DNA of 64,000 nucleotides, from positions 14,033 to 78,032 of the forward strand of contig CALGUV010000149.1 in the NCBI GenBank assembly GCA_937920245.1, given 5' to 3'. Made by a program: the position numbers and the translations under genes. This stretch comes from an uncultured Microbacteriaceae bacterium (GTDB lineage Bacteria > Actinomycetota > Actinomycetes > Actinomycetales > Microbacteriaceae). Numbering within the stretch: position 1 is the first letter of the stretch; each line of letters begins with the position of its first letter. The notes beneath the pieces were generated by a model. It saw nothing but the letters and a program-made list of their open reading frames with translations. It was not told the origin of the DNA and did not search any database. Shown one piece after another: positions 1-64,000 of this stretch.

Positions 1-692
1 CGAGAAAATCTGAAAATCCGTCCATCACTCGAGATGTGTCGGGGGAGGGCGTTCAGCAGGCCTTGCTGAAAATCCTCGAGGGAACAGTCGCCTCCATACC
101 GCCGCAGGGAGGCAGGAAGCACCCGCAGCAGGAGTTCATCCAGCTGGATACCACCAACGTGCTTTTCATAGTTGCGGGAGCATTCTCGGGCCTCGAGACA
201 ATAGTTTCAGAGCGAACTGGCAAAAAGGGCATTGGCTTCGGTGCCGAGCTAAAACAGAAGAACGATGAAGTGGATATCTACAGGCAGGTTCAGCCAGAAG
301 ATCTGCGCAAATTTGGGCTAATCCCAGAATTCATTGGCAGACTTCCGGTAATTGCGACCGTGGAGGAGCTTGACAAGTCCGCGCTTATAAAAATCCTCAC
401 CGAACCGAAGAATGCGCTGATAAAGCAGTACCAGCGCATGTTCGAGATTGATGGGTTCGATCTCGAATTTGAGGCTGGCGCGATCGAGCATATTGCTGAG
501 TCTGCGCTTGAGCGCCAGACGGGTGCTCGCGGCCTTCGAGCAATCCTAGAAGAGCTGCTCGGTCCAATAATGTACGAGCTTCCTGGTAGCGACAGCACTG
601 GCATCGTCATGATTACTGAAGAGGTCGCCAAGACCGGTTCAATCCCTGAAATACAGCCACATCGCAAGCCACTTCAAGACAAATCCGCTTAG
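1..692 (+). CDS. clpX: ATP-dependent Clp protease ATP-binding subunit ClpX (5'-truncated by the window edge)
   Basis: Frame is open from the window start: [36 protein letters not shown] and TGARGLR are ClpX signatures. Confidence 0.97.
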
Positions 693-712
693 CGGAAAAC
701 GCACCAGTCCTA

Positions 713-1864
713 ATGAAAAACGCTGCCATCACGCCCTACCTTGCTGGCACAGTAGCTTCCACAACCGGATCAATCGCAACCTTTGGCATAGCAATTGCCG
801 GACTGAGCGCCATGGGCGCAAGTCAAAGCCAGACTGCAACCGCAATAGTTGTAATGCTTATCGGCTACGGAGTGTTGTCGATTGCACTCAGCATTTGGCT
901 CAAAATGCCAATTAGCATCGTCTGGTCCACACCTGGAGCGGCGTTTCTGGCAACCAGCTCAGGACTCGGGGTCGACTTCGAAACAGCTGTCGGGGCATTT
1001 ATAGTTAGCAGCCTGCTGGTGGTTCTCACCGGAGCATGGCCAACCCTTAGCAGGCTAGTCGCCAAAATACCGCCCCAGATATCCGCTGCCATGTTGGCGG
1101 GCGTTATCTTCCCTTTTGTGGCCGCGACAGTGCACTCGGGCGTTGATTTTCCGCTCTTGATAATGCCGGTAATTGTTATTTGGCTCTTACTGAACCGGCT
1201 ACTTCCACTGTGGGCTTCACCGATAGCAATAGTGATCGGATTTGCGCTCATTGCCATGAGTCAAGAGGCCAAGGACTTCGAGGTCTTGTCTTTCTGGCCA
1301 AATCTGGAATTGATTTCTCCGGTCTTTGACATAGGTGTAATCGTCGCAATCGGTATCCCGCTTTATTTGATTACAATGGCGTCCCAAAACCTTCCGGGCC
1401 TAGCCATCATGAACGGGTTGGGATATCCGCTGCCGACATCGAAAATCTTCGTTGCCACGGGTATTGGATCAGTGGTGACGTCTTTTTTTGGGGGCTTTGG
1501 GTTGAATCTAGCCGCCATCACCGCCGCCCTGAACGCCGACGATGGAGCCGGTAAGGATCCATCAAAGCGCTGGAAAGCAGCTGCCTGGGGCGGGGTTGTT
1601 TATCTAATTTTCGCGCTATTTGCTTCTGTTTTTGCGGCCTTCGTACTGGCAGTTCCTAGAGAGCTGCTGTTGGCGCTGGCTGGTCTTGCGCTCATAAAAA
1701 CCTTTGCATCGTCTCTTAGAACTGCAGTGAGCGATGAGTCGACGAGGCTTGCGGGTATTGTGACTTTTGTCATTGGCGCAGCAGGCATTTCGGTATTTGG
1801 TATCGGTGGAGCCTTCTGGGCACTTGTCGCTGGAATTATTGTCTGGTCTGTCAGAACGCGCTAG
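713..1864 (+). CDS. benE: BenE-family benzoate/H+ symporter-like membrane protein
   Basis: Polytopic hydrophobic protein with WSTPGAA, MASQNLPG and NLAAITAA motifs typical of BenE. Confidence 0.85.
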   Translation: MKNAAITPYLAGTVASTTGSIATFGIAIAGLSAMGASQSQTATAIVVMLIGYGVLSIALSIWLKMPISIVWSTPGAAFLATSSGLGVDFETAVGAFIVSSLLVVLTGAWPTLSRLVAKIPPQISAAMLAGVIFPFVAATVHSGVDFPLLIMPVIVIWLLLNRLLPLWASPIAIVIGFALIAMSQEAKDFEVLSFWPNLELISPVFDIGVIVAIGIPLYLITMASQNLPGLAIMNGLGYPLPTSKIFVATGIGSVVTSFFGGFGLNLAAITAALNADDGAGKDPSKRWKAAAWGGVVYLIFALFASVFAAFVLAVPRELLLALAGLALIKTFASSLRTAVSDESTRLAGIVTFVIGAAGISVFGIGGAFWALVAGIIVWSVRTR

Positions 1865-4440
1865 TCCTGATCGGGCTGAAACTTTAGATCTGTCACAGAT
1901 ACCTCTTTAGCCTCTTTGAAGTTCAGTTCGGCGATGTGACCAACAGCCGCTAGGTCCTTGGCCATACTTTGCATTGCAACTGGACCTGAAACAAGCGCAG
2001 TCGCGATCTCAGCCTTCATCGATAGCTTGTTATCCGACTTTGACTTTCTGATTTGAACTAGAGCGGCACTCGCCAAGATCATTAGCCCAGCATCCTCGCC
2101 TGATATCTCACCGGAAGTTGGCCAAGAGGACTTGTGCACTGTGCCGTCTTGCCACCAGCTCCAGACTTCTTCGGCTGCGAATGGAATGAATGGCGCAAAT
2201 AGTCGTACCAATACCCCAAGGGCCTGCCTCAGAGCAATAACTGCGCTTCCCTTTTCCTGTTCCGTGAAGTCGCCTTGGCCATAGGCCCGCTCTTTTACTA
2301 GCTCCAGGTAGTCGTCTGTGAATGTCCAGAAGAAGGACTCTGCTTTTTCCAGCGCTTTGGTGTGATCGTAACCCTCGAAGGCTTCTGTTGATCCGGCAAT
2401 TACTTCCTGGAGGCTAGCGAGCATAGATTTATCAATCGGCTCCGTAACCGCCGTGACGCCGGCTGGAAGCTCAAAGCTGAGGGCAAAGCGGGCTGCGTTT
2501 AGAAGTTTTATTGCAAGCCTTCTGCCGATTTTCATCTGGCCTTCGTCGAACGCGGCATCGGTTCCTAGGCGCGCACTGGCAGCCCAGTATCGAACCGCAT
2601 CTGAACCGTGTGTTTCGAGGATTTCGTTCGGAACAACTACGTTGCCCTTGGACTTTGACATCTTCTTGCGATCTGGATCCAGAATCCACCCGGAAATGGC
2701 TGCGTGCTTCCAAGGAGCCTGGCCGTGTTCGAGTTCAGAGCGAACCAAGGTTGAAAACAGCCATGTCCTAATAATGTCCTGACCCTGAGGTCTTAGGTCG
2801 TAGGGAAAGACCTTCTCGAACTTTTCCGGATTCGATAGCCATCCGCCCGCTAACTGGGGGGTCAGGGAGCTGGTTGCCCAGGTGTCCATGATGTCTAGTT
2901 CGCCAATAAAGCCATTTGCTTGCCCCCGCATTGTTTCTTCATAGCCGTCTGGGGTGTCGCTAGATGGGTCGACTGGGAGCTGGGCGTCGCTCGGAACAAT
3001 CGGGTTTTCATAGTCCGGATTGCCCTCGGCATCCAACGGATACCAAAGCGGTAACGGGACGCCGAAGAAGCGTTGACGAGAAATTAGCCAGTCACCGTTT
3101 AGTCCGTTGATCCAGTCCTCAAGCCGAACTCTCATGAAATCCGGGTGGAAGGCAACTTCCTTGCCAAGGCTTACTAGTCTTTCTCCAAGTTTTTTGTCGT
3201 TGCCACCGTTTTTTATGTACCACTGTCTGGTGGAAACTATTTCAAGAGGCTTTTCGCCCTTCTCGAAGAACTTCACAGGGTGGGTAATCGGCTTGGCGTC
3301 TCCGACCATGTCGCCGGAAGCCTGCAGGGACTTGACCAAAATTTCCTTGGCGCTAAAGACGGTTTTTCCAGCGAGCTCCGCGTATAGATCAGCACCCTTG
3401 CTGGCCGCTATCGCCTCGGGCGCATCTTGGAGTATTCGTCCATCAAAACCAATAATGGGTCGGGTCGGCAGCTTTAGCTCGCGCCACCAGATGACGTCAG
3501 TGACATCTCCGAAGGTGCAAATCATTGCAATGCCAGAGCCCTTGTCAATTTGTGCCAATCGATGGGCCAAAATCGGAACTTCTACTCCAAATAGCGGAGT
3601 TTTGGCGCTCTTGCCAAACAGGTGCGCGTATCTTTCGTCATCGGGGTGAGCAACCAGTGCAACACAGGCCGGAATTAGCTCTGGTCTAGTGGTTTCGATA
3701 AATATCTTGCCATCGGGACCGTCGAACCCGATGCGGTGATATGCCCCCGGCATCTCGCGGTCTTCGAGCTCGGCCTGAGCCACCGCGGTCCTAAAGCTTA
3801 CGTCCCAGAGTGTTGGTGCCATCTGCGAATACGCTTCGTTGCGAGCTAGGTTGTTAAGAAATGCACGCTGGGACACAAGTTGTGACTCTTTGGAGATAGT
3901 TCTGTAACTTTGTGCCCAGTCGACCGAGAGGCCTAGGTTTCTCCATAGGTTTTCAAAGGTCTTCTCATCTTCTTCGGTTAGCTGCTCACAAAGCGCGATG
4001 AAGTTTTGCCTTGAGATGGGAAGCTGGTCCTGCACTCTTGAGGATTTGTTATCTCCGCCTGTCTGGGGCGGTTGGAAATCTTTATCAAATGGCAGCGTTG
4101 GGTCGCATCTGACGCCGTAATAATTTTGAACTCTTCTTTCAGTTGGAAGACCATTGTCGTCCCAACCCATGGGGTAATAGACGGCCTTGCCGTTCATTCG
4201 CTTATAGCGAGCTACCACGTCGGTGTGGGTATAGCTGAAAACATGGCCAACGTGCAGAGATCCGGACGCTGTTGGCGGTGGGGTGTCGATCGAGTAGATG
4301 TCGCCCTTTGGAGCTCGAGAATCAAACTCATAAACTTTATTTGCCTCCCAGACAGGGGCCCATTTGGCCTCTAAGCCCTCTACGGAGGCTTTTTCTGGAA
4401 CGCTGGCGGGCCTTAGTGGCTCGGGAATGTAGTTATTCAA
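1861..4440 (-). CDS. valS: Valine--tRNA ligase
   Basis: [15 protein letters not shown] (HIGH-like), [18 protein letters not shown] and KMSKS. Start placed at TTG 4440, behind an AGAGG SD, rather than at 4533 (inference). Confidence 0.95.
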
Positions 4441-4513
4441 TAGGTATGACCTCTGTATATTCGTAGTCTCTAGATTAACATTGTTCTTGACCGTAACTTC
4501 TCCGAAAGCCGTG

Positions 4514-7500
4514 ATGTATCCAAAGCACCGCAATTCCTCTCAAGGGCCAATCGCCTCGCCTTCCTTTCCTGAACTTGAAAAGGAGGTGCTGGCCTACTGG
4601 GATAAAGACGGAACTTTTCAAGAATCAATTGACCAGCGAGCCGCAGCTGACGCCCCGGAGTTCGTCTTCTATGACGGACCTCCCTTTGCCAACGGACTTC
4701 CACACTACGGTCACCTTCTAACTGGCTATGCCAAGGACTTAGTGCCTCGCTACCAAACCATGAGGGGCAAGCGGGTTGAGCGCAGGTTCGGCTGGGACAC
4801 CCACGGGTTGCCCGCAGAAGTTGAGGCGGAGAGACTCTTAGGCATATCCGGCCGACCAGAGATCGAAAAATTTGGAGTAGCTAAGTTCAATGAATTTTGC
4901 AAGACCTCCGTACTGAAATACACCGAGGATTGGCGCAGCTACATCACTCGACAGGCCCGTTGGGTCGACTTTGATAATGACTACAAGACTCTGGACCAGA
5001 ACTACACCGAGAGCGTTATCTGGGCCTTCCAGCAGCTCCACAACAAAGGTTTGATCTACGAAGGCTTCAAGGTCCTGGCTTACTGCTGGCGATGCGAGAC
5101 TCCTCTTTCAAATCACGAACTGAAGATGGACGATGAGGTATACCGAGATAGACAGGATCAGTCTGTAACAGTTACTTTTCCGGTAACGAGCCAGGGTGAA
5201 CTTGCAGGCGTAAAAATACTTGCATGGACGACAACGCCGTGGACACTGCCGACAAACTTCGCACTCGCGGTTGGGCCGAATATCGAATATTCCTTGGTGC
5301 ATGCTAAAAATAGTGACTTGGGTGATGAAAAATTCTTGATCGCTTCGGCGCTTTTGCCTAACTATCTAAAAGAACTCGGCTTCGAAGACGTTGAGAGCGC
5401 TCAGGCCGCGGTGTCTAAGACCTACCTTGGTTCTGATCTAGGTGGCATTAAGTACGAGCCAATCTTTGACTTCTACAACGATCCCAGTAAGTTCAGCATC
5501 GAAAATGCGTGGCAAGTTCTAGTCGGCGACTACGTAACTGCCGAGGATGGCACCGGAATTGTCCACCAGGCCCCGGCTTACGGTGAAGATGACCAGATGC
5601 TCTGCAATGCTGCCGGCATTCCGACTTATGTGTCAGTCAATGAAAGAGGCGAATTCACCTCTCTGATAGGCACTTACGAGGGGCAGCATGTTTTTGAGGC
5701 TAATAAGCCGATTACTCAAGACTTGAAAGCGAATGGCAGGCTTATCAGGCAAGCGTCTTATGACCACAGCTACCCGCACTGCTACCGATGCAAAAATCCT
5801 CTGATTTACAAAGCGGTTTCATCGTGGTTTGTTGAGACCACAAAGGTCAAAGACCGAATGCTTGAACTAAACCAGGAGATCAACTGGGTTCCTGATCACA
5901 CCAAAAACGGTGGCTTCGGAAAATGGCTTGAGAACGTTCGAGATTGGGCAATTTCGAGAAATAGGTTCTGGGGAGCACCGATACCAGTTTGGAAATCAGA
6001 CGATCCCAATTACCCAAGAATCGATGTTTACGGCTCGCTTGACGAAATGGAGCGCGACTTTGGTGTTCGCCCCACCGATTTTCACAGGCCCGTTATCGAC
6101 GAGCTAACTAGACCAAACCCTGATGACCCATCTGGTAAGTCGACGATGAGAAGAGTGCCGGAAGTTTTGGATTGCTGGTTTGAATCTGGATCGATGCCAT
6201 TCGCTCAGGTTCACTATCCGTTTGAAAACCAGGATTGGTTTGACTCCCATTTTCCCGGCGACTACATAGTCGAGTACGTTGGACAAACCAAGGGCTGGTT
6301 TTACACACTTCACGTTTTGTCGACGGCGCTGTTTGATCGGCCAGCGTTTAAAAACGCGGTGAGCCACGGGATTGTCTTGGGCAATGACGGGCAGAAGATG
6401 TCCAAGTCGCTTCGAAACTATCCGGACGTCAACGAGGTATTTGATCGTGACGGCTCCGATGCAATGAGATGGTTTTTGATGTCAAGCCCGATTCTTCGTG
6501 GCGGAAACATTTCGGTGACCGAGCAGGGCATTCGAGAAGGTGTTCGTCAAGCGCTTTTGCCGCTGTGGAATAGCTATTACTTCTTCGCTCTCTACGCCAA
6601 CGCCTCCGGCTACACCGCGAGCCCGTCGATGGCATCAACTCAATTATTGGACAGATATATTCTGGCCAAAACCCGCGAGCTAATTGATTCGGTGACTCTC
6701 GACCTTGACACTTTTGACAGCTTCGCGGCGTCTGCCAAAGTTAGGGATTTCGCTGAAGTGCTTACCAATTGGTACATCCGGCGCTCTAGGGATCGATTCT
6801 GGGAAGGTGACAAGGACGCCTTCGACACTCTCTACACGGTTCTAGAAGCTGCTTTCAGAGTTATCGCTCCAATGCTGCCGCTGGTCGCCGAGGAGATGTG
6901 GCGTGGTTTGACCGACGGTCGCTCGGTTCATCTCGAGAGCTGGCCGGAGGCAGAGGAGTTCTTGCAGGATGCTCATCTAGTTCGGGATATGGATGCGATC
7001 CGCGAGGCGGCATCTTCTGGGCTTTCCTTGAGAAAGTCCTCTGGAATTCGTGTAAGGCAGCCACTTGCAAAAATTACGGTCGCTGTAGTTGGTTCTGATT
7101 CTCTTCGAGATTATGCCGAATTGTTGGCTGATGAGCTCAACGTGAAGGCCGTGGACATCGTGGAGGCCAACGCCGAAACCTCCTCAAGCTTTGGCCTAAA
7201 GCAATCGCTGGCCGTTAATGCCAGAGCCCTAGGACCTAGGGTTGGCAAGGATGTTCAGCGAATAATTGGACAAGCCAAGGCAGGTAACTGGGAAAAGTTG
7301 GCGGAGGGAATATTCGTTGATGGCACGTTGCTGATGGAGCCCGAGTACGAATTGACTCTTGTTGCGGACAATGAGTCCAGCGATTTTGCAGTTGGGGTGA
7401 CCAGTTCCGGATTCATTCTGCTTGATACTCGACTCACGCCGGAGCTTCAGTCAGAGGGTCTTGCCAGAGACACGATTCGACACATTCAGCAGGCCAGGAA

Positions 7501-7702
7501 AGATTTCGGACTTGATGTTTCGGACCGTATTTCACTGCAGCTTGTTTGTGATGAGGAATCGGTAACCGCTTTGGAAACCCATTCCGATTTGATCTCAAGG
7601 GAAACTTTGGCAAGCGACATAGAAATTGCTGCCGGTCAGATATCAGCGCCACTTTCAGTAGGCGAAACCGGGGGCATCGCGATCACCTTGGCCAAAAAGT
7701 GA
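4514..7702 (+). CDS. ileS: Isoleucine--tRNA ligase (type 2, HYGH)
   Basis: [35 protein letters not shown] and KMSKS. Start ATG 4514 or GTG 4511. Confidence 0.96.
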
Positions 7703-9057
7703 CTTTGGACAGCCAACCTCAATCTATCGATGAGGTTCTTGCTGCCCTTTACGCAAGGAGGCCTGAAAACCAAATTAGGCCTCGCTTGGAGCCCACGAGA
7801 CGACTAGTCGAAATGATGGGTAACCCCCAAAACAATTACAAAGTAATTCACATCACTGGCACCAACGGTAAGAGTTCAACAGCAAGAATCATTGAGCGGC
7901 TACTCAGGGAGCACGGTTTGAGAACCGGAAGGTTGACCAGTCCCCATTTAGTTTCTTTCAACGAGCGCATTGCGCTTGACGGTGAGCCGGTTGATGATCA
8001 GTTGATCATCGAGGCCTACCAGGAAAACCTGGTGCTACTAGAGCTTGTGGACCAGGAGCTCACCGACAAGGGGGAGGGTCCGCTTACTTTCTTCGAAGCT
8101 TTCACCGCTCTTGCTTTTCACGTATTTTCGGATGCTCCGATCGATGTTTTGGTTCTTGAAGTTGGAATCGGTGGAGAGTGGGACGCCACCAACGTTGCCG
8201 ATGCAGATGTTGCAGTATTCACGGCGATAGACCTTGATCATCAGGAAACCCTCGGTGGCACCGTGGAGGAGATTGCCCAAACCAAGGCCGGCATCACAAA
8301 GCCGAATTCGATTGTGGTGTCAAGCTTTCAGCAGCCAGGCGTGGCATCGATTCTGCGCACAAGGGCTTCTCAGGAAGTTTTTATGGCCGGCGATGAATTT
8401 GGATACTCGGAGATTAGCCCAGATGGCTTCGGAACCAGGTTTAGTGTGCAAGGAATTTGGGCTGAGTACCCAGAGCTCTGGATGCCAATCATTGGCCAAC
8501 ACCAGGCAGAAAACGCGGCGACCGCAATCGTCGCCACCGAAGCATTCTTGGGAAGAGCAATTGCCGACGAGGTGCTCCGGAGCGCACTTGCAGATGCGGT
8601 CAGTCCTGGGAGACTTCAAGTCATTAGTAAACAACCGCTGGTTGTGATCGATGGGGCCCACAACCCAGCAGGGTTGGTAAGCCTTAGAAACACTATTCAG
8701 TGGCACTTCGGAGCGCCAAAAGCGATAGGTGTCGTTGGAATGCTCCGAGAAAAAGATATTCAGTCTTCGGCCCAGGAGTTAATTGGAGTATTCGACCACC
8801 TCATAATTACCTCGGCCCCTGGTGAACGAGGTCTTCCCGCCTTTGAGCTTACAAATAGTTTCTCCGATGAGGGGCTAATCGTCGATGAAATAGTCCCGGA
8901 TTTCTGGTTGGCCTACGAGCAGGCAATTAGGCTTGGAGTGAGCACGGATAGGCCAGTATTTATTACCGGGTCGCTGTACCTTGTGGGGGCAGTGCTTGAA
9001 AGGCTTCAGCTGGAAAATTCGAACATAAGCGATCAGGACGGGCAAGAAGTTGAGTAA
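7699..9057 (+). CDS. folC: Folylpolyglutamate synthase / dihydrofolate synthase
   Basis: [18 protein letters not shown] and DGAHNP motifs; GTGA overlap with the ileS stop. Confidence 0.95.
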
Positions 9058-9454
9058 AAGGTCTTCAAAACGAGCTCTCGGATCAATCGCACTTAGTTTC
9101 GAGGCCTTTGTGGTGTTTTTCGCGACCCTCACCGCTTTTGGGTTAAAGGCATCGGACGTAAGCCCGAACTTGCCGCGCGTTGAGGTAATTTGGGCAATTG
9201 GACTGGGCGTCGCTCTTCTTTGTATTCTGACGCCTGCTCTGTTATCCAAGCCATGGGGTTACTTCATTGGCTGGGGGATTCAGGTGGCGGTTTTGGCCTC
9301 TGGTTTCTGGCTCTGGGGCATGTTTGTTATCGGTGCAATGGTCGCTGGAATGTGGATTTGGGCGATGGTGGCTGGTGGCACAATAGACAAAGCAAGAGCA
9401 AATTATGAAAAGCTGAACGAAAAGGATCCAAATGCAGACTCTAGTTCTATGTAA
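9050..9454 (+). CDS. DUF4233-like membrane protein
   Basis: Small multi-TM protein in the conserved actinobacterial position between folC and ndk. Confidence 0.75.
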   Translation: MSKRSSKRALGSIALSFEAFVVFFATLTAFGLKASDVSPNLPRVEVIWAIGLGVALLCILTPALLSKPWGYFIGWGIQVAVLASGFWLWGMFVIGAMVAGMWIWAMVAGGTIDKARANYEKLNEKDPNADSSSM

Positions 9455-9839
9455 GCCGGACGCGGTTCGTCGCAATCTAATCGGCGAAATTATTCGACGC
9501 TGCGAGCAAAAGGGTTACGTAGTTGCGAAGTTGGTCAAATTAGAGCCATCAAGACAGCTGCTTGCTCAGCACTACCTCGAGCACGAGGGAAAGCCGTTTT
9601 ATGAACCACTGATGGAGTTCATGCTTTCTGGCGAGGTAGTGGCCATTGCTCTTGAGGGCGAAAGAGTCATCGAAGGATTCCGGTCTCTTGCCGGGTCTAC
9701 TGAGCCAACACTTGCGGCTCCGGGCACGATACGGGGCGATCTTGGGCGCGATTGGGGAACGAAGGTTGTTCAGAACCTGGTTCATGGCTCAGATTCGGAA
9801 GAGAGCGCAGCACGAGAGCTAGCGCTCTGGTTTAGCTAG
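9432..9839 (+). CDS. ndk: Nucleoside diphosphate kinase
   Basis: KPDAV, PGTIRGD and NLVHGSDS (catalytic His). Confidence 0.97.
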   Translation: MQTLVLCKPDAVRRNLIGEIIRRCEQKGYVVAKLVKLEPSRQLLAQHYLEHEGKPFYEPLMEFMLSGEVVAIALEGERVIEGFRSLAGSTEPTLAAPGTIRGDLGRDWGTKVVQNLVHGSDSEESAARELALWFS

Positions 9840-9857
9840 CACCCGCTCTGGCAGGAA

Positions 9858-10424
9858 CTAGATGAGAGTTATCCAGTAGTCCCAGAACTGGATCAAGATC
9901 AATACGATCAGCACTAAATAGGTCATGAGCGTAAAAACCCAGCTCCACGAGTAGACAAAATCCCCGAGCTTTTCGTTATTACCCAAGTGCCCATCCCTCA
10001 TGGTTCTGCCTAAAATCATCCAGAACAATGGGATTGTTGCTGCCCATGCCACCATGCAATAGATGCAAAGCGATCCGATTACGTAAGCGGACTGGGTAAA
10101 GAGCCAAATGGCAAAACCGAGACCAAACAAGTGTCCCAGCAGAAATAGTCGCCAAAACCACGGTGCAAACTTTGCCCCCGCGAGAATTGCCATTCCCACC
10201 AACACCGGCGCAAAGAAGGCGGCTAGACCAATTAGTGGATTCGGAAACCCTAGGAGAGCCGCTTGTTCGCTGAGCATTACGGACTTGCAACTAAGGATAG
10301 GAGAGATGTCGCACGAGGTGCTGGCGTCCGGATTTTCTGCGACATGGAGACGTTCGAGCGTCAGGCCAAAGCTAGCGATCCAGCCCATGACACCCATTGA
10401 GATCAGGGCGATCGGAAATAGCAT
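9858..10424 (-). CDS. Vitamin K epoxide reductase (VKOR) family disulfide-bond protein
   Basis: SCDISPILSC loop cysteines, GFPNPLIG and a CIYC redox motif in a multi-TM protein. Confidence 0.9.
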   Translation of the reverse strand: MLFPIALISMGVMGWIASFGLTLERLHVAENPDASTSCDISPILSCKSVMLSEQAALLGFPNPLIGLAAFFAPVLVGMAILAGAKFAPWFWRLFLLGHLFGLGFAIWLFTQSAYVIGSLCIYCMVAWAATIPLFWMILGRTMRDGHLGNNEKLGDFVYSWSWVFTLMTYLVLIVLILIQFWDYWITLI

Positions 10425-10606
10425 GATTCAATTATCGCATTTTGGTAACAAGTCGTGACATACTTACAAAAGATGTATTCACACTTACATCAAAGATTTT
10501 TTTCGGAGAGCGATATGCCCCGAAGAATAAGAATTAGATTCCGGCTGAGGCTTGAATCACTAGAACAGGCTCGGCGGGTGTGGACCTAAGGGCTACAAAG
10601 GCATAA

Positions 10607-12631
10607 GTGGCTGAGAAAAAAGAAATTCCAGAAAAGACGACTGCAAAAAAGGCGACTGTTAAGAAAGTTGTTAAAAAAGTAGTCGACAAAAAAGTAGTCG
10701 ACAAAAAACCAACAGTGAAAAAAGAAGCTTCACCTAAGGTCGTTGAAAAAAAGGACGAGCCTAAGAAGCCACTCAGCATTCAGCTAATCTTTCAGGCACC
10801 AGACCTCCCTACTCCAAAAGTAAATCCTCGAAGTGGCAAGCTTGCCGAAGAGGAAACTTCTGAAGCTCCGGCCAGGTCCGCTCAGACCAGGTCGGCTTCT
10901 ACTCGAACTAGACAGCGAACTAGGCCCGAAGGCGAGGCCAAGCCAAAAACCAACGAGGAACCTTTAGAGGAAAAAGACTCAGGGTCGACCAGAGTTGCCG
11001 CAAAGCGTCAGCGTCGCAAGGACTCGAGGGACACTGGTCGCCGCAGGACTGCAGTCACCGAGTCAGAGTTTTTGGCAAGAAGAGAATCCGTAGATCGTCG
11101 AATGGTTGTTCGCGAGAAGGATGCCAGGGTTCAAATCGGAGTTCTCGAAGACGGCCTACTGGTCGAGCACTACGTAGCCGAAAGCCAAGGCGGGTCACTC
11201 ATTGGAAATGTTTATCTTGGCAAGGTTCAGAATGTATTGCCCTCAATGGAAGCAGCTTTTGTTGACATTGGACGTGGTCGGAATGCTGTGCTGTATTCGG
11301 GCGAGGTCGATTGGGATGCCGCAGAAACTGGAAACCAGCCCAGAAGAATCGAGCTAGCACTAAAGTCTGGCGACCAAGTTTTGGTTCAGGTAACCAAGGA
11401 CCCGGTTGGCCAAAAAGGGGCAAGGCTCACGTCTCAGATCTCACTACCTGGACGCTTCCTGGTCTACGTTCCCGGGGGTAACATGTCTGGGATTTCTAGG
11501 AAGCTGCCAGAGGGCGAGAGGCAGCGACTGAAGCAAATTTTGAAGCACGCTTTGCCTGAGGACGCTGGAGTTATCGTGCGAACCGCTGCGGAGGGTGCTA
11601 CCGAAGATCAGCTCACTTTGGACGTTGAAAGACTGAAGATGCAGTGGGAGAACATAAACAGCGAGGTAGCAAAGGGTAAAGCCCCGACGCTTCTTCACAG
11701 TGAACCGGACTTGTTGGTAAAAATCATCCGTGATGTCTTCAACGAGGACTTCACTGAGCTGGTTGTTTCGGGGGAAGAGTCCCTAGAGACCATCAGACAG
11801 TATCTGGAGTCTGTGGCACCTGAGCTAATCGAACGTTTGGTTCAGTTCACCGCAAGCGAGGATGTGTTCGATAGCTATCGACTCGGGGATCAAATTATCA
11901 AGGCCCTGGACAGAAAGGTATTCCTTCCTTCCGGCGGCTCTTTGGTTATTGATCGCACCGAAGCCATGACGGTTGTCGATGTGAACACTGGAAAATTCAT
12001 CGGATCCGGCGGAAACCTCGAAGAGACGGTTACCAAGAACAATCTTGAGGCAGCCGAGGAACTTGTTCGACAGCTGAGATTGCGCGACATCGGCGGAATC
12101 GTGGTGGTGGACTTCATCGACATGATTCAAGAGTCAAACCAGGAGATGGTTCGAAGACGCCTATTGGAGTGCCTATCAAGGGATCGCACCAAAAACCAAG
12201 TTGGCGAAATTACTTCACTTGGACTTGTCCAGATGACAAGAAAGAAAATTGGTCTCGGATTGCTTGAAACTTTCTCAGAGCCCTGCGACTGCTGTGCTGG
12301 AAGAGGCGTAGTGGTTCACGACGAGCCAAGGTTCAGGATGCCGGAAGTTTCGGAGAATAAGCGAACCAAGAAGAAAGAGAAGACTAAGCCGACTGTCGTC
12401 AAAAAAATAGTAACGGCGGAGCAGGCTGACGCATTTAAGAGCGTGGTTAATCAAATAGCCAGTGCTGGTCATTCGAGTGATGAGGCGGTTCTTCAGCTAA
12501 AGAAGGAGCCCGAGGGCAAGACAGAAATCCTTAACGCTGTGCTTGATTCGCTCCCAGAAGCCGAGGATGTGCCGAAGCCAAAGCGTCGACGGGCTACGTC
12601 AGCGGGTAAGCTTTCAATTACAACCGAGTAA
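10607..12631 (+). CDS. rne: Ribonuclease E/G family with a low-complexity N-terminus
   Basis: GNVYLGKVQNVLPSMEAAFVDIG (S1), DRTEAMTVVDVNTG, LRDIGGIVVVDFIDM and the Zn-link CDCC. Confidence 0.95.
   Translation: MAEKKEIPEKTTAKKATVKKVVKKVVDKKVVDKKPTVKKEASPKVVEKKDEPKKPLSIQLIFQAPDLPTPKVNPRSGKLAEEETSEAPARSAQTRSASTRTRQRTRPEGEAKPKTNEEPLEEKDSGSTRVAAKRQRRKDSRDTGRRRTAVTESEFLARRESVDRRMVVREKDARVQIGVLEDGLLVEHYVAESQGGSLIGNVYLGKVQNVLPSMEAAFVDIGRGRNAVLYSGEVDWDAAETGNQPRRIELALKSGDQVLVQVTKDPVGQKGARLTSQISLPGRFLVYVPGGNMSGISRKLPEGERQRLKQILKHALPEDAGVIVRTAAEGATEDQLTLDVERLKMQWENINSEVAKGKAPTLLHSEPDLLVKIIRDVFNEDFTELVVSGEESLETIRQYLESVAPELIERLVQFTASEDVFDSYRLGDQIIKALDRKVFLPSGGSLVIDRTEAMTVVDVNTGKFIGSGGNLEETVTKNNLEAAEELVRQLRLRDIGGIVVVDFIDMIQESNQEMVRRRLLECLSRDRTKNQVGEITSLGLVQMTRKKIGLGLLETFSEPCDCCAGRGVVVHDEPRFRMPEVSENKRTKKKEKTKPTVVKKIVTAEQADAFKSVVNQIASAGHSSDEAVLQLKKEPEGKTEILNAVLDSLPEAEDVPKPKRRRATSAGKLSITTE
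10673..10708 (+). repeat. 15-nt tandem repeat (AAAAAAGTAGTCGAC x2.4) encoding KKVVD-KKVVD-KK
   Basis: Read directly: units at 10673-10687 and 10688-10702, then AAAAAA. Confidence 0.9.
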
Positions 12632-12735
12632 AACGCGGTTGAGTGTTGCTCACTCTTGGTTTATTTGCTAAACTTCGAGGCTGTTGCTCACGTTCTGTGG
12701 TTCAACAAGATTTCCCCTAATAGTTAGGTCAAAAA

Positions 12736-13041
12736 GTGGTTTACGCAATTGTTCGAGCTGGTGGACGCCAGGAAAAGGTTGAGGTCGGCACCATCGTGAC
12801 CATGAACCGCATCAAAGCGTCTTCAGGCTCCATAGAGCTTCCGGCTGTTTTGTTGGTTGATGGTGACAAGGTCACCTCAGACTCACAGTCTCTTTCCAAG
12901 GTCAAGGTTGTTGCAGAGGTTCTTGACCAGTTGCGTGGCCCAAAGATTTCGATTCAAAAATACAAAAACAAGACTGGATACAAGAAGCGTCAGGGTCACC
13001 GTCAAGACTTGACCCGCGTCCAGGTCACAGAGATCAAGTAA
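12736..13041 (+). CDS. rplU: 50S ribosomal protein L21
   Basis: [13 protein letters not shown] and [15 protein letters not shown]. Confidence 0.98.
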
Positions 13042-13055
13042 CTAGGAGTTAGACA

Positions 13056-13307
13056 ATGGCATCCAAAAAGGGAGTTAGCTCCACACGTAACGGTCGCGAC
13101 TCGAACTCTCAGCGTTTGGGCGTAAAGCGTCACGATGGCCAGGCAGTCAATGCTGGTGAAATAATCGTTCGCCAGCGCGGCACCCACTTCCACCCGGGAG
13201 TAAATGTTGGCCGCGGCAAGGACGACACTCTGTTCGCTCTTGCAGCAGGTGCAGTCAAATTCGGCGCAAAGGCAGGCCGACGAGTAGTAAACATCGTCAC
13301 CCTGTAA
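13056..13307 (+). CDS. rpmA: 50S ribosomal protein L27
   Basis: [16 protein letters not shown] and [13 protein letters not shown]. Confidence 0.98.
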
Positions 13308-13320
13308 CAGGATTCAGCAA

Positions 13321-13353
13321 AGAGGCGGACCTGGACCAGGTTCGTCTTTTTTT
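13321..13353 (+). terminator. Probable intrinsic terminator after rpmA
   Basis: GCGGACCT-ggacc-AGGTTCGT stem (with G-U pairs) followed by a T-tract. Confidence 0.7.
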
Positions 13354-13367
13354 GTAGGGAGGGAAGA

Positions 13368-14861
13368 ATGGTCACATTTGTTGATCAAGTAACCCTGCAC
13401 CTATCCGCGGGAAACGGCGGAGATGGGTGCACGAGCACAAAACGCGAGAAATTTAAGCCACTTGCTGGTCCTGACGGAGCCAATGGTGGCGATGGTGGAA
13501 CCATTTCGCTTATTTCAGACGTAAACACGACCACACTTCTTGACTACCACCACCGACCACACCGCACTGGGCTAAATGGAACAGCTGGAGCTGGCGATTA
13601 CCGAAACGGCGCTCACGGCGGCGACATTGTTCTAAAAGTTCCAGTAGGAACCGTAGTAAAAGACGCTCGTGGGAAATTGCTGGCTGATCTTGACTCAGTT
13701 GGCATGGAAATCGTCGTTGCCCAAGGCGGACAGGGAGGCCTCGGCAACGATGCGCTGTCTAACCAGAAAAGAATTGCTCCTGGTTTTCACCTCTTAGGCG
13801 TGCCCGGCTGGAAGGGTGAGGTAATCCTCGAGCTTAAGGTTGTCGCTGACATCGCTTTTGTGGGGTTCCCAAGTGCTGGCAAGAGTTCTCTGATTGCCTC
13901 GATGAGCTCAGCTCGTCCAAAAATTGCAGATTATCCATTCACCACTCTTCACCCAAACCTTGGCGTCGTTCAGGCCGGAGAGCAAAGGTACACCGTTGCT
14001 GACGTACCTGGTCTCATAGAGGGTGCAAGCCAAGGAAAAGGCCTAGGTCTTGAGTTTCTAAGGCACGTGGAAAGATGCAGCGCGCTGCTGCACGTCATTG
14101 ATTGTGCCACCATGGAGCCGGGTAGAGATCCTCTAACCGACCTGAAGGTGATTCTCGGCGAACTTCGTGACTACCAGGTGCCCGAGGGGCAGACGCCTCT
14201 GCACGAAAGACCTCAGCTAGTGGCCTTGAATAAAATAGATATTCCCGATGCTAAGGAATTGGCCGCTTTTGTCACAGAGGAACTGGAAGCCATGGGCTAC
14301 CCAGTCTTTGCTGTCTCAACTGCCACTCACGAGGGCTTGAAAGAACTGAACTTCGCTCTTAGCGCGGTTGTTCAGAAGGAACGCGAAGGCAAGGTTGTGG
14401 GAGCCCAGAAGAGATTCTCATTGATCCCAACCAAGTCCGAGGACTCTAGCTACATAGTGCGAAAAGAATCTATATCCGGTGAGGATGTTTTTCGAATCAT
14501 TGGCTCCAAGCCTGAGCGGTGGGTTGCACAGACTCATTTTGGAAACACCGAAGCGGTTGGATATCTTGCTGAACGTCTTCAAAAAATCGGCATAGAAGAC
14601 GAACTCGTGAGAAAAGGCGCGAAGCGCGGTTCCACCGTAATCATCGGTGAGGAAAATGGTGTCGTGTTTGACTGGGATCCGTTGATCGACTCTGTCGCAG
14701 AATTAGCCGATGGTATCGGTCTTGGGGAAGATGAAAAGCGAAGAACTAACGAACAACGACGTGGCGAATACTACGCGATGATGGATCAACGAGCCAAGGG
14801 CCGTGAAGAACGTGCTGCCGTTCGAGAGGCCAGCGTCTTCGTAGAAGAAGACCAAGAGTGA
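13368..14861 (+). CDS. obgE: GTPase ObgE/CgtA
   Basis: Gly-rich Obg fold, [16 protein letters not shown] and [10 protein letters not shown]. Confidence 0.97.
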
Positions 14862-15637
14862 AAACCTCCGAACGGATTGCATCAGCCAACAGAATTCTCA
14901 TCAAGGTTGGATCGAGCTCTATAACCGGTGTAAACCACTCCAATCTAGATAAAATCGTCGATCTTAGCGCTGCACTGATAGCTTTTGGTAAGGACGTTAT
15001 CGTGGTCAGCTCAGGGGCAATCGCAACGGCTGCGCCATTCATAGGCCTCACTGTCAAAGCGGAGGATCTGCCGACGTCGCAAGCGCTGGCCAGCATTGGT
15101 CAAGCAAAGCTAATGAGTCGGTATGAAAAGTCTCTTGAGCGCCACAATCTAATGCCTGGCCAAATACTTCTTACGGTAGAGAACTTGGACCAGGAAGTTA
15201 CGTCGCTGAATGCGCTGCGCGCACTCGAAAGGCTTCTAGAGATAAAGGTCTTACCGATAATCAATGAGAATGATTCGGTGGCAACAAATGAGATCCGATT
15301 TGGCGACAACGATCAGCTTGCAGCCCGAGTTTCAAGTTTGGCCAATGTCGATCTTATGATTCTGCTGAGTGATGTCGATGGGCTTTACACCAAACCTCCG
15401 CAGGAGGACGGCTCAGAGCATATTCCGGTTGTAGCTTTCGGCTCGGATCTATCTTGGGTTGAAGTCTCTGGCACCTCGACCGGCTATGGAACCGGAGGCG
15501 CATTGACAAAACTGTCAGCTGCCAAATTAGCGACGGAGGCCTCGGTTGGAGTGATTCTGACATCCAGCCAGAGCGTCAGTCAGTTGATTGATGGTGACTG
15601 CAGACACACTTGGTTTGAGCCTGGACCTAAGGGCTAG
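14858..15637 (+). CDS. proB: Glutamate 5-kinase (short form, no PUA domain)
   Basis: IKVGSS, VSSGAIA, INENDSV, FGDND and GTGGALTK; the protein ends at 259 aa. Confidence 0.93.
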   Translation: MKTSERIASANRILIKVGSSSITGVNHSNLDKIVDLSAALIAFGKDVIVVSSGAIATAAPFIGLTVKAEDLPTSQALASIGQAKLMSRYEKSLERHNLMPGQILLTVENLDQEVTSLNALRALERLLEIKVLPIINENDSVATNEIRFGDNDQLAARVSSLANVDLMILLSDVDGLYTKPPQEDGSEHIPVVAFGSDLSWVEVSGTSTGYGTGGALTKLSAAKLATEASVGVILTSSQSVSQLIDGDCRHTWFEPGPKG

Positions 15638-15646
15638 AATTTTAGG

Positions 15647-16891
15647 ATGAGTGTTCAAAAGCTTTTGCAGGATGCCAAGGCAGCCTCAGCCGCAATGGGT
15701 CGAGCAAACAGCGCTGCGAAAAATCAGGCACTGGAAAACATCGCGTCAGAGCTCGAGAGCAGCTCACAATTGATAATCGCGGCAAACCAGCTAGATATGA
15801 CTGCCGCAGAGACAAATGGCGTAAGTCTCGCCCTTCAGGACAGGTTGCGCCTTGACCAGGCAAGGGTTGCGTCGTTGGCCATTGCGCTTAGGAAAATAGC
15901 CCAACTGGAAGACCCAATTGGAGAGTCAGTCCGGGGAATGACACTGGCGAATGGCTTACTGGTCCAGCAGGTTAGGGTTCCGTTTGGTGTTATTGGCTGC
16001 ATTTATGAGGCTCGACCCAACGTGACAATTGACATTGCTGGCCTAGCCATTAAGAGCGGAAACTGCGCCGTACTGAGAGGCGGCAGTGCTGCCGAAAATA
16101 CGAATAAGAGCCTGATTGGTGTAATCCAAGCTGGACTGGAAAAAACGGGACTACCGAAGTCGGCTGTCTCGACAGTGGATCCTTTTGGCAGAGATGGCGC
16201 TGTTGAGCTCATGAAGGCGAATGGTCTGGTTGACGTTCTTATTCCTCGTGGGTCCGCGAGCCTAATCAAAACAGTTGTCACCGAATCGACAGTGCCAGTG
16301 ATTGAAACCGGCGACGGTGTTGTGCATATCTTTGTGGACGCCTCAGCAGACATAGCAACGGCGATTCCTATAATTATCAATTCGAAAGTGCAACGCCCCT
16401 CGGTGTGCAATGCTCTCGAGACGCTGCTTGTACACGCCGATGCCGCGCAGAAGCTTCTGCCAGCACTCGCCAAAGAGTTGAAGGAAAACGGAGTCACGGT
16501 CCACGGTTGCCAGGAGACTTTGCTACATATCCCGGATGCGATTCCGGCAACAGATGATGATTGGGCGACCGAATACTTGAGTTTGGATCTGGCTATCCGT
16601 GTGGTTGCCAATTTAGATTCCGCGCTGTCTCACATCACTGAGTTTTCGACCAAGCACACTGAATCAATCTTGACAACCGATGCTTCAAACGCGGAGCGAT
16701 TCCTTGCCGAAGTGGATTCGTCGGTAGTTATGGTCAACTCCTCCACCAGATTTACTGACGGGGGAGAGTTCGGCTTCGGCGCTGAGGTAGGGATTTCTAC
16801 TCAAAAACTTCACGCAAGAGGCCCAATGGGCCTTCGGGAATTAACATCAACCAAGTGGATGGTTCGCGGAAGCGGACAGGTCCGCAGCTAA
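15647..16891 (+). CDS. proA: Gamma-glutamyl phosphate reductase
   Basis: IYEARPNVT, RPSVCNALE and GAEVGISTQKLHARGPMGL. Confidence 0.97.
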   Translation: MSVQKLLQDAKAASAAMGRANSAAKNQALENIASELESSSQLIIAANQLDMTAAETNGVSLALQDRLRLDQARVASLAIALRKIAQLEDPIGESVRGMTLANGLLVQQVRVPFGVIGCIYEARPNVTIDIAGLAIKSGNCAVLRGGSAAENTNKSLIGVIQAGLEKTGLPKSAVSTVDPFGRDGAVELMKANGLVDVLIPRGSASLIKTVVTESTVPVIETGDGVVHIFVDASADIATAIPIIINSKVQRPSVCNALETLLVHADAAQKLLPALAKELKENGVTVHGCQETLLHIPDAIPATDDDWATEYLSLDLAIRVVANLDSALSHITEFSTKHTESILTTDASNAERFLAEVDSSVVMVNSSTRFTDGGEFGFGAEVGISTQKLHARGPMGLRELTSTKWMVRGSGQVRS

Positions 16892-16918
16892 ACTAGTGGG
16901 AGAAGAAGGGGCAAGAAC

Positions 16919-17101
16919 ATGATTTCCATATTATTTGAGGAAGGTGTGATTATTCATCACACTGAACTGCCGATTCCTGGATTGATGTTTGGGATCATAG
17001 CCTTCGCATCATTCTTGGTTCTTGCTGCAATAACTTGGTCTTATCGAGACGTGGCGAACAGGCATTCCCACAAGGAGTCGGGCTCCAGGGCCGGCCACTA
17101 G
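16919..17101 (+). CDS. Small single-TM hypothetical protein
   Basis: 60 aa, purine-rich SD upstream, one TM helix followed by WSYRDVANRH; fills the proA-nadD gap. Confidence 0.7.
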   Translation: MISILFEEGVIIHHTELPIPGLMFGIIAFASFLVLAAITWSYRDVANRHSHKESGSRAGH

Positions 17102-17107
17102 TCCAGG

Positions 17108-17701
17108 ATGACTTCCAAGCGACGACGCATTGGTGTGATGGGTGGAACTTTTGACCCAATTCATCACGGCCACTTAGTCGCGGCCAGCGAAGTCGCGGCA
17201 GCCCTCAGCCTAGACGAGGTGGTCTTTGTTCCAACTGGTCAGCCTTGGCACAAGAAGCCTGTTAGTTCCGCTGAGCACCGATATCTAATGACCGTCATCG
17301 CGACTGCCGCCAACCCTCAGTTCACGGTCAGTCGAATCGACATCGATCGACCAGGTGTTACCTATACGGTCGACACCCTGCGCGATCTTTTGGCTCTGAT
17401 GCCTGATGCCGACTTATTCTTTATCTCTGGAGCCGATGCGATCGCGCAAATCTTGGCTTGGAAAGAAGTGGACGAAATCTGGTCCTTGGCCGAGTTCATA
17501 GCTGTTAGTCGCCCCGGTCACAACCTAGAGCTGCCAGAAGCACCCGAGGGCAACATATCGGTTCTTGAGGTGCCGGCCCTTTCTATCTCATCGACAAACA
17601 TCCGACAGCGAGCTGGTGCGAGTAAGCCGATCTGGTACCTGGTTCCCGACGGAGTTGTTCAGTACATTGCCAAGCACAAGCTATACGAGGGGGAGTCTTG
17701 A
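17108..17701 (+). CDS. nadD: Nicotinate-nucleotide adenylyltransferase
   Basis: [21 protein letters not shown] and ISSTNIR. Confidence 0.97.
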
Positions 17702-18507
17702 CAACTCCCATGACTAGGCGCGAGCTAAGAGAGCTTGAGAGAGCCGGAGCAAGCAGCGAACCGAGAGTTCCAGAGCCGATTGAACAGCTGGTATCGAGTC
17801 AAATGCCATTTCAAGGTCAAACCCCTGAACTGGTCGAAGAGCACTTTGACACGATTGAAGTGGCGTCTCCACCGCTTACGCGCAGGCAAATGCGCGAACA
17901 GGGTCTTCTGAGTTCAACAGCAGAAGCTAACGATCCAAGTATTGTGGGGAGCACCAACCTCAAGCCCCCTTTGCTCGAAAAGCCCGCTAGTTCCCAGCTG
18001 CTCTCAAGGCGCAGCCTCAGAGAGCCTTCGGAGACTGTTGCCGAAGTGACGTCGGTGACTTCTGAGGAGGATAGCTCAGGAATTAGCGCGATCGAGCCCC
18101 CTGAGGAGCAGCTGTTTACCGGTGCAAACTTATTTGCCGAACCAAGCACACAATCAATTGTTTTGCAGGGGGTCACCGAAGCGATTTCGCTACCCATGGA
18201 TACTGGCGAGATTTTCACAACCGGGTCTATTTCTATCGTTTCAGACCCTGCCACCGGCGCGCATACAGCCGGTTTCGACCTCGACGGAATTTCACAAGGC
18301 CAAGAGAGTGTTTTTGGCGTGGTGTCAACCGTTAGTCCGATAAGCGCACTGGACTTGATTGATCAACGCTCATCCATCGGAGTGGTCCCTCAATCTGTGC
18401 TGCGAAGGGGATGGTGGAAGCCGTGGGCTCTAGCTGTCTGCGCGCTAGTTCTCGCAATTGCTGCCATACTTGCCAGTATCACCATTCTCGGGGCCATAGG
18501 AGGCTAA
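17698..18507 (+). CDS. Hypothetical C-terminally anchored protein with a disordered acidic N-terminus
   Basis: TTGA overlap with nadD (alternative ATG 17710); E/S/P/T-rich; single TM helix at the C-terminus. Confidence 0.75.
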
Positions 18508-18511
18508 GTAC

Positions 18512-18865
18512 TTGCCAGCAAGCAAAGAGACTATTTCACTAGTTAAAACCGCATCGAAAGCAGCCTCTGACAAGCTGGGAGAGAACATAGTCGCCCTCGA
18601 TGTCACCGAGCCATTTGCGCTTGCAGAGGTCTTCTTGATGATTAGCGCCACCAACGAGCGTCAGGCTCAGGCAATTGGGGACGCTATCGAGGATGAGCTG
18701 CTAAAGCAAAAAGTGAAGGCCCGCTTCCGCGAAGGCAGGCAAACTGGCCGTTGGATTTTGCTTGATTTTGGGGATCTAATCGTTCACGTTATGCACGAGC
18801 AGGAGCGTGAATTTTATTCGCTAGAGCGCCTCTGGAGTGATTGCCCAGTTGTTCCAACTGCATAG
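18512..18865 (+). CDS. rsfS: Ribosome silencing factor RsfS
   Basis: REGRQTGRWILLDFGDLIVHVM and FYSLERLW. Confidence 0.95.
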   Translation: MPASKETISLVKTASKAASDKLGENIVALDVTEPFALAEVFLMISATNERQAQAIGDAIEDELLKQKVKARFREGRQTGRWILLDFGDLIVHVMHEQEREFYSLERLWSDCPVVPTA

Positions 18866-18893
18866 GTTTTTTGTGTAGACTTAGGCACTTCAC

Positions 18894-18966
18894 GGGCCTG
18901 TGGCGCAGCTGGTAGCGCACCTGCATGGCATGCAGGGGGTCAGGGGTTCGAGTCCCCTCAGGTCCA
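18894..18966 (+). tRNA. tRNA-Ala (GGC)
   Basis: Cloverleaf; acceptor GGGCCTG/CAGGTCC with the G3:U70 Ala identity pair; anticodon arm CCTGC-ATGGCAT-GCAGG; CCA not encoded. Confidence 0.97.
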
Positions 18967-19140
18967 CCGTGGTTTTGACAGGCTTAATTTGGCCGCTGGA
19001 ATCTTCTCTTGCAATCTTGTTGTGGTTTTGTCTGCCGATTTACGAACATAAAGTCCGAATAACCAATCTGATTTCCAGCAAATTTTCAGCAATCTGGCTT
19101 AGACTTCCTCAAAGTTGTAAACCCTCAAGAAAGGATAGAA

Positions 19141-19881
19141 GTGGCTTCTCATAATCCTGCTTTTAACCAAAGCATGCGTTCCGGACTGGCCGCTGCGAAC
19201 CAAAATCAAGTCGACATCGAATTTGATCGCATGACTTCCAAGCCTATGACCATGGAGGGCACCACCTCAAAGGTCCTAGGTATGTTTTTGGCAGTTCTTG
19301 TTGGAGCAGGTGCGACTTGGTACTTGGAGCTTTACTCATTATTTTTTCCCGCGATGTTCCTTGGCCTAGGTCTTGGTCTATGGGCAAGTTTTAGCAAGAA
19401 GGTACGCCCAGGCCTTTATATGGCATACGCGTTGGTTCAGGGTGTTTTCATCGGAGGTATCAGCGGTTTGCTGGAGTCCTTCTACCCTGGAATTGTCCAG
19501 ACCGCGGTTATCGGAACTTTTGCAACTGCCGGCACGATGTTTGCGGCCTATCGTTTTGGCTGGATAAAGGTTGATCAGCGCTTTACTCGGTTCATGACTT
19601 TTGCGGTCACCGGATACCTGGTGTTTGCTCTTGTAAATCTCGGCTTTGCAATGTTTGCCGGCATCAGCATTTACAGCTCACCATTCGGCTGGCTAATTGC
19701 CTTGGTTGGAGTAGGGCTTGCCGCGTTTACTTTGAATCTTGACTTTGAGGTTATTAGCCAGGGTGTTAGTCAGCGTTGGCCCGAGGAGATGGAGTGGCGA
19801 GCTGCATTTGGTTTGACGGCTACTCTCATTTGGCTATACGTCGAGATTCTTCGATTGCTTTCTATTTTCAACCAAAACTAA
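19141..19881 (+). CDS. Bax inhibitor-1/YccA family membrane protein
   Basis: MTMEGT...K N-terminus, seven hydrophobic segments, LNLDF and TLIWLYVEILRLL. Confidence 0.9.
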   Translation: MASHNPAFNQSMRSGLAAANQNQVDIEFDRMTSKPMTMEGTTSKVLGMFLAVLVGAGATWYLELYSLFFPAMFLGLGLGLWASFSKKVRPGLYMAYALVQGVFIGGISGLLESFYPGIVQTAVIGTFATAGTMFAAYRFGWIKVDQRFTRFMTFAVTGYLVFALVNLGFAMFAGISIYSSPFGWLIALVGVGLAAFTLNLDFEVISQGVSQRWPEEMEWRAAFGLTATLIWLYVEILRLLSIFNQN

Positions 19882-22800
19882 GAGGCCCGTTTCTCCCATT
19901 GCTGCCATAACTGGCGAAGGTCCCAAGCGTTTTCGGCGAGTATTGACACCCCTCGAACTCCGGTGCGGCGAGTTTTTCCAGATATTAGAAGCAACTTATT
20001 TTGAAATAACAACTGGCTGCATCGACGTTGTGCCTCATCAAAGAACGTTGCATCTGCAATCCCGGATCCATCGTCCAGGCTAATAAATACGACCCTCTTA
20101 CCGCTGCGCATAGGGGGAGTTTGGGTTGCAATTCTGACTCCGGCAACCAGAACCTCGGTGTTGCTCCTCAGTGAGCCAACTTCACTTGCTCGCACAACTC
20201 CCATTTCTTCTAGCATCTGCTGGAACTTTTGAATCTGGTGTTCGGAGATGTCCATCCCGGTAACAGCCATTTCGGCTGCAAGTTTCTGTTGCCTGGTGGG
20301 TGGAGTGTTCCCCACTGGAAGTTGATCAAGGTTTGTCAGGTCAAATGCCAACTGATTTTTATCAATTTTTGGTGCGGCTTTTGAGCTGATCTGTCTAATC
20401 TTTACCAGTAGATCACTTCGGTTGTGGATTGATTCTTCATTCGATACTCCGGCTATTGTGTCCAGCGCGCCCACTAGTGCAAGGCGCTCTAGGGTTCGCC
20501 TCGAAGGCCTGGCCCTTAGATAAAAGTCAGTCACATCTGTGTAGGGCTGCTCACAAATTATTCGATCCATCTCAGGCTTTGAGATACCCGAAATTTCACC
20601 GAGCGAGACCCTCACTCCAAGCTCTTTGCCACTTTTCTGGACAACGTATTGACTGGTTGAATAATTTACGTCAATGCCAAGAAGTCGAACTCCCAATCTT
20701 CTAGCTTCTGCGAGCAGCAATCTTCTCGGGTACATTCCAGGGTCGTGGGTTAGCAGCCCCGCTATGAACTCGGTGGGGTAGTGAGTTTTTAGCCACGCTG
20801 AATGATACGTGGGGACTGCAAATGCAGCACCGTGTGCCTTGCAGAAGCCAAAGCTTCCAAAACCTTCGAGGATTGACCACACACGATCCACTACGGCTGG
20901 AGTGTAATCTCTGGCCGCGGCTGATTTTTTGAAGTAGCGCTCTACTATACGAGCCTTATCTGGCTTACCCAGCTGTCGACGCATTTCATCGGCCCTGGCT
21001 AGAGAGCAACCCGTCATCACCTGCATTATGCGCATTAGTTGCTCATGAAAGACCACCACTCCGTAGCTTTCTTTGAGGATGTCATGAAGATCTGGATGCA
21101 TGTAGTCCGGCTGGATAAAGCCGTGCCTGCCATCGAGGTAGGGCTTAATCATGTTGCCCTTCATTGGCCCCGGTCTAAAAAGTGAAATCTGCATCGTGAG
21201 GTCATTGAACTTGGTTGGTTGGTGCTTGCCGGTGAGCTCTCTTTGACCTGGGCTTTCGATTTGGAACAATCCCAGGGTGTTGGTGGTCCTGATCATCTTG
21301 TAGACGGTTGGGTCGTCTCTTGCGACCTTGTCTAAATCAAGGTCCACATTTTTGACTCTTTTAATCTCTTTGATTGTGTAGGCCATTGCGCTTTGCATTC
21401 GAACGCCGAGTACATCGAGCTTTAGAAAGCCCATGGGGTCCATGTCGTCTTTATCAAACTGGCTCATCGGTAAGCCCATCCCGCTCGGTTCGGTTGGGGT
21501 TAGGTCAAGCAGTCTTGAGTTTCCCAAAATCACACCGCATGGGTGCATGGAAATGTGTCTAGGCAACCTGTCTAGTCGCTGGGTTATATCAACCAGCAGG
21601 TTTAGCTTGCGGTCAGATTCGGTGAGCTTGGAAAAGTCTGCAAGCTCGGGCTTATTCGACATTTCTGATCGAAAGTTTTTTGCCGAAAACCGCCACATGT
21701 TCTTGGCAATCTCGTCTACCTGCTGGTCGTCTAATCCAAGCGCCATTCCGCCGTCTCTGACAGCACCTCTGCCTCGGTAGGTGGACTGCATTGAAAGTAG
21801 GGTCACTCGTTTACCGCCGTAGCGCCGAAAGATTGCGCGATAAATCTCGTGTCGCCTAGCAGATTCAACATCAATGTCTATGTCTGGCAAGGTGCTGCGC
21901 TCTGTCGAAAGAAATCTTTCGAATAGCAGGCCTTCTTCTATCGGGTCAACGCTGCTTATGCCAAGCAAGTAATTGATCAAAGAGCCAGCGCCGGAACCTC
22001 TCGCCGCAATTCTTATGCGCATGTCTCTAATCATCTGAGCCACATCGGCAACCGTTAGAAAGTAGGTTGCAAACCCAAGCTTGTTTACCGCTATCAGCTC
22101 CTTGGAGAGTCGATGTTGAATGGTTGCGAGTTCGGCTGCCTTGATTCCTGGGTAGCGCAAGCTAATTGCAGCATGACTTCTTTGCCAGAGAACTTCGAAG
22201 GGGTTTTCTGTCACTCCAAGCGAAGATTGCTCTGGAGTCTTTGGTTGGTTCCAGCCACAATCGTCAGTTGGATCTAGAGAACATTTTTGGGCTAGAAGTT
22301 CTGTTGTTCTCAGAAGCGCTACTGACTCGGTGGTGTCTTCAGTTATCTCCAGAGCCAGTGTTGCCATCTGATGAGATGGCTTTAGCCAGGCCTGAGCGTT
22401 TGGCTGTGGGGTAAATAGACCTAGAGGCTCTAGGTATCTTGCGGAATCTAAAACATCTGCGGTTAGCGCACCATCCGGTTCTATGTAGCGAACGGCGTTG
22501 GTTATTACCGGAGGAATGCCAACTGTTTTTGCTAGATCAAGCATTGCCTTTGCGTGCTGCGCGGAACCTAATTTACCGGGCTCAGTCATGTGATTCACCA
22601 CTTCGATGGCAAGTGCAGCCGGGGCTGGAAAATACTCTCGCCACATCGTTGCTAGCTCACGCGCAGTGACTCTGGAGGTGAGTGCAGCATCAGCCAATGA
22701 GCTTTCAAGGCCAATCAGTATCGTGCAAAAAGTCTCTTCCTTGAAAAAGCCAGCAAGATCGCCAATTTTTATCGAGACATCTTTTTTCCCACTTTTTCTC

Positions 22801-23108
22801 TCCTGCGCCTTAGAGATAATGCGACATAGAGTTGCCCAACCCTTACCTGAGTTGTTTCCGTGAGCAAGAATCAGAACGCGCCCCAGCGACTTATCTGCAG
22901 TCACTTCTAGGCTGACGCCCACAATCGGAGCTATGCCAGTAGATATACATGCCCCTATGTGCTTTATTGCCCCGTAGAGGCCATCTCGATCGGTTATTGC
23001 TAAAGATTCACAGCCCATCGAGCTTGCAGCCGCACAAAGCTGCTCAGGTCTGTTTACGCCATAGTGGGCAGAGAAGGCGGAGCTGACGTTTAGGTGAGTA
23101 AAGCTCAT
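19878..23108 (-). CDS. dnaE2: Error-prone C-family DNA polymerase DnaE2
   Basis: Degenerate PHP domain (HLNVSSAFS), RGSGAGS, LPDIDIDVE, HISMHPCG, FGFCKAH and a C-terminal OB fold; SOS box upstream. Confidence 0.9.
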   Translation of the reverse strand: MSFTHLNVSSAFSAHYGVNRPEQLCAAASSMGCESLAITDRDGLYGAIKHIGACISTGIAPIVGVSLEVTADKSLGRVLILAHGNNSGKGWATLCRIISKAQERKSGKKDVSIKIGDLAGFFKEETFCTILIGLESSLADAALTSRVTARELATMWREYFPAPAALAIEVVNHMTEPGKLGSAQHAKAMLDLAKTVGIPPVITNAVRYIEPDGALTADVLDSARYLEPLGLFTPQPNAQAWLKPSHQMATLALEITEDTTESVALLRTTELLAQKCSLDPTDDCGWNQPKTPEQSSLGVTENPFEVLWQRSHAAISLRYPGIKAAELATIQHRLSKELIAVNKLGFATYFLTVADVAQMIRDMRIRIAARGSGAGSLINYLLGISSVDPIEEGLLFERFLSTERSTLPDIDIDVESARRHEIYRAIFRRYGGKRVTLLSMQSTYRGRGAVRDGGMALGLDDQQVDEIAKNMWRFSAKNFRSEMSNKPELADFSKLTESDRKLNLLVDITQRLDRLPRHISMHPCGVILGNSRLLDLTPTEPSGMGLPMSQFDKDDMDPMGFLKLDVLGVRMQSAMAYTIKEIKRVKNVDLDLDKVARDDPTVYKMIRTTNTLGLFQIESPGQRELTGKHQPTKFNDLTMQISLFRPGPMKGNMIKPYLDGRHGFIQPDYMHPDLHDILKESYGVVVFHEQLMRIMQVMTGCSLARADEMRRQLGKPDKARIVERYFKKSAAARDYTPAVVDRVWSILEGFGSFGFCKAHGAAFAVPTYHSAWLKTHYPTEFIAGLLTHDPGMYPRRLLLAEARRLGVRLLGIDVNYSTSQYVVQKSGKELGVRVSLGEISGISKPEMDRIICEQPYTDVTDFYLRARPSRRTLERLALVGALDTIAGVSNEESIHNRSDLLVKIRQISSKAAPKIDKNQLAFDLTNLDQLPVGNTPPTRQQKLAAEMAVTGMDISEHQIQKFQQMLEEMGVVRASEVGSLRSNTEVLVAGVRIATQTPPMRSGKRVVFISLDDGSGIADATFFDEAQRRCSQLLFQNKLLLISGKTRRTGVRGVSILAENAWDLRQLWQQWEKRAS

Positions 23109-23393
23109 TTAGGGCGTGGCTTGCTCAATTTGCCAGTTGTCACCGGGCATTTGGTGCCTTAGCTGGAAAAAGTATCTATTTTCAGGGCTTGCTGCCCACA
23201 AGCGCCACATTTCTGTCTCAACCAGGTTTTGACCCTGACCGGGGTGGGCCTGACCTGCATGTTGCCACCAGAGTGACCTGGAGTACCAACGAACCGGCCG
23301 AGATGTGGTCAAAAAGACAGCATCGCGCCAGGTAAAGCAGGCCGGAGCACCGTCAGCATCAAGTACGACACCGGTGACTAATTCTGTTTCCAA
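23109..23393 (-). CDS. Small DUF6504 / ImuB C-terminus-like protein
   Basis: 94 aa abutting dnaE2 (0-bp gap), GAAGGGG SD, Trp-rich pattern LDADGAP...RW...WW...W.L...WQIE. Confidence 0.7.
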   Translation of the reverse strand: METELVTGVVLDADGAPACFTWRDAVFLTTSRPVRWYSRSLWWQHAGQAHPGQGQNLVETEMWRLWAASPENRYFFQLRHQMPGDNWQIEQATP

Positions 23394-23415
23394 AGCTAGC
23401 GCCCCTTCTAACTAT

Positions 23416-23431
23416 TCGAACACTTGTTCGA
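23416..23431. promoter_or_regulatory. LexA (SOS) box TCGAAC-N4-GTTCGA
   Basis: TCGAAC-ACTT-GTTCGA matches the actinobacterial consensus and lies 22 bp upstream of the small gene-dnaE2 operon. Confidence 0.92.
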
Positions 23432-23561
23432 ATAGTTAGAAGTGTAAGTCTTAGCTGAGACATTTACAAAATTCCTTGGAAACTATGGCTCAGTTTTTTG
23501 TTTTTGCCAATCCTCGACAAGGGTAACTACCCTGAGGCCTGGATCTAGTTTTTAGTTTTTA

Positions 23562-24356
23562 CTAGGCGATCGAAAGGTCGTCGCTTTGGGACGAGTTGGT
23601 GAGAAGAGCTAAGCGTTTGCGAAATGAGCTGAGCCTATTTAGGTTCGAGAGCGGAATGTTTTGCCAATGAGTTACGCCTCTGATTCCTTGCAGTGCTGAA
23701 AGGCTCCAAACTTCGCAGCCTGCTAGGTCCTCAGGCCGAGAGTTCACGAAGGCAGTTTCAAATCCTGCCTGATTTGCCATCTCGAAAACGAGTTCTCTGG
23801 TGATTGATGGGAGCCAGTCAGTTGAGTCATCAGGTCCGCAAAGCACGTCGTCACGCCACCAAACGATCGACGATAGCGCTCCGTCCGCAACATTCCCGTG
23901 GGCATCTAAAATCACCGCTTCGTCGGCGCCGTGGAGGTTGGCTTTTCTTCTAAGTTTTTGGCACACCGACAGATCCGGTCCTTTGACTTGATAGTCAACC
24001 CGAGGATCCGGCTCGTCTAATGACCATAGAGAACAGGTAAGGGTCCTAACCGGTGCCTGGCGGAGTCGGAAAAATAGCTGTTCACCAGGGTTTTGTTCCT
24101 TGCGGAATTCGATTCTTGGAAACCATTCGCCTTCCGCCGGAATTGCGGACACGACGGCGTCAAAAAAGCCACTCAGGTCCTGCTGCTGTATTTTGGTAAC
24201 CGAACCAGAAAACCTCGCAAAGTGCCGATCTATAACTCGGGTTGAACCGTTGGAAACCAGCCAACTGTCCGCCACGCTAAGAGTGGTTGGGATGGCATGG
24301 TCAATCGGATTCAACTCACCGCCGGTGAATTGAAAGAAATCTCCAGATACGCTCAT
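23562..24356 (-). CDS. pabC: Class IV aminotransferase, probable 4-amino-4-deoxychorismate lyase
   Basis: PLP Lys region DYQVKG, GADEAVILD and WLPSITR; divergent from pabB. Start placed at ATG 24356 (inference). Confidence 0.75.
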   Translation of the reverse strand: MSVSGDFFQFTGGELNPIDHAIPTTLSVADSWLVSNGSTRVIDRHFARFSGSVTKIQQQDLSGFFDAVVSAIPAEGEWFPRIEFRKEQNPGEQLFFRLRQAPVRTLTCSLWSLDEPDPRVDYQVKGPDLSVCQKLRRKANLHGADEAVILDAHGNVADGALSSIVWWRDDVLCGPDDSTDWLPSITRELVFEMANQAGFETAFVNSRPEDLAGCEVWSLSALQGIRGVTHWQNIPLSNLNRLSSFRKRLALLTNSSQSDDLSIA

Positions 24357-24389
24357 CTTGTCTAGAATACGGGTCTGGAAAAGGATTAG

Positions 24390-25667
24390 ATGCCACTTTA
24401 TTATGAACGCATAGCCGGGTGGAGCCCCGTGGCTGATACTTTTGTGGCTTTTTTCGGGAGTAAACCAAACTCGTTTTGGTTGGACCGGGAACATCACCAT
24501 GACGCTCGATTTTCGATAATTGGCTCCGGACCAAAGACTGCCCAGTTGCCGAAGTATGCCAAAGACGAGCAAAATCACAACCTGCCGTTTGGTTTTCGCC
24601 CTGGCTTCGTAGGCGTCATTGAATACGAACTACCCGAAAAGGGGCCACTGGTTGTCTCGGGCATTGAGGTGGACAGGGCTTTTGTCTACGATCATGACAA
24701 TCGGGCCATGTTTTTTGTTGGCGAGTTTGTTGATAGGGCGTCTTTTGCCGATTGGTTCCACGCCGCTTTGTTGCGATTGGCTCTAGCTGGGGGAGATGCG
24801 GCCAACTACGCGCTCAGTCACGACGCTGCAACAGCCGCCAGCTTTGAAGTCAAGGACACCAAGAATGACTACCTTGCAAACATCGAAAAGGCTAAAGATC
24901 AAATCACCAAAGGCGAGATCTACCAGCTGTGTCTGACAACTGAATTGTCAGCGGATTATGTTGGAGACCCACTAGCGCTGTTTCTTCGCCTTAGAAAAGA
25001 TCACGGTGCTCCCTACTGCAGCTATCTAAAAGTTGATGGTGTTAGTTACTTGAGCATTTCGCCTGAACGGTTCTTGACAGTTTCTGGCGTGAGGGTTACC
25101 AGTTCGCCCATCAAGGGCACTCGGGCTAGATCGAGTGATCCTGAAATCGATTCGGCCTTGCAGGCTTCGCTTGGGGCCGATGAGAAAGAACGAGCAGAAA
25201 ACCTAATGATTGTTGATCTGATTAGAAATGATCTGTCATCGGTCTGCACGGCCCAATCAATCACAGTTGAGTCGCTATTGGCGCTGCGGTCATATTCGAC
25301 CGTTCATCAACTTGAATCTGATGTTGCAGGAGAGCTCGCGGATACTAAGACTGGCTTTGATGCCCTTAGCGCTTTGTTTCCGGGCGGCTCGATGACCGGT
25401 GCGCCAAAAATTAGAGCCTGCGCATTGATTGCGGAACTAGAGAATAGGTCCAGGGGGGTTTATTCGGGGGCGATTGGGTGGGTAAGCCCATCGGGCGACA
25501 TGGACCTTGGCATGGTTATTAGAACTGCCATCTTCAAAAATCAAACTGTCAGCATTTCGGTGGGCGGGGGAATCACCTCTGGATCAGACCCCGAAACCGA
25601 GCACGCTGAAATGCAATTGAAGGCACTAGCCCTAGTTCAGGCAATGGGCGCCTCGGTGAATTGGTAA
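24390..25667 (+). CDS. pabB: Aminodeoxychorismate synthase component I (chorismate-binding)
   Basis: GEIYQLCL, SPERFL, SPIKGTR, ENLMIVDLIRND and FPGGSMTGAPK. Confidence 0.85.
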   Translation: MPLYYERIAGWSPVADTFVAFFGSKPNSFWLDREHHHDARFSIIGSGPKTAQLPKYAKDEQNHNLPFGFRPGFVGVIEYELPEKGPLVVSGIEVDRAFVYDHDNRAMFFVGEFVDRASFADWFHAALLRLALAGGDAANYALSHDAATAASFEVKDTKNDYLANIEKAKDQITKGEIYQLCLTTELSADYVGDPLALFLRLRKDHGAPYCSYLKVDGVSYLSISPERFLTVSGVRVTSSPIKGTRARSSDPEIDSALQASLGADEKERAENLMIVDLIRNDLSSVCTAQSITVESLLALRSYSTVHQLESDVAGELADTKTGFDALSALFPGGSMTGAPKIRACALIAELENRSRGVYSGAIGWVSPSGDMDLGMVIRTAIFKNQTVSISVGGGITSGSDPETEHAEMQLKALALVQAMGASVNW

Positions 25668-25698
25668 CCTATAAGCCCGCTAAGCAAAAGGCCACTAA

Positions 25699-28164
25699 TT
25701 GCAAGAAGATTACAACGTCACAGCCATTCAAGATAAGTGGCTGCCGGTTTGGGATGACCTAAAGCCTTTTGACTCGTCCAGAAAAGACGACACTAGACCT
25801 ACTAAGTATGTTTTGGACATGTTCCCATACCCATCCGGTGACTTGCACATGGGCCATGCAGAGGCCTACGCCCTCGGCGATGTTATTGCGCGTTATTGGG
25901 GCCAAAAGGGTTATAACGTTATGCACCCAATTGGATGGGATGCCTTTGGGTTGCCAGCCGAAAACGCAGCGATTAAGCGCGGCCTTGACCCAAGAGCTTG
26001 GACCTACGAAAACATCGCTCAACAAAAAGCATCTATGCGCAGGTATGCCTGCAGCTTTGACTGGGACAGAGTTCTGCAGACTTGTGATCCGAGTTACTAC
26101 CAGTGGAACCAGTGGTTGTTTCTAGAGCTCTACAGCCGCGGTCTTGCCTACCGCAAGAATTCGAACGTGAATTGGTGCCCGAGCTGCCAAACAGTGCTAG
26201 CTAACGAGCAGGTAGTTCAGGGACTTTGCGAGCGCTGTGATTCGGTGGTTACCAAGAAGTCTCTTACTCAGTGGTATTTCAAAGTTACTGACTACGCAGA
26301 TCGCCTTCTTGATGACCTAAGTCAGCTAGAGGGCAAGTGGCCTTCCAAGGTTCTTTCAATGCAGCGCAACTGGATTGGAAGATCTCAGGGTGCAAACATC
26401 GATTTTGCAATCGAAGGCATGAATCAAAAGATTTCGGTGTTCACCACTCGACCTGACACTTTATACGGGGCGACTTTTATGGTTTTGGCAGCTGACAGCG
26501 AGCTAGCCCAAGAGCTTGCCAGTGCCGCAGCCCCAGAGATTCGTGAGCAGTTCAATAACTACCTCGAGGAAGTCAAGAAGGCTAACGACATCGAGCGTTT
26601 GGCTACCGACCGAAAGAAAACCGGCGTGTTCTTGGGGCACTATGCGCTAAACCCAATAAACGACGAACGAATCCCAGTCTGGGTTTCCGATTATGTTTTG
26701 GCTGATTATGGAACCGGCGCAATCATGGCGGTTCCCGCCCATGATGATCGTGACATTGAATTCGCAAAAACCTTTGACTTGCCAGTATTCATGGTTGTCG
26801 ACACCGGCGAAGAGGACCCAGCAGTTTCTGGAATTGCAACCAGCGGCGACGGTGTCATCGTGAACTCTGGAGAACTGAACGGTCTAAGTAAGTCAGATGC
26901 AATCTCCAAGGCCATCGAGCTAGTTGAAGTAAAGGGCACCGGTAAGGGTGCGAAGAACTTCAGGCTCAGAGACTGGTTGATTTCCAGGCAACGCTACTGG
27001 GGAACTCCAATCCCAATCATTCACTGCGACAAGTGCGGGGAAGTCCCAGTACCTGCCGAACAACTGCCGGTTGAGTTGCCGGCAAGCGAAGGCCTAGATC
27101 TTTCACCTAAGGGGACTTCACCTCTCGGCGCTGCCTCGGACTGGCTAAATGTCAATTGTCCAAAATGTGGCGGCAAGGCCAAACGAGACTCTGACACCAT
27201 GGACACCTTTGTTGATAGCTCCTGGTATTTTTTGAGGTTCCTAAACCCAAATTCTGATGAAGTCCCATTCGAAAAGGCGCAAGCCGAGAAGTGGGCACCG
27301 GTTGACCAGTACGTCGGCGGAGTGACTCACGCCATCTTGCACTTGCTCTATGCGAGATTCTTCACCAAGGTGCTTCACGACATTGGGATGGTTGATTTCG
27401 AGGAGCCCTTTACCAGGTTGCTGAACCAGGGCATGGTCTTGATGAACGGTTCCGCGATGAGCAAGTCCAGGGGGAACCTAGTTCGACTCAGCGAACAGCT
27501 GGACATTCACGGGGTGGATGCAATTCGACTAACTATGGCTTTCGCGGGACCACCGGAGGATGACATCGACTGGTCTGATGTTTCACCGGCTGCGTCGGCT
27601 AAGTTTTTGGCACGCGCTTGGCGCATTGCCCAAGATGTTTCTAGCAAGCCAGAATCGAATTTTGCTTCTGGAGACAAAGGGGTCCGAAAGGCAACCCATC
27701 AATTCTTGGCTGGATTCAAAGAGGCAATTGAGAGCCATAAATTCAACGTTGGCGTTGCCAAGGCCATGGAGCTTACAAACCACCTGCGTAAGGCAATCGA
27801 TCAAGGTGTTGGCCCAGCCGACATTGCTGTCAGAGAGGGCGCCGAGGAGCTAGCTAAGGCACTAAGCCTGTTTGCTCCCTACACCGCAGAAGACATGTGG
27901 CAGCTGCTCGGTCATGAGCCGACAGTCGCGTTAGCTCAATTCGCAGAAGTTGAGAATGATCTGCTTGTCGAGCAAAAGGGCACCGCAATCGTTCAGATTG
28001 ACGGCAAGCTGCGAGACAAGTTTGAAGTGGATGTTTCTATCTCAGAAGATGAGCTACGAGAGCTCGCGCTAAGTTCCGAGCTAGTGAAAAAGGCACTTCA
28101 GGGCAAAGAAACTTTGAACATAATCATTAGGGCTCCAAAACTTGTGAACATAGCAACCAAGTAG
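25699..28164 (+). CDS. leuS: Leucine--tRNA ligase
   Basis: [37 protein letters not shown] and AMSKS. Confidence 0.97.
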
Positions 28165-28228
28165 CGGTTTCTCGACAAAGTTTTTCAGCGACCAGTAGCA
28201 CATTTGATATTTAGAGCATCTTGTTTGG

Positions 28229-28798
28229 ATGCAGAAAATACTTCAATGGCTAAACGCTCTGGATTCTAAAAAACGCAAGCAGTTGTATCTTGCTGGCGGC
28301 CTCGTTGCGATCTTGCTTGGAGTTCTACTTTCGAATTCCAGCGCACCTAAAGTGCAAGATGCGATTGTCCAACAAAGTGAAAACTTTACGGTTTCTGGTG
28401 AAGTATATATTCACGTTGTTGGCGAAGTAGTTGAGCCTGGCCTATACGAGCTTTCCTACGGGTCTAGGGTTCGAGACGTTATCGATGCTGCCGGGGGCTT
28501 TACCGACTCGGCTGTTCAGTCAAGCGTCAACTTAGCTCGCCTAGTCTCAGATGGCGAGCAAGTGGTGATCCTGGCGGAGTCCCAAATGGCAACTGACTCA
28601 AGCCTGGGATTTATTTCCCTAAATAGAGCCTCAAGCTCGCAGTTAGAGTCGCTTCCGGGCATTGGACCGGCATTAGCCGGTCGGATTTTGGCATACCGGG
28701 ACGAAATTGGTTCGTTTGCCAGTATCGAACAACTCCTGGAAGTGACCGGCATTGGTAGCAAATTATTTGAAGAGATAAAAGGCTCCATAACTTTGTGA
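28229..28798 (+). CDS. comEA: ComEA family DNA-binding/uptake protein
   Basis: N-terminal TM, SLBB region (HVVGEVVEPGLY) and HhH motifs (LPGIGP, VTGIG). Confidence 0.9.
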   Translation: MQKILQWLNALDSKKRKQLYLAGGLVAILLGVLLSNSSAPKVQDAIVQQSENFTVSGEVYIHVVGEVVEPGLYELSYGSRVRDVIDAAGGFTDSAVQSSVNLARLVSDGEQVVILAESQMATDSSLGFISLNRASSSQLESLPGIGPALAGRILAYRDEIGSFASIEQLLEVTGIGSKLFEEIKGSITL

Positions 28799-30651
28799 TT
28801 ATTTTTGTGGCGGCGGCCTACTGGATGATCCTCTGGGTTACCGCTTTGCCCGGGTCAGTGTCTCAGATAAAGCTTTCCTATCCAAGAATCGAATTTATCG
28901 AAGGGCTGCGCGCTGTTTTTCTCTTCCGTGCCCAAGGGGTTACTCCTGACGCTAAGGCGCTAGTGGGCGGACTTGCAATTGGCGAAAGAGAGCTTCTTTC
29001 TCTTGAAATGGCACAGAACATGAAAACCCTTTCACTCACTCACCTGGTGGCCGTATCCGGAGCAAATCTGGCAATAATCATGGGAGTCGTCTATTTACTT
29101 ACGGCCGCATTGGGGCTAGCGAGAAACACTCGATTCGTGACTGCTTTTTTGGTGATGTTTGCTTATGTTCTAGTCGTTGGGCCAGAGTCAAGCGTGCTTA
29201 GGGCTGCGACCATGGCGACTTTTGTCGCTATTGGTCTATGGCTTGGGAGAGGCACAAAGCCAATAATTTCATTGGCTTGGGCTGTTATCTTCCTGTTGGC
29301 CATAGATCCAGGCTTAGCGACCGATTTTGGCTTCGCTCTTTCGGCATTGGCTACGGTTGGACTCTTGACCATGGCAGTCCCGATCTACAACTGGCTCTGT
29401 CGATTTATGCCGAAACTCATAGCACTTGGCATTGCAGCAAGTTTTTCGGCTCAACTAGCAACAACCCCGGTTTTACTTATGCTTCAGCCGTCAATACCGG
29501 TTTATTCAGTGCTGGCGAATCTCATAGTCGAGCCAGTGGTGGCTCCGGTTACAGTTCTTGGAATACTTGCTCTAATTCTTGCCTATCCGCTGCCGTTTTT
29601 GAGTTCCGCGGTCAGCTACCTGGCCTCGATTGGGACCTGGTGGATAACACTGGTAGCCAACGAAGTATCAACGTGGCCGGCCGCCAGAGTCCATTTTGTT
29701 GCGGGTCCTGCCGGAATCGTTTTGGCTGCGCTCATTGTGTTGCTTTGCCTTGGGCTGTATCAGCGTCGCCTCGTTAAGTATCGACCCGGTCTCTCGATTT
29801 CACTGGTTGCGGTGCTGCTCCTGTCGGCGTCCTGGTCAACGATTGATCAGATTCGCTATCAGGGCTTTGAGGGTGCTTGGCAGGTTGTCAACTGTGACGT
29901 TGGGCAAGGGGATGCTCTCGTAATCAGAAGCCAGGGTGTCGTTGCTTTAGTTGATGTTGGCAGAGAGTCAGACCCGGTTGACAAGTGTCTCGATAATTTG
30001 AATATTTCGCGGATTGATCTTTTGGTTATTACCCACTTTGATGCGGATCACGCCGGTGGAATCTATGGTGCGCTAGATGGAAGGAGAGTGAAGACGGCCG
30101 TTATTTCAGGATTCGCTGATGATCGACCCTTGGTTTCCTTGGTTGAAACCGCTCTTGCTCAGTCGGAGGTGGAAGTGCTAACTGGCTTTGCTGGAATGGG
30201 TGGAAAACTGGGGGAGTTGAATTGGAAAGTTTTGGCTCCAACGGCGAAGGCCACAGAGGCTAAAGACAGCAATGACGCTTCGGTGATAGTGGCCTTCACG
30301 GGTGAGGACTACGGAGTCCTTGCCCTTGGAGACTTGGGGGCTGCCGGTCAAACACGTTTGATGAGAAATGCCGGAGGAGCCCTGAGTGAACTCGCGAACC
30401 GACCACTGCTACTAAAAGTCGCTCACCATGGCTCCGCCGATCAATCTAGTCAGCTGTTTGACCTTCTTTCTGCCGATGTAGCAATTTTTTCAGTGGGACA
30501 GAATCCCTATGGGCATCCAACCAAAAAAGCCCTTGATCAGGCGGCCGTTAGTGGCTCGATAATCGTGAGAACAGATGAACTTGGGTCTGTCGCTTTTAGG
30601 TTCGAAGGACAAGCATGGAAGATTTCAAGCGCGGGTAAACTAACGGCGTGA
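28795..30651 (+). CDS. comEC: ComEC/Rec2 competence protein (Competence + MBL domains)
   Basis: LTHLVAVSGAN, SVLRAA, CDVGQGDA, THFDADH, LKVAHHGS and NPYGHP. Confidence 0.92.
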   Translation: MIIFVAAAYWMILWVTALPGSVSQIKLSYPRIEFIEGLRAVFLFRAQGVTPDAKALVGGLAIGERELLSLEMAQNMKTLSLTHLVAVSGANLAIIMGVVYLLTAALGLARNTRFVTAFLVMFAYVLVVGPESSVLRAATMATFVAIGLWLGRGTKPIISLAWAVIFLLAIDPGLATDFGFALSALATVGLLTMAVPIYNWLCRFMPKLIALGIAASFSAQLATTPVLLMLQPSIPVYSVLANLIVEPVVAPVTVLGILALILAYPLPFLSSAVSYLASIGTWWITLVANEVSTWPAARVHFVAGPAGIVLAALIVLLCLGLYQRRLVKYRPGLSISLVAVLLLSASWSTIDQIRYQGFEGAWQVVNCDVGQGDALVIRSQGVVALVDVGRESDPVDKCLDNLNISRIDLLVITHFDADHAGGIYGALDGRRVKTAVISGFADDRPLVSLVETALAQSEVEVLTGFAGMGGKLGELNWKVLAPTAKATEAKDSNDASVIVAFTGEDYGVLALGDLGAAGQTRLMRNAGGALSELANRPLLLKVAHHGSADQSSQLFDLLSADVAIFSVGQNPYGHPTKKALDQAAVSGSIIVRTDELGSVAFRFEGQAWKISSAGKLTA

Positions 30652-31610
30652 CTAATGGACGAACGGTTAGCTGGCATCAGGCCGAGCCAGCCAACCTTGT
30701 ACTGATATCCGGCCCCGAGTCATACTTTGCATCTCGCGCGTCCAGGTTGATAAAGGACAAGTTGCGGGCTAGTCACGAAGATTTAGAAGTAAATGAAGTT
30801 GCCGATGGCGAATATTCTCCCGGACTGATTTTTAGCTTGGCCTCGCCGTCGCTTTTTAATGAGCCAAGACTGGTAATCATCGGCAGTGCATCCGAGGGCC
30901 TGGCCGAGGACTTAGAGCAGTTGCTCTTAGAGCCTGCAGAAAACTGCACGATCGTGGTTCGGATTCCTAACCTTGTTGGACACAATGGCAAACTAAAAAA
31001 GCAGCTTTCCGCATCTGCCTTAAATGTTTCTTGCGAAGAGGTAAAAAAAGATGTCGATCGGATCGATTTTATAAAGCGGGAATTTCAGAGACTCGAGACG
31101 CCAATCGACCAGCCTGCCATTAGGGCGCTGGTAGCGGCTTTCGGGTCCGATATGGGGGAACTTGGCGCCGCCTGTGATCAATTGGCCAATTCGGGTGTAC
31201 CCAAAGTCTCACTTGCCGAAGTGGAGCGAACTTTTCAAGGCAGAGTCGAAACAAACGCGTTCAAGATTGCCGATGCTGCTCTAGCTGGCAATGCGAGTGA
31301 AGCTATCAGGCTATTTCGGCACGGCTTCGCCACCGGGATTGACAGCGTTGCCTTGACCGCTGCACTTTCGATGAAGATCAGACAGCTAGCAAGGCTGTTT
31401 AACGACAGAAATGCCCCTGCGGCTGCGACCGGAATGCAACCGTGGCAGCAGGATCGGGCGATAAAGGAGTTGGCGGGCTGGAGTGAACCTCAGCTCATAG
31501 AGCTGGTGCAGCTGGCTGCCCAAACTGATTTCGATGTGAAGGGCGCGAGCCGGGACCCGGAGTACTCCATCGAGAAACTGTTATTGGCGATGGCTAAATC
31601 TGGGCAATAA
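30648..31610 (+). CDS. holA: DNA polymerase III delta subunit
   Basis: Conserved position after comEC; LISGPESYF, AFKIADA and TDFDVKG. Confidence 0.88.
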   Translation: MTNGRTVSWHQAEPANLVLISGPESYFASRASRLIKDKLRASHEDLEVNEVADGEYSPGLIFSLASPSLFNEPRLVIIGSASEGLAEDLEQLLLEPAENCTIVVRIPNLVGHNGKLKKQLSASALNVSCEEVKKDVDRIDFIKREFQRLETPIDQPAIRALVAAFGSDMGELGAACDQLANSGVPKVSLAEVERTFQGRVETNAFKIADAALAGNASEAIRLFRHGFATGIDSVALTAALSMKIRQLARLFNDRNAPAAATGMQPWQQDRAIKELAGWSEPQLIELVQLAAQTDFDVKGASRDPEYSIEKLLLAMAKSGQ

Positions 31611-31638
31611 AAAACCGGGCCTTGAGCCCGGTTTTTTT
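31609..31638. terminator. Bidirectional intrinsic terminator between holA and rpsT
   Basis: AAAAAA-CCGGGC-cttga-GCCCGG-TTTTTTT. Confidence 0.92.
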
Positions 31639-31647
31639 AGAAGCTTT

Positions 31648-31908
31648 TTAGAGGCTATTTACCTTCTTGGCAATAGCTGACTTACGGTTAGCCGCCTGGT
31701 TCTTGTGGATGACGCCCTTGCTTACAGCCTTGTCGATCTTCTTGTTGGCTCCGACTAGTGCGGCAGCGGCAGCAGCCTTATCACCGGCTGAGCTAGCATC
31801 GCGCACCGCGCGGATTGCAGACTTGACTTCGGTCTTCACTGCCTTGTTGCGGTCCTCGGACTTCTGGTTAGTTCCGATGCGCTTGATCTTGGACTTGATG
31901 TTTGCCAT
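31648..31908 (-). CDS. rpsT: 30S ribosomal protein S20
   Basis: [10 protein letters not shown] and [14 protein letters not shown]. Confidence 0.98.
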
Positions 31909-32007
31909 GTTCTACTTTCTCTGGCCAAAAAATTTTGCGGAGTAAATCTCCGCGAACAAGGCAAAACTCTACCAGTTTGGCTCCTGTCGAGCAAGCATCA
32001 TGGGAGA

Positions 32008-33900
32008 ATGGCCAAGTTACATTCATCCATAAATGAGGTTTACTTGTCTCCACGCGCACGGTCTGCTCTCGAGCCGTCTTTAACCGACCAGGATCAAATA
32101 CGCAATTTCTGCATAATTGCGCACATTGATCACGGTAAATCGACGCTGGCAGATCGGATGCTTCAGCTGACTGGAATAGTTGAGGACCGTCAAATGCGGG
32201 CTCAGTATTTGGATCGAATGGACATTGAGCGAGAGCGCGGAATTACGATCAAGTCCCAAGCAGTTCGGCTGCCCTGGGAGTTAGACAATAAAACCTTCGC
32301 TCTAAACATGATTGACACTCCTGGCCACGTCGATTTCACCTATGAAGTTTCTAGGTCCTTGGCTGCCTGCGAGGGAGCGGTGTTGCTCGTGGACGCAGCT
32401 CAGGGGATTGAAGCGCAAACATTGGCGAATCTTTATCTAGCTATGGAAAATGACCTGGAAATCATTCCGGTTCTAAATAAAATCGATCTTCCAGCAGCCC
32501 AAACCGAGAAGTACGCGGAGGAGCTTGCCAATTTGATTGGTGGATCCCCGGATGATTGCTTGAGGGTCTCGGGTAAAACTGGTGTTGGAGTAGAAGAGCT
32601 TCTTGACCGTATCGTGCAGCGAGTGCCTGCGCCAACAGGTGACATCAATGCCCCTGCTCGAGCAATGATTTTTGACTCTGTTTATGACAGCTACCGCGGC
32701 GTGGTTACCTACGTCAGGATGATTGATGGGCGGCTGTCCTCTCGGGAACAGATTCAGATGATGTCAACCAGGGCAGTGCACGAGCTGTTAGAAATCGGCG
32801 TGATTAGCCCAGAACCGGTTGTCACCAAAGGCTTAGCAGCTGGCGAGGTGGGCTATCTGATCACTGGCGTAAAGGATGTCAGGCTTTCTAAGGTCGGAGA
32901 CACTGTCACCACTAAGGACAAACCTGCGAAACTTTCACTGAAGGGCTACGCAGAGCCAAAGCCAATGGTTTTTTCTGGTATTTATCCAATAGATGGAAGC
33001 GACTACCCGAACCTTCGGGAGGCACTGGACAAGCTTCGTCTCTCCGATGCCTCACTGGTCTATGAGCCCGAAACATCGGCGGCCCTTGGCTTTGGCTTTC
33101 GCTGTGGCTTTTTAGGGTTGTTGCACCTTGAGATAATCACCGAGCGTCTAGAGCGAGAATTCAATCTGTCTCTAATTGCAACGGCCCCATCGGTGGTTTA
33201 TCAAGTCACTCGCGAGGACAACACCGAGTTCATAGTCACTAACCCATCTGAGTTTCCTGAGGGAAAAATAAAGGTAGTAAAAGAGCCAATCGTAAAGGCC
33301 ACAATATTGAGCCCAAAGGACTACGTGGGCACAATTATGGATCTGTGTCAAACCCGCCGTGGAACGATGATTGACATGCAATACCTGGGTGAAGATCGAG
33401 TTCAACTGCGCTACCAGCTCCCGCTCGCTGAGATCGTTTTTGACTTTTTTGACCAGCTAAAAAGTAAGACCCAAGGTTATGGGTCGCTGGACTATGAAGA
33501 AGCCGGTTATCTCCCGGGCGACTTAGTAAAAGTAGATTTGCTTCTTCAGGGTGAGAAGGTTGATGCGTTTAGCTCGATTGTTCATAAGGACAAGGCTTAT
33601 GGTCACGGCACAAAAATAACTTCGAAGCTCCGTGAGCTAATACCAAGGCAGCAGTTCGAGGTTCCAATCCAAGCTGCTGTCGGTTCCAGAATTATTGCTC
33701 GCGAGAGCGTTCGCGCTGTCCGGAAAGACGTGCTGGCTAAATGCTATGGCGGTGACATAAGCCGAAAGCGGAAGCTTCTTGAAAAGCAAAAAGAAGGCAA
33801 GAAGCGAATGAAGATGGTGGGCCGAGTAGAAGTTCCTCAGGACGCATTTATAAAAGCGCTGTCCTCTGACGAAACTTCAGGCACGGAAAAGAAAAAGTAG
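32008..33900 (+). CDS. lepA: Translation elongation factor 4 (LepA)
   Basis: [30 protein letters not shown] and [13 protein letters not shown]. Start could instead be TTG 32044. Confidence 0.97.
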
Positions 33901-35099
33901 TGTCGGCTAGTTTGCCGCTTGGGCTGCCGTGGCCAGAGTCGAATCTCATACCTCCTAGATTCGATGACCTAAAAACCTTTCACGCTTATGTTCATATTCC
34001 GTTTTGCGAATTCAGATGCGGATATTGCGATTTTAATACCTACACCGCAAAGGAAATCGGGGGGCTGTCCCAGTCAAGTTTTCACGAGTCACTAATTACC
34101 GAAATAGACGCCAGTGCGAAGATTCTTGAAAACTCGGGCTATCAGAAGCGAAGTCTTTCCACATTATTTTTTGGTGGCGGGACACCGTCGCTTTTTACCA
34201 GTAATCAAATCGAGCAAATCATGACCAGCTTGAAAGGCCATTATGGGTTTTTACCGGATATCGAAATAACTCTTGAAGCCAATCCTGAATCTGCAAGTCC
34301 TAAGTATTTAGAGCAACTTGCGGCCGTAGGCGTCAACAGAATAAGTCTCGGGGTCCAGAGTTTCGACCCGAAAGTTTTAGCCACGCTAGAGCGAGTTCAT
34401 GATCCCGACAAAGTCGGACCAATTTTGAAGGCTGCAGCCGAGCTTGGGTTAGAAAGCAGCCTCGATTTGATTTATGGCGCTCCGAACGAGTCTCTTGATT
34501 CTTGGAGAAAGACCGTTGAAATCGCCGCCTCAATGGGCACTGGACACGTCTCTGCCTATTCCTTGATTGTTGAGCCGGGAACAAAGCTTGCCAGGCAAAT
34601 CAAGGTTGGTGAATTGCCGGAAACAGACGATGACTTAGACGCGGAGAAGTTTGAAATTGCGGACCAAGTTTTCCAGGCCAACGGTCTTCCTTGGTATGAA
34701 GTCGCTAATTGGGGCAAACCTTCGAAGCATAACCACGCTTATTGGGGCAGCGCTGATTGGTGGGGTTTTGGCCCGGGGGCTCATTCGCACTTAAGTGGGA
34801 ATCGGTTTTGGAATACTAAACATCCCTTGAGTTATCAAAAACAACTTGCGAACGGCTCGCCTGTTGCAGGAATCGAATACATTGATGCGCGAACCAACCT
34901 CGAGGAGCGCTTGATGTTGGAGCTTCGAACCAGCACTGGCATTCCTCTAAAAGTATTGGCCGAACTCGGCATCATAAAAAGCACGATTGACCCCTTTGTT
35001 CTGGATGGAAGCTTGAAGATTGAGAACGAAAATCTGGCTGTCACCGCTGCCGGCAGGCTTTTTGTTGATCGCATAGTTCTTCAGCTGCTGACGAACTAG
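33900..35099 (+). CDS. hemW: Radical SAM heme chaperone HemW
   Basis: YVHIPFCEFRCGYCDF, FFGGGTPS, TLEANP and RISLGVQSF. Confidence 0.93.
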   Translation: MSASLPLGLPWPESNLIPPRFDDLKTFHAYVHIPFCEFRCGYCDFNTYTAKEIGGLSQSSFHESLITEIDASAKILENSGYQKRSLSTLFFGGGTPSLFTSNQIEQIMTSLKGHYGFLPDIEITLEANPESASPKYLEQLAAVGVNRISLGVQSFDPKVLATLERVHDPDKVGPILKAAAELGLESSLDLIYGAPNESLDSWRKTVEIAASMGTGHVSAYSLIVEPGTKLARQIKVGELPETDDDLDAEKFEIADQVFQANGLPWYEVANWGKPSKHNHAYWGSADWWGFGPGAHSHLSGNRFWNTKHPLSYQKQLANGSPVAGIEYIDARTNLEERLMLELRTSTGIPLKVLAELGIIKSTIDPFVLDGSLKIENENLAVTAAGRLFVDRIVLQLLTN

Positions 35100-35115
35100 C
35101 ACTTATTGAATAGAC

Positions 35116-35142
35116 TTGGCACTCATGATAGGTCAGTGCTAA
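35116..35142 (+). promoter_or_regulatory. CIRCE (HrcA operator), overlapping a TAGACT -10 candidate (35111-35116) and the hrcA start
   Basis: TTGGCACTC-N9-CAGTGCTAA versus the consensus TTAGCACTC-N9-GAGTGCTAA (one mismatch per arm). Confidence 0.88.
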
Positions 35143-36167
35143 TGATTCCCAACAGATCCCTAGAAGTCTTGCGGGCAATTGTTGAGGATTACATAGCCTC
35201 GAACCAGCCTGTTGGTTCCAAGTCTCTTCTTGATAGGCATCCCCTGGGAGTCTCGGCCGCAACAATTCGCAATGACATGGCCCTCTTAGAAGAAGAAGAC
35301 CTGATTACTGCGCCACATACCTCAAGCGGCAGAATTCCAACCGAAAAGGGCTATCGACTTTTCGTGGACAAGCTCGGAGAGATTAAGCCACTTTCGCACT
35401 CAGAGCGCAGCGCGATTGAGACTTTCTTGGACGGTGCGACTGACCTGGACGAGATTGTGGAAAAAACTGCGAGATCACTGTCCGCGCTGACCAACACTTT
35501 GGCGCTTGTTCAATATCCAACGCTTGGCAATGCCAAGGTGCGCCACGTTGAACTCATACCCATTGCCGAGCTAAGGCTTGTTGTGATGCTCATTTCTGAA
35601 AAAGGAAGAGTTCAGCAGGTTCAGGTGGAGCTGAGTGCTCCGGCCGAAATTGATCTTGTTACCGAGTTGCGCGGACGACTAAACGGGATGCTGGTCGGTG
35701 CAAACTTCACTGATGTAAAAGTAATTTTGGATAAGCTCCCAGCCGAATTTGCTCCCAGCCGAAGAGATTTTGTCGGCAGGGTTGTGTCTCAGCTTCAGTC
35801 TTTGGTCGATGCCAATAGGGAAGAGCGCTTAGTTCTGTCGGGCACCGCGAATCTAGCGAAGCACGATGAGGATTTTGGTGGCGAGCTTTCAAGTGTCCTT
35901 GAGGCGATTGAGGAGCAAGTGGTAATGCTTCGTTTGATGCAAGAAATGCAAACCGATCAATATGGGGTGGGCCTGAAGATTGGTTCTGAACTTGGGGTTG
36001 CTGGGGTACAGCATGCAACCATGATGGCCATCGGTTATGAAAACTCGGGAACCGAACTGGCTAAAATTGGCGTCCTCGGTCCAACAAGAATGAACTATTC
36101 CGGGAACATAGCGTCGGTTAGAGCCGTTGCAAAATATCTAAGCAATGTACTGGAGGCAAATTCTTGA
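35142..36167 (+). CDS. hrcA: Heat-inducible transcription repressor HrcA
   Basis: [31 protein letters not shown] and GPTRMNY. Start placed at ATG 35142. Confidence 0.96.
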
Positions 36168-37216
36168 GCGATCACTATGAAGTTCTCGGAGTCGCGAGAG
36201 ATGCGACCGAGGATCAAATCAAGAAGGCTTATCGCAAACTGGCAAGAGAGCTTCACCCCGATATCAATCCGGCTAAGGACGCTCAAGAGCGCTTCAAGCT
36301 TGTCACGCACGCTTACGAGGTTCTCAGTGACAGCAGCACTAGAGCAAGCTACGACGGAGGCGGTAACGAGGGATTTGGCATCGGAGACATTTTCGACAGC
36401 TTCTTCGGTGGCGGAGGCCAACGTGGACCGCAGTCCCGGTCTCAAAGGGGTCAAGATGCCCTGCTGAGGGTGGACTTGGATTTGAAAGAGGCAGTTTTCG
36501 GGGCCAATAAAGTCCTGACCATAGACACCGCGGTTCTCTGTGAGGAGTGCAAGGGCAGCTGCTGTCGCCCAGGAACAAGTGCTCAAACCTGCGACATCTG
36601 CAGAGGGTCAGGCCAGATTCAGCGTCAGGTGCAGTCATTTATGGGGGCCATGGTCACCACTGCACCATGCGGAACTTGCCGGGGAACCGGTCAAGTGATT
36701 CCAGATCCTTGCGTTGAATGTCGAGCCCAAGGCAGAGTCAGAGCCTCAAGAGATCTAGATCTTAATATCCCAGCTGGAGTGTCCGACGGCTTGCGTTTGC
36801 ACCTACCAGGCCAGGGTGAAGTGGGTTTCGGAGGCGGACCCAGCGGTGACATTTACCTTGAGGTTTCGGTTCGCGCCGACCCGATTTTTGGCCGCGATGG
36901 GGACAATTTGGTTGCTGTGCTGGAGGTTCCAATCGCGGATGCAGCCCTTGGTTTCGAAACCGAAATCGAAACACTGGATGGCCCTTCACTTGTTACGGTG
37001 AAGGCAGGTGCTCAGCACGGGGATGTAATAACCCTCAAGGGTCTTGGGTCGAATAAGCTGCGCGGTCGTGGACGCGGAGACCTTTTGCTGCAACTGAAGA
37101 TCTTGACCCCAAACCGGATAGACGGAAAACAAAAGGATCTTTTCAAAAAACTCAAGGCGCTTCACAAGGATGACTCGCCGAGACTTGGCAGTCGCCGTGC
37201 TAGAGGCAGGTTCTAG
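36164..37216 (+). CDS. dnaJ: Chaperone DnaJ (DnaJ2 type)
   Basis: J domain with HPD and four CxxCxGxG-type repeats. Confidence 0.96.
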
Positions 37217-37908
37217 TGCATTGGTTTTATGACCCAAGCATTACCGATTCTTCATCGGTTATCACAGCTACCGAGCTTGAACATTTCAAGAGTCTTCGGA
37301 TCAGAGATGGGGAAGAGATCTCCATAACCAATGGTGTCGGTGGAGTACTGACCGCCACAGTTTCAAATGCCGCTACAGGACAGCTTGAACCAAAATCATT
37401 CCGAGCAATAACTAGGTCAGCGCCTGAGATACACCTTGTGCAATCACTTGCTAAAGGCGGCAGAGACGAGGCTGCTCTCCAGGCCGCTGTTGAATTGGGC
37501 GTCTCGAGCATAACTCCACTGCAAGCCTCACGATCAGTGGTCGAGTGGGGAGCTAAGGCGTCAAGAAATCAGGAGCGCTGGAACCAAATCGCTATTTCCG
37601 CAATGAAGCAATCTCAGCAGGCGTTTGGGGCGGCTATCAACGACCTTTCTACTCTCAAGCAGTTGATACCTGTCGGTACCGGTCTTGTTCTCGATCCCCA
37701 GGCGTCGACAAGCATCGTTGGACTGCAGCTGGAGAATGAAGTGACGATTGTGGTAGGACCGGAGGGCGGCTTTGCACAGCATGAAATTGACAGTCTTGCG
37801 TCTCAAGGGTTTGTGGGCGTCCGGCTTGGCGCATCTATTCTTCGAACTTCAAGCGCCGGGCCTGCAGCTATCGCAGCGCTAATGGCCCTGTCGGGGCAAT
37901 GGAGCTAG
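37216..37908 (+). CDS. rsmE: 16S rRNA m3U1498 methyltransferase
   Basis: AVELGV, VGPEGGF and LGASILRTSSAG. Confidence 0.93.
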   Translation: MHWFYDPSITDSSSVITATELEHFKSLRIRDGEEISITNGVGGVLTATVSNAATGQLEPKSFRAITRSAPEIHLVQSLAKGGRDEAALQAAVELGVSSITPLQASRSVVEWGAKASRNQERWNQIAISAMKQSQQAFGAAINDLSTLKQLIPVGTGLVLDPQASTSIVGLQLENEVTIVVGPEGGFAQHEIDSLASQGFVGVRLGASILRTSSAGPAAIAALMALSGQWS

Positions 37909-37934
37909 TGGCTAAAATGATGAAGGAGGAGAAC

Positions 37935-38249
37935 ATGGACTGCATTTTTTGCAAGATAGTCGCTGGCGAGGTTCCGACCGAGCTGATCGCTGAAAACGAC
38001 CACGCCATAGCCTTCCTAGATCTCTACCCGCAGGCTCCGGTCCACATTTTGGTGGTTCCAAAAATTCACAGTGAAAATATTCTTCTGCTTGATAATTCTT
38101 CTAATCTTCAAGGTCTTTTTGAGTTGATTCGAAAAGTTGCAGCGACTAAAACTGACGGCCAGTTCAAGCTTCAGTTCAATTCTGGCAAGCGTGAGGGGCA
38201 ATCGGTCTTTCACACTCACGCGCACATACTCAGTCAGCAGTCCAGCTAG
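37935..38249 (+). CDS. HIT family nucleotide hydrolase
   Basis: DCIFCKI and HTHAHIL; AAGGAGG SD before ATG 37935. Confidence 0.93.
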   Translation: MDCIFCKIVAGEVPTELIAENDHAIAFLDLYPQAPVHILVVPKIHSENILLLDNSSNLQGLFELIRKVAATKTDGQFKLQFNSGKREGQSVFHTHAHILSQQSS

Positions 38250-39196
38250 TGGCTAAAGCAAACTTTGAAATAACCGGAGTAGCACTCCTTGATCTCTTGG
38301 GCGAGCAAGACAAGAATCTGAAGCGAATTGAGGCTGAGCTGCCGGGCTTAGTCATTCAGAATCGGGGGAATGTTTTTAATCTCACGGGTGATCAGGCTCA
38401 GTTGGATCTAGCTTCTGAGGTGTTCGAGCAGCTTGCAGAGATGATAAAGCAGGGCCTTAGCCCAGATCCTCAAGGTGTTTCAGAGACGATACGAATTATT
38501 CAGGACAATAAAGAGCAGCCAGCTGCAAAGATACTTGCGTCAAGCACGATAAACACGCCTGCCAAGACGGTAAGGGCTAAGACGGCGGGCCAAAAAGAGT
38601 ACCTAGATGCCATTGACCAGAACACCATCACCTTTGGGATTGGACCTGCGGGCACTGGAAAAACCTACTTGGCGGTAGCAAAGGCCGTGGAGGCACTTTA
38701 TCGAAAAGAAGTCAGCCGGATAATCCTTACCCGGCCAGCCGTTGAGGCTGGAGAGAGGCTTGGTTTTTTGCCTGGGACACTCAGTGAAAAAATCGATCCC
38801 TATCTAAGACCGCTATTTGATTCACTTCAGGAGATGCTGGAGCCAGATGTGACAGCAAAGCTTATGGAAGCCGGGGTTATTGAGGTTGCGCCTCTTGCCT
38901 ACATGCGGGGCAGGACCCTAAATGACAGCTTCATCATTCTTGATGAGGCGCAAAATACCACCGGTGAACAAATGAAGATGTTTCTGACAAGACTGGGGTT
39001 CAATTCCAAGATGGTTGTAACCGGTGACGTTACTCAGATTGATCTTCCCGGCGGGAAGTCTGGACTTGGGATTGCTCAGACGGTGCTGGCTGATGTTGAA
39101 GGACTCAACGTTCAAAAGCTAACAAGCAGAGATGTAGTTAGACATGAACTGGTCACAAGAATCGTCGAGGCTTATGACAGAGCGGCAATCAAATGA
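38249..39196 (+). CDS. PhoH family ATPase
   Basis: GPAGTGKTYLA, RPAVEAGERLGFLPG and LDEAQN. Confidence 0.95.
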   Translation: MAKANFEITGVALLDLLGEQDKNLKRIEAELPGLVIQNRGNVFNLTGDQAQLDLASEVFEQLAEMIKQGLSPDPQGVSETIRIIQDNKEQPAAKILASSTINTPAKTVRAKTAGQKEYLDAIDQNTITFGIGPAGTGKTYLAVAKAVEALYRKEVSRIILTRPAVEAGERLGFLPGTLSEKIDPYLRPLFDSLQEMLEPDVTAKLMEAGVIEVAPLAYMRGRTLNDSFIILDEAQNTTGEQMKMFLTRLGFNSKMVVTGDVTQIDLPGGKSGLGIAQTVLADVEGLNVQKLTSRDVVRHELVTRIVEAYDRAAIK

Positions 39197-39651
39197 GTGT
39201 TGAGATAGCAAATGAATCAGAAATCACTGTGGATACTGAACGAGTGCTCGAGCTGGCATATTTTGTTCGTGGAGCTCTGAAACTTCACGAATTAGTGGAC
39301 CTTGGGATTACGTTTGTTGACGAGGGGCCGATGACTGACCTGCACATCAAGTGGATGGATGAACCGGGTCCAACCGATGTCTTGAGTTTTCCGATGGACG
39401 AATTACGTCCGGGTACCGACCGGAACAGCTCACCCGAAGGGATTTTGGGTGACATAGTTGTCTGCCCGCAGGTTGCAATAAAGCAAGCTGTAACGGCTGG
39501 TCACGAAACAATCAATGAAATCCTGCTACTGGTAACCCACGGCATGCTTCATCTGGTTGGCTTTGATCACGCTGAAACGGACGAAGAAAAAGAAATGTTT
39601 GATCTTCAAAAAAGCTTGTTGGCTGATTTCTACAAATCGGAAACCTCTTGA
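39193..39651 (+). CDS. ybeY: rRNA maturation endoribonuclease YbeY
   Basis: PTDVLSFP, LGDIV and HGMLHLVGFDH. Confidence 0.96.
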   Translation: MSVEIANESEITVDTERVLELAYFVRGALKLHELVDLGITFVDEGPMTDLHIKWMDEPGPTDVLSFPMDELRPGTDRNSSPEGILGDIVVCPQVAIKQAVTAGHETINEILLLVTHGMLHLVGFDHAETDEEKEMFDLQKSLLADFYKSETS

Positions 39652-40721
39652 TTTTCGTAATCTCCGGTTTAGTGCTGGCGGCCCTGTTGATTATTCTGGC
39701 TGCCATTCAGACCACGCTAGAAATTGCTGAAGACGCTCGGGCAGGAGCTTTATCTATTGCCAGGGCGCTGTTATTGAGCGCTTTAGCCGGTTTTTGGCTA
39801 GTTTTTGCCGTGGAAGCTGGCAATCTTGGTTACATTTTGGCTCTAGGCCTGGTCGGACTTTGGCTTACACAGCAGCTACTTGGCCGAATTCTCGGTAGGG
39901 CTAAATTTGCCGAGAAACTATCCAATAACGCAAACGGGCTTGTGACATGGTGGAGCAAATTGGTTGCCCCAATCAGGCTTGTAACTCCTGAGGTGGCCGA
40001 GGAGTATGAACAAGAACTTCTGGACTCGGTTGAAGAGTTTGGCGAGACGGTGGTCCGTGAGGTCATGGTCCCTCGGGTAGACGTGGAAGTAGTTGACAGC
40101 GATGCGTTGCTCGAGGATGCATTGAGCACGTTTATGGCGACTGGGTTTTCGAGGCTGCCAGTTGTGGGGGAGAGCGTCGATGACGTTGTTGGTGTGCTCT
40201 ACCTAAAGGATCTTGCCAGGGTTGTGCATCAAGACCCGGGCCTACTGTCGGTCAAAAAAGCAATTGATGCTTCAAGACAGGCGCTCTTTACTCCAGAATC
40301 CAAGTCGGTTGCGGAGCTGCTTCAAGAGATGCAGCGGGTAAAAACTCAGATCGCAATTGTCGTAGATGAGTATGGCGGGGTTGCTGGGATCGTGACCGTG
40401 GAGGATTTGATTGAGGAGCTCGTTGGTGAAATTGGAGACGAGTACGACCGTGAGGTTGTAGGAATCGAGAAACTCTCCGAAACAACTTTCAGGTGCCAGC
40501 CCAGAACTCCGTTGGATGAAATTGCTGAGATTTTCGAGATTGAGCTTGATGACGATGATGTTGACACAATCGGCGGTCTTCTAGTCAAGGCAATTGGAGC
40601 GCTTCCTGTGGGCGGGGAAACAGTCGAGGTGCAGGGCCTGATGCTAACTGCTGAGCGCGTGGTGGCCAAGAAAGGTCAACTGCTTAGCGTATTAGTTCGT
40701 AAACTCGTGATAGATGAGTGA
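39648..40721 (+). CDS. Hemolysin/CNNM family CBS-CorC protein (shortened N-terminal TM domain)
   Basis: VREVMVPR, GFSRLPV, VDEYGGVAGIVTVEDLIEELVGEI and DTIGG. Confidence 0.9.
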   Translation: MIFVISGLVLAALLIILAAIQTTLEIAEDARAGALSIARALLLSALAGFWLVFAVEAGNLGYILALGLVGLWLTQQLLGRILGRAKFAEKLSNNANGLVTWWSKLVAPIRLVTPEVAEEYEQELLDSVEEFGETVVREVMVPRVDVEVVDSDALLEDALSTFMATGFSRLPVVGESVDDVVGVLYLKDLARVVHQDPGLLSVKKAIDASRQALFTPESKSVAELLQEMQRVKTQIAIVVDEYGGVAGIVTVEDLIEELVGEIGDEYDREVVGIEKLSETTFRCQPRTPLDEIAEIFEIELDDDDVDTIGGLLVKAIGALPVGGETVEVQGLMLTAERVVAKKGQLLSVLVRKLVIDE

Positions 40722-41598
40722 ATTTAGATCAGGGTTTGTAAGCTTCGTGGGCCGACCGAACGTTGGCAAGTCAACGCTCACCAATGCTATTGCGGGCGAA
40801 AAAGTCGCCATTACTAGCTCTAAACCACAAACCACCAGGCGCGCAATTAGGGCAATTAAGACCACGGAGACTGGTCAGCTAATAATGGTTGACACCCCAG
40901 GTCTTCACAGGCCAAGGACACTTCTAGGCCAACGACTAAACGACCTTGTGAGCTCAACTTTGCACGAAGTGGATGTAATTGTCTTTTGCACTCCGGCCAA
41001 CGAGGAAATTGGGCCGGGTGATCGAAAAATTGTTGCGGACATTGCCAAGTACGGTCGTGCCAAGAAAATCGCAATTGTCACCAAGTGCGAAACCGTATCT
41101 AAGCAAAAGCTTGCTCAACACCTAATGGCAGTCTCAGAACTACACGACTGGGAGGAGATTGTTCCGGTTTCAGCAGCAACCATGGAACAGGTTGATCTTC
41201 TAGAGACACTTCTGATTGGCTATTTACCGGTTGGTCCATTGTTCTATGAGAAGGACGTCGTTAGTGAAGAGCCTCTTGAGGATCGGATTTGCGAGCTAGT
41301 TCGAGAAGCGGCACTTGAGTTAGTAAACGATGAACTGCCTCATTCGCTTGCAGTCACGCTGGATGAGATTCTCTACGATTCGAAAAAACCGACCGTTCAC
41401 GTTTCGGTTTGGGTAGAACGCGATTCCCAGAAGGGAATAATTATCGGTAAGGGCGGCTCGATGCTGAAAACTATAGGCCAAAAGGCTAGGCGTGAAATTG
41501 AGGCGCTTATGGACGAGCCTATACACCTGGCAATTCAAGTCAGAATTGCTCAAAACTGGCAAAGAAATGCCAAGCAGCTTGGAAAACTCGGGTTCTAG
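40714..41598 (+). CDS. era: GTPase Era
   Basis: GRPNVGKST, PQTTR, DTPG and KH-domain IIIGKGG. Confidence 0.97.
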   Translation: MSEFRSGFVSFVGRPNVGKSTLTNAIAGEKVAITSSKPQTTRRAIRAIKTTETGQLIMVDTPGLHRPRTLLGQRLNDLVSSTLHEVDVIVFCTPANEEIGPGDRKIVADIAKYGRAKKIAIVTKCETVSKQKLAQHLMAVSELHDWEEIVPVSAATMEQVDLLETLLIGYLPVGPLFYEKDVVSEEPLEDRICELVREAALELVNDELPHSLAVTLDEILYDSKKPTVHVSVWVERDSQKGIIIGKGGSMLKTIGQKARREIEALMDEPIHLAIQVRIAQNWQRNAKQLGKLGF

Positions 41599-41642
41599 CG
41601 CAACTGCTCTTCAAGTGCTAGCCTGAGAACATGAGTTTTAAC

Positions 41643-43475
<1,833 letters not shown>

Positions 43476-43502
43476 ACCCGCAATTATTGCGATACTAGTT
43501 CT

Positions 43503-44225
43503 ATGCCGCATTACCGAGATGAAGCCGTCGTCATCCGAACCCACAAGCTTGGGGAAGTCGATCGCATAGTGACCTTGTTGACAAAAAATCACGGTCAAGT
43601 TCGAGCGGTTGCGAAGGGTGTTAGAAAAACTAGCAGCAGAATCGGTGCAAGGTTGGAGCCGTTTAATGTTGTGGATTTGCAGCTCTACGAAGGCAGAAAC
43701 CTAGACACTGTTTCTCAGGTAGAGCAACTAGCTAACTACGGGTCCGTTATCGTAGCGGACTACGCCAGATACACAGCAGCTAGTGCAGTTGTCGAAGCGG
43801 CCGAGCGCTTCACGCGCGAAGATTCTTCCTCCCAGCACTACATGCTTGTGATTGGTGCCCTCAGGGCTCTTTCACTGAAGGAATACTCCTCTGATCAGAT
43901 CTTGGATTCATACCTTTTGCGAGCATTGGCAATCTCGGGTTGGATTACCAACATTGACCAGTGCCAGGGCTGCGCATCAACCGAGACAGTTTCATTTTCC
44001 GTCCATTCTGGGTCTGTAAGTTGCCAATCTTGCACAATGCCCGGGTCCGTGCGTCTCGGGGTCGATGGAATTTCGCACATTAGCGCGCTGCTAATCGGTG
44101 ATTGGCCAAGCGTTGGTCGCGCTAACTTGGCGACGCGTGCTGCCGTGAGCGGTGTTGTTGCCGGATATTTGCAATGGCAGCTCGAAAGAGGACTTAGATC
44201 CCTGGAGCACGTGGAGCGAAGTTGA
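43503..44225 (+). CDS. recO: DNA repair protein RecO
   Basis: KLGEVDRIVTLLT, VRAVAKGVRK and a CxxC...CxxC Zn finger. Confidence 0.94.
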   Translation: MPHYRDEAVVIRTHKLGEVDRIVTLLTKNHGQVRAVAKGVRKTSSRIGARLEPFNVVDLQLYEGRNLDTVSQVEQLANYGSVIVADYARYTAASAVVEAAERFTREDSSSQHYMLVIGALRALSLKEYSSDQILDSYLLRALAISGWITNIDQCQGCASTETVSFSVHSGSVSCQSCTMPGSVRLGVDGISHISALLIGDWPSVGRANLATRAAVSGVVAGYLQWQLERGLRSLEHVERS

Positions 44226-44980
44226 TAAAACTTAATGACCCTGTAAGAAGCATGCCGTCCTTTAGCGCTGTTCCAAAGCACATCGCTATGGTGATGGACG
44301 GGAATGGCAGGTGGGCCAATGAGCGCGGTCTTACTCGCACTGAGGGTCATAGGGCTGGCGAGGCGTCACTACTTGAGGCGGTCGCGGGCGCGACCAACGC
44401 CGGTGTCGAGAATCTAACGGCCTATGCATTTTCGACGGAGAACTGGAAGCGCTCGACCGAAGAGGTCAAGTTCCTAATGGGCTACAACAAGGATGTATTG
44501 AGGCGACGAAGAGATCTCCTTATGGAATGGAACGTTCGCATTCGTTGGTCTGGATCGGAGCGCAAGCTTTGGCCAAGCGTCGTCCGTGAGCTTCGTATTG
44601 CTGAGGAGATGACCAAGAACAACACAGGCTTGGTCCTAACCATGGCCGTTAATTACGGAGGCAGGCAGGAGATAGTTGCCGCGGTGAACAAGATTCTCCA
44701 AGAGGTCAGCGCTAGTGGTTCAGTTCCCAAATCCATTACAGAGAAGACGATTCAAAAAAGACTTTATGTTCCAGAGCTCCCGGACGTTGACATGTTCTTG
44801 CGCTCGAGCGGAGAGATGCGCACCTCTAACTTCATGCTTTGGCAATCGAGCTATGCGGAGATGATTTTCATGGACGTACTCTGGCCAGATTTCACTCGCG
44901 AGTCGCTGTGGGAGGCCATCGGCGAGTTTGGAAGAAGGCAGCGCCGCTTCGGCGGCGCCTCCGATGCCCCACTAAACTAG
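44222..44980 (+). CDS. uppS: cis-isoprenyl diphosphate synthase (UppS family)
   Basis: MDGNGRWA, AFSTENWKRS, RSSGEMRTSNF and RRFGG. Confidence 0.93.
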   Translation: MIKLNDPVRSMPSFSAVPKHIAMVMDGNGRWANERGLTRTEGHRAGEASLLEAVAGATNAGVENLTAYAFSTENWKRSTEEVKFLMGYNKDVLRRRRDLLMEWNVRIRWSGSERKLWPSVVRELRIAEEMTKNNTGLVLTMAVNYGGRQEIVAAVNKILQEVSASGSVPKSITEKTIQKRLYVPELPDVDMFLRSSGEMRTSNFMLWQSSYAEMIFMDVLWPDFTRESLWEAIGEFGRRQRRFGGASDAPLN

Positions 44981-45019
44981 GGAGTCGCTGGACGTCCAAT
45001 AAATAATCCCCGGAGAATA

Positions 45020-46393
45020 ATGGCCAATCAAAAGCTCGACCAGGTAATTTCGCTCGCAAAACGCAGAGGCTTTGTGTTTCAGGCTGGCGAAATTTACGGT
45101 GGATCGAGATCGGCATGGGACTATGGCCCACTCGGAGTGGAGCTCAAGGAAAACATCAAGCGCCAGTGGTGGCAGTCTGTGGTGTCTGGAAGAGATGACG
45201 TTGTTGGGCTGGATAGTTCAATTATTTTGCCGACGAAGGTTTGGGAATCGTCCGGCCACGTCGAGGCGTTTGTCGATCCATTGATTGAATGCACCAGTTG
45301 TCACAAGCGCTTTCGTCAGGATCATCTGGAAGAGGCCTTTGAGGAAAAGAAGTCCAGGGCTCCCAAATCAATGGCAGAGATTGCCTGCCCAAACTGTGGG
45401 ACAAAGGAATCCTGGACTGAGCCAAAGAGCTTTAACGGCCTTTTGAAGACCTCGCTAGGCCCAGTCGATGATGACACCGGAATGCATTACCTGCGGCCCG
45501 AGACGGCCCAAGGTATTTTCGTGAACTTTAACAACGTTCTAAATGTTTCAAGGATGAAGCCTCCATTTGGAATTGGTCAAATGGGAAAGAGCTTCCGCAA
45601 TGAAATCACTCCGGGTAACTTTATTTTTCGAACTCGTGAGTTTGAGCAGATGGAGATGGAGTTTTTTGTAAAGCCAGGTGAAGATGAAAAATGGCATGAA
45701 TACTGGATCGAACAGCGCCATAACTGGTATCTAGATCTCGGAATCAATCCGGATAACCTTCGACTGTTCGACCACCCGAAGGAAAAGCTGTCTCACTACT
45801 CCAAGCGCACAGTTGATATCGAGTACCGCTTTGGCTTTCAAGGTGGAGAATTTGGTGAACTTGAGGGAATTGCAAACCGAACTGATTTTGACCTAAAAAC
45901 CCACTCGGCTTCGTCCGGTGTTGACTTGAGTTACTTTGATCAAACCGAGGAAAAGCGCTGGACTCCATTCGTCATTGAGCCAGCGGCTGGACTCACTAGG
46001 TCGCTCATGGCATTCATGGTCGATGCATATACAGAGGATGAGGCCCCCAATGCAAAGGGTGGCGTTGACACCAGAACCGTTCTTCGACTCGATTATCGAC
46101 TATCGCCCGTGAAGGCAGCTGTTTTGCCGCTCAGCAGAAACGAAGCGCTAAATCCAATTGCTAAGTCGTTGGCCGCCGAACTTAGAAAAAACTGGAACAT
46201 TGACTTTGATGACTCAGGTGCGATTGGTCGCAGGTATCGCAGACAAGATGAAATTGGCACTCCTTTTTGCATAACGATTGATTTCGAGACAGCCGATGAC
46301 CAGTCCGTGACTATTCGTGAGCGTGATTCAATGGCTCAAGAACGAGTGTCCTTGGACAAGGTTGCAAGCTACCTATTTGAGAGACTCAGCTAG
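45020..46393 (+). CDS. glyQS: Glycine--tRNA ligase (homodimeric type)
   Basis: [30 protein letters not shown] and [12 protein letters not shown]. Confidence 0.96.
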
Positions 46394-46397
46394 TTAA

Positions 46398-47552
46398 TTG
46401 GGACTAACCTACGGAACTAAAACCTTTGAGGTGCCAGTCGTACTGGCACCAATGGCTGGTATTACTAACACTGCCTTCAGGAGGCTCTGTCGCGAGTACG
46501 GCAATGGGCTGTTTGTTTCGGAGATGGTTACCTCCAGAGCTCTGGTTGAAAGAACTGAAGAGTCGATGCGCCTGATTGGGCATCACGAGTCCGAGGAATT
46601 TCGGTCGGTCCAGTTGTATGGAGTCGATCCTGCGACAATATCTAGAGCCATTGAGATGCTCGTTCAAGAAGACCGAGCAGATCATATCGACTTGAATTTT
46701 GGTTGCCCGGTTGCAAAGGTCACTCGAAAGGGTGGAGGAGCAGCATTACCTTGGAAATCAGAGCTATTTGAGGCCATTGTTCAAGCGGCTGTTAGGGCAG
46801 CTGGAACAATCCCAGTGACGGTCAAAATGCGCAAAGGTATAGATCAAGATCACCTAACATTTTTGGACGCTGGAAAGGCTGCTCGGGACGCAGGGGTTAC
46901 TGCTGTGGCGCTGCATGGGCGAACGGCGGAGGATTTCTATTCCGGAAGAGCAGACTGGGACGCCATCGCAGAACTTCGAGAGTCATTGCCAGACGTTCAA
47001 GTCCTTGGCAATGGTGACATTTGGTCAGCTCAGGACGCAGTATCAATGATGGATAAAACCGGAGTAGACGGAATTGTGGTTGGCAGAGGATGCCTCGGAA
47101 GGCCGTGGCTGTTTCAGGACCTGGAGCGGGCAATAGCAGGCTACCTAGCTGGCGACAAGAACCCACAAGTAGACGAGGTAATGCCATCACTTGGTGAGGT
47201 GGCCGACGCTTTTTATCGACATGCCGAGCTGCTGACAGAGTTCTTCGATGAAGAAGGTAGGGCGTGCCGAGATATTAGGAAGCACGTTGCCTGGTATTTC
47301 AAGGGCTACCCAGTCGGTGGGGAATTTAGGGCCGATCTTGCAAGAGTCGAGTCATTGCAACAGGCATCCGATCTATTGGGCTCACTAGAGCGAGATACGC
47401 CCTACCCGGGCGAAGAGGCAGAGGGCCCTCGGGGCAGGCTCGGCTCGCTTAAGAAGTGTTCACTGCCGGAAGGGTGGTTGGACTCTCGAGACCTGAACGA
47501 CACTCATCGAGCTCAGCTGGAGTTCGCGGAACTGTCGGTCTCAGGAGGATAA
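46398..47552 (+). CDS. dusB: tRNA dihydrouridine synthase
   Basis: LAPMAG, DLNFGCP, LHGRT and VGRGCLGRPW. Confidence 0.93.
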   Translation: MGLTYGTKTFEVPVVLAPMAGITNTAFRRLCREYGNGLFVSEMVTSRALVERTEESMRLIGHHESEEFRSVQLYGVDPATISRAIEMLVQEDRADHIDLNFGCPVAKVTRKGGGAALPWKSELFEAIVQAAVRAAGTIPVTVKMRKGIDQDHLTFLDAGKAARDAGVTAVALHGRTAEDFYSGRADWDAIAELRESLPDVQVLGNGDIWSAQDAVSMMDKTGVDGIVVGRGCLGRPWLFQDLERAIAGYLAGDKNPQVDEVMPSLGEVADAFYRHAELLTEFFDEEGRACRDIRKHVAWYFKGYPVGGEFRADLARVESLQQASDLLGSLERDTPYPGEEAEGPRGRLGSLKKCSLPEGWLDSRDLNDTHRAQLEFAELSVSGG

Positions 47553-47554
47553 GT

Positions 47555-48808
47555 ATGGTTGCCAAGGCAGAAAGCGGCTATGACCCTCGAGATCTCGAGC
47601 GTTTTGTGGGCCAACCCGGGTCTCAGATGGAGGGTCGCGGAGAGTTTGCGCGCGATCGAGCAAGAGTTTTGCACTCGGCAGCGTTTCGGAAGCTGAGCGC
47701 TAAGACTCAGGTTCTTTCCCCAAGCTCTGGGGACTTTGCAAGAACAAGACTTACTCATTCGCTTGAGGTTGCTCAGGTTGGTAGGGAGCTGGCAACAGCC
47801 CTGGGAGTGAACCCGGATCTAGTGGACATGGGCTGCCTAGCTCATGATCTTGGACATCCACCCTTTGGCCATAACGGCGAGTCGGCTCTGAACTTTTGGG
47901 CCGCCGACATTGGGGGCTTTGAGGGGAACGCTCAAACATTCAGGATTCTAACGAGGCTTGAACCAAAAATTTATGACGATAGTGGCATATCAAGAGGCTT
48001 GAATCTAACGAGAGCCTCCTTGGATGCGGCGACTAAGTATCCCTGGCCACTGTCCAGAGCAGCCGGGTTCGACAACGTTACAAAATTTGGTGTCTATGAC
48101 GACGACGTAGAGGTCTTCGATTGGATGAGGCAGCAAGCTCCCGAAGGCGTCAAGTGCGTTGAAGCTCAAATTATGGACTTTGCTGACGATGTCGCTTACT
48201 CAGTTCATGACTTCGAGGATTCGATAGTGGAGGGGTTCGTGAATCCAGCGTCGATTTCGGCTGTCAAGTCAAACGACGCCCTAATTGAGGACATAGGCAA
48301 GTGGTCTGGGGGGACTTATTCGGAAGCAGAACTAGAGGAAGCTCTCTTGTCATTGCAATCCTCCAGCCATTGGCTGAGGAAATTTGATGGATCGCCCAGA
48401 CATTTGGCTAGTCTAAAAAATCTAGCCAGTGATCTCATAGGATCGTTTGTGTCCAGAACCACCGGTGCAGTTTTGGAAGAGTCTAAAAAGGGCTCGTTGA
48501 GTCGTTTTAGTGCCGGGGTAGAGGTCCCGAGCCGCGTTAGAAGCGAGATTGCTGTGTTGAAGGGCATTGTTGCCTCATCGGTCATGACAGAAGATTCCCG
48601 CCAGGCATACTATGAGGACCAGCGAACTTTGCTTGTGGAGCTTGCCGAAACCTTGCTAGCCAAGAACGGAGCGGGACTCGACTCGACCGGTTCCGAGGCA
48701 TGGATAGCGGCAAAAGGCCACAAGGCTCAGAAACGAGTTATCGTCGATTACGTTGCATCTCTTACTGACCCTGCAGCGGTCGCTCTTCACCGCAACACAA
48801 GAGCATAG
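47555..48808 (+). CDS. dgt: dGTP triphosphohydrolase (HD family)
   Basis: KTQV, RTRLTHSLEVAQ, LAHDLGHPPFGH and GFEGNAQ; GGAGGA SD before ATG 47555. Confidence 0.94.
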   Translation: MVAKAESGYDPRDLERFVGQPGSQMEGRGEFARDRARVLHSAAFRKLSAKTQVLSPSSGDFARTRLTHSLEVAQVGRELATALGVNPDLVDMGCLAHDLGHPPFGHNGESALNFWAADIGGFEGNAQTFRILTRLEPKIYDDSGISRGLNLTRASLDAATKYPWPLSRAAGFDNVTKFGVYDDDVEVFDWMRQQAPEGVKCVEAQIMDFADDVAYSVHDFEDSIVEGFVNPASISAVKSNDALIEDIGKWSGGTYSEAELEEALLSLQSSSHWLRKFDGSPRHLASLKNLASDLIGSFVSRTTGAVLEESKKGSLSRFSAGVEVPSRVRSEIAVLKGIVASSVMTEDSRQAYYEDQRTLLVELAETLLAKNGAGLDSTGSEAWIAAKGHKAQKRVIVDYVASLTDPAAVALHRNTRA

Positions 48809-48817
48809 GATTCATCT

Positions 48818-50635
48818 ATGGCTGGTCGAGTATCCCAAGGGGACATTGAGGAGCTAAAAGAGCGCGCTGACATTGTGGAGATTGTTGGTGGCTACGTATC
48901 CCTAAAGGCGGCAAGTTCCGGTTCTTTCAAGGGTTTGTGTCCATTTCACGATGAGAAATCACCCAGTTTTAACGTTCGAGCTAATCCTGCGTTCTATCAC
49001 TGCTTTGGCTGTGGAGTTGGTGGCGATGTTTACAAGTTCATTCAAGAGATCGAGTCGGTTAGCTTTTCCGATGCGGTGCAGCGGTTGGCGGACAAGGTCG
49101 GCTATCAGCTGAAGTTTGAGGAGGGAACCGACGAGGGCTCGTCAAGGTCCAGGTTGCTGGCCCTAAACAAATTCGCGTCGGATTACTACCAAGGACAATT
49201 GCAATCGAGCGAAGGCCAGACTGCTCAAGACTTTCTGTTGTCTCGCGGATTTGAATTGGAAAGCTTTGCAACTTTCGGAATCGGCTATGCCCCGAAGGGC
49301 TGGCAAAACCTGATAGATGCGGCGACGGCTGCCGGTTACCAAATGCAGGAACTTGTCTTAGCCGGCTTGGCGATGGAGAGTGACAAGGGCGGCTATGACC
49401 GCTTTCGCGGGCGAGTGTTGTGGCCGATCCGAGACGCAAACTCGCAAGTGCTTGGGTTTGGTGCCAGGAAACTCTACGATGACGACCAGGGTCCGAAATA
49501 CCTAAACACTCCTGAGACCCCCGTGTATCACAAGTCGAGCGTCCTTTATGGTCTTGATTTGGCTCGAAAAGCCATCGTCAAGTCAAGGCAGATCGTTGTT
49601 GTCGAGGGGTATACCGATGTCATGGCCTGTCACTTAGCCGGCGTGGAGACTGCTGTCGCGACTTGTGGCACTGCCTTTGGCGAAGAGCACATTCGCATAA
49701 TCAATCGTTTATTGGGTCAAACAAATGATCCGGCCGAGGTGATTTTCACTTTTGATCCGGATGCCGCAGGTGAGAAGGCTGCCCTTCGAGTTTATGGTGA
49801 TAGCTCGAAGTTCAATGCCCTGACCTTTGTCGCGAGCGGGCCTGATGGTCTTGACCCCGCGGACCTTCGACAGAAAATGGGCGACGGGGCAATATCGAAA
49901 ATGCTCGAATCCAAAAAGCCTTTATTTGAGTTCGTTATTCGCCATCGAATTAGCCAGTTTTCTTTAGCTGATCTTGATTCTCGGGTCGCGGCGGCAAGAG
50001 CGGCAGCGCCAGTTGTTGCTGAGATTACTGATTCCGCGCTCAAGACCGGCTACATAAAGGCGCTGGCGGATTGGGTGTCTCTTGACTCTTCTGAAGTAGA
50101 GCAAATGGTTCGAGCCGGTGTTACCAGACAGGTTCAGCAGCGGGTAGAACCGATGAGACAGACCGGAAGTGCTTCTCCCGAGGTGGTCACTCCTCAGGCT
50201 CGAATGGAGAGACAAATACTTGAAGTCCTGGTGCAGGCACCCGGTGCCTTTAGTGCGGATCAACTTCTTCGGATGTTGGCTTCGGGTTTTTCCGTTGCCC
50301 AGCATCATCGAATTCTCGAGGTGGCGAACTTGAACTCTATGCATTTAGCCGAGGATGGCTTCGCCAATCTGTTGGCTACGCAAGTTTTGCCAGAGGATTT
50401 GGACGTTGTTCGGTCTCTGGCTCTTGCTAATCTTCCTGTCGCTAACGAGGCGGAGCTAACTAAATACGCGGCTGGTGTCGTAAGGACAGCGATGCTCAAC
50501 ACTTTGGCGCGAGAGAAAGTCGACTTAATGGCAGCGTTGAGGCGTATCGACTCGACAGCAAGTCCAGAACAGCTTGCCCAAGTCCAGCAAGAATTGATGG
50601 CGTTGGAATCAGAACGTCGTGAGTTGATGAAATAG
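48818..50635 (+). CDS. dnaG: DNA primase
   Basis: CPFHDEKSPS...CFGC Zn finger, KYLNTPET, VEGYTDV and FDPD (TOPRIM). Confidence 0.97.
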   Translation: MAGRVSQGDIEELKERADIVEIVGGYVSLKAASSGSFKGLCPFHDEKSPSFNVRANPAFYHCFGCGVGGDVYKFIQEIESVSFSDAVQRLADKVGYQLKFEEGTDEGSSRSRLLALNKFASDYYQGQLQSSEGQTAQDFLLSRGFELESFATFGIGYAPKGWQNLIDAATAAGYQMQELVLAGLAMESDKGGYDRFRGRVLWPIRDANSQVLGFGARKLYDDDQGPKYLNTPETPVYHKSSVLYGLDLARKAIVKSRQIVVVEGYTDVMACHLAGVETAVATCGTAFGEEHIRIINRLLGQTNDPAEVIFTFDPDAAGEKAALRVYGDSSKFNALTFVASGPDGLDPADLRQKMGDGAISKMLESKKPLFEFVIRHRISQFSLADLDSRVAAARAAAPVVAEITDSALKTGYIKALADWVSLDSSEVEQMVRAGVTRQVQQRVEPMRQTGSASPEVVTPQARMERQILEVLVQAPGAFSADQLLRMLASGFSVAQHHRILEVANLNSMHLAEDGFANLLATQVLPEDLDVVRSLALANLPVANEAELTKYAAGVVRTAMLNTLAREKVDLMAALRRIDSTASPEQLAQVQQELMALESERRELMK

Positions 50636-50678
50636 CTCGCGAATCTGCTAATGTTGTGCCGTGTCTCTAGGGATGCAT

Positions 50679-50754
50679 TCCTCGGTAGCTCAATTGGCAG
50701 AGCAATCGACTGTTAATCGATAGGTTCTTGGTTCGAGTCCAAGCCGAGGAGCCA
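50679..50754 (+). tRNA. tRNA-Asn (GTT)
   Basis: Acceptor TCCTCGG/CCGAGGA; anticodon arm ATCGA-CTGTTAA-TCGAT; CCA encoded. Confidence 0.97.
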
Positions 50755-50773
50755 CAGTTTTCCTGGAGACGGC

Positions 50774-51418
50774 ATGAGCAGGCAAGTAATTTCCACCTCA
50801 CTGTCCGTGGGCCTTGCCACTGGCCTTTACGGGGTTTCATTTGGGGCCATTGGGTCTGCCGCTGGCCTATCAGTTCCTGCCGTCATGTTGCTCAGCCTCT
50901 TGATGTTTTCGGGCGCGAGTCAATTTGCATTTGTAGGAATTGTTGCCGCTGGGGGAGCTCCAATCACAGCAATCTCTTCGGCTTGGCTAATGGGTGTCCG
51001 AAACTCCTTCTATGGCCTGCGACTCAACACCGTAATTGGTCCAAGAGGCCTATGGCGCATGCTGGCAGCCCATTTGACCATTGATGAGTCCAATGCTGTT
51101 TCCGCGGCCCAGGAAGGTCTGCGAGATCAAAAACTTGGCTTCTGGCTGACCGGTGGTGCTGTGTTCGTTTTTTGGAACACAGCAACTCTGCTGGGAGCCT
51201 TGGCCGGAAACCTCTTTGGGTCAGTTGAAGCTTGGGGTCTTGATGGCGCTGCTGCTGCTGCGTTTCTGGGACTGCTATGGCCTAGATTAAAAAATAACTT
51301 GGCCTTGGCCGGCATCGGCGCATTAGTTGCACTGGTCGCAATTCCCCTCACACCAGCCGGTGTTCCGGTGTTATTGGCCGCTGTTGTTGCTTTGCTCCCG
51401 ATAGGGGGCAAAAAATGA
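50774..51418 (+). CDS. azlC: AzlC family branched-chain amino acid exporter, large subunit
   Basis: MFSGASQF and LTIDES motifs in a multi-TM protein. Confidence 0.85.
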   Translation: MSRQVISTSLSVGLATGLYGVSFGAIGSAAGLSVPAVMLLSLLMFSGASQFAFVGIVAAGGAPITAISSAWLMGVRNSFYGLRLNTVIGPRGLWRMLAAHLTIDESNAVSAAQEGLRDQKLGFWLTGGAVFVFWNTATLLGALAGNLFGSVEAWGLDGAAAAAFLGLLWPRLKNNLALAGIGALVALVAIPLTPAGVPVLLAAVVALLPIGGKK

Positions 51419-51714
51419 TCAGTACGGTGATTTTTGCATCGTTAGCGGTCTACAGCTGGAAAATTTTAGGCTTCTTGATTCCCGACCGTCTTATTGGGGA
51501 GCGTGGAAGGCTGATTGCCGAGCGCATGACGGTTTCTTTGCTTGCAGCGCTTGTCATGCTTCAGGGGTTTTCGACTCAGAGCGATCTGGTTCTTGATGCA
51601 CGAGCAGCTTCCCTGGTTGTTGCTGGGGCGCTTTTAGCTCTTAGGGTTCCCTATATTTTTGTTGTGCTAGCCGGGGCGCTTGTGGCTGCCGGGGTAAGGC
51701 TTTTAGGGCTCTAG
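51415..51714 (+). CDS. azlD: AzlD-domain membrane protein
   Basis: Small hydrophobic protein coupled to azlC by an ATGA overlap. Confidence 0.75.
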   Translation: MISTVIFASLAVYSWKILGFLIPDRLIGERGRLIAERMTVSLLAALVMLQGFSTQSDLVLDARAASLVVAGALLALRVPYIFVVLAGALVAAGVRLLGL

Positions 51715-52266
51715 GTAGTCTTTTCCTGGCAACCACGACAATCCAGGCACACCCCAGTTATTTTCTTTGATTGCCTTTTTCATTTGCCTCTTATGGGGTT
51801 TCACTAGCCGGTCTGCGTAGAGCATTCCTTCTAGGTGGTCAAACTCATGCTGAAAGATTCGAGCCAGCCAGCCCTCGGCTTCTATTTGGTAATCCTGGCC
51901 CTCTAGATCAGTAGCCATCAACAGGGCGCGGTTTGCCCGCTTGAGGGGAAATCTTTCTCCTGGAATCGACAAACAACCCTCGGCGTCAGCCTCTTCGTCT
52001 AGCGGCTCGTCGGAAAATTCCGAGATTGAAAGCTCAGGATTGATTGCAACCCCCCGAATTTCCTCATCGTCAGTGCCATATGCGTAAACAAATATTCGCA
52101 GCCCGACTCCGATTTGAGTTGCAGCTAGGCCCACGCCGGGTGCTGCATCCATGGTTTCGAACATGTCTTGCACCAGCTCGCGGATGTAATCATCTATAAC
52201 CGGGACCTCCAGTGCACGTGTGTGAAGCACTGGATCACCGGTTATGAGTATTGTCTTCAAGGTCAC
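51703..52266 (-). CDS. def: Peptide deformylase
   Basis: GVGLAATQIG, EGCLS and QHEFDH. Confidence 0.97.
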   Translation of the reverse strand: MTLKTILITGDPVLHTRALEVPVIDDYIRELVQDMFETMDAAPGVGLAATQIGVGLRIFVYAYGTDDEEIRGVAINPELSISEFSDEPLDEEADAEGCLSIPGERFPLKRANRALLMATDLEGQDYQIEAEGWLARIFQHEFDHLEGMLYADRLVKPHKRQMKKAIKENNWGVPGLSWLPGKDYLEP

Positions 52267-52350
52267 GTGCCCATTTTAGCTAATCTCTAGGGGTAATTTC
52301 AGCTTGGTGGTCTAGGCTTTTAGGGCTTCCAGTCCGACAGGAGAAAAGTT

Positions 52351-53250
52351 TTGTTTTCACCCGAGATTGTAAGGGCATTTGCGATCGGCCTTGCTGTTAT
52401 CGGGGCGATTTTTCTCTCACTTGGCGCACAGTTTCAAAATGACGCAGTGACTAAACATCATGCGCCTAGCCGCCCGAGACCTGGATCCTTAAGCCTCAAG
52501 CAGATTGCTGATCTTCTCAGAAGACCCAGATGGCTGACTGGAACAAGTTTTTTGGTGCTGGCAATACTCTTCCAGCTATCCGCGCTTGCACTTGCTCCGC
52601 TGATCGTGGTGCAGCCGATCGGCGCAATTGCACTGATTATGACCTCTCTTTTAAACGCAAAGATTTACAGGCTCCGCCTAAACCTGAGCACGTTTCTTGC
52701 AATTGCCCTAACAACTCTGGGCGTTGGTGGTTTTGTTGCAGTGGCAGCCTCTAGTGCTGTGGCGGTTGAAATGAGCAACGAGAAGCTTTTGCAGGTAGTC
52801 GGAATATTATTTCTCTTACTGCTAATGTTCGGCGCATTATTCTGGCGGTCAAGGGGCAAGGTAGGTGCGCTGCAATACATTTTTGGGGCGGGCGTCCTCT
52901 ATGGCTTTGTTGCCTCGCTAGCCAAAGTCGTGATTCAGCGAGTCCTGCAGCAGGACTATGACCTTCTAACGCTGCTTGCTCTCATTTCACTGGTTGGAGC
53001 CACGGTTCTGGGTGGATGGTTCGTTCAGAACGCTTACGCGTCCGGCCCTCCGGATTTGGTCATCGCGGGGCTGACCGTTATCGATCCTGCTGTTGCAGTC
53101 ATGATCGGAATCGTAATTCTTGGTGAGGCCGAGGCGGCAAGTCTCGGAGAAGTGTTTGGCTACGCAGTGGCGGGTATCATTGCTATATCTGGAGTACTTG
53201 CCTTGAACAAATTTCACCCGCAGTTGACCGAGAAGGGTAACAGTGAGTAA
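52351..53250 (+). CDS. DMT-superfamily (NIPA-like) membrane transporter
   Basis: About nine TM segments; ALALAPLIVVQPIG and IGIVILGE patterns. Confidence 0.75.
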   Translation: MFSPEIVRAFAIGLAVIGAIFLSLGAQFQNDAVTKHHAPSRPRPGSLSLKQIADLLRRPRWLTGTSFLVLAILFQLSALALAPLIVVQPIGAIALIMTSLLNAKIYRLRLNLSTFLAIALTTLGVGGFVAVAASSAVAVEMSNEKLLQVVGILFLLLLMFGALFWRSRGKVGALQYIFGAGVLYGFVASLAKVVIQRVLQQDYDLLTLLALISLVGATVLGGWFVQNAYASGPPDLVIAGLTVIDPAVAVMIGIVILGEAEAASLGEVFGYAVAGIIAISGVLALNKFHPQLTEKGNSE

Positions 53251-54691
53251 ACCGATTAGGGTCCTCATAGCCTGCGACACTTTTGCCCCAGACATAAACG
53301 GGGCAGCCAGGTTTGCCGAACGTTTAGCCGGTGGTCTTGTTAGAAACGGTAACGAGGTGTCAATTATTGCTCCCGGTACAGACGGTTGGTCTGGAACAAG
53401 AGTGGAAGTTCACGACGGTGCCATGATGACCGTGCATAGACTTAAGAGTCACAAGATGCCGAACCACAAGAGTCATCGTTTGACTTCTCCCTTTGGGCTA
53501 TCCAGGGCGATCAAGAAAATAATTCTTCAGCAAAAGCCGGATGCACTGCACATACAGTCTCACCTGATGGTTGGAAGATTTGCGATGAGCGCAACCAGAG
53601 GAATGTCGATCCGAAGGATCGCAACCAACCACACGATGCCTGAGAACCTGCTCAAGTATGCGTTTCTGCCCAAATTTATGCACCCTCTTGCAATCAAGAT
53701 TCTCTGGGGGGATGCTGGCAGAGTCTTGCGGAAGATGGACGCTCTAACTACGCCCACGAGACGTGCGGCCGATCTTTTGGAGAATTCAGCGCACGTCAAG
53801 GGCGTTCTGGCCATCAGCTGCGGCATAGATGCAACGAAGTTTGCGAACCAGACTCGAACTCAGAACTTGGAGCCGGTGGCACTGTTCGTTGGTCGATTGG
53901 ATGACGAGAAAAGAATCAACATTTTGCTGATTGCCATTAGCAAATTAGATAAGTTTCCAAATCTAAAACTGCGACTGGTTGGTGATGGGGGTGAGCGCGA
54001 GCGTCTTGAGCGTCAGGCCAGTCAGCTTGGGATTTCGGATCGCGTCGAGTTCCTGGGGCACGTTACCGACCAAGAGCTTTCGGGGATTTATGAAAACTGC
54101 ACTGTTTTTGTAATGCCCTCAATTGCCGAGTTGCAGTCGATTGCGACCATGGAGGCAATGGCTTCTGGGCGACCAGTCATAGCCGCGGATGCCATGGCGC
54201 TTCCGCATTTGGTTCACGACGGTGACAACGGGTATTTATTCCCCCCGGACGACGCTGATGCCCTGAAAGAACGTTTAGAGCTTGTGCTTTCGGCGGACGA
54301 CAAAGAGCTTGCGAGACTCAGTGAAAACTCCCTGCATTTGATTCAGTCGCATGACATCGCAACAACCATAAGGATCTTTGAAGATCTCTATCGGGGCACG
54401 GGCGCAGATGTTCCGACCACAGCCGACAATCGTCCTGAGTATTTTTTGCCAATTGGCCGACTGTCTGCTTCGCTTAGAAAGCGCGTCGAGGAATTCAGGG
54501 TAGAGGCCCTAAGTCTTCGGCGGCGCGCAGAAGGTGCGTCGGAGAGCGCGCGAGGAAGATTCTCGGGTGCGGCGGATGAGGCCAGGGAGAGGCTTAGCGA
54601 GGTGCGCGAAGAGGTCAGGGAGCAGCTATCCGAGTTTCGAAGCGAGCTAGGCGATGCCGCAAAGAAATTTCGCCGTAAACGCGACGATTAG
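53243..54691 (+). CDS. GT4 family glycosyltransferase with a C-terminal helical extension
   Basis: DTFAPDINGAARF, FVGRLDDEKRI, FVMPSIAELQSIATMEAMASG and DGDNGYL. Confidence 0.88.
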   Translation: MSKPIRVLIACDTFAPDINGAARFAERLAGGLVRNGNEVSIIAPGTDGWSGTRVEVHDGAMMTVHRLKSHKMPNHKSHRLTSPFGLSRAIKKIILQQKPDALHIQSHLMVGRFAMSATRGMSIRRIATNHTMPENLLKYAFLPKFMHPLAIKILWGDAGRVLRKMDALTTPTRRAADLLENSAHVKGVLAISCGIDATKFANQTRTQNLEPVALFVGRLDDEKRINILLIAISKLDKFPNLKLRLVGDGGERERLERQASQLGISDRVEFLGHVTDQELSGIYENCTVFVMPSIAELQSIATMEAMASGRPVIAADAMALPHLVHDGDNGYLFPPDDADALKERLELVLSADDKELARLSENSLHLIQSHDIATTIRIFEDLYRGTGADVPTTADNRPEYFLPIGRLSASLRKRVEEFRVEALSLRRRAEGASESARGRFSGAADEARERLSEVREEVREQLSEFRSELGDAAKKFRRKRDD

Positions 54692-54845
54692 ATTGTTCTA
54701 GTCGATACATCGGATCCAGGGGGTGTCCTTTGTCTCGTAAACCCCGTGCAAGAGCTTTGGACGCCAAACCTGATGCAAAATTTCCTCACACCTGTTGCTT
54801 TAGACGAGGCGGCCTTGTCTTAGTTGGGTAGAATCTAAGAGGCTG

Positions 54846-54919
54846 GGGGCGTTAGCTCAGCTGGTTAGAGCAAACGACTCATAATCGTTCGGTCGCGGGT
54901 TCAAGTCCCGCACGCCCCA
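54846..54919 (+). tRNA. tRNA with CAT anticodon (probably Ile2/lysidine type; elongator Met not excluded; not initiator-like)
   Basis: Acceptor GGGGCGT/ACGCCCC; anticodon arm AACGA-CTCATAA-TCGTT; TAGAAT -10 candidate upstream. Confidence 0.9.
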
Positions 54920-54970
54920 CTTTCGGACACCTTTCCTTGCAACAGGACCAAGCATGGAAATATACACCGG

Positions 54971-55005
54971 CTCTCACTCAGTTACATGCCTCTCACCTAG
55001 TTACA
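54971..55005 (+). repeat. Tandem 16-bp direct repeat (CTCTCAC-NN-AGTTACA x2, 19-bp period)
   Basis: CTCTCACTCAGTTACA at 54971-54986 and CTCTCACCTAGTTACA at 54990-55005. Confidence 0.85.
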
Positions 55006-55032
55006 CTTGATCTTATAGATGGGAGTGTGTGA

Positions 55033-56088
55033 ATGTCGGCAGTGATCATTCAGGTCAAAACTTCCCTGCCTGAGCATGTTCATTCTCAATCTGAGGTAAC
55101 CGCCGCGTTGGTACCCAGGCTCGCACCGACTGATGGAACTAGAGCCGTCTTAGAGCGCCTTCACAGCAATTCCAAGATTGAACAGCGTCACTTCGTTTTA
55201 CCGATTTCGGAATACACGGATATTGATTCATTCACGAGGGCGAATACACTTTTTGCGCAACACGCACTCTCGCTGGTGGAGGACTGCACCAGAAGGGCGC
55301 TTGATGAAACCGGGCTAAATGCCGACGAAGTTGATCATCTTTTCTTCACCACGGTAACCGGTGTCGGCGCTCCTGCACTGGATGTCTTGCTTGCCGCTCG
55401 AATGGGTTTCCGGTCAGACCTCAAGAGGATCCCAAGCTTTGGTCTTGGCTGTGCTGGGGGTGCTGCGGGAATAGCCAGAGTCGCAGATTATCTATTGGGT
55501 AATCCAAAGGCGGTTGCGCTAGTTGTCTCTGTGGAGCTGTGTTCACTAACTATCCAATGGGAAGATCGATCCATGGCCAACTACGTTGGCACGGGAATCT
55601 TCGGTGACGGCGCAGCTGCCGTCGTGATGGTGGGTGGTCAGCACCCTAAGGCCATGAATGGGATTTCGGTCAAAGGCAGCAGAAGCACTTTGTACTCCGA
55701 TACTGAATCTCTGATTGGCTGGAAAGTTGGCGGCAGCGGGCTTTCTTTGATGCTTGAGGCCGGTGTACCAGAGATGATAATTGAAAACTTTGCAGCTGAG
55801 GTGGATGTCCTTCTAGGTCAACAAGGGCTGTCCCGCAACGACATAGACGTTTGGATAGCCCATCCGGGGGGTCCCAAAATTCTTGAGGCATTCGCTTCAT
55901 CACTTGATTTAGCCGACTCCGATTTGTCCGCCAGCTGGGATGTTATGGCCAGAGCCGGAAATATGTCCTCAGCCGCAGTTCTTCATGTCTTGAGCGATCT
56001 TTCTGAGCAGCCTTCGGCGACAATTGGTTTGCTGTTTGCGGTCGGTCCCGGAGTTTCCCTTGAGCTTGTCCTGTTGGAGTGGACATGA
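55033..56088 (+). CDS. Type III polyketide synthase
   Basis: Catalytic triad Cys (FGLGCAGG), His (IAHPGG) and Asn (GNMSS); also FGDGAAA. Confidence 0.95.
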   Translation: MSAVIIQVKTSLPEHVHSQSEVTAALVPRLAPTDGTRAVLERLHSNSKIEQRHFVLPISEYTDIDSFTRANTLFAQHALSLVEDCTRRALDETGLNADEVDHLFFTTVTGVGAPALDVLLAARMGFRSDLKRIPSFGLGCAGGAAGIARVADYLLGNPKAVALVVSVELCSLTIQWEDRSMANYVGTGIFGDGAAAVVMVGGQHPKAMNGISVKGSRSTLYSDTESLIGWKVGGSGLSLMLEAGVPEMIIENFAAEVDVLLGQQGLSRNDIDVWIAHPGGPKILEAFASSLDLADSDLSASWDVMARAGNMSSAAVLHVLSDLSEQPSATIGLLFAVGPGVSLELVLLEWT

Positions 56089-56621
56089 TCTTGACTATCG
56101 GCGTGATGCTATTCATCGGTCTTATTCTGGCGACGGGCGCAGAGCGGATTTACGAACTTGTTGTTTCGACTAGAAATGCAAAACTCGCTTTTATTTCCGG
56201 TGGCATCGAATATGGCCGCGGTCATTTGCCCTTCATGATTGCCCTGCATACCGCTTTACTAGCAGGGGCCATAATCGAAGTTGTTATTCTTGACCGCCAA
56301 TTTCTTGGTTCTCCGGGCTGGGTTTTCCTTGCCATTGCCATCGGATGTCAAGCGGCGAGGTATTGGTTTATTTGGGCACTTGGGTCCCAGTGGAATACCA
56401 GGGTGATCGTGATTCCAGGCGCGAAGCTTGTTAGAAAGGGTCCATATTCGCTGCCTTGGCTTCGTCACCCCAACTATTGGGTAGTAGCAATTGAGGGTTT
56501 CGCCTTGCCCATGGTTCACTCGGCTTGGATTACAGCAATCACGTTCACTGTTCTCAACGCCGTATTGCTCCTTGGATTCAGGATTCCTACCGAAAACAAG
56601 GCTTTGAAGGGCTTGAGATGA
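56085..56621 (+). CDS. Isoprenylcysteine carboxyl methyltransferase-family (SrsB/BpsB-like) methyltransferase
   Basis: GGIEYGRGH, LGSQWNTRV and RHPNY; ATGA overlap with the PKS stop. Confidence 0.9.
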   Translation: MILTIGVMLFIGLILATGAERIYELVVSTRNAKLAFISGGIEYGRGHLPFMIALHTALLAGAIIEVVILDRQFLGSPGWVFLAIAIGCQAARYWFIWALGSQWNTRVIVIPGAKLVRKGPYSLPWLRHPNYWVVAIEGFALPMVHSAWITAITFTVLNAVLLLGFRIPTENKALKGLR

Positions 56622-57661
56622 ACAACTACGACGTAATAGTCGTCGGGGGAGGCCCGGTAGGCATGGCAGCGGCCATTGAGGCTCGTTTGAGCGGCCTATC
56701 AGCTGTGGTTGTCGAACCGCGTAGTGGAGTAATTGACAAGGCTTGTGGTGAGGGCCTAATGCCTGGTGCAATTCCGCTGTTAGCTAGGTTGGGTGTATTT
56801 CCCAAGGGGCGTGATCTTGCTGGAGTCACATACAGAAGTGGTGGGCATGCAGTATCACACCGATTTTCGAGCGGCGTTGGAAAAGGCGTTAGGCGCACTG
56901 AGCTTCACGGAAGCCTTAGGTCGCGCTCGGAAGAACTTGGAGTGGTTTTTGTCGAGGCATCAGTGAGCTCCGTAACGGAAACCGAAAGTGGTTTGGTTGC
57001 ATCCTGCTCAAATGGTGGGAGCATCCAAGGTCGGTACCTGATAGCTGCGGATGGATTGCATTCCGGCATTGCCAAGGCTGCTGGATTGGTGAAGGACCTG
57101 TCTCCAAAGCGATCTAAACGCTTTGGAATAAGGCAGCATTTCCACGTTGCGCCCTGGTCCGAATTCATTGAAGTCTTTTACACCAAGACCGCTGAGGTCT
57201 ACATAACTCCGGTATCGGAGGACCAGGTGGGTGTGGCTGTCTTGGGGCCAAAGTCAACCGACTTTGATGAAACCATAGCTAGCATCCCAGAGCTTGCAGG
57301 AAGGCTAGCGGGTGCAGCACCGGCTTCGCAGCGAAGTGGAGCGGGCTCATTTCCTCAGCTAACCACTGGACGCACCAAGGGTCGCATCCTTTTGGTTGGC
57401 GACGCCTCCGGATATGTAGATGCAATCACTGGTGAGGGCTTGAGGTTGGGCTTTGCTCAAGCAAAGGTGGCGATTGAGTGTATTTTCAACGACAAGCCAG
57501 CAAGTTATGAAAGAGCTTGGCGACGAGTAAGCAGAGATTTTAGGGTTTTGACTGGGGGCCTAATTTCAGCGGCGAATTCTCCGATCAGAATGGCCATTGT
57601 CCCCCTAGCTAGCAGGCTTCCTTGGGTGTTTGGTTTGGTCGTCAATCGCTTGGCGCGCTAA
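56618..57661 (+). CDS. FAD-dependent oxidoreductase/monooxygenase
   Basis: VVGGGPVG, DKACGEGLMP, IAADG and GDASGYVDAITGEGL; ATGA overlap. Confidence 0.9.
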   Translation: MNNYDVIVVGGGPVGMAAAIEARLSGLSAVVVEPRSGVIDKACGEGLMPGAIPLLARLGVFPKGRDLAGVTYRSGGHAVSHRFSSGVGKGVRRTELHGSLRSRSEELGVVFVEASVSSVTETESGLVASCSNGGSIQGRYLIAADGLHSGIAKAAGLVKDLSPKRSKRFGIRQHFHVAPWSEFIEVFYTKTAEVYITPVSEDQVGVAVLGPKSTDFDETIASIPELAGRLAGAAPASQRSGAGSFPQLTTGRTKGRILLVGDASGYVDAITGEGLRLGFAQAKVAIECIFNDKPASYERAWRRVSRDFRVLTGGLISAANSPIRMAIVPLASRLPWVFGLVVNRLAR

Positions 57662-57663
57662 CT

Positions 57664-58500
57664 ATGTTTGCAAGCAAACTTAGTTTTCTTTATAAATCCA
57701 CCCACCCAATGCCCTCGTTCGCAGTGGCGCTCTTCGCCACGCTATTTGCGGTTGGCATCGGGCTCGAGACTCAAAGGGTTGCATTAGTGGGGTTTGCGGT
57801 TTTGTTCCAACAGTTCTCGGTGGGGTTATCAAACGATTGGCTAGACCACAAGCGTGATCGCGCTGCCGGGCGCACTGACAAGCCTGTGGCACGAGGCTCC
57901 GTAGGCGTTTCGCTAGTTAGAAACTTTTCTTTTGCTGCGGGTACTTTGGCGCTCTTGGTCTCGAGTGTTCTCGGGCGGGAGAGCCTTGGTTGGATGGTAT
58001 TTATGTTGGTCGCGGGTTGGACCTATAATCTTGGCCTTAAGGCAACCGCTTTCTCAGTACTGCCCTATGCAGTTGGTTTTGGTATTTTGCCAGCGTTTGC
58101 AACCTTGAGCCTTCAGGAAAGTCCGCTTCCACCCGCCTGGGTCGCGGTGGTCGCGGCCCTGCTAGGAGTGTCCGCGCACTTTGCTAATACTTTGCCGGAT
58201 CTCATGGAGGACAGGGCGACTGGGGTTCGAGCGCTGCCGCACATTGTCGGCCAAAAGATTTCGGCACTAGTCATTGCTGCCACGGCAATTCTTGCCTCAA
58301 GCATTGCTGTTTATCAAAGCGACGCCTTGGCAGTGTTCGTTGGACCAGTTGGACTTGTGGCAACTATCTTGTTGGCTGGCATTGCGTCTGTGTTGAGTCT
58401 CAGGCCAGCTCCACCGCGGGTAATCTTTCCGTTACTGGTCCTGGCATCCTTGGTCAATGCGATTTTACTGATGCTTGGTGTTGGCCCTATTGGGGCGTAG
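57664..58500 (+). CDS. UbiA family prenyltransferase
   Basis: Asp-rich motifs SNDWLDHKRD and NTLPDLMED in a multi-TM protein. Confidence 0.9.
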   Translation: MFASKLSFLYKSTHPMPSFAVALFATLFAVGIGLETQRVALVGFAVLFQQFSVGLSNDWLDHKRDRAAGRTDKPVARGSVGVSLVRNFSFAAGTLALLVSSVLGRESLGWMVFMLVAGWTYNLGLKATAFSVLPYAVGFGILPAFATLSLQESPLPPAWVAVVAALLGVSAHFANTLPDLMEDRATGVRALPHIVGQKISALVIAATAILASSIAVYQSDALAVFVGPVGLVATILLAGIASVLSLRPAPPRVIFPLLVLASLVNAILLMLGVGPIGA

Positions 58501-58643
58501 TTCTTGCGCCGACTGAGGGAATTATTGGTTTGTGCTTGAGCAATCAATCAGAGGACTTAGGTTGATTGATAAAAAGACTCCGAATCAAATTGTTTCAACG
58601 GCCTCCGGCGTAGGAAAACCGCGTCAAATGATGCGAAATTGAA

Positions 58644-59429
58644 CTAGAGGATTTGCGACAGGAACTTTTTAGTTCGCTCTTCTTTGGGGTTATCAAATAT
58701 CTCTGATGGCGTTCCTACTTCGACGATTTCGCCCTTGTCCATGAATACGACCCGGTCGGCAACTTCGCGGGCGAAGCCCATTTCATGCGTCACCACAATC
58801 ATGGTCATCCCGTCCTGCGCGAGCTCCTTCATTGCGTCCAGAACCTCGTTGATCATTTCCGGGTCGAGTGCGCTAGTGGGCTCATCAAAAAGCATCACCT
58901 TTGGCGTCATCGCTAGAGCTCTTGCTAGTGCAACGCGCTGCTGCTGACCCCCGGACAGTTGGGCTGGAAACTTGTCTGCCTGCTCGGGAATCTTCACTCT
59001 GGTCAGTAGTTCCATCGCCAGCTCTTCGGCGGCAGACTTGGATAGACCCCGAACCCTTCTAGGTCCAATCGCAACATTGGTTAGGACCGTGAGATGAGGG
59101 AATAAGTTGAAGTTTTGGAAGACCATGCCGGTTTCTTTTCGAATTTCCTGAATGTTTCGAATGTCCGTTGTCAGCGCAGTGCCATCTACCAAGATGTGGC
59201 CGTCATCGTGTGCCTCGAGCCTGTTGATGCAACGTATTAGAGTCGATTTACCCGATCCCGAAGGGCCAATAACTACGACAACCTCTTTACGCCCAACTTG
59301 CATGTTTATGTTCTTCAGCGCCTCAAAGTCTTTGAAACGCTTAAAGACGCCCTCGATAACGATTATGGCATCGTCGGATTCGCGTCCACCTGACATCTTG
59401 GATGCATCCTTAAATACTTCATTACTCAT
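58644..59429 (-). CDS. Polar amino acid ABC transporter ATP-binding subunit (AapP/BztD-like)
   Basis: [27 protein letters not shown] and VTHEMGFA. Confidence 0.95.
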
Positions 59430-60610
59430 CGAATACCAACTCCTAGTTTCTTTTCGATTCTTTGGCTTTCTCTGCTCATCACGTATGATCCAACCCAGAA
59501 AAGTAGTCCCACAAACGCTAGGGATTCATAGATCAGGCCTTGGCCGAGGTAATCATCCTGTTTAGTGATGGCAGTGCCAACATTTAGTAAGTCGAAGACG
59601 CTGAGTGCGACGCCCGCAAGTGTGGTGTCCTTGAACAGCGAGATGAATTGACCTATTTGGGCTGGGATAACGTTTCTCAGCGCCTGGGGCAGAGTGATTA
59701 GGAACGTAATCCTAAAAGTGGAAAGCCCAAGCGCCTTACCGGCCTCCGCTTGGCCCTTCGGTATCGACTGTAAACCGCCCCTAATAACCTCTGCGAGGTA
59801 TGCGGCAGTGAACAAAGTGAACACGGTCACCGCTCTGAAGATTGCATCCGGTGCGATGCTGGCTGGTATGAAAAACTCCAGGGCAACACCGGCTAGGAGC
59901 AGAAGAACAAAAAGTGGAGCTCCACGAATTAGCTCAATGTATGCGGTGGATAGCCAGCGCAGAAGAGGCAATGTTGACCTTCTGCCAAGTGCCAACATAA
60001 CGCCCAACGGGAAGCTCAGCGCGATGCTAACTACGGCAAGGTAGAAATTGATCAGGAACCCGCCCCACTCTTCGAGCGCGGCCTGCCCCATTGTTAGGAA
60101 GATTAGGACTAGCGGCAGCGTCGCGTTTATGGCGACCCACAACCATCCGGGGAGTCTTTTCAGAGGAGTATTTCGTCTGGCTATTCCAAAGAGCCTTCCT
60201 GCGAAGATCGAAAGCACCACGTATGCACCGAACAGAACGGCGGCCATGTCTCCTGCTAGAACTATCAAGAATGCTGAGGTGGCAATAATTAGCCCAAAAC
60301 GCTGAAATAGCCCCCATAGCTTTCCAGCAAGAGTCGGCGGTTGGTCGATTGGGCGATTCATCCCCGAAGCAAGGCTGGCTATGGAGAAGCATGTCGCCAA
60401 GATTGAGAAACCGACCAGGAACATCAGCTCCTCTGGAAAGCGGCCTACCAGAAGGATTTTCAGGTTGACTTGAATGATTTCCCAGCGCCCAGTGATGAAT
60501 ACGAACTGAAAAACCTGAAAAATCACGTAACCCAAGATGCTCCCCGAAATTACAGTGAGTATCGTGTCGGTAATCGACCTGAACAGGTTTCTTCTCATCC
60601 AAGTAATCAT
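59426..60610 (-). CDS. Amino acid ABC permease (AapM/BztC-like)
   Basis: [25 protein letters not shown] and FISLFKDT. Confidence 0.92.
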
Positions 60611-61770
60611 CGTTCCACCAGTGCAAGTCTTCGATTGAAAAAGTTCACCACAAGGCTAGTGACTAGCGAAATTGCTAGATAAACCAACAGGGTAAGAGAG
60701 AAAGCTGGAACTGCAGGCGATCCATTGCCCACAGTGATTTGAGCGATCTGGGTGAGCTCAAAGTAGCTGATGGTTGCTCCCAATGATGAGTTTTTTATTA
60801 GGTTCAGGTATTGATTTCCGAGCGCCGGCATTGCTATGCGAAATGCTTGAGGAAGGATGATTAGTCTCATTTTTTGAGAACCGCTTAGCGCGATGGCATC
60901 CGCAGCCTCCCCTTGGCCTCTGGAGACAGCGAGAATGGAACCGCGAACAATCTCCGCGATGTGGCTGCTTGTGTAGATAACCAGCGATGCAACCAGAGCG
61001 AAGAAGGACGGGTCCAGCCTTAGTCCGCCCGTCGTTCCCCGGCCGTCGACGTATGGGAGTTCCCAGCCATACCCGAATAGCAGCCAAATCAGAACGACCA
61101 GGAAGACGAATGTAGCTATGCCAACCAGCCACGCTCGGTCTTGCTTACCGGTTTTATCTGCCTGCCTGATTCGAATTTTGGCCACCACGAATGCAAGTAG
61201 TGCCGCGCTCAAGATTCCGATTCCTAGCTGAGCGGGAGAGCCGATGAACCAGGGGATGGCAATGCCTCTGTTTGACACCACGAAAAGGTCAAGAGGCAGC
61301 CAGGCGTTTTCAATTCTGGGGAAAGCCTGCAGAACTACCGCAAGGTTCATGAATGTCAATAGGAGAAGCAGTGGCAGGTTGCGAACCAATTCAACGTAAA
61401 CAGTTCCGAGAGTTCTGACCATGAAGTTTTTAGAGAGCCTGGCGATACCAATCAAGGTGCCAAGGATTGTGGCAAGTGCGATACCTATAAATGCGACTCG
61501 GAGGGTATTCAGAAAACCCTCGACGAATGCGTCTCGTACCGGTTGTGATTGATCCAGGTCGTTTCCTGGAATCGTGAAGTTTGCGGGGTTGTCGAGAAAG
61601 CGAAGATCGGTTTGAATGCTGCTTTTGGCTACGTTCTCTTGATAATTGCCGTACAGCCAATAGAACATTGCGAACACTGCCAACAAGGCCAGTATTTGGA
61701 GCGCCCATTTGAGGGTTCTAATGTCCCTAAAAAAGGGCACTTTACTGGGTGTGCTCAATTGAGGGCTCAT
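60607..61770 (-). CDS. Amino acid ABC permease (AapQ/BztB-like)
   Basis: GFLNTLRV, YVELVRNLPLL, AEIVRGSI and NLIKNSSL. Confidence 0.92.
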   Translation of the reverse strand: MSPQLSTPSKVPFFRDIRTLKWALQILALLAVFAMFYWLYGNYQENVAKSSIQTDLRFLDNPANFTIPGNDLDQSQPVRDAFVEGFLNTLRVAFIGIALATILGTLIGIARLSKNFMVRTLGTVYVELVRNLPLLLLLTFMNLAVVLQAFPRIENAWLPLDLFVVSNRGIAIPWFIGSPAQLGIGILSAALLAFVVAKIRIRQADKTGKQDRAWLVGIATFVFLVVLIWLLFGYGWELPYVDGRGTTGGLRLDPSFFALVASLVIYTSSHIAEIVRGSILAVSRGQGEAADAIALSGSQKMRLIILPQAFRIAMPALGNQYLNLIKNSSLGATISYFELTQIAQITVGNGSPAVPAFSLTLLVYLAISLVTSLVVNFFNRRLALVER

Positions 61771-61791
61771 ATTATTGAGCCCTCAATTGAG
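61754..61791. repeat. Perfect 16-bp inverted repeat (6-nt loop) spanning the permease start codon
   Basis: CTCAATTGAGGGCTCA-tattat-TGAGCCCTCAATTGAG. Confidence 0.95.
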
Positions 61792-61820
61792 TTACCAGTT
61801 GTCGTAATGACGTTGATTAT

Positions 61821-62927
61821 TTAACGGTAAGGAGGTGCGTAGAGAATTCCACCGTCGTTCCACAGTGAGTTCAGACCGCGGTCTAGACCCAGTGGGGTTA
61901 GGTGACGTGCAAATATCTCTCCGTAGTTTCCAACCTGCTTGACTACCTGGTAAGCAAAGTCGGTAGGCAATGAAAGGTTTGGATCTAGAACGGCGGCTCC
62001 GTCGCTACCTGGAACTTCTGCTCCAAGGAAACGAAGTATTCCTACGTCCGTTGTCGTGTCGCGAATGCTGTCAACGTTTGCACTGGTGATACCAAACTCT
62101 TCAGCCTGGATCGTTGCAAGTATTGCCCAGTTGACTGCCTGTGCCCAAGCGGTGTCGCCGTCCAGCACTGCTGGGGCTAGCGGCTCCTTTGAGAACACTT
62201 CTGGAAGAATCGTCAGTGCGTCACTTCCGTTCGGGTAAGCAGAGCGAAGCCCAGTTAGCTGGCTGACGTCTGATGACCATCCATCACACTGTCCGGCAAG
62301 GAAAGCCTCCAGAATTAGGTCGGTCTCATCGAATGAACGGATTTCCCAGTTGAGACCCAAGCGCGACGACTCAAGAGCAGCGTTGCCCTCAGTAGTTGTT
62401 CCCTTGGCTACACAGATGATTGCACCATCCATTGCGCTTATCTTGCTGTAACCGCTATCCGAGGCAACCATCATTCCCTGGCCGTCGTAGAAAGTTGGCT
62501 GAAGGAAGTTTGCACCCTCGCTACCATCCCTCGTCGCAGTCCAAGTTGTGTTTCGGACTAGAACGTCAATCGCTCCGCTCTGAAGTGCTGTGAAGCGGTC
62601 TGCGGTCTCGAGATCAATCATCTCAACAGCATTAGCATCTCCAAGGACCGCTGCGGCGATAACGCGACAGAAGTCCGAGTCGAATCCAACGTGCTCACCG
62701 GAATCGTTTAGAACTGCAAAGCCCGGGAGGGCGTCGCGAGTTCCACAACGTACTGAGCCTGCAGCGATAACGCTGTCTAGCATTGAACCTGCCGCCTCAG
62801 TTGTAGTGGTCGTTGTCGTCTGCGTTGCAGCAGGAGTTGTTGTCTCAGCTTCGGTGCTGGCACAACCTGCCAAAAATAGTCCTGCAGCTGAAGCAACTGC
62901 TAGAACCGATAATGATTTGCTTTTCAC
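61821..62927 (-). CDS. Amino acid ABC substrate-binding lipoprotein (AapJ/BztA-like)
   Basis: Lipobox LAGC, Thr-rich linker, GFDSDFCR, RFTALQSGAIDVLVRNTTWT and VGNYGEIF; GAAAGGGG SD before GTG 62927. Confidence 0.92.
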   Translation of the reverse strand: MKSKSLSVLAVASAAGLFLAGCASTEAETTTPAATQTTTTTTTEAAGSMLDSVIAAGSVRCGTRDALPGFAVLNDSGEHVGFDSDFCRVIAAAVLGDANAVEMIDLETADRFTALQSGAIDVLVRNTTWTATRDGSEGANFLQPTFYDGQGMMVASDSGYSKISAMDGAIICVAKGTTTEGNAALESSRLGLNWEIRSFDETDLILEAFLAGQCDGWSSDVSQLTGLRSAYPNGSDALTILPEVFSKEPLAPAVLDGDTAWAQAVNWAILATIQAEEFGITSANVDSIRDTTTDVGILRFLGAEVPGSDGAAVLDPNLSLPTDFAYQVVKQVGNYGEIFARHLTPLGLDRGLNSLWNDGGILYAPPYR

Positions 62928-63070
62928 GTGTCCCCTTTCAATGGAGAAACATCTCACTCCTAAATTTCTTCGAGAGTGGCAAGAGCCAAGTGGTCTTGTA
63001 GGGCAAGACTATGCCTGGCAGTAATTGGATACCCTCGTCAAGGGCCGATTGTTATCTAAGCGTGACGGGC

Positions 63071-63664
63071 CTAAATTGTTTTTTCTAGGTAGCAATTTGC
63101 ACAAAGCGACTCATAGGTAACTTGGTCCCCATCAATGGCGACTTGCTCACCGTCAAAGACGAATACCCCATTCAATAGCCTCCCATTGAACATTGCCTTT
63201 CGCCCACAGCGGCAAATCGTCTTTAGTTCTTCTAGGCTGTGTGAAATCTCGAGCAGTCTCTTGCTTCCAGGGAAGCTCAGGGTCTTAAAATCGGTCCGAA
63301 TTCCGTAGGCCAAAACCGGGACCCCATCAAGCACGGCAATCTCAAGACATTGGTCGACTTGCTCCGGAGTCAGAAACTGAGCCTCATCTAAAAGCAGGCA
63401 AGCTATCTTCTTGTTTTCAGCTCGGTTCAAAGTCTCCGCTTCGCTTGCAAACTTTTCGCGCAGGTTCTGAGTCGGGGTGATCAGGAAGTCAACGTCTCTA
63501 GATACGCCCAGTCTGCTGATTATGGACTTATCGCCCTTGGAGTCGACTGAAGGCTTAGCAATCAGGACGTGCTGAGATCGCTCTTCATAGTTGTAGGCAG
63601 CCTGAAGCAGGGCGGTGGATTTGCCTGAATTCATGGCGCCGTAGCGAAAATAAAGTTTGCTCAT
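63071..63664 (-). CDS. tdk: Thymidine kinase
   Basis: YGAMNSGKST, LDEAQF, YGIRTDF, ICRCG and CANC. Confidence 0.96.
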   Translation of the reverse strand: MSKLYFRYGAMNSGKSTALLQAAYNYEERSQHVLIAKPSVDSKGDKSIISRLGVSRDVDFLITPTQNLREKFASEAETLNRAENKKIACLLLDEAQFLTPEQVDQCLEIAVLDGVPVLAYGIRTDFKTLSFPGSKRLLEISHSLEELKTICRCGRKAMFNGRLLNGVFVFDGEQVAIDGDQVTYESLCANCYLEKTI

Positions 63665-64000
63665 AACCCCTAGATGTTATCGGCTGAAACCTCTCTAGGC
63701 TGCTGCTCTTGCCCAGTGGCTCAAAAACATTTTGACTTTTCTAGGGCTCGAGGTTTATCCTCAAGGCAACGATTCAGGACATTGGGGAAGATGTTTATCT
63801 GAATCGGAGGTCGAAAACTGGACAACTGTCTGTTGTGGGTTCTGTCTTGCCCGCAAGATAAGTGCAAGGAAATAGACGAAATCCTTGCAGGGTTTTCTGC
63901 GTCCAGAGCATGGTTTGCTCAGCCAGCATTACCCTCGACCTACCAGCTCCAAACAAGCATTAAGTGCCCTGGTGGCATCTGTGCTGATCTGGCATCTGAG

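Follow-up and report, generated by a model that had tools for sequence, protein, structure and literature searches.

The window, by which we mean the whole 64,000-nucleotide stretch of DNA analysed here, comes from Aquiluna, a marine actinobacterium with a small genome. Between positions 55033 and 58500 it carries four intact genes, all on the + strand; ORF calls and Pfam searches assign their products, in order, to a type III PKS, a methyltransferase of the ICMT type, a flavoprotein with a FAD_binding_3 domain and a UbiA protein. The genes and the features that precede them are as follows.

54846..54920, + strand: tRNA-Met (CAT), detected with ARAGORN, forming the upstream edge of the variable site that holds the operon
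54971..55005, + strand: tandem direct repeat CTCTCACyyAGTTACA, two copies with a 19-bp period, found by reading the sequence; a candidate operator/promoter element
55033..56088, + strand: type III PKS of 351 aa, SrsA/PkqA/ArsMB-like, a predicted long-chain alkylresorcinol synthase (Pfam, motifs, PDB relatives)
56085..56621, + strand: ICMT-family membrane methyltransferase of 178 aa, SrsB-like, predicted to carry out resorcinol O-methylation (PF04140, RHPNY)
56618..57661, + strand: FAD_binding_3 flavoprotein of 347 aa, SrsC-like, a predicted ring hydroxylase (PF01494, motifs)
57664..58500, + strand: UbiA-family membrane prenyltransferase of 278 aa, predicted to prenylate a phenolic ring or ring hydroxyl (PF01040, subfamily alignment and tree)

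Direct reading of the junctions places an ATGA overlap between the PKS and methyltransferase genes at 56085-56088 (GACATGATC), a second one between the methyltransferase and flavoprotein genes at 56618-56621 (GAGATGAAC), and a gap of 2 bp between the flavoprotein and UbiA genes at 57662-57663 (TAA-ct-ATG), so that the layout claimed for this DNA in an earlier note, namely four intact genes of which two neighbouring pairs overlap by ATGA and one pair is separated by 2 bp, is borne out. The arrangement is not a chance pattern of ORFs, since it is conserved in two other Aquiluna MAGs with protein identities of 84-96%, and since dN/dS values of 0.05-0.20 for each of the four genes indicate purifying selection. 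The tandem repeat lies 27 bp upstream of the PKS start codon; it is retained in one Aquiluna MAG (L028), partial in L029 and unrecognisable in L013. Simple promoter and terminator scans at the operon returned no excess over shuffled sequence (3 versus 2.6 and 8 versus 5.4).

In marine RNA libraries from two studies, contigs matched at a likeness threshold of 95% span the operon, including each of the three junctions between its genes. They also bridge the tRNA and the intergenic region, so that they may stem from DNA carry-over. In two of the runs, X2 and X3, the contigs end near position 57210, short of UbiA; the strains concerned differ by about 3%, with UbiA diverging more than any other gene of the operon, so that the missing part is probably due to the threshold and to this divergence, and we do not read it as absent expression.

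The PKS matches Chal_sti_synt_N/C (E values of 2e-22 and 3e-20), its catalytic triad consists of Cys140, His277 and Asn310, and it is 58-60% identical to the 349-aa PKSs of Pontimonas. In a PDB sequence search its best solved relative was PKS11 of M. tuberculosis (292 bits, E value of 6e-86, about 50% identity). Both the Cys-His-Asn triad and the kinship to alkylresorcinol/PkQ synthases are those expected of the first enzyme of a srs/pkq-type cassette. The methyltransferase belongs to the ICMT family (PF04140, 81.5 bits against a cut-off of 24, E value of 6e-23), features hydrophobic segments and the RHPNY motif at residues 127-131, and is encoded immediately 3' of the PKS gene with the ATGA overlap, as in srs/pkq-type cassettes; an ICMT gene directly follows the PKS gene in all orthologous loci compared. 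A PDB sequence search with the ICMT protein gave no match. The third protein is assigned to FAD_binding_3 (PF01494, E value of 2e-16), with GGGPVG at residues 10-15, DG at 144-145 and GD at 261-262, and is orthologous to the product of the third gene of the three-gene cassettes, its link to SrsC passing through the Pontimonas orthologue, for which an identity of 43% to SrsC has been published (PMC13730376). By these family assignments and motifs, the first three genes are a predicted cassette of the srsABC/pkqABC type.

The fourth protein is a member of PF01040 (83.4 bits against a cut-off of 34.2, E value of 2e-23), and both its Asp-rich motifs, NDWLDHKRD at residues 57-65 and DLMED at 179-183, and its multiple hydrophobic segments are those of the UbiA superfamily. 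With it, every catalytic motif that the earlier note had named as preserved could be located in the PKS, methyltransferase, flavoprotein and UbiA sequences. Against the MenA model NF004749 the protein scored 22.3 bits, where the cut-off is 277, and by this score it is not a canonical quinone prenyltransferase. A PDB sequence search with the UbiA protein gave no match. Alignment and tree place the protein in one subfamily with the UbiA encoded in the agq-like/los locus of Micromonospora, to which it is 46-47% identical over the N-terminal 196 residues and 36% identical overall. We also considered a cell-wall enzyme similar to decaprenyl-phosphate phosphoribosyltransferase and rejected it, as no such curated family was matched; one genome (L018) has a DprE1-like FAD_binding_4/ALO gene at a distance of 2 kb from UbiA, but this neighbour is not conserved and the cell-wall reading was dropped.

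According to the pathway that we propose, the type III PKS would be primed with a long-chain fatty acyl thioester, add malonyl units and cyclise the chain to a 5-alkylresorcinol, of which the ICMT-type membrane enzyme would O-methylate one hydroxyl, like SrsB. The flavoprotein, like SrsC/PkqC, would then hydroxylate the ring to give a 6-alkyl-2-methoxy-hydroquinone, oxidisable to the benzoquinone, and UbiA would use a prenyl diphosphate to prenylate the ring or a ring hydroxyl, like AgqD of Actinoplanes. Prenyl donors are plausible, since the genome encodes two polyprenyl diphosphate synthases. We deem it probable that the four genes constitute a single operon for the synthesis of a phenolic membrane lipid, and that its product is a prenylated alkyl-methoxy-(hydro)quinone with an accessory function, distinct from the main respiratory quinone; such a lipid may act as a protective or antioxidant compound or as an auxiliary redox carrier. 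This retains the core of the earlier reading, in which a srs-like trio and an agq-like UbiA give a candidate prenylated alkyl-(hydro)quinone, as the best-supported explanation, while what that reading added on the importance of the lipid and on a respiratory quinone has become weaker.

The module of four genes is not confined to the Aquiluna lineage. It is also present in Nocardioides, Pedococcus, Krasilnikoviella and Pontimonas salivibrio (L023), a type species with a complete genome that carries a collinear four-gene operon. Microcella, Pontimonas and many further genomes conserve the trio of PKS, ICMT and FAD genes. The operon is an accessory element within the Luna group, where it occupies a variable site beside the tRNA-Met; in MiE-23b (L030) this tRNA is followed by UbiA alone, in G011 and G009 by other genes. 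None of the four genes was found in G011, a complete genome of the same genus, and five Rhodoluna-type genomes, one of them a complete chromosome, have kept an orthologous UbiA, intact and in the same syntenic position, with PKS, ICMT and flavoprotein genes not found anywhere in these five genomes. The earlier argument that retention in a minimal genome suggests importance is weakened by these observations. The UbiA proteins of the genomes in which the trio was not found (Rhodoluna spp., MiE-23b and one Pontimonas MAG) show 52-60% identity and have all catalytic motifs intact, and the intact UbiA of the Rhodoluna-type genomes, present there without the PKS, suggests that UbiA can have a role independent of the PKS.

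It could thus be argued that the trio alone makes an unprenylated alkyl-methoxy-benzoquinone of the PkQ/srs type and that UbiA is a separate housekeeping enzyme with another acceptor, a mere neighbour. This is consistent with the genomes just named, where UbiA directly follows the same tRNA-Met, with the separation of UbiA from the PKS trio in most Microbacteriaceae, and with the products described for srs and pkq, which are alkylquinones without a prenyl group (PMC9927152). However, UbiA is only 2 bp from the flavoprotein gene, and its subfamily adjoins three distinct kinds of type III PKS cluster in distant actinobacterial families, the Micromonospora los layout being one of them; in 12 loci from different actinobacterial families, the four operon genes are the only genes in common. 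In a sample of 151 Microbacteriaceae genomes, this UbiA is present in 59 of the 60 with a srs-type PKS against 4 of the 46 without a PKS, and in one Mycobacteriales family (59 published genomes) it lies less than 1 kb from a srs-type PKS in 33 of the 44 genomes that carry it. Furthermore, in the UbiA tree the PKS-less genomes are nested among collinear four-gene operons, which fits a secondary loss of the trio. On this evidence we hold an unconnected UbiA to be improbable.

A different product would result if the flavoprotein, rather than hydroxylating the ring, were similar to geranylgeranyl reductases and saturated the prenyl chain attached by UbiA, giving a (dihydro)prenylated alkylresorcinol methyl ether that is not a quinone. 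The top curated family for this protein is indeed the geranylgeranyl-reductase family TIGR02032, with a full-length alignment, and not a named hydroxylase; the menaquinone reductase MenJ is also among its curated-family matches, and the dihydrogeranyl group of the agq products offers a parallel. The motifs DKACGEGLMP, DGLHS and GDAxGYVDAxTGEG are invariant across 14 orthologues, and the first of them, with its invariant Cys, may resemble the active-site motif of the reductases. Nevertheless, the TIGR02032 score, 104.6 bits, is below the family cut-off of 158.8, several of the PDB matches are flavin monooxygenases, the rest including PyrE3, halogenases and the solved archaeal reductase 3oz2, and orthologous flavoproteins are also encoded in three-gene cassettes without an adjacent UbiA. 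The Pontimonas orthologue, moreover, is related to SrsC, described as a FAD-dependent hydroxylase (PMC13730376). A reductase function of this kind is accordingly very unlikely.

The remaining alternative, a bona fide respiratory carrier that takes over from menaquinone or stands in for it in certain conditions, a role proposed for the polyketide quinones of mycobacteria and Streptomyces, draws on the homology of the trio to pkq-type cassettes and on PKS11, the closest solved relative of the PKS, which is implicated in PkQ cores (PMC12329547, PMC9927152), but is highly improbable given that MenA, MenB and MenD, together with an adjacent polyprenyl synthase, are present, that the operon was not found in the complete same-genus genome or in Rhodoluna, that the RNA libraries bearing the operon are labelled marine or aquatic metatranscriptomes, where we assume an oxic planktonic habitat and would not expect hypoxic dormancy, and that an AgqD-style O-prenylation by UbiA, if it occurs, would block redox cycling. 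MenA, MenB and MenD score above curated cut-offs in the genome to which the window belongs, the true MenA being encoded elsewhere, on contig C121 (247.6 bits), and the operon product is therefore not the sole quinone; the non-canonical respiratory quinone of the earlier note is reduced to an auxiliary carrier at most.

Beyond the prenylated accessory lipid that we favour, a wider proposal can be put forward only tentatively, and as a whole we consider it rather unlikely. It states that srs/pkq-type cassettes throughout Actinomycetota, those of the sampled Mycobacteriales family among them, have in UbiA a conserved fourth member that has been overlooked, that their end product would be a (hydro)quinone of mixed polyketide and isoprenoid origin, from a class of membrane lipids with a redox or antioxidant role that has yet to be isolated from these bacteria, and that the UbiA of Rhodoluna-type genomes would be retained for a second, PKS-independent acceptor. 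Phenolic lipids of the srs/pkq type are linked to beta-lactam tolerance, to protection against oxidants and endolysin, and to hypoxic respiration. Should the coupled UbiA indeed prenylate these lipids, the described three-gene pathway would be incomplete in many actinobacteria, including most of the genomes sampled from one Mycobacteriales family, in which PKS and UbiA are direct neighbours, and a new group of polyketide-isoprenoid lipids would await isolation. The Aquiluna operon is a compact four-gene version suited to heterologous reconstitution, although its practical value is modest, while the Rhodoluna genomes with UbiA alone represent a natural experiment on other roles of the prenyltransferase.

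Among known systems, srsABC of Streptomyces griseus, pkqABC of Mycolicibacterium smegmatis and of Streptomyces sp. MNU77, and the Pontimonas ArsMB cassette encode the three enzyme families of the trio, in identical order and with translational coupling (PMC9927152, PMC13730376). The Pontimonas ArsMB was reported in November 2026 to make C13/C15 alkylresorcinols in E. coli, and its srsABC-like cassette is 48/52/43% identical to SrsA/B/C (PMC13730376, which cites SrsA as BAG17301.1 and SrsB as BAG17300.1). These systems have three genes and yield unprenylated alkylresorcinols or alkylquinones, whereas Aquiluna adds a coupled UbiA, the likeness to SrsA-C and PkqA-C being one by description. The earlier claim that nothing of this kind was known from the lineage is weakened, since PMC13730376 characterises ArsMB within the Pontimonas cassette and mentions Aquiluna homologues; the UbiA gene does not appear in that paper, and no paper was found in a literature search that combined srsABC with UbiA. 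What the earlier note said about srs, agq and the mycobacterial polyketide quinones agrees with PMC9927152, PMC10896814 and PMC7692728.

The fourth gene brings the operon close to agqABCD of Actinoplanes missouriensis, which directs the synthesis of 6-alkyl-4-O-dihydrogeranyl-2-methoxyhydroquinones (Awakawa et al. 2011, as cited in PMC3569393 and PMC10896814), and to the Micromonospora los cluster, with the layout UbiA/methyltransferase/acyl-CoA-dehydrogenase-like/PKS (PMC7587189) and termed agq-like in PMC8698034. Both follow the same logic of a type III PKS, a methyltransferase, an oxygenase and a UbiA, with AgqA-D likened by the description given in the citing papers. However, the Micromonospora locus (L093) encodes a Methyltransf_11 class I SAM enzyme and an Acyl-CoA_dh oxygenase in place of the ICMT-type and FAD_binding_3 proteins of Aquiluna, its gene order and orientation are unlike those of the Aquiluna operon, and the PKSs are only about 31-34% identical. 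Since the enzyme logic is known from Streptomyces, mycobacteria and Actinoplanes, the Aquiluna operon would represent an uncharacterised version of a known pathway, joining a trio of the srs/pkq type to a UbiA of the subfamily found in the agq-like/los locus.

The four genes of the operon are intact and lie on the same strand as follows:

55033-56088, + strand, type III PKS, intact open reading frame (Pfam Chal_sti_synt_N/C)
56085-56621, + strand, methyltransferase, intact open reading frame (Pfam ICMT)
56618-57661, + strand, flavoprotein, intact open reading frame (Pfam FAD_binding_3)
57664-58500, + strand, prenyltransferase, intact open reading frame (Pfam UbiA)

All four proteins score well over the Pfam gathering scores, and the three junctions, read from the sequence, are an ATGA overlap, a second ATGA overlap, and a 2-bp gap. 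The PKS harbors the catalytic residues Cys140, His277, and Asn310, the methyltransferase the motif RHPNY (residues 127-131), the flavoprotein GGGPVG (10-15), DG (144-145), and GD (261-262), and UbiA the Asp-rich motifs NDWLDHKRD (57-65) and DLMED (179-183). Reading frames, Pfam matches, and motif positions thus bear out the four-gene anatomy described in the earlier note, together with every motif that it named. The PKS gene is preceded, at a distance of 112 bp, by a tRNA-Met (CAT), and a convergent ABC transporter operon starts downstream. At 54971-55005, immediately before the Shine-Dalgarno sequence of the PKS gene, is a tandem direct repeat (CTCTCACyyAGTTACA, two copies) which is almost identical in L028 and degenerate in L029, two Aquiluna MAGs carrying the operon, and can no longer be recognised in Aquiluna UB-MaderosW2red. 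The repeat may serve as an operator, with no regulator gene adjacent.

The source MAG comprises 1.58 Mb in 172 contigs and is 98% complete. The nearest copies of the operon are found in marine or polar Aquiluna MAGs, where the PKS, methyltransferase, flavoprotein, and UbiA are 96, 92, 94, and 84-85% identical, respectively; the four genes are likewise present in “Candidatus Aquiluna” sp. UB-MaderosW2red, with a PKS 68% identical to that of the window. Purifying selection acts on each of the four genes (dN/dS of 0.05-0.20 between the window and two Aquiluna MAGs), with UbiA showing both higher dS and higher dN than the other three at a similar ratio. Along 53243-58500, dS varies several-fold, in a pattern not alike in L028 and L029 (for the GT4 glycosyltransferase gene, 0.15 versus L028 and 1.16 versus L029; for UbiA, 0.75-0.81 versus both), which suggests recombination between Aquiluna strains. 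The Aquiluna MAG ANT-62 (L029, 2264-5190) has an additional segment of about 3 kb between the GT4 gene and tRNA-Met, containing two open reading frames (2389-4158 and 4161-5123) and absent from the window and L028.

The order PKS-ICMT-FAD also occurs in Microcella flavibacter, where no UbiA gene lies beside it, and in many further loci. The closest solved relative of the window PKS is M. tuberculosis PKS11 (292 bits), and 349-amino-acid type III PKSs of Pontimonas are 58-60% identical to the window PKS. ArsMB, a Pontimonas PKS of 349 amino acids, yielded C13 and C15 alkylresorcinols in E. coli; it lies in an srsABC-like cassette with identities of 48% to SrsA, 52% to SrsB, and 43% to SrsC (PMC13730376, November 2026). 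The putative membership of the first three genes in the srs/pkq type is based on their families and order and, transitively, on the Pontimonas cassette. In srs/pkq logic, a resorcinol is O-methylated and then hydroxylated to an alkylquinone (PMC9927152).

A role of the flavoprotein as a reductase, instead of a hydroxylase, stays alive as a minor rival because its best curated match is the geranylgeranyl-reductase family and because the Cys in the motif DKACGEGLMP is invariant in 14 SrsC-like orthologues (that of the window, 56618-57661, and 13 others); the family score of 104.6 bits, however, is below the cut-off of 158.8. The next curated matches are MenJ and QhpG. As for the prenyltransferase, curated-family scores rule out MenA or a canonical quinone prenyltransferase. 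With the flavoprotein as hydroxylase, the operon would work as the srsABC or pkqABC phenolic-lipid cassettes of Streptomyces and mycobacteria do, plus a step like that of AgqD, the UbiA enzyme of the Actinoplanes agq cluster.

A UbiA profile, built from an alignment of 13 relatives and scanned against species-representative genomes, detected relatives at no fewer than 585 loci. The best 80 of these at least 585 loci were kept for context analysis, and the window proteins, together with a set from another type of cluster, were mapped onto them. In type A contexts, the srs-type trio adjoins UbiA, collinearly in Aquiluna, Pontimonas salivibrio (L023, genome G029), a Nanopelagicales-labelled MAG, an Actinomycetota MAG, and Nocardioides, and divergently in Pedococcus, Krasilnikoviella, a Mycobacteriales MAG, and others; the genes common to 12 type A loci are the four operon genes only. 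In type B contexts, found in Leifsonia, Agrococcus, Sanguibacter, Frondihabitans, Labedella, and Microbacterium (L022, 7132-11234; L020, 6943-10870; L061, L068, L070, L071, L081, L085, and L102), the neighbors of UbiA are a type III PKS of another kind (about 33% identity to that of the window), an FAD_binding_3 monooxygenase of larger size, and a class I SAM methyltransferase. In type C, seen in Micromonospora, UbiA is grouped with a type III PKS, a class I methyltransferase, and a protein resembling acyl-CoA dehydrogenases. The los cluster has been tabulated with this layout (PMC7587189) and is termed agq-like elsewhere (PMC8698034, PMC7692728). The UbiA genes of L084 and L072, labelled “Candidatus Melainabacteria” and Acidobacteria, are nested among actinobacterial sequences in the tree, and L084 additionally has a PKS and an ICMT gene; both are probably mis-binned MAG contigs.

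Co-occurrence was counted descriptively, with no test, as related genomes are not independent. Among 151 Microbacteriaceae, UbiA is present in 59 of the 60 genomes with an srs-type PKS (adjacent in just 4), in 21 of the 45 whose sole type III PKS is a distant one (16 adjacent), and in 4 of the 46 without any PKS. In the Mycobacteriales family sampled around the L105 genome (G156-G220; unpublished G200 and G209 excluded), 44 of 59 published genomes carry UbiA; its distance to the srs-type PKS is below 1 kb in 33 of these, 1-3 kb in 4, and 6-12 kb in 5. Adjacent pairs in this family are mostly divergent. The pkq machinery has been described as three genes only (PMC9927152). Taken together, contexts and counts support the view that this UbiA subfamily is functionally linked to the products of type III PKSs.

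The closest non-Aquiluna orthologues of UbiA (52-60% identity; L030-L033 and L103) belong to three Rhodoluna MAGs, MiE-23b, which is a complete 1.29-Mb chromosome, and one Pontimonas MAG. No type III PKS, ICMT, or SrsC-like flavoprotein was found in these five genomes of 1.1-1.3 Mb. The three Rhodoluna MAGs and MiE-23b keep the window synteny (NIPA-like, GT4 glycosyltransferase, tRNA-Met, UbiA, and, further on, thymidine kinase). The catalytic motifs of these orphan UbiA proteins are all intact in the four genomes aligned, at a mutual identity of just 48-62%; that of L103, in two fragments, was left out. Orphan and Aquiluna sequences form one clade (SH-aLRT 99), whose sister (SH-aLRT 92) consists of collinear four-gene operons only. 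The simplest history is that the trio was lost while UbiA was kept, so that this UbiA probably has, or acquired, a PKS-independent role in these lineages. Two more small genomes with complete sequences, one from the same genus, have none of the four at the site after tRNA-Met; the operon thus occupies a variable site and belongs to the accessory gene content of the Luna group.

The window's genome encodes MenA, MenB, and MenD, over curated cut-offs, so that the operon's predicted product is not the organism's only quinone. On contig C121, the three form a cluster that also encodes a polyprenyl diphosphate synthase; a second synthase is encoded elsewhere, and with two such enzymes prenyl donors are predicted to be available. 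Contigs from marine metatranscriptome libraries that belong to two studies extend over the operon and span all three gene junctions (55573-57210, 56355-56651, and 57591-57975). A 735-nt marine RNA-library contig identical to 54580-55314 runs from the 3' end of the GT4 gene through tRNA-Met and the intergenic repeat into the start of the PKS gene, reflecting either read-through transcription or DNA carry-over in the library.

The core observation of the earlier note is real and was correctly read; the operon is not a novelty specific to this lineage. We found no paper in which UbiA is described as part of an srs-type cassette, but the agq cluster dates back to 2011. Two loose ends are of most interest: the orphan UbiA that some genomes keep, and the UbiA gene that almost always neighbors pkq-type cassettes in one Mycobacteriales family. 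The operon shares with the srs/pkq cassette the type III PKS and the ICMT-type methyltransferase directly after it, with the flavoprotein as a candidate SrsC-like third member, its link to SrsA-C being transitive. It does not match the agq-type cluster in methyltransferase family or oxygenase family. Overall, the operon represents a known kind of pathway in an uncharacterised variant.
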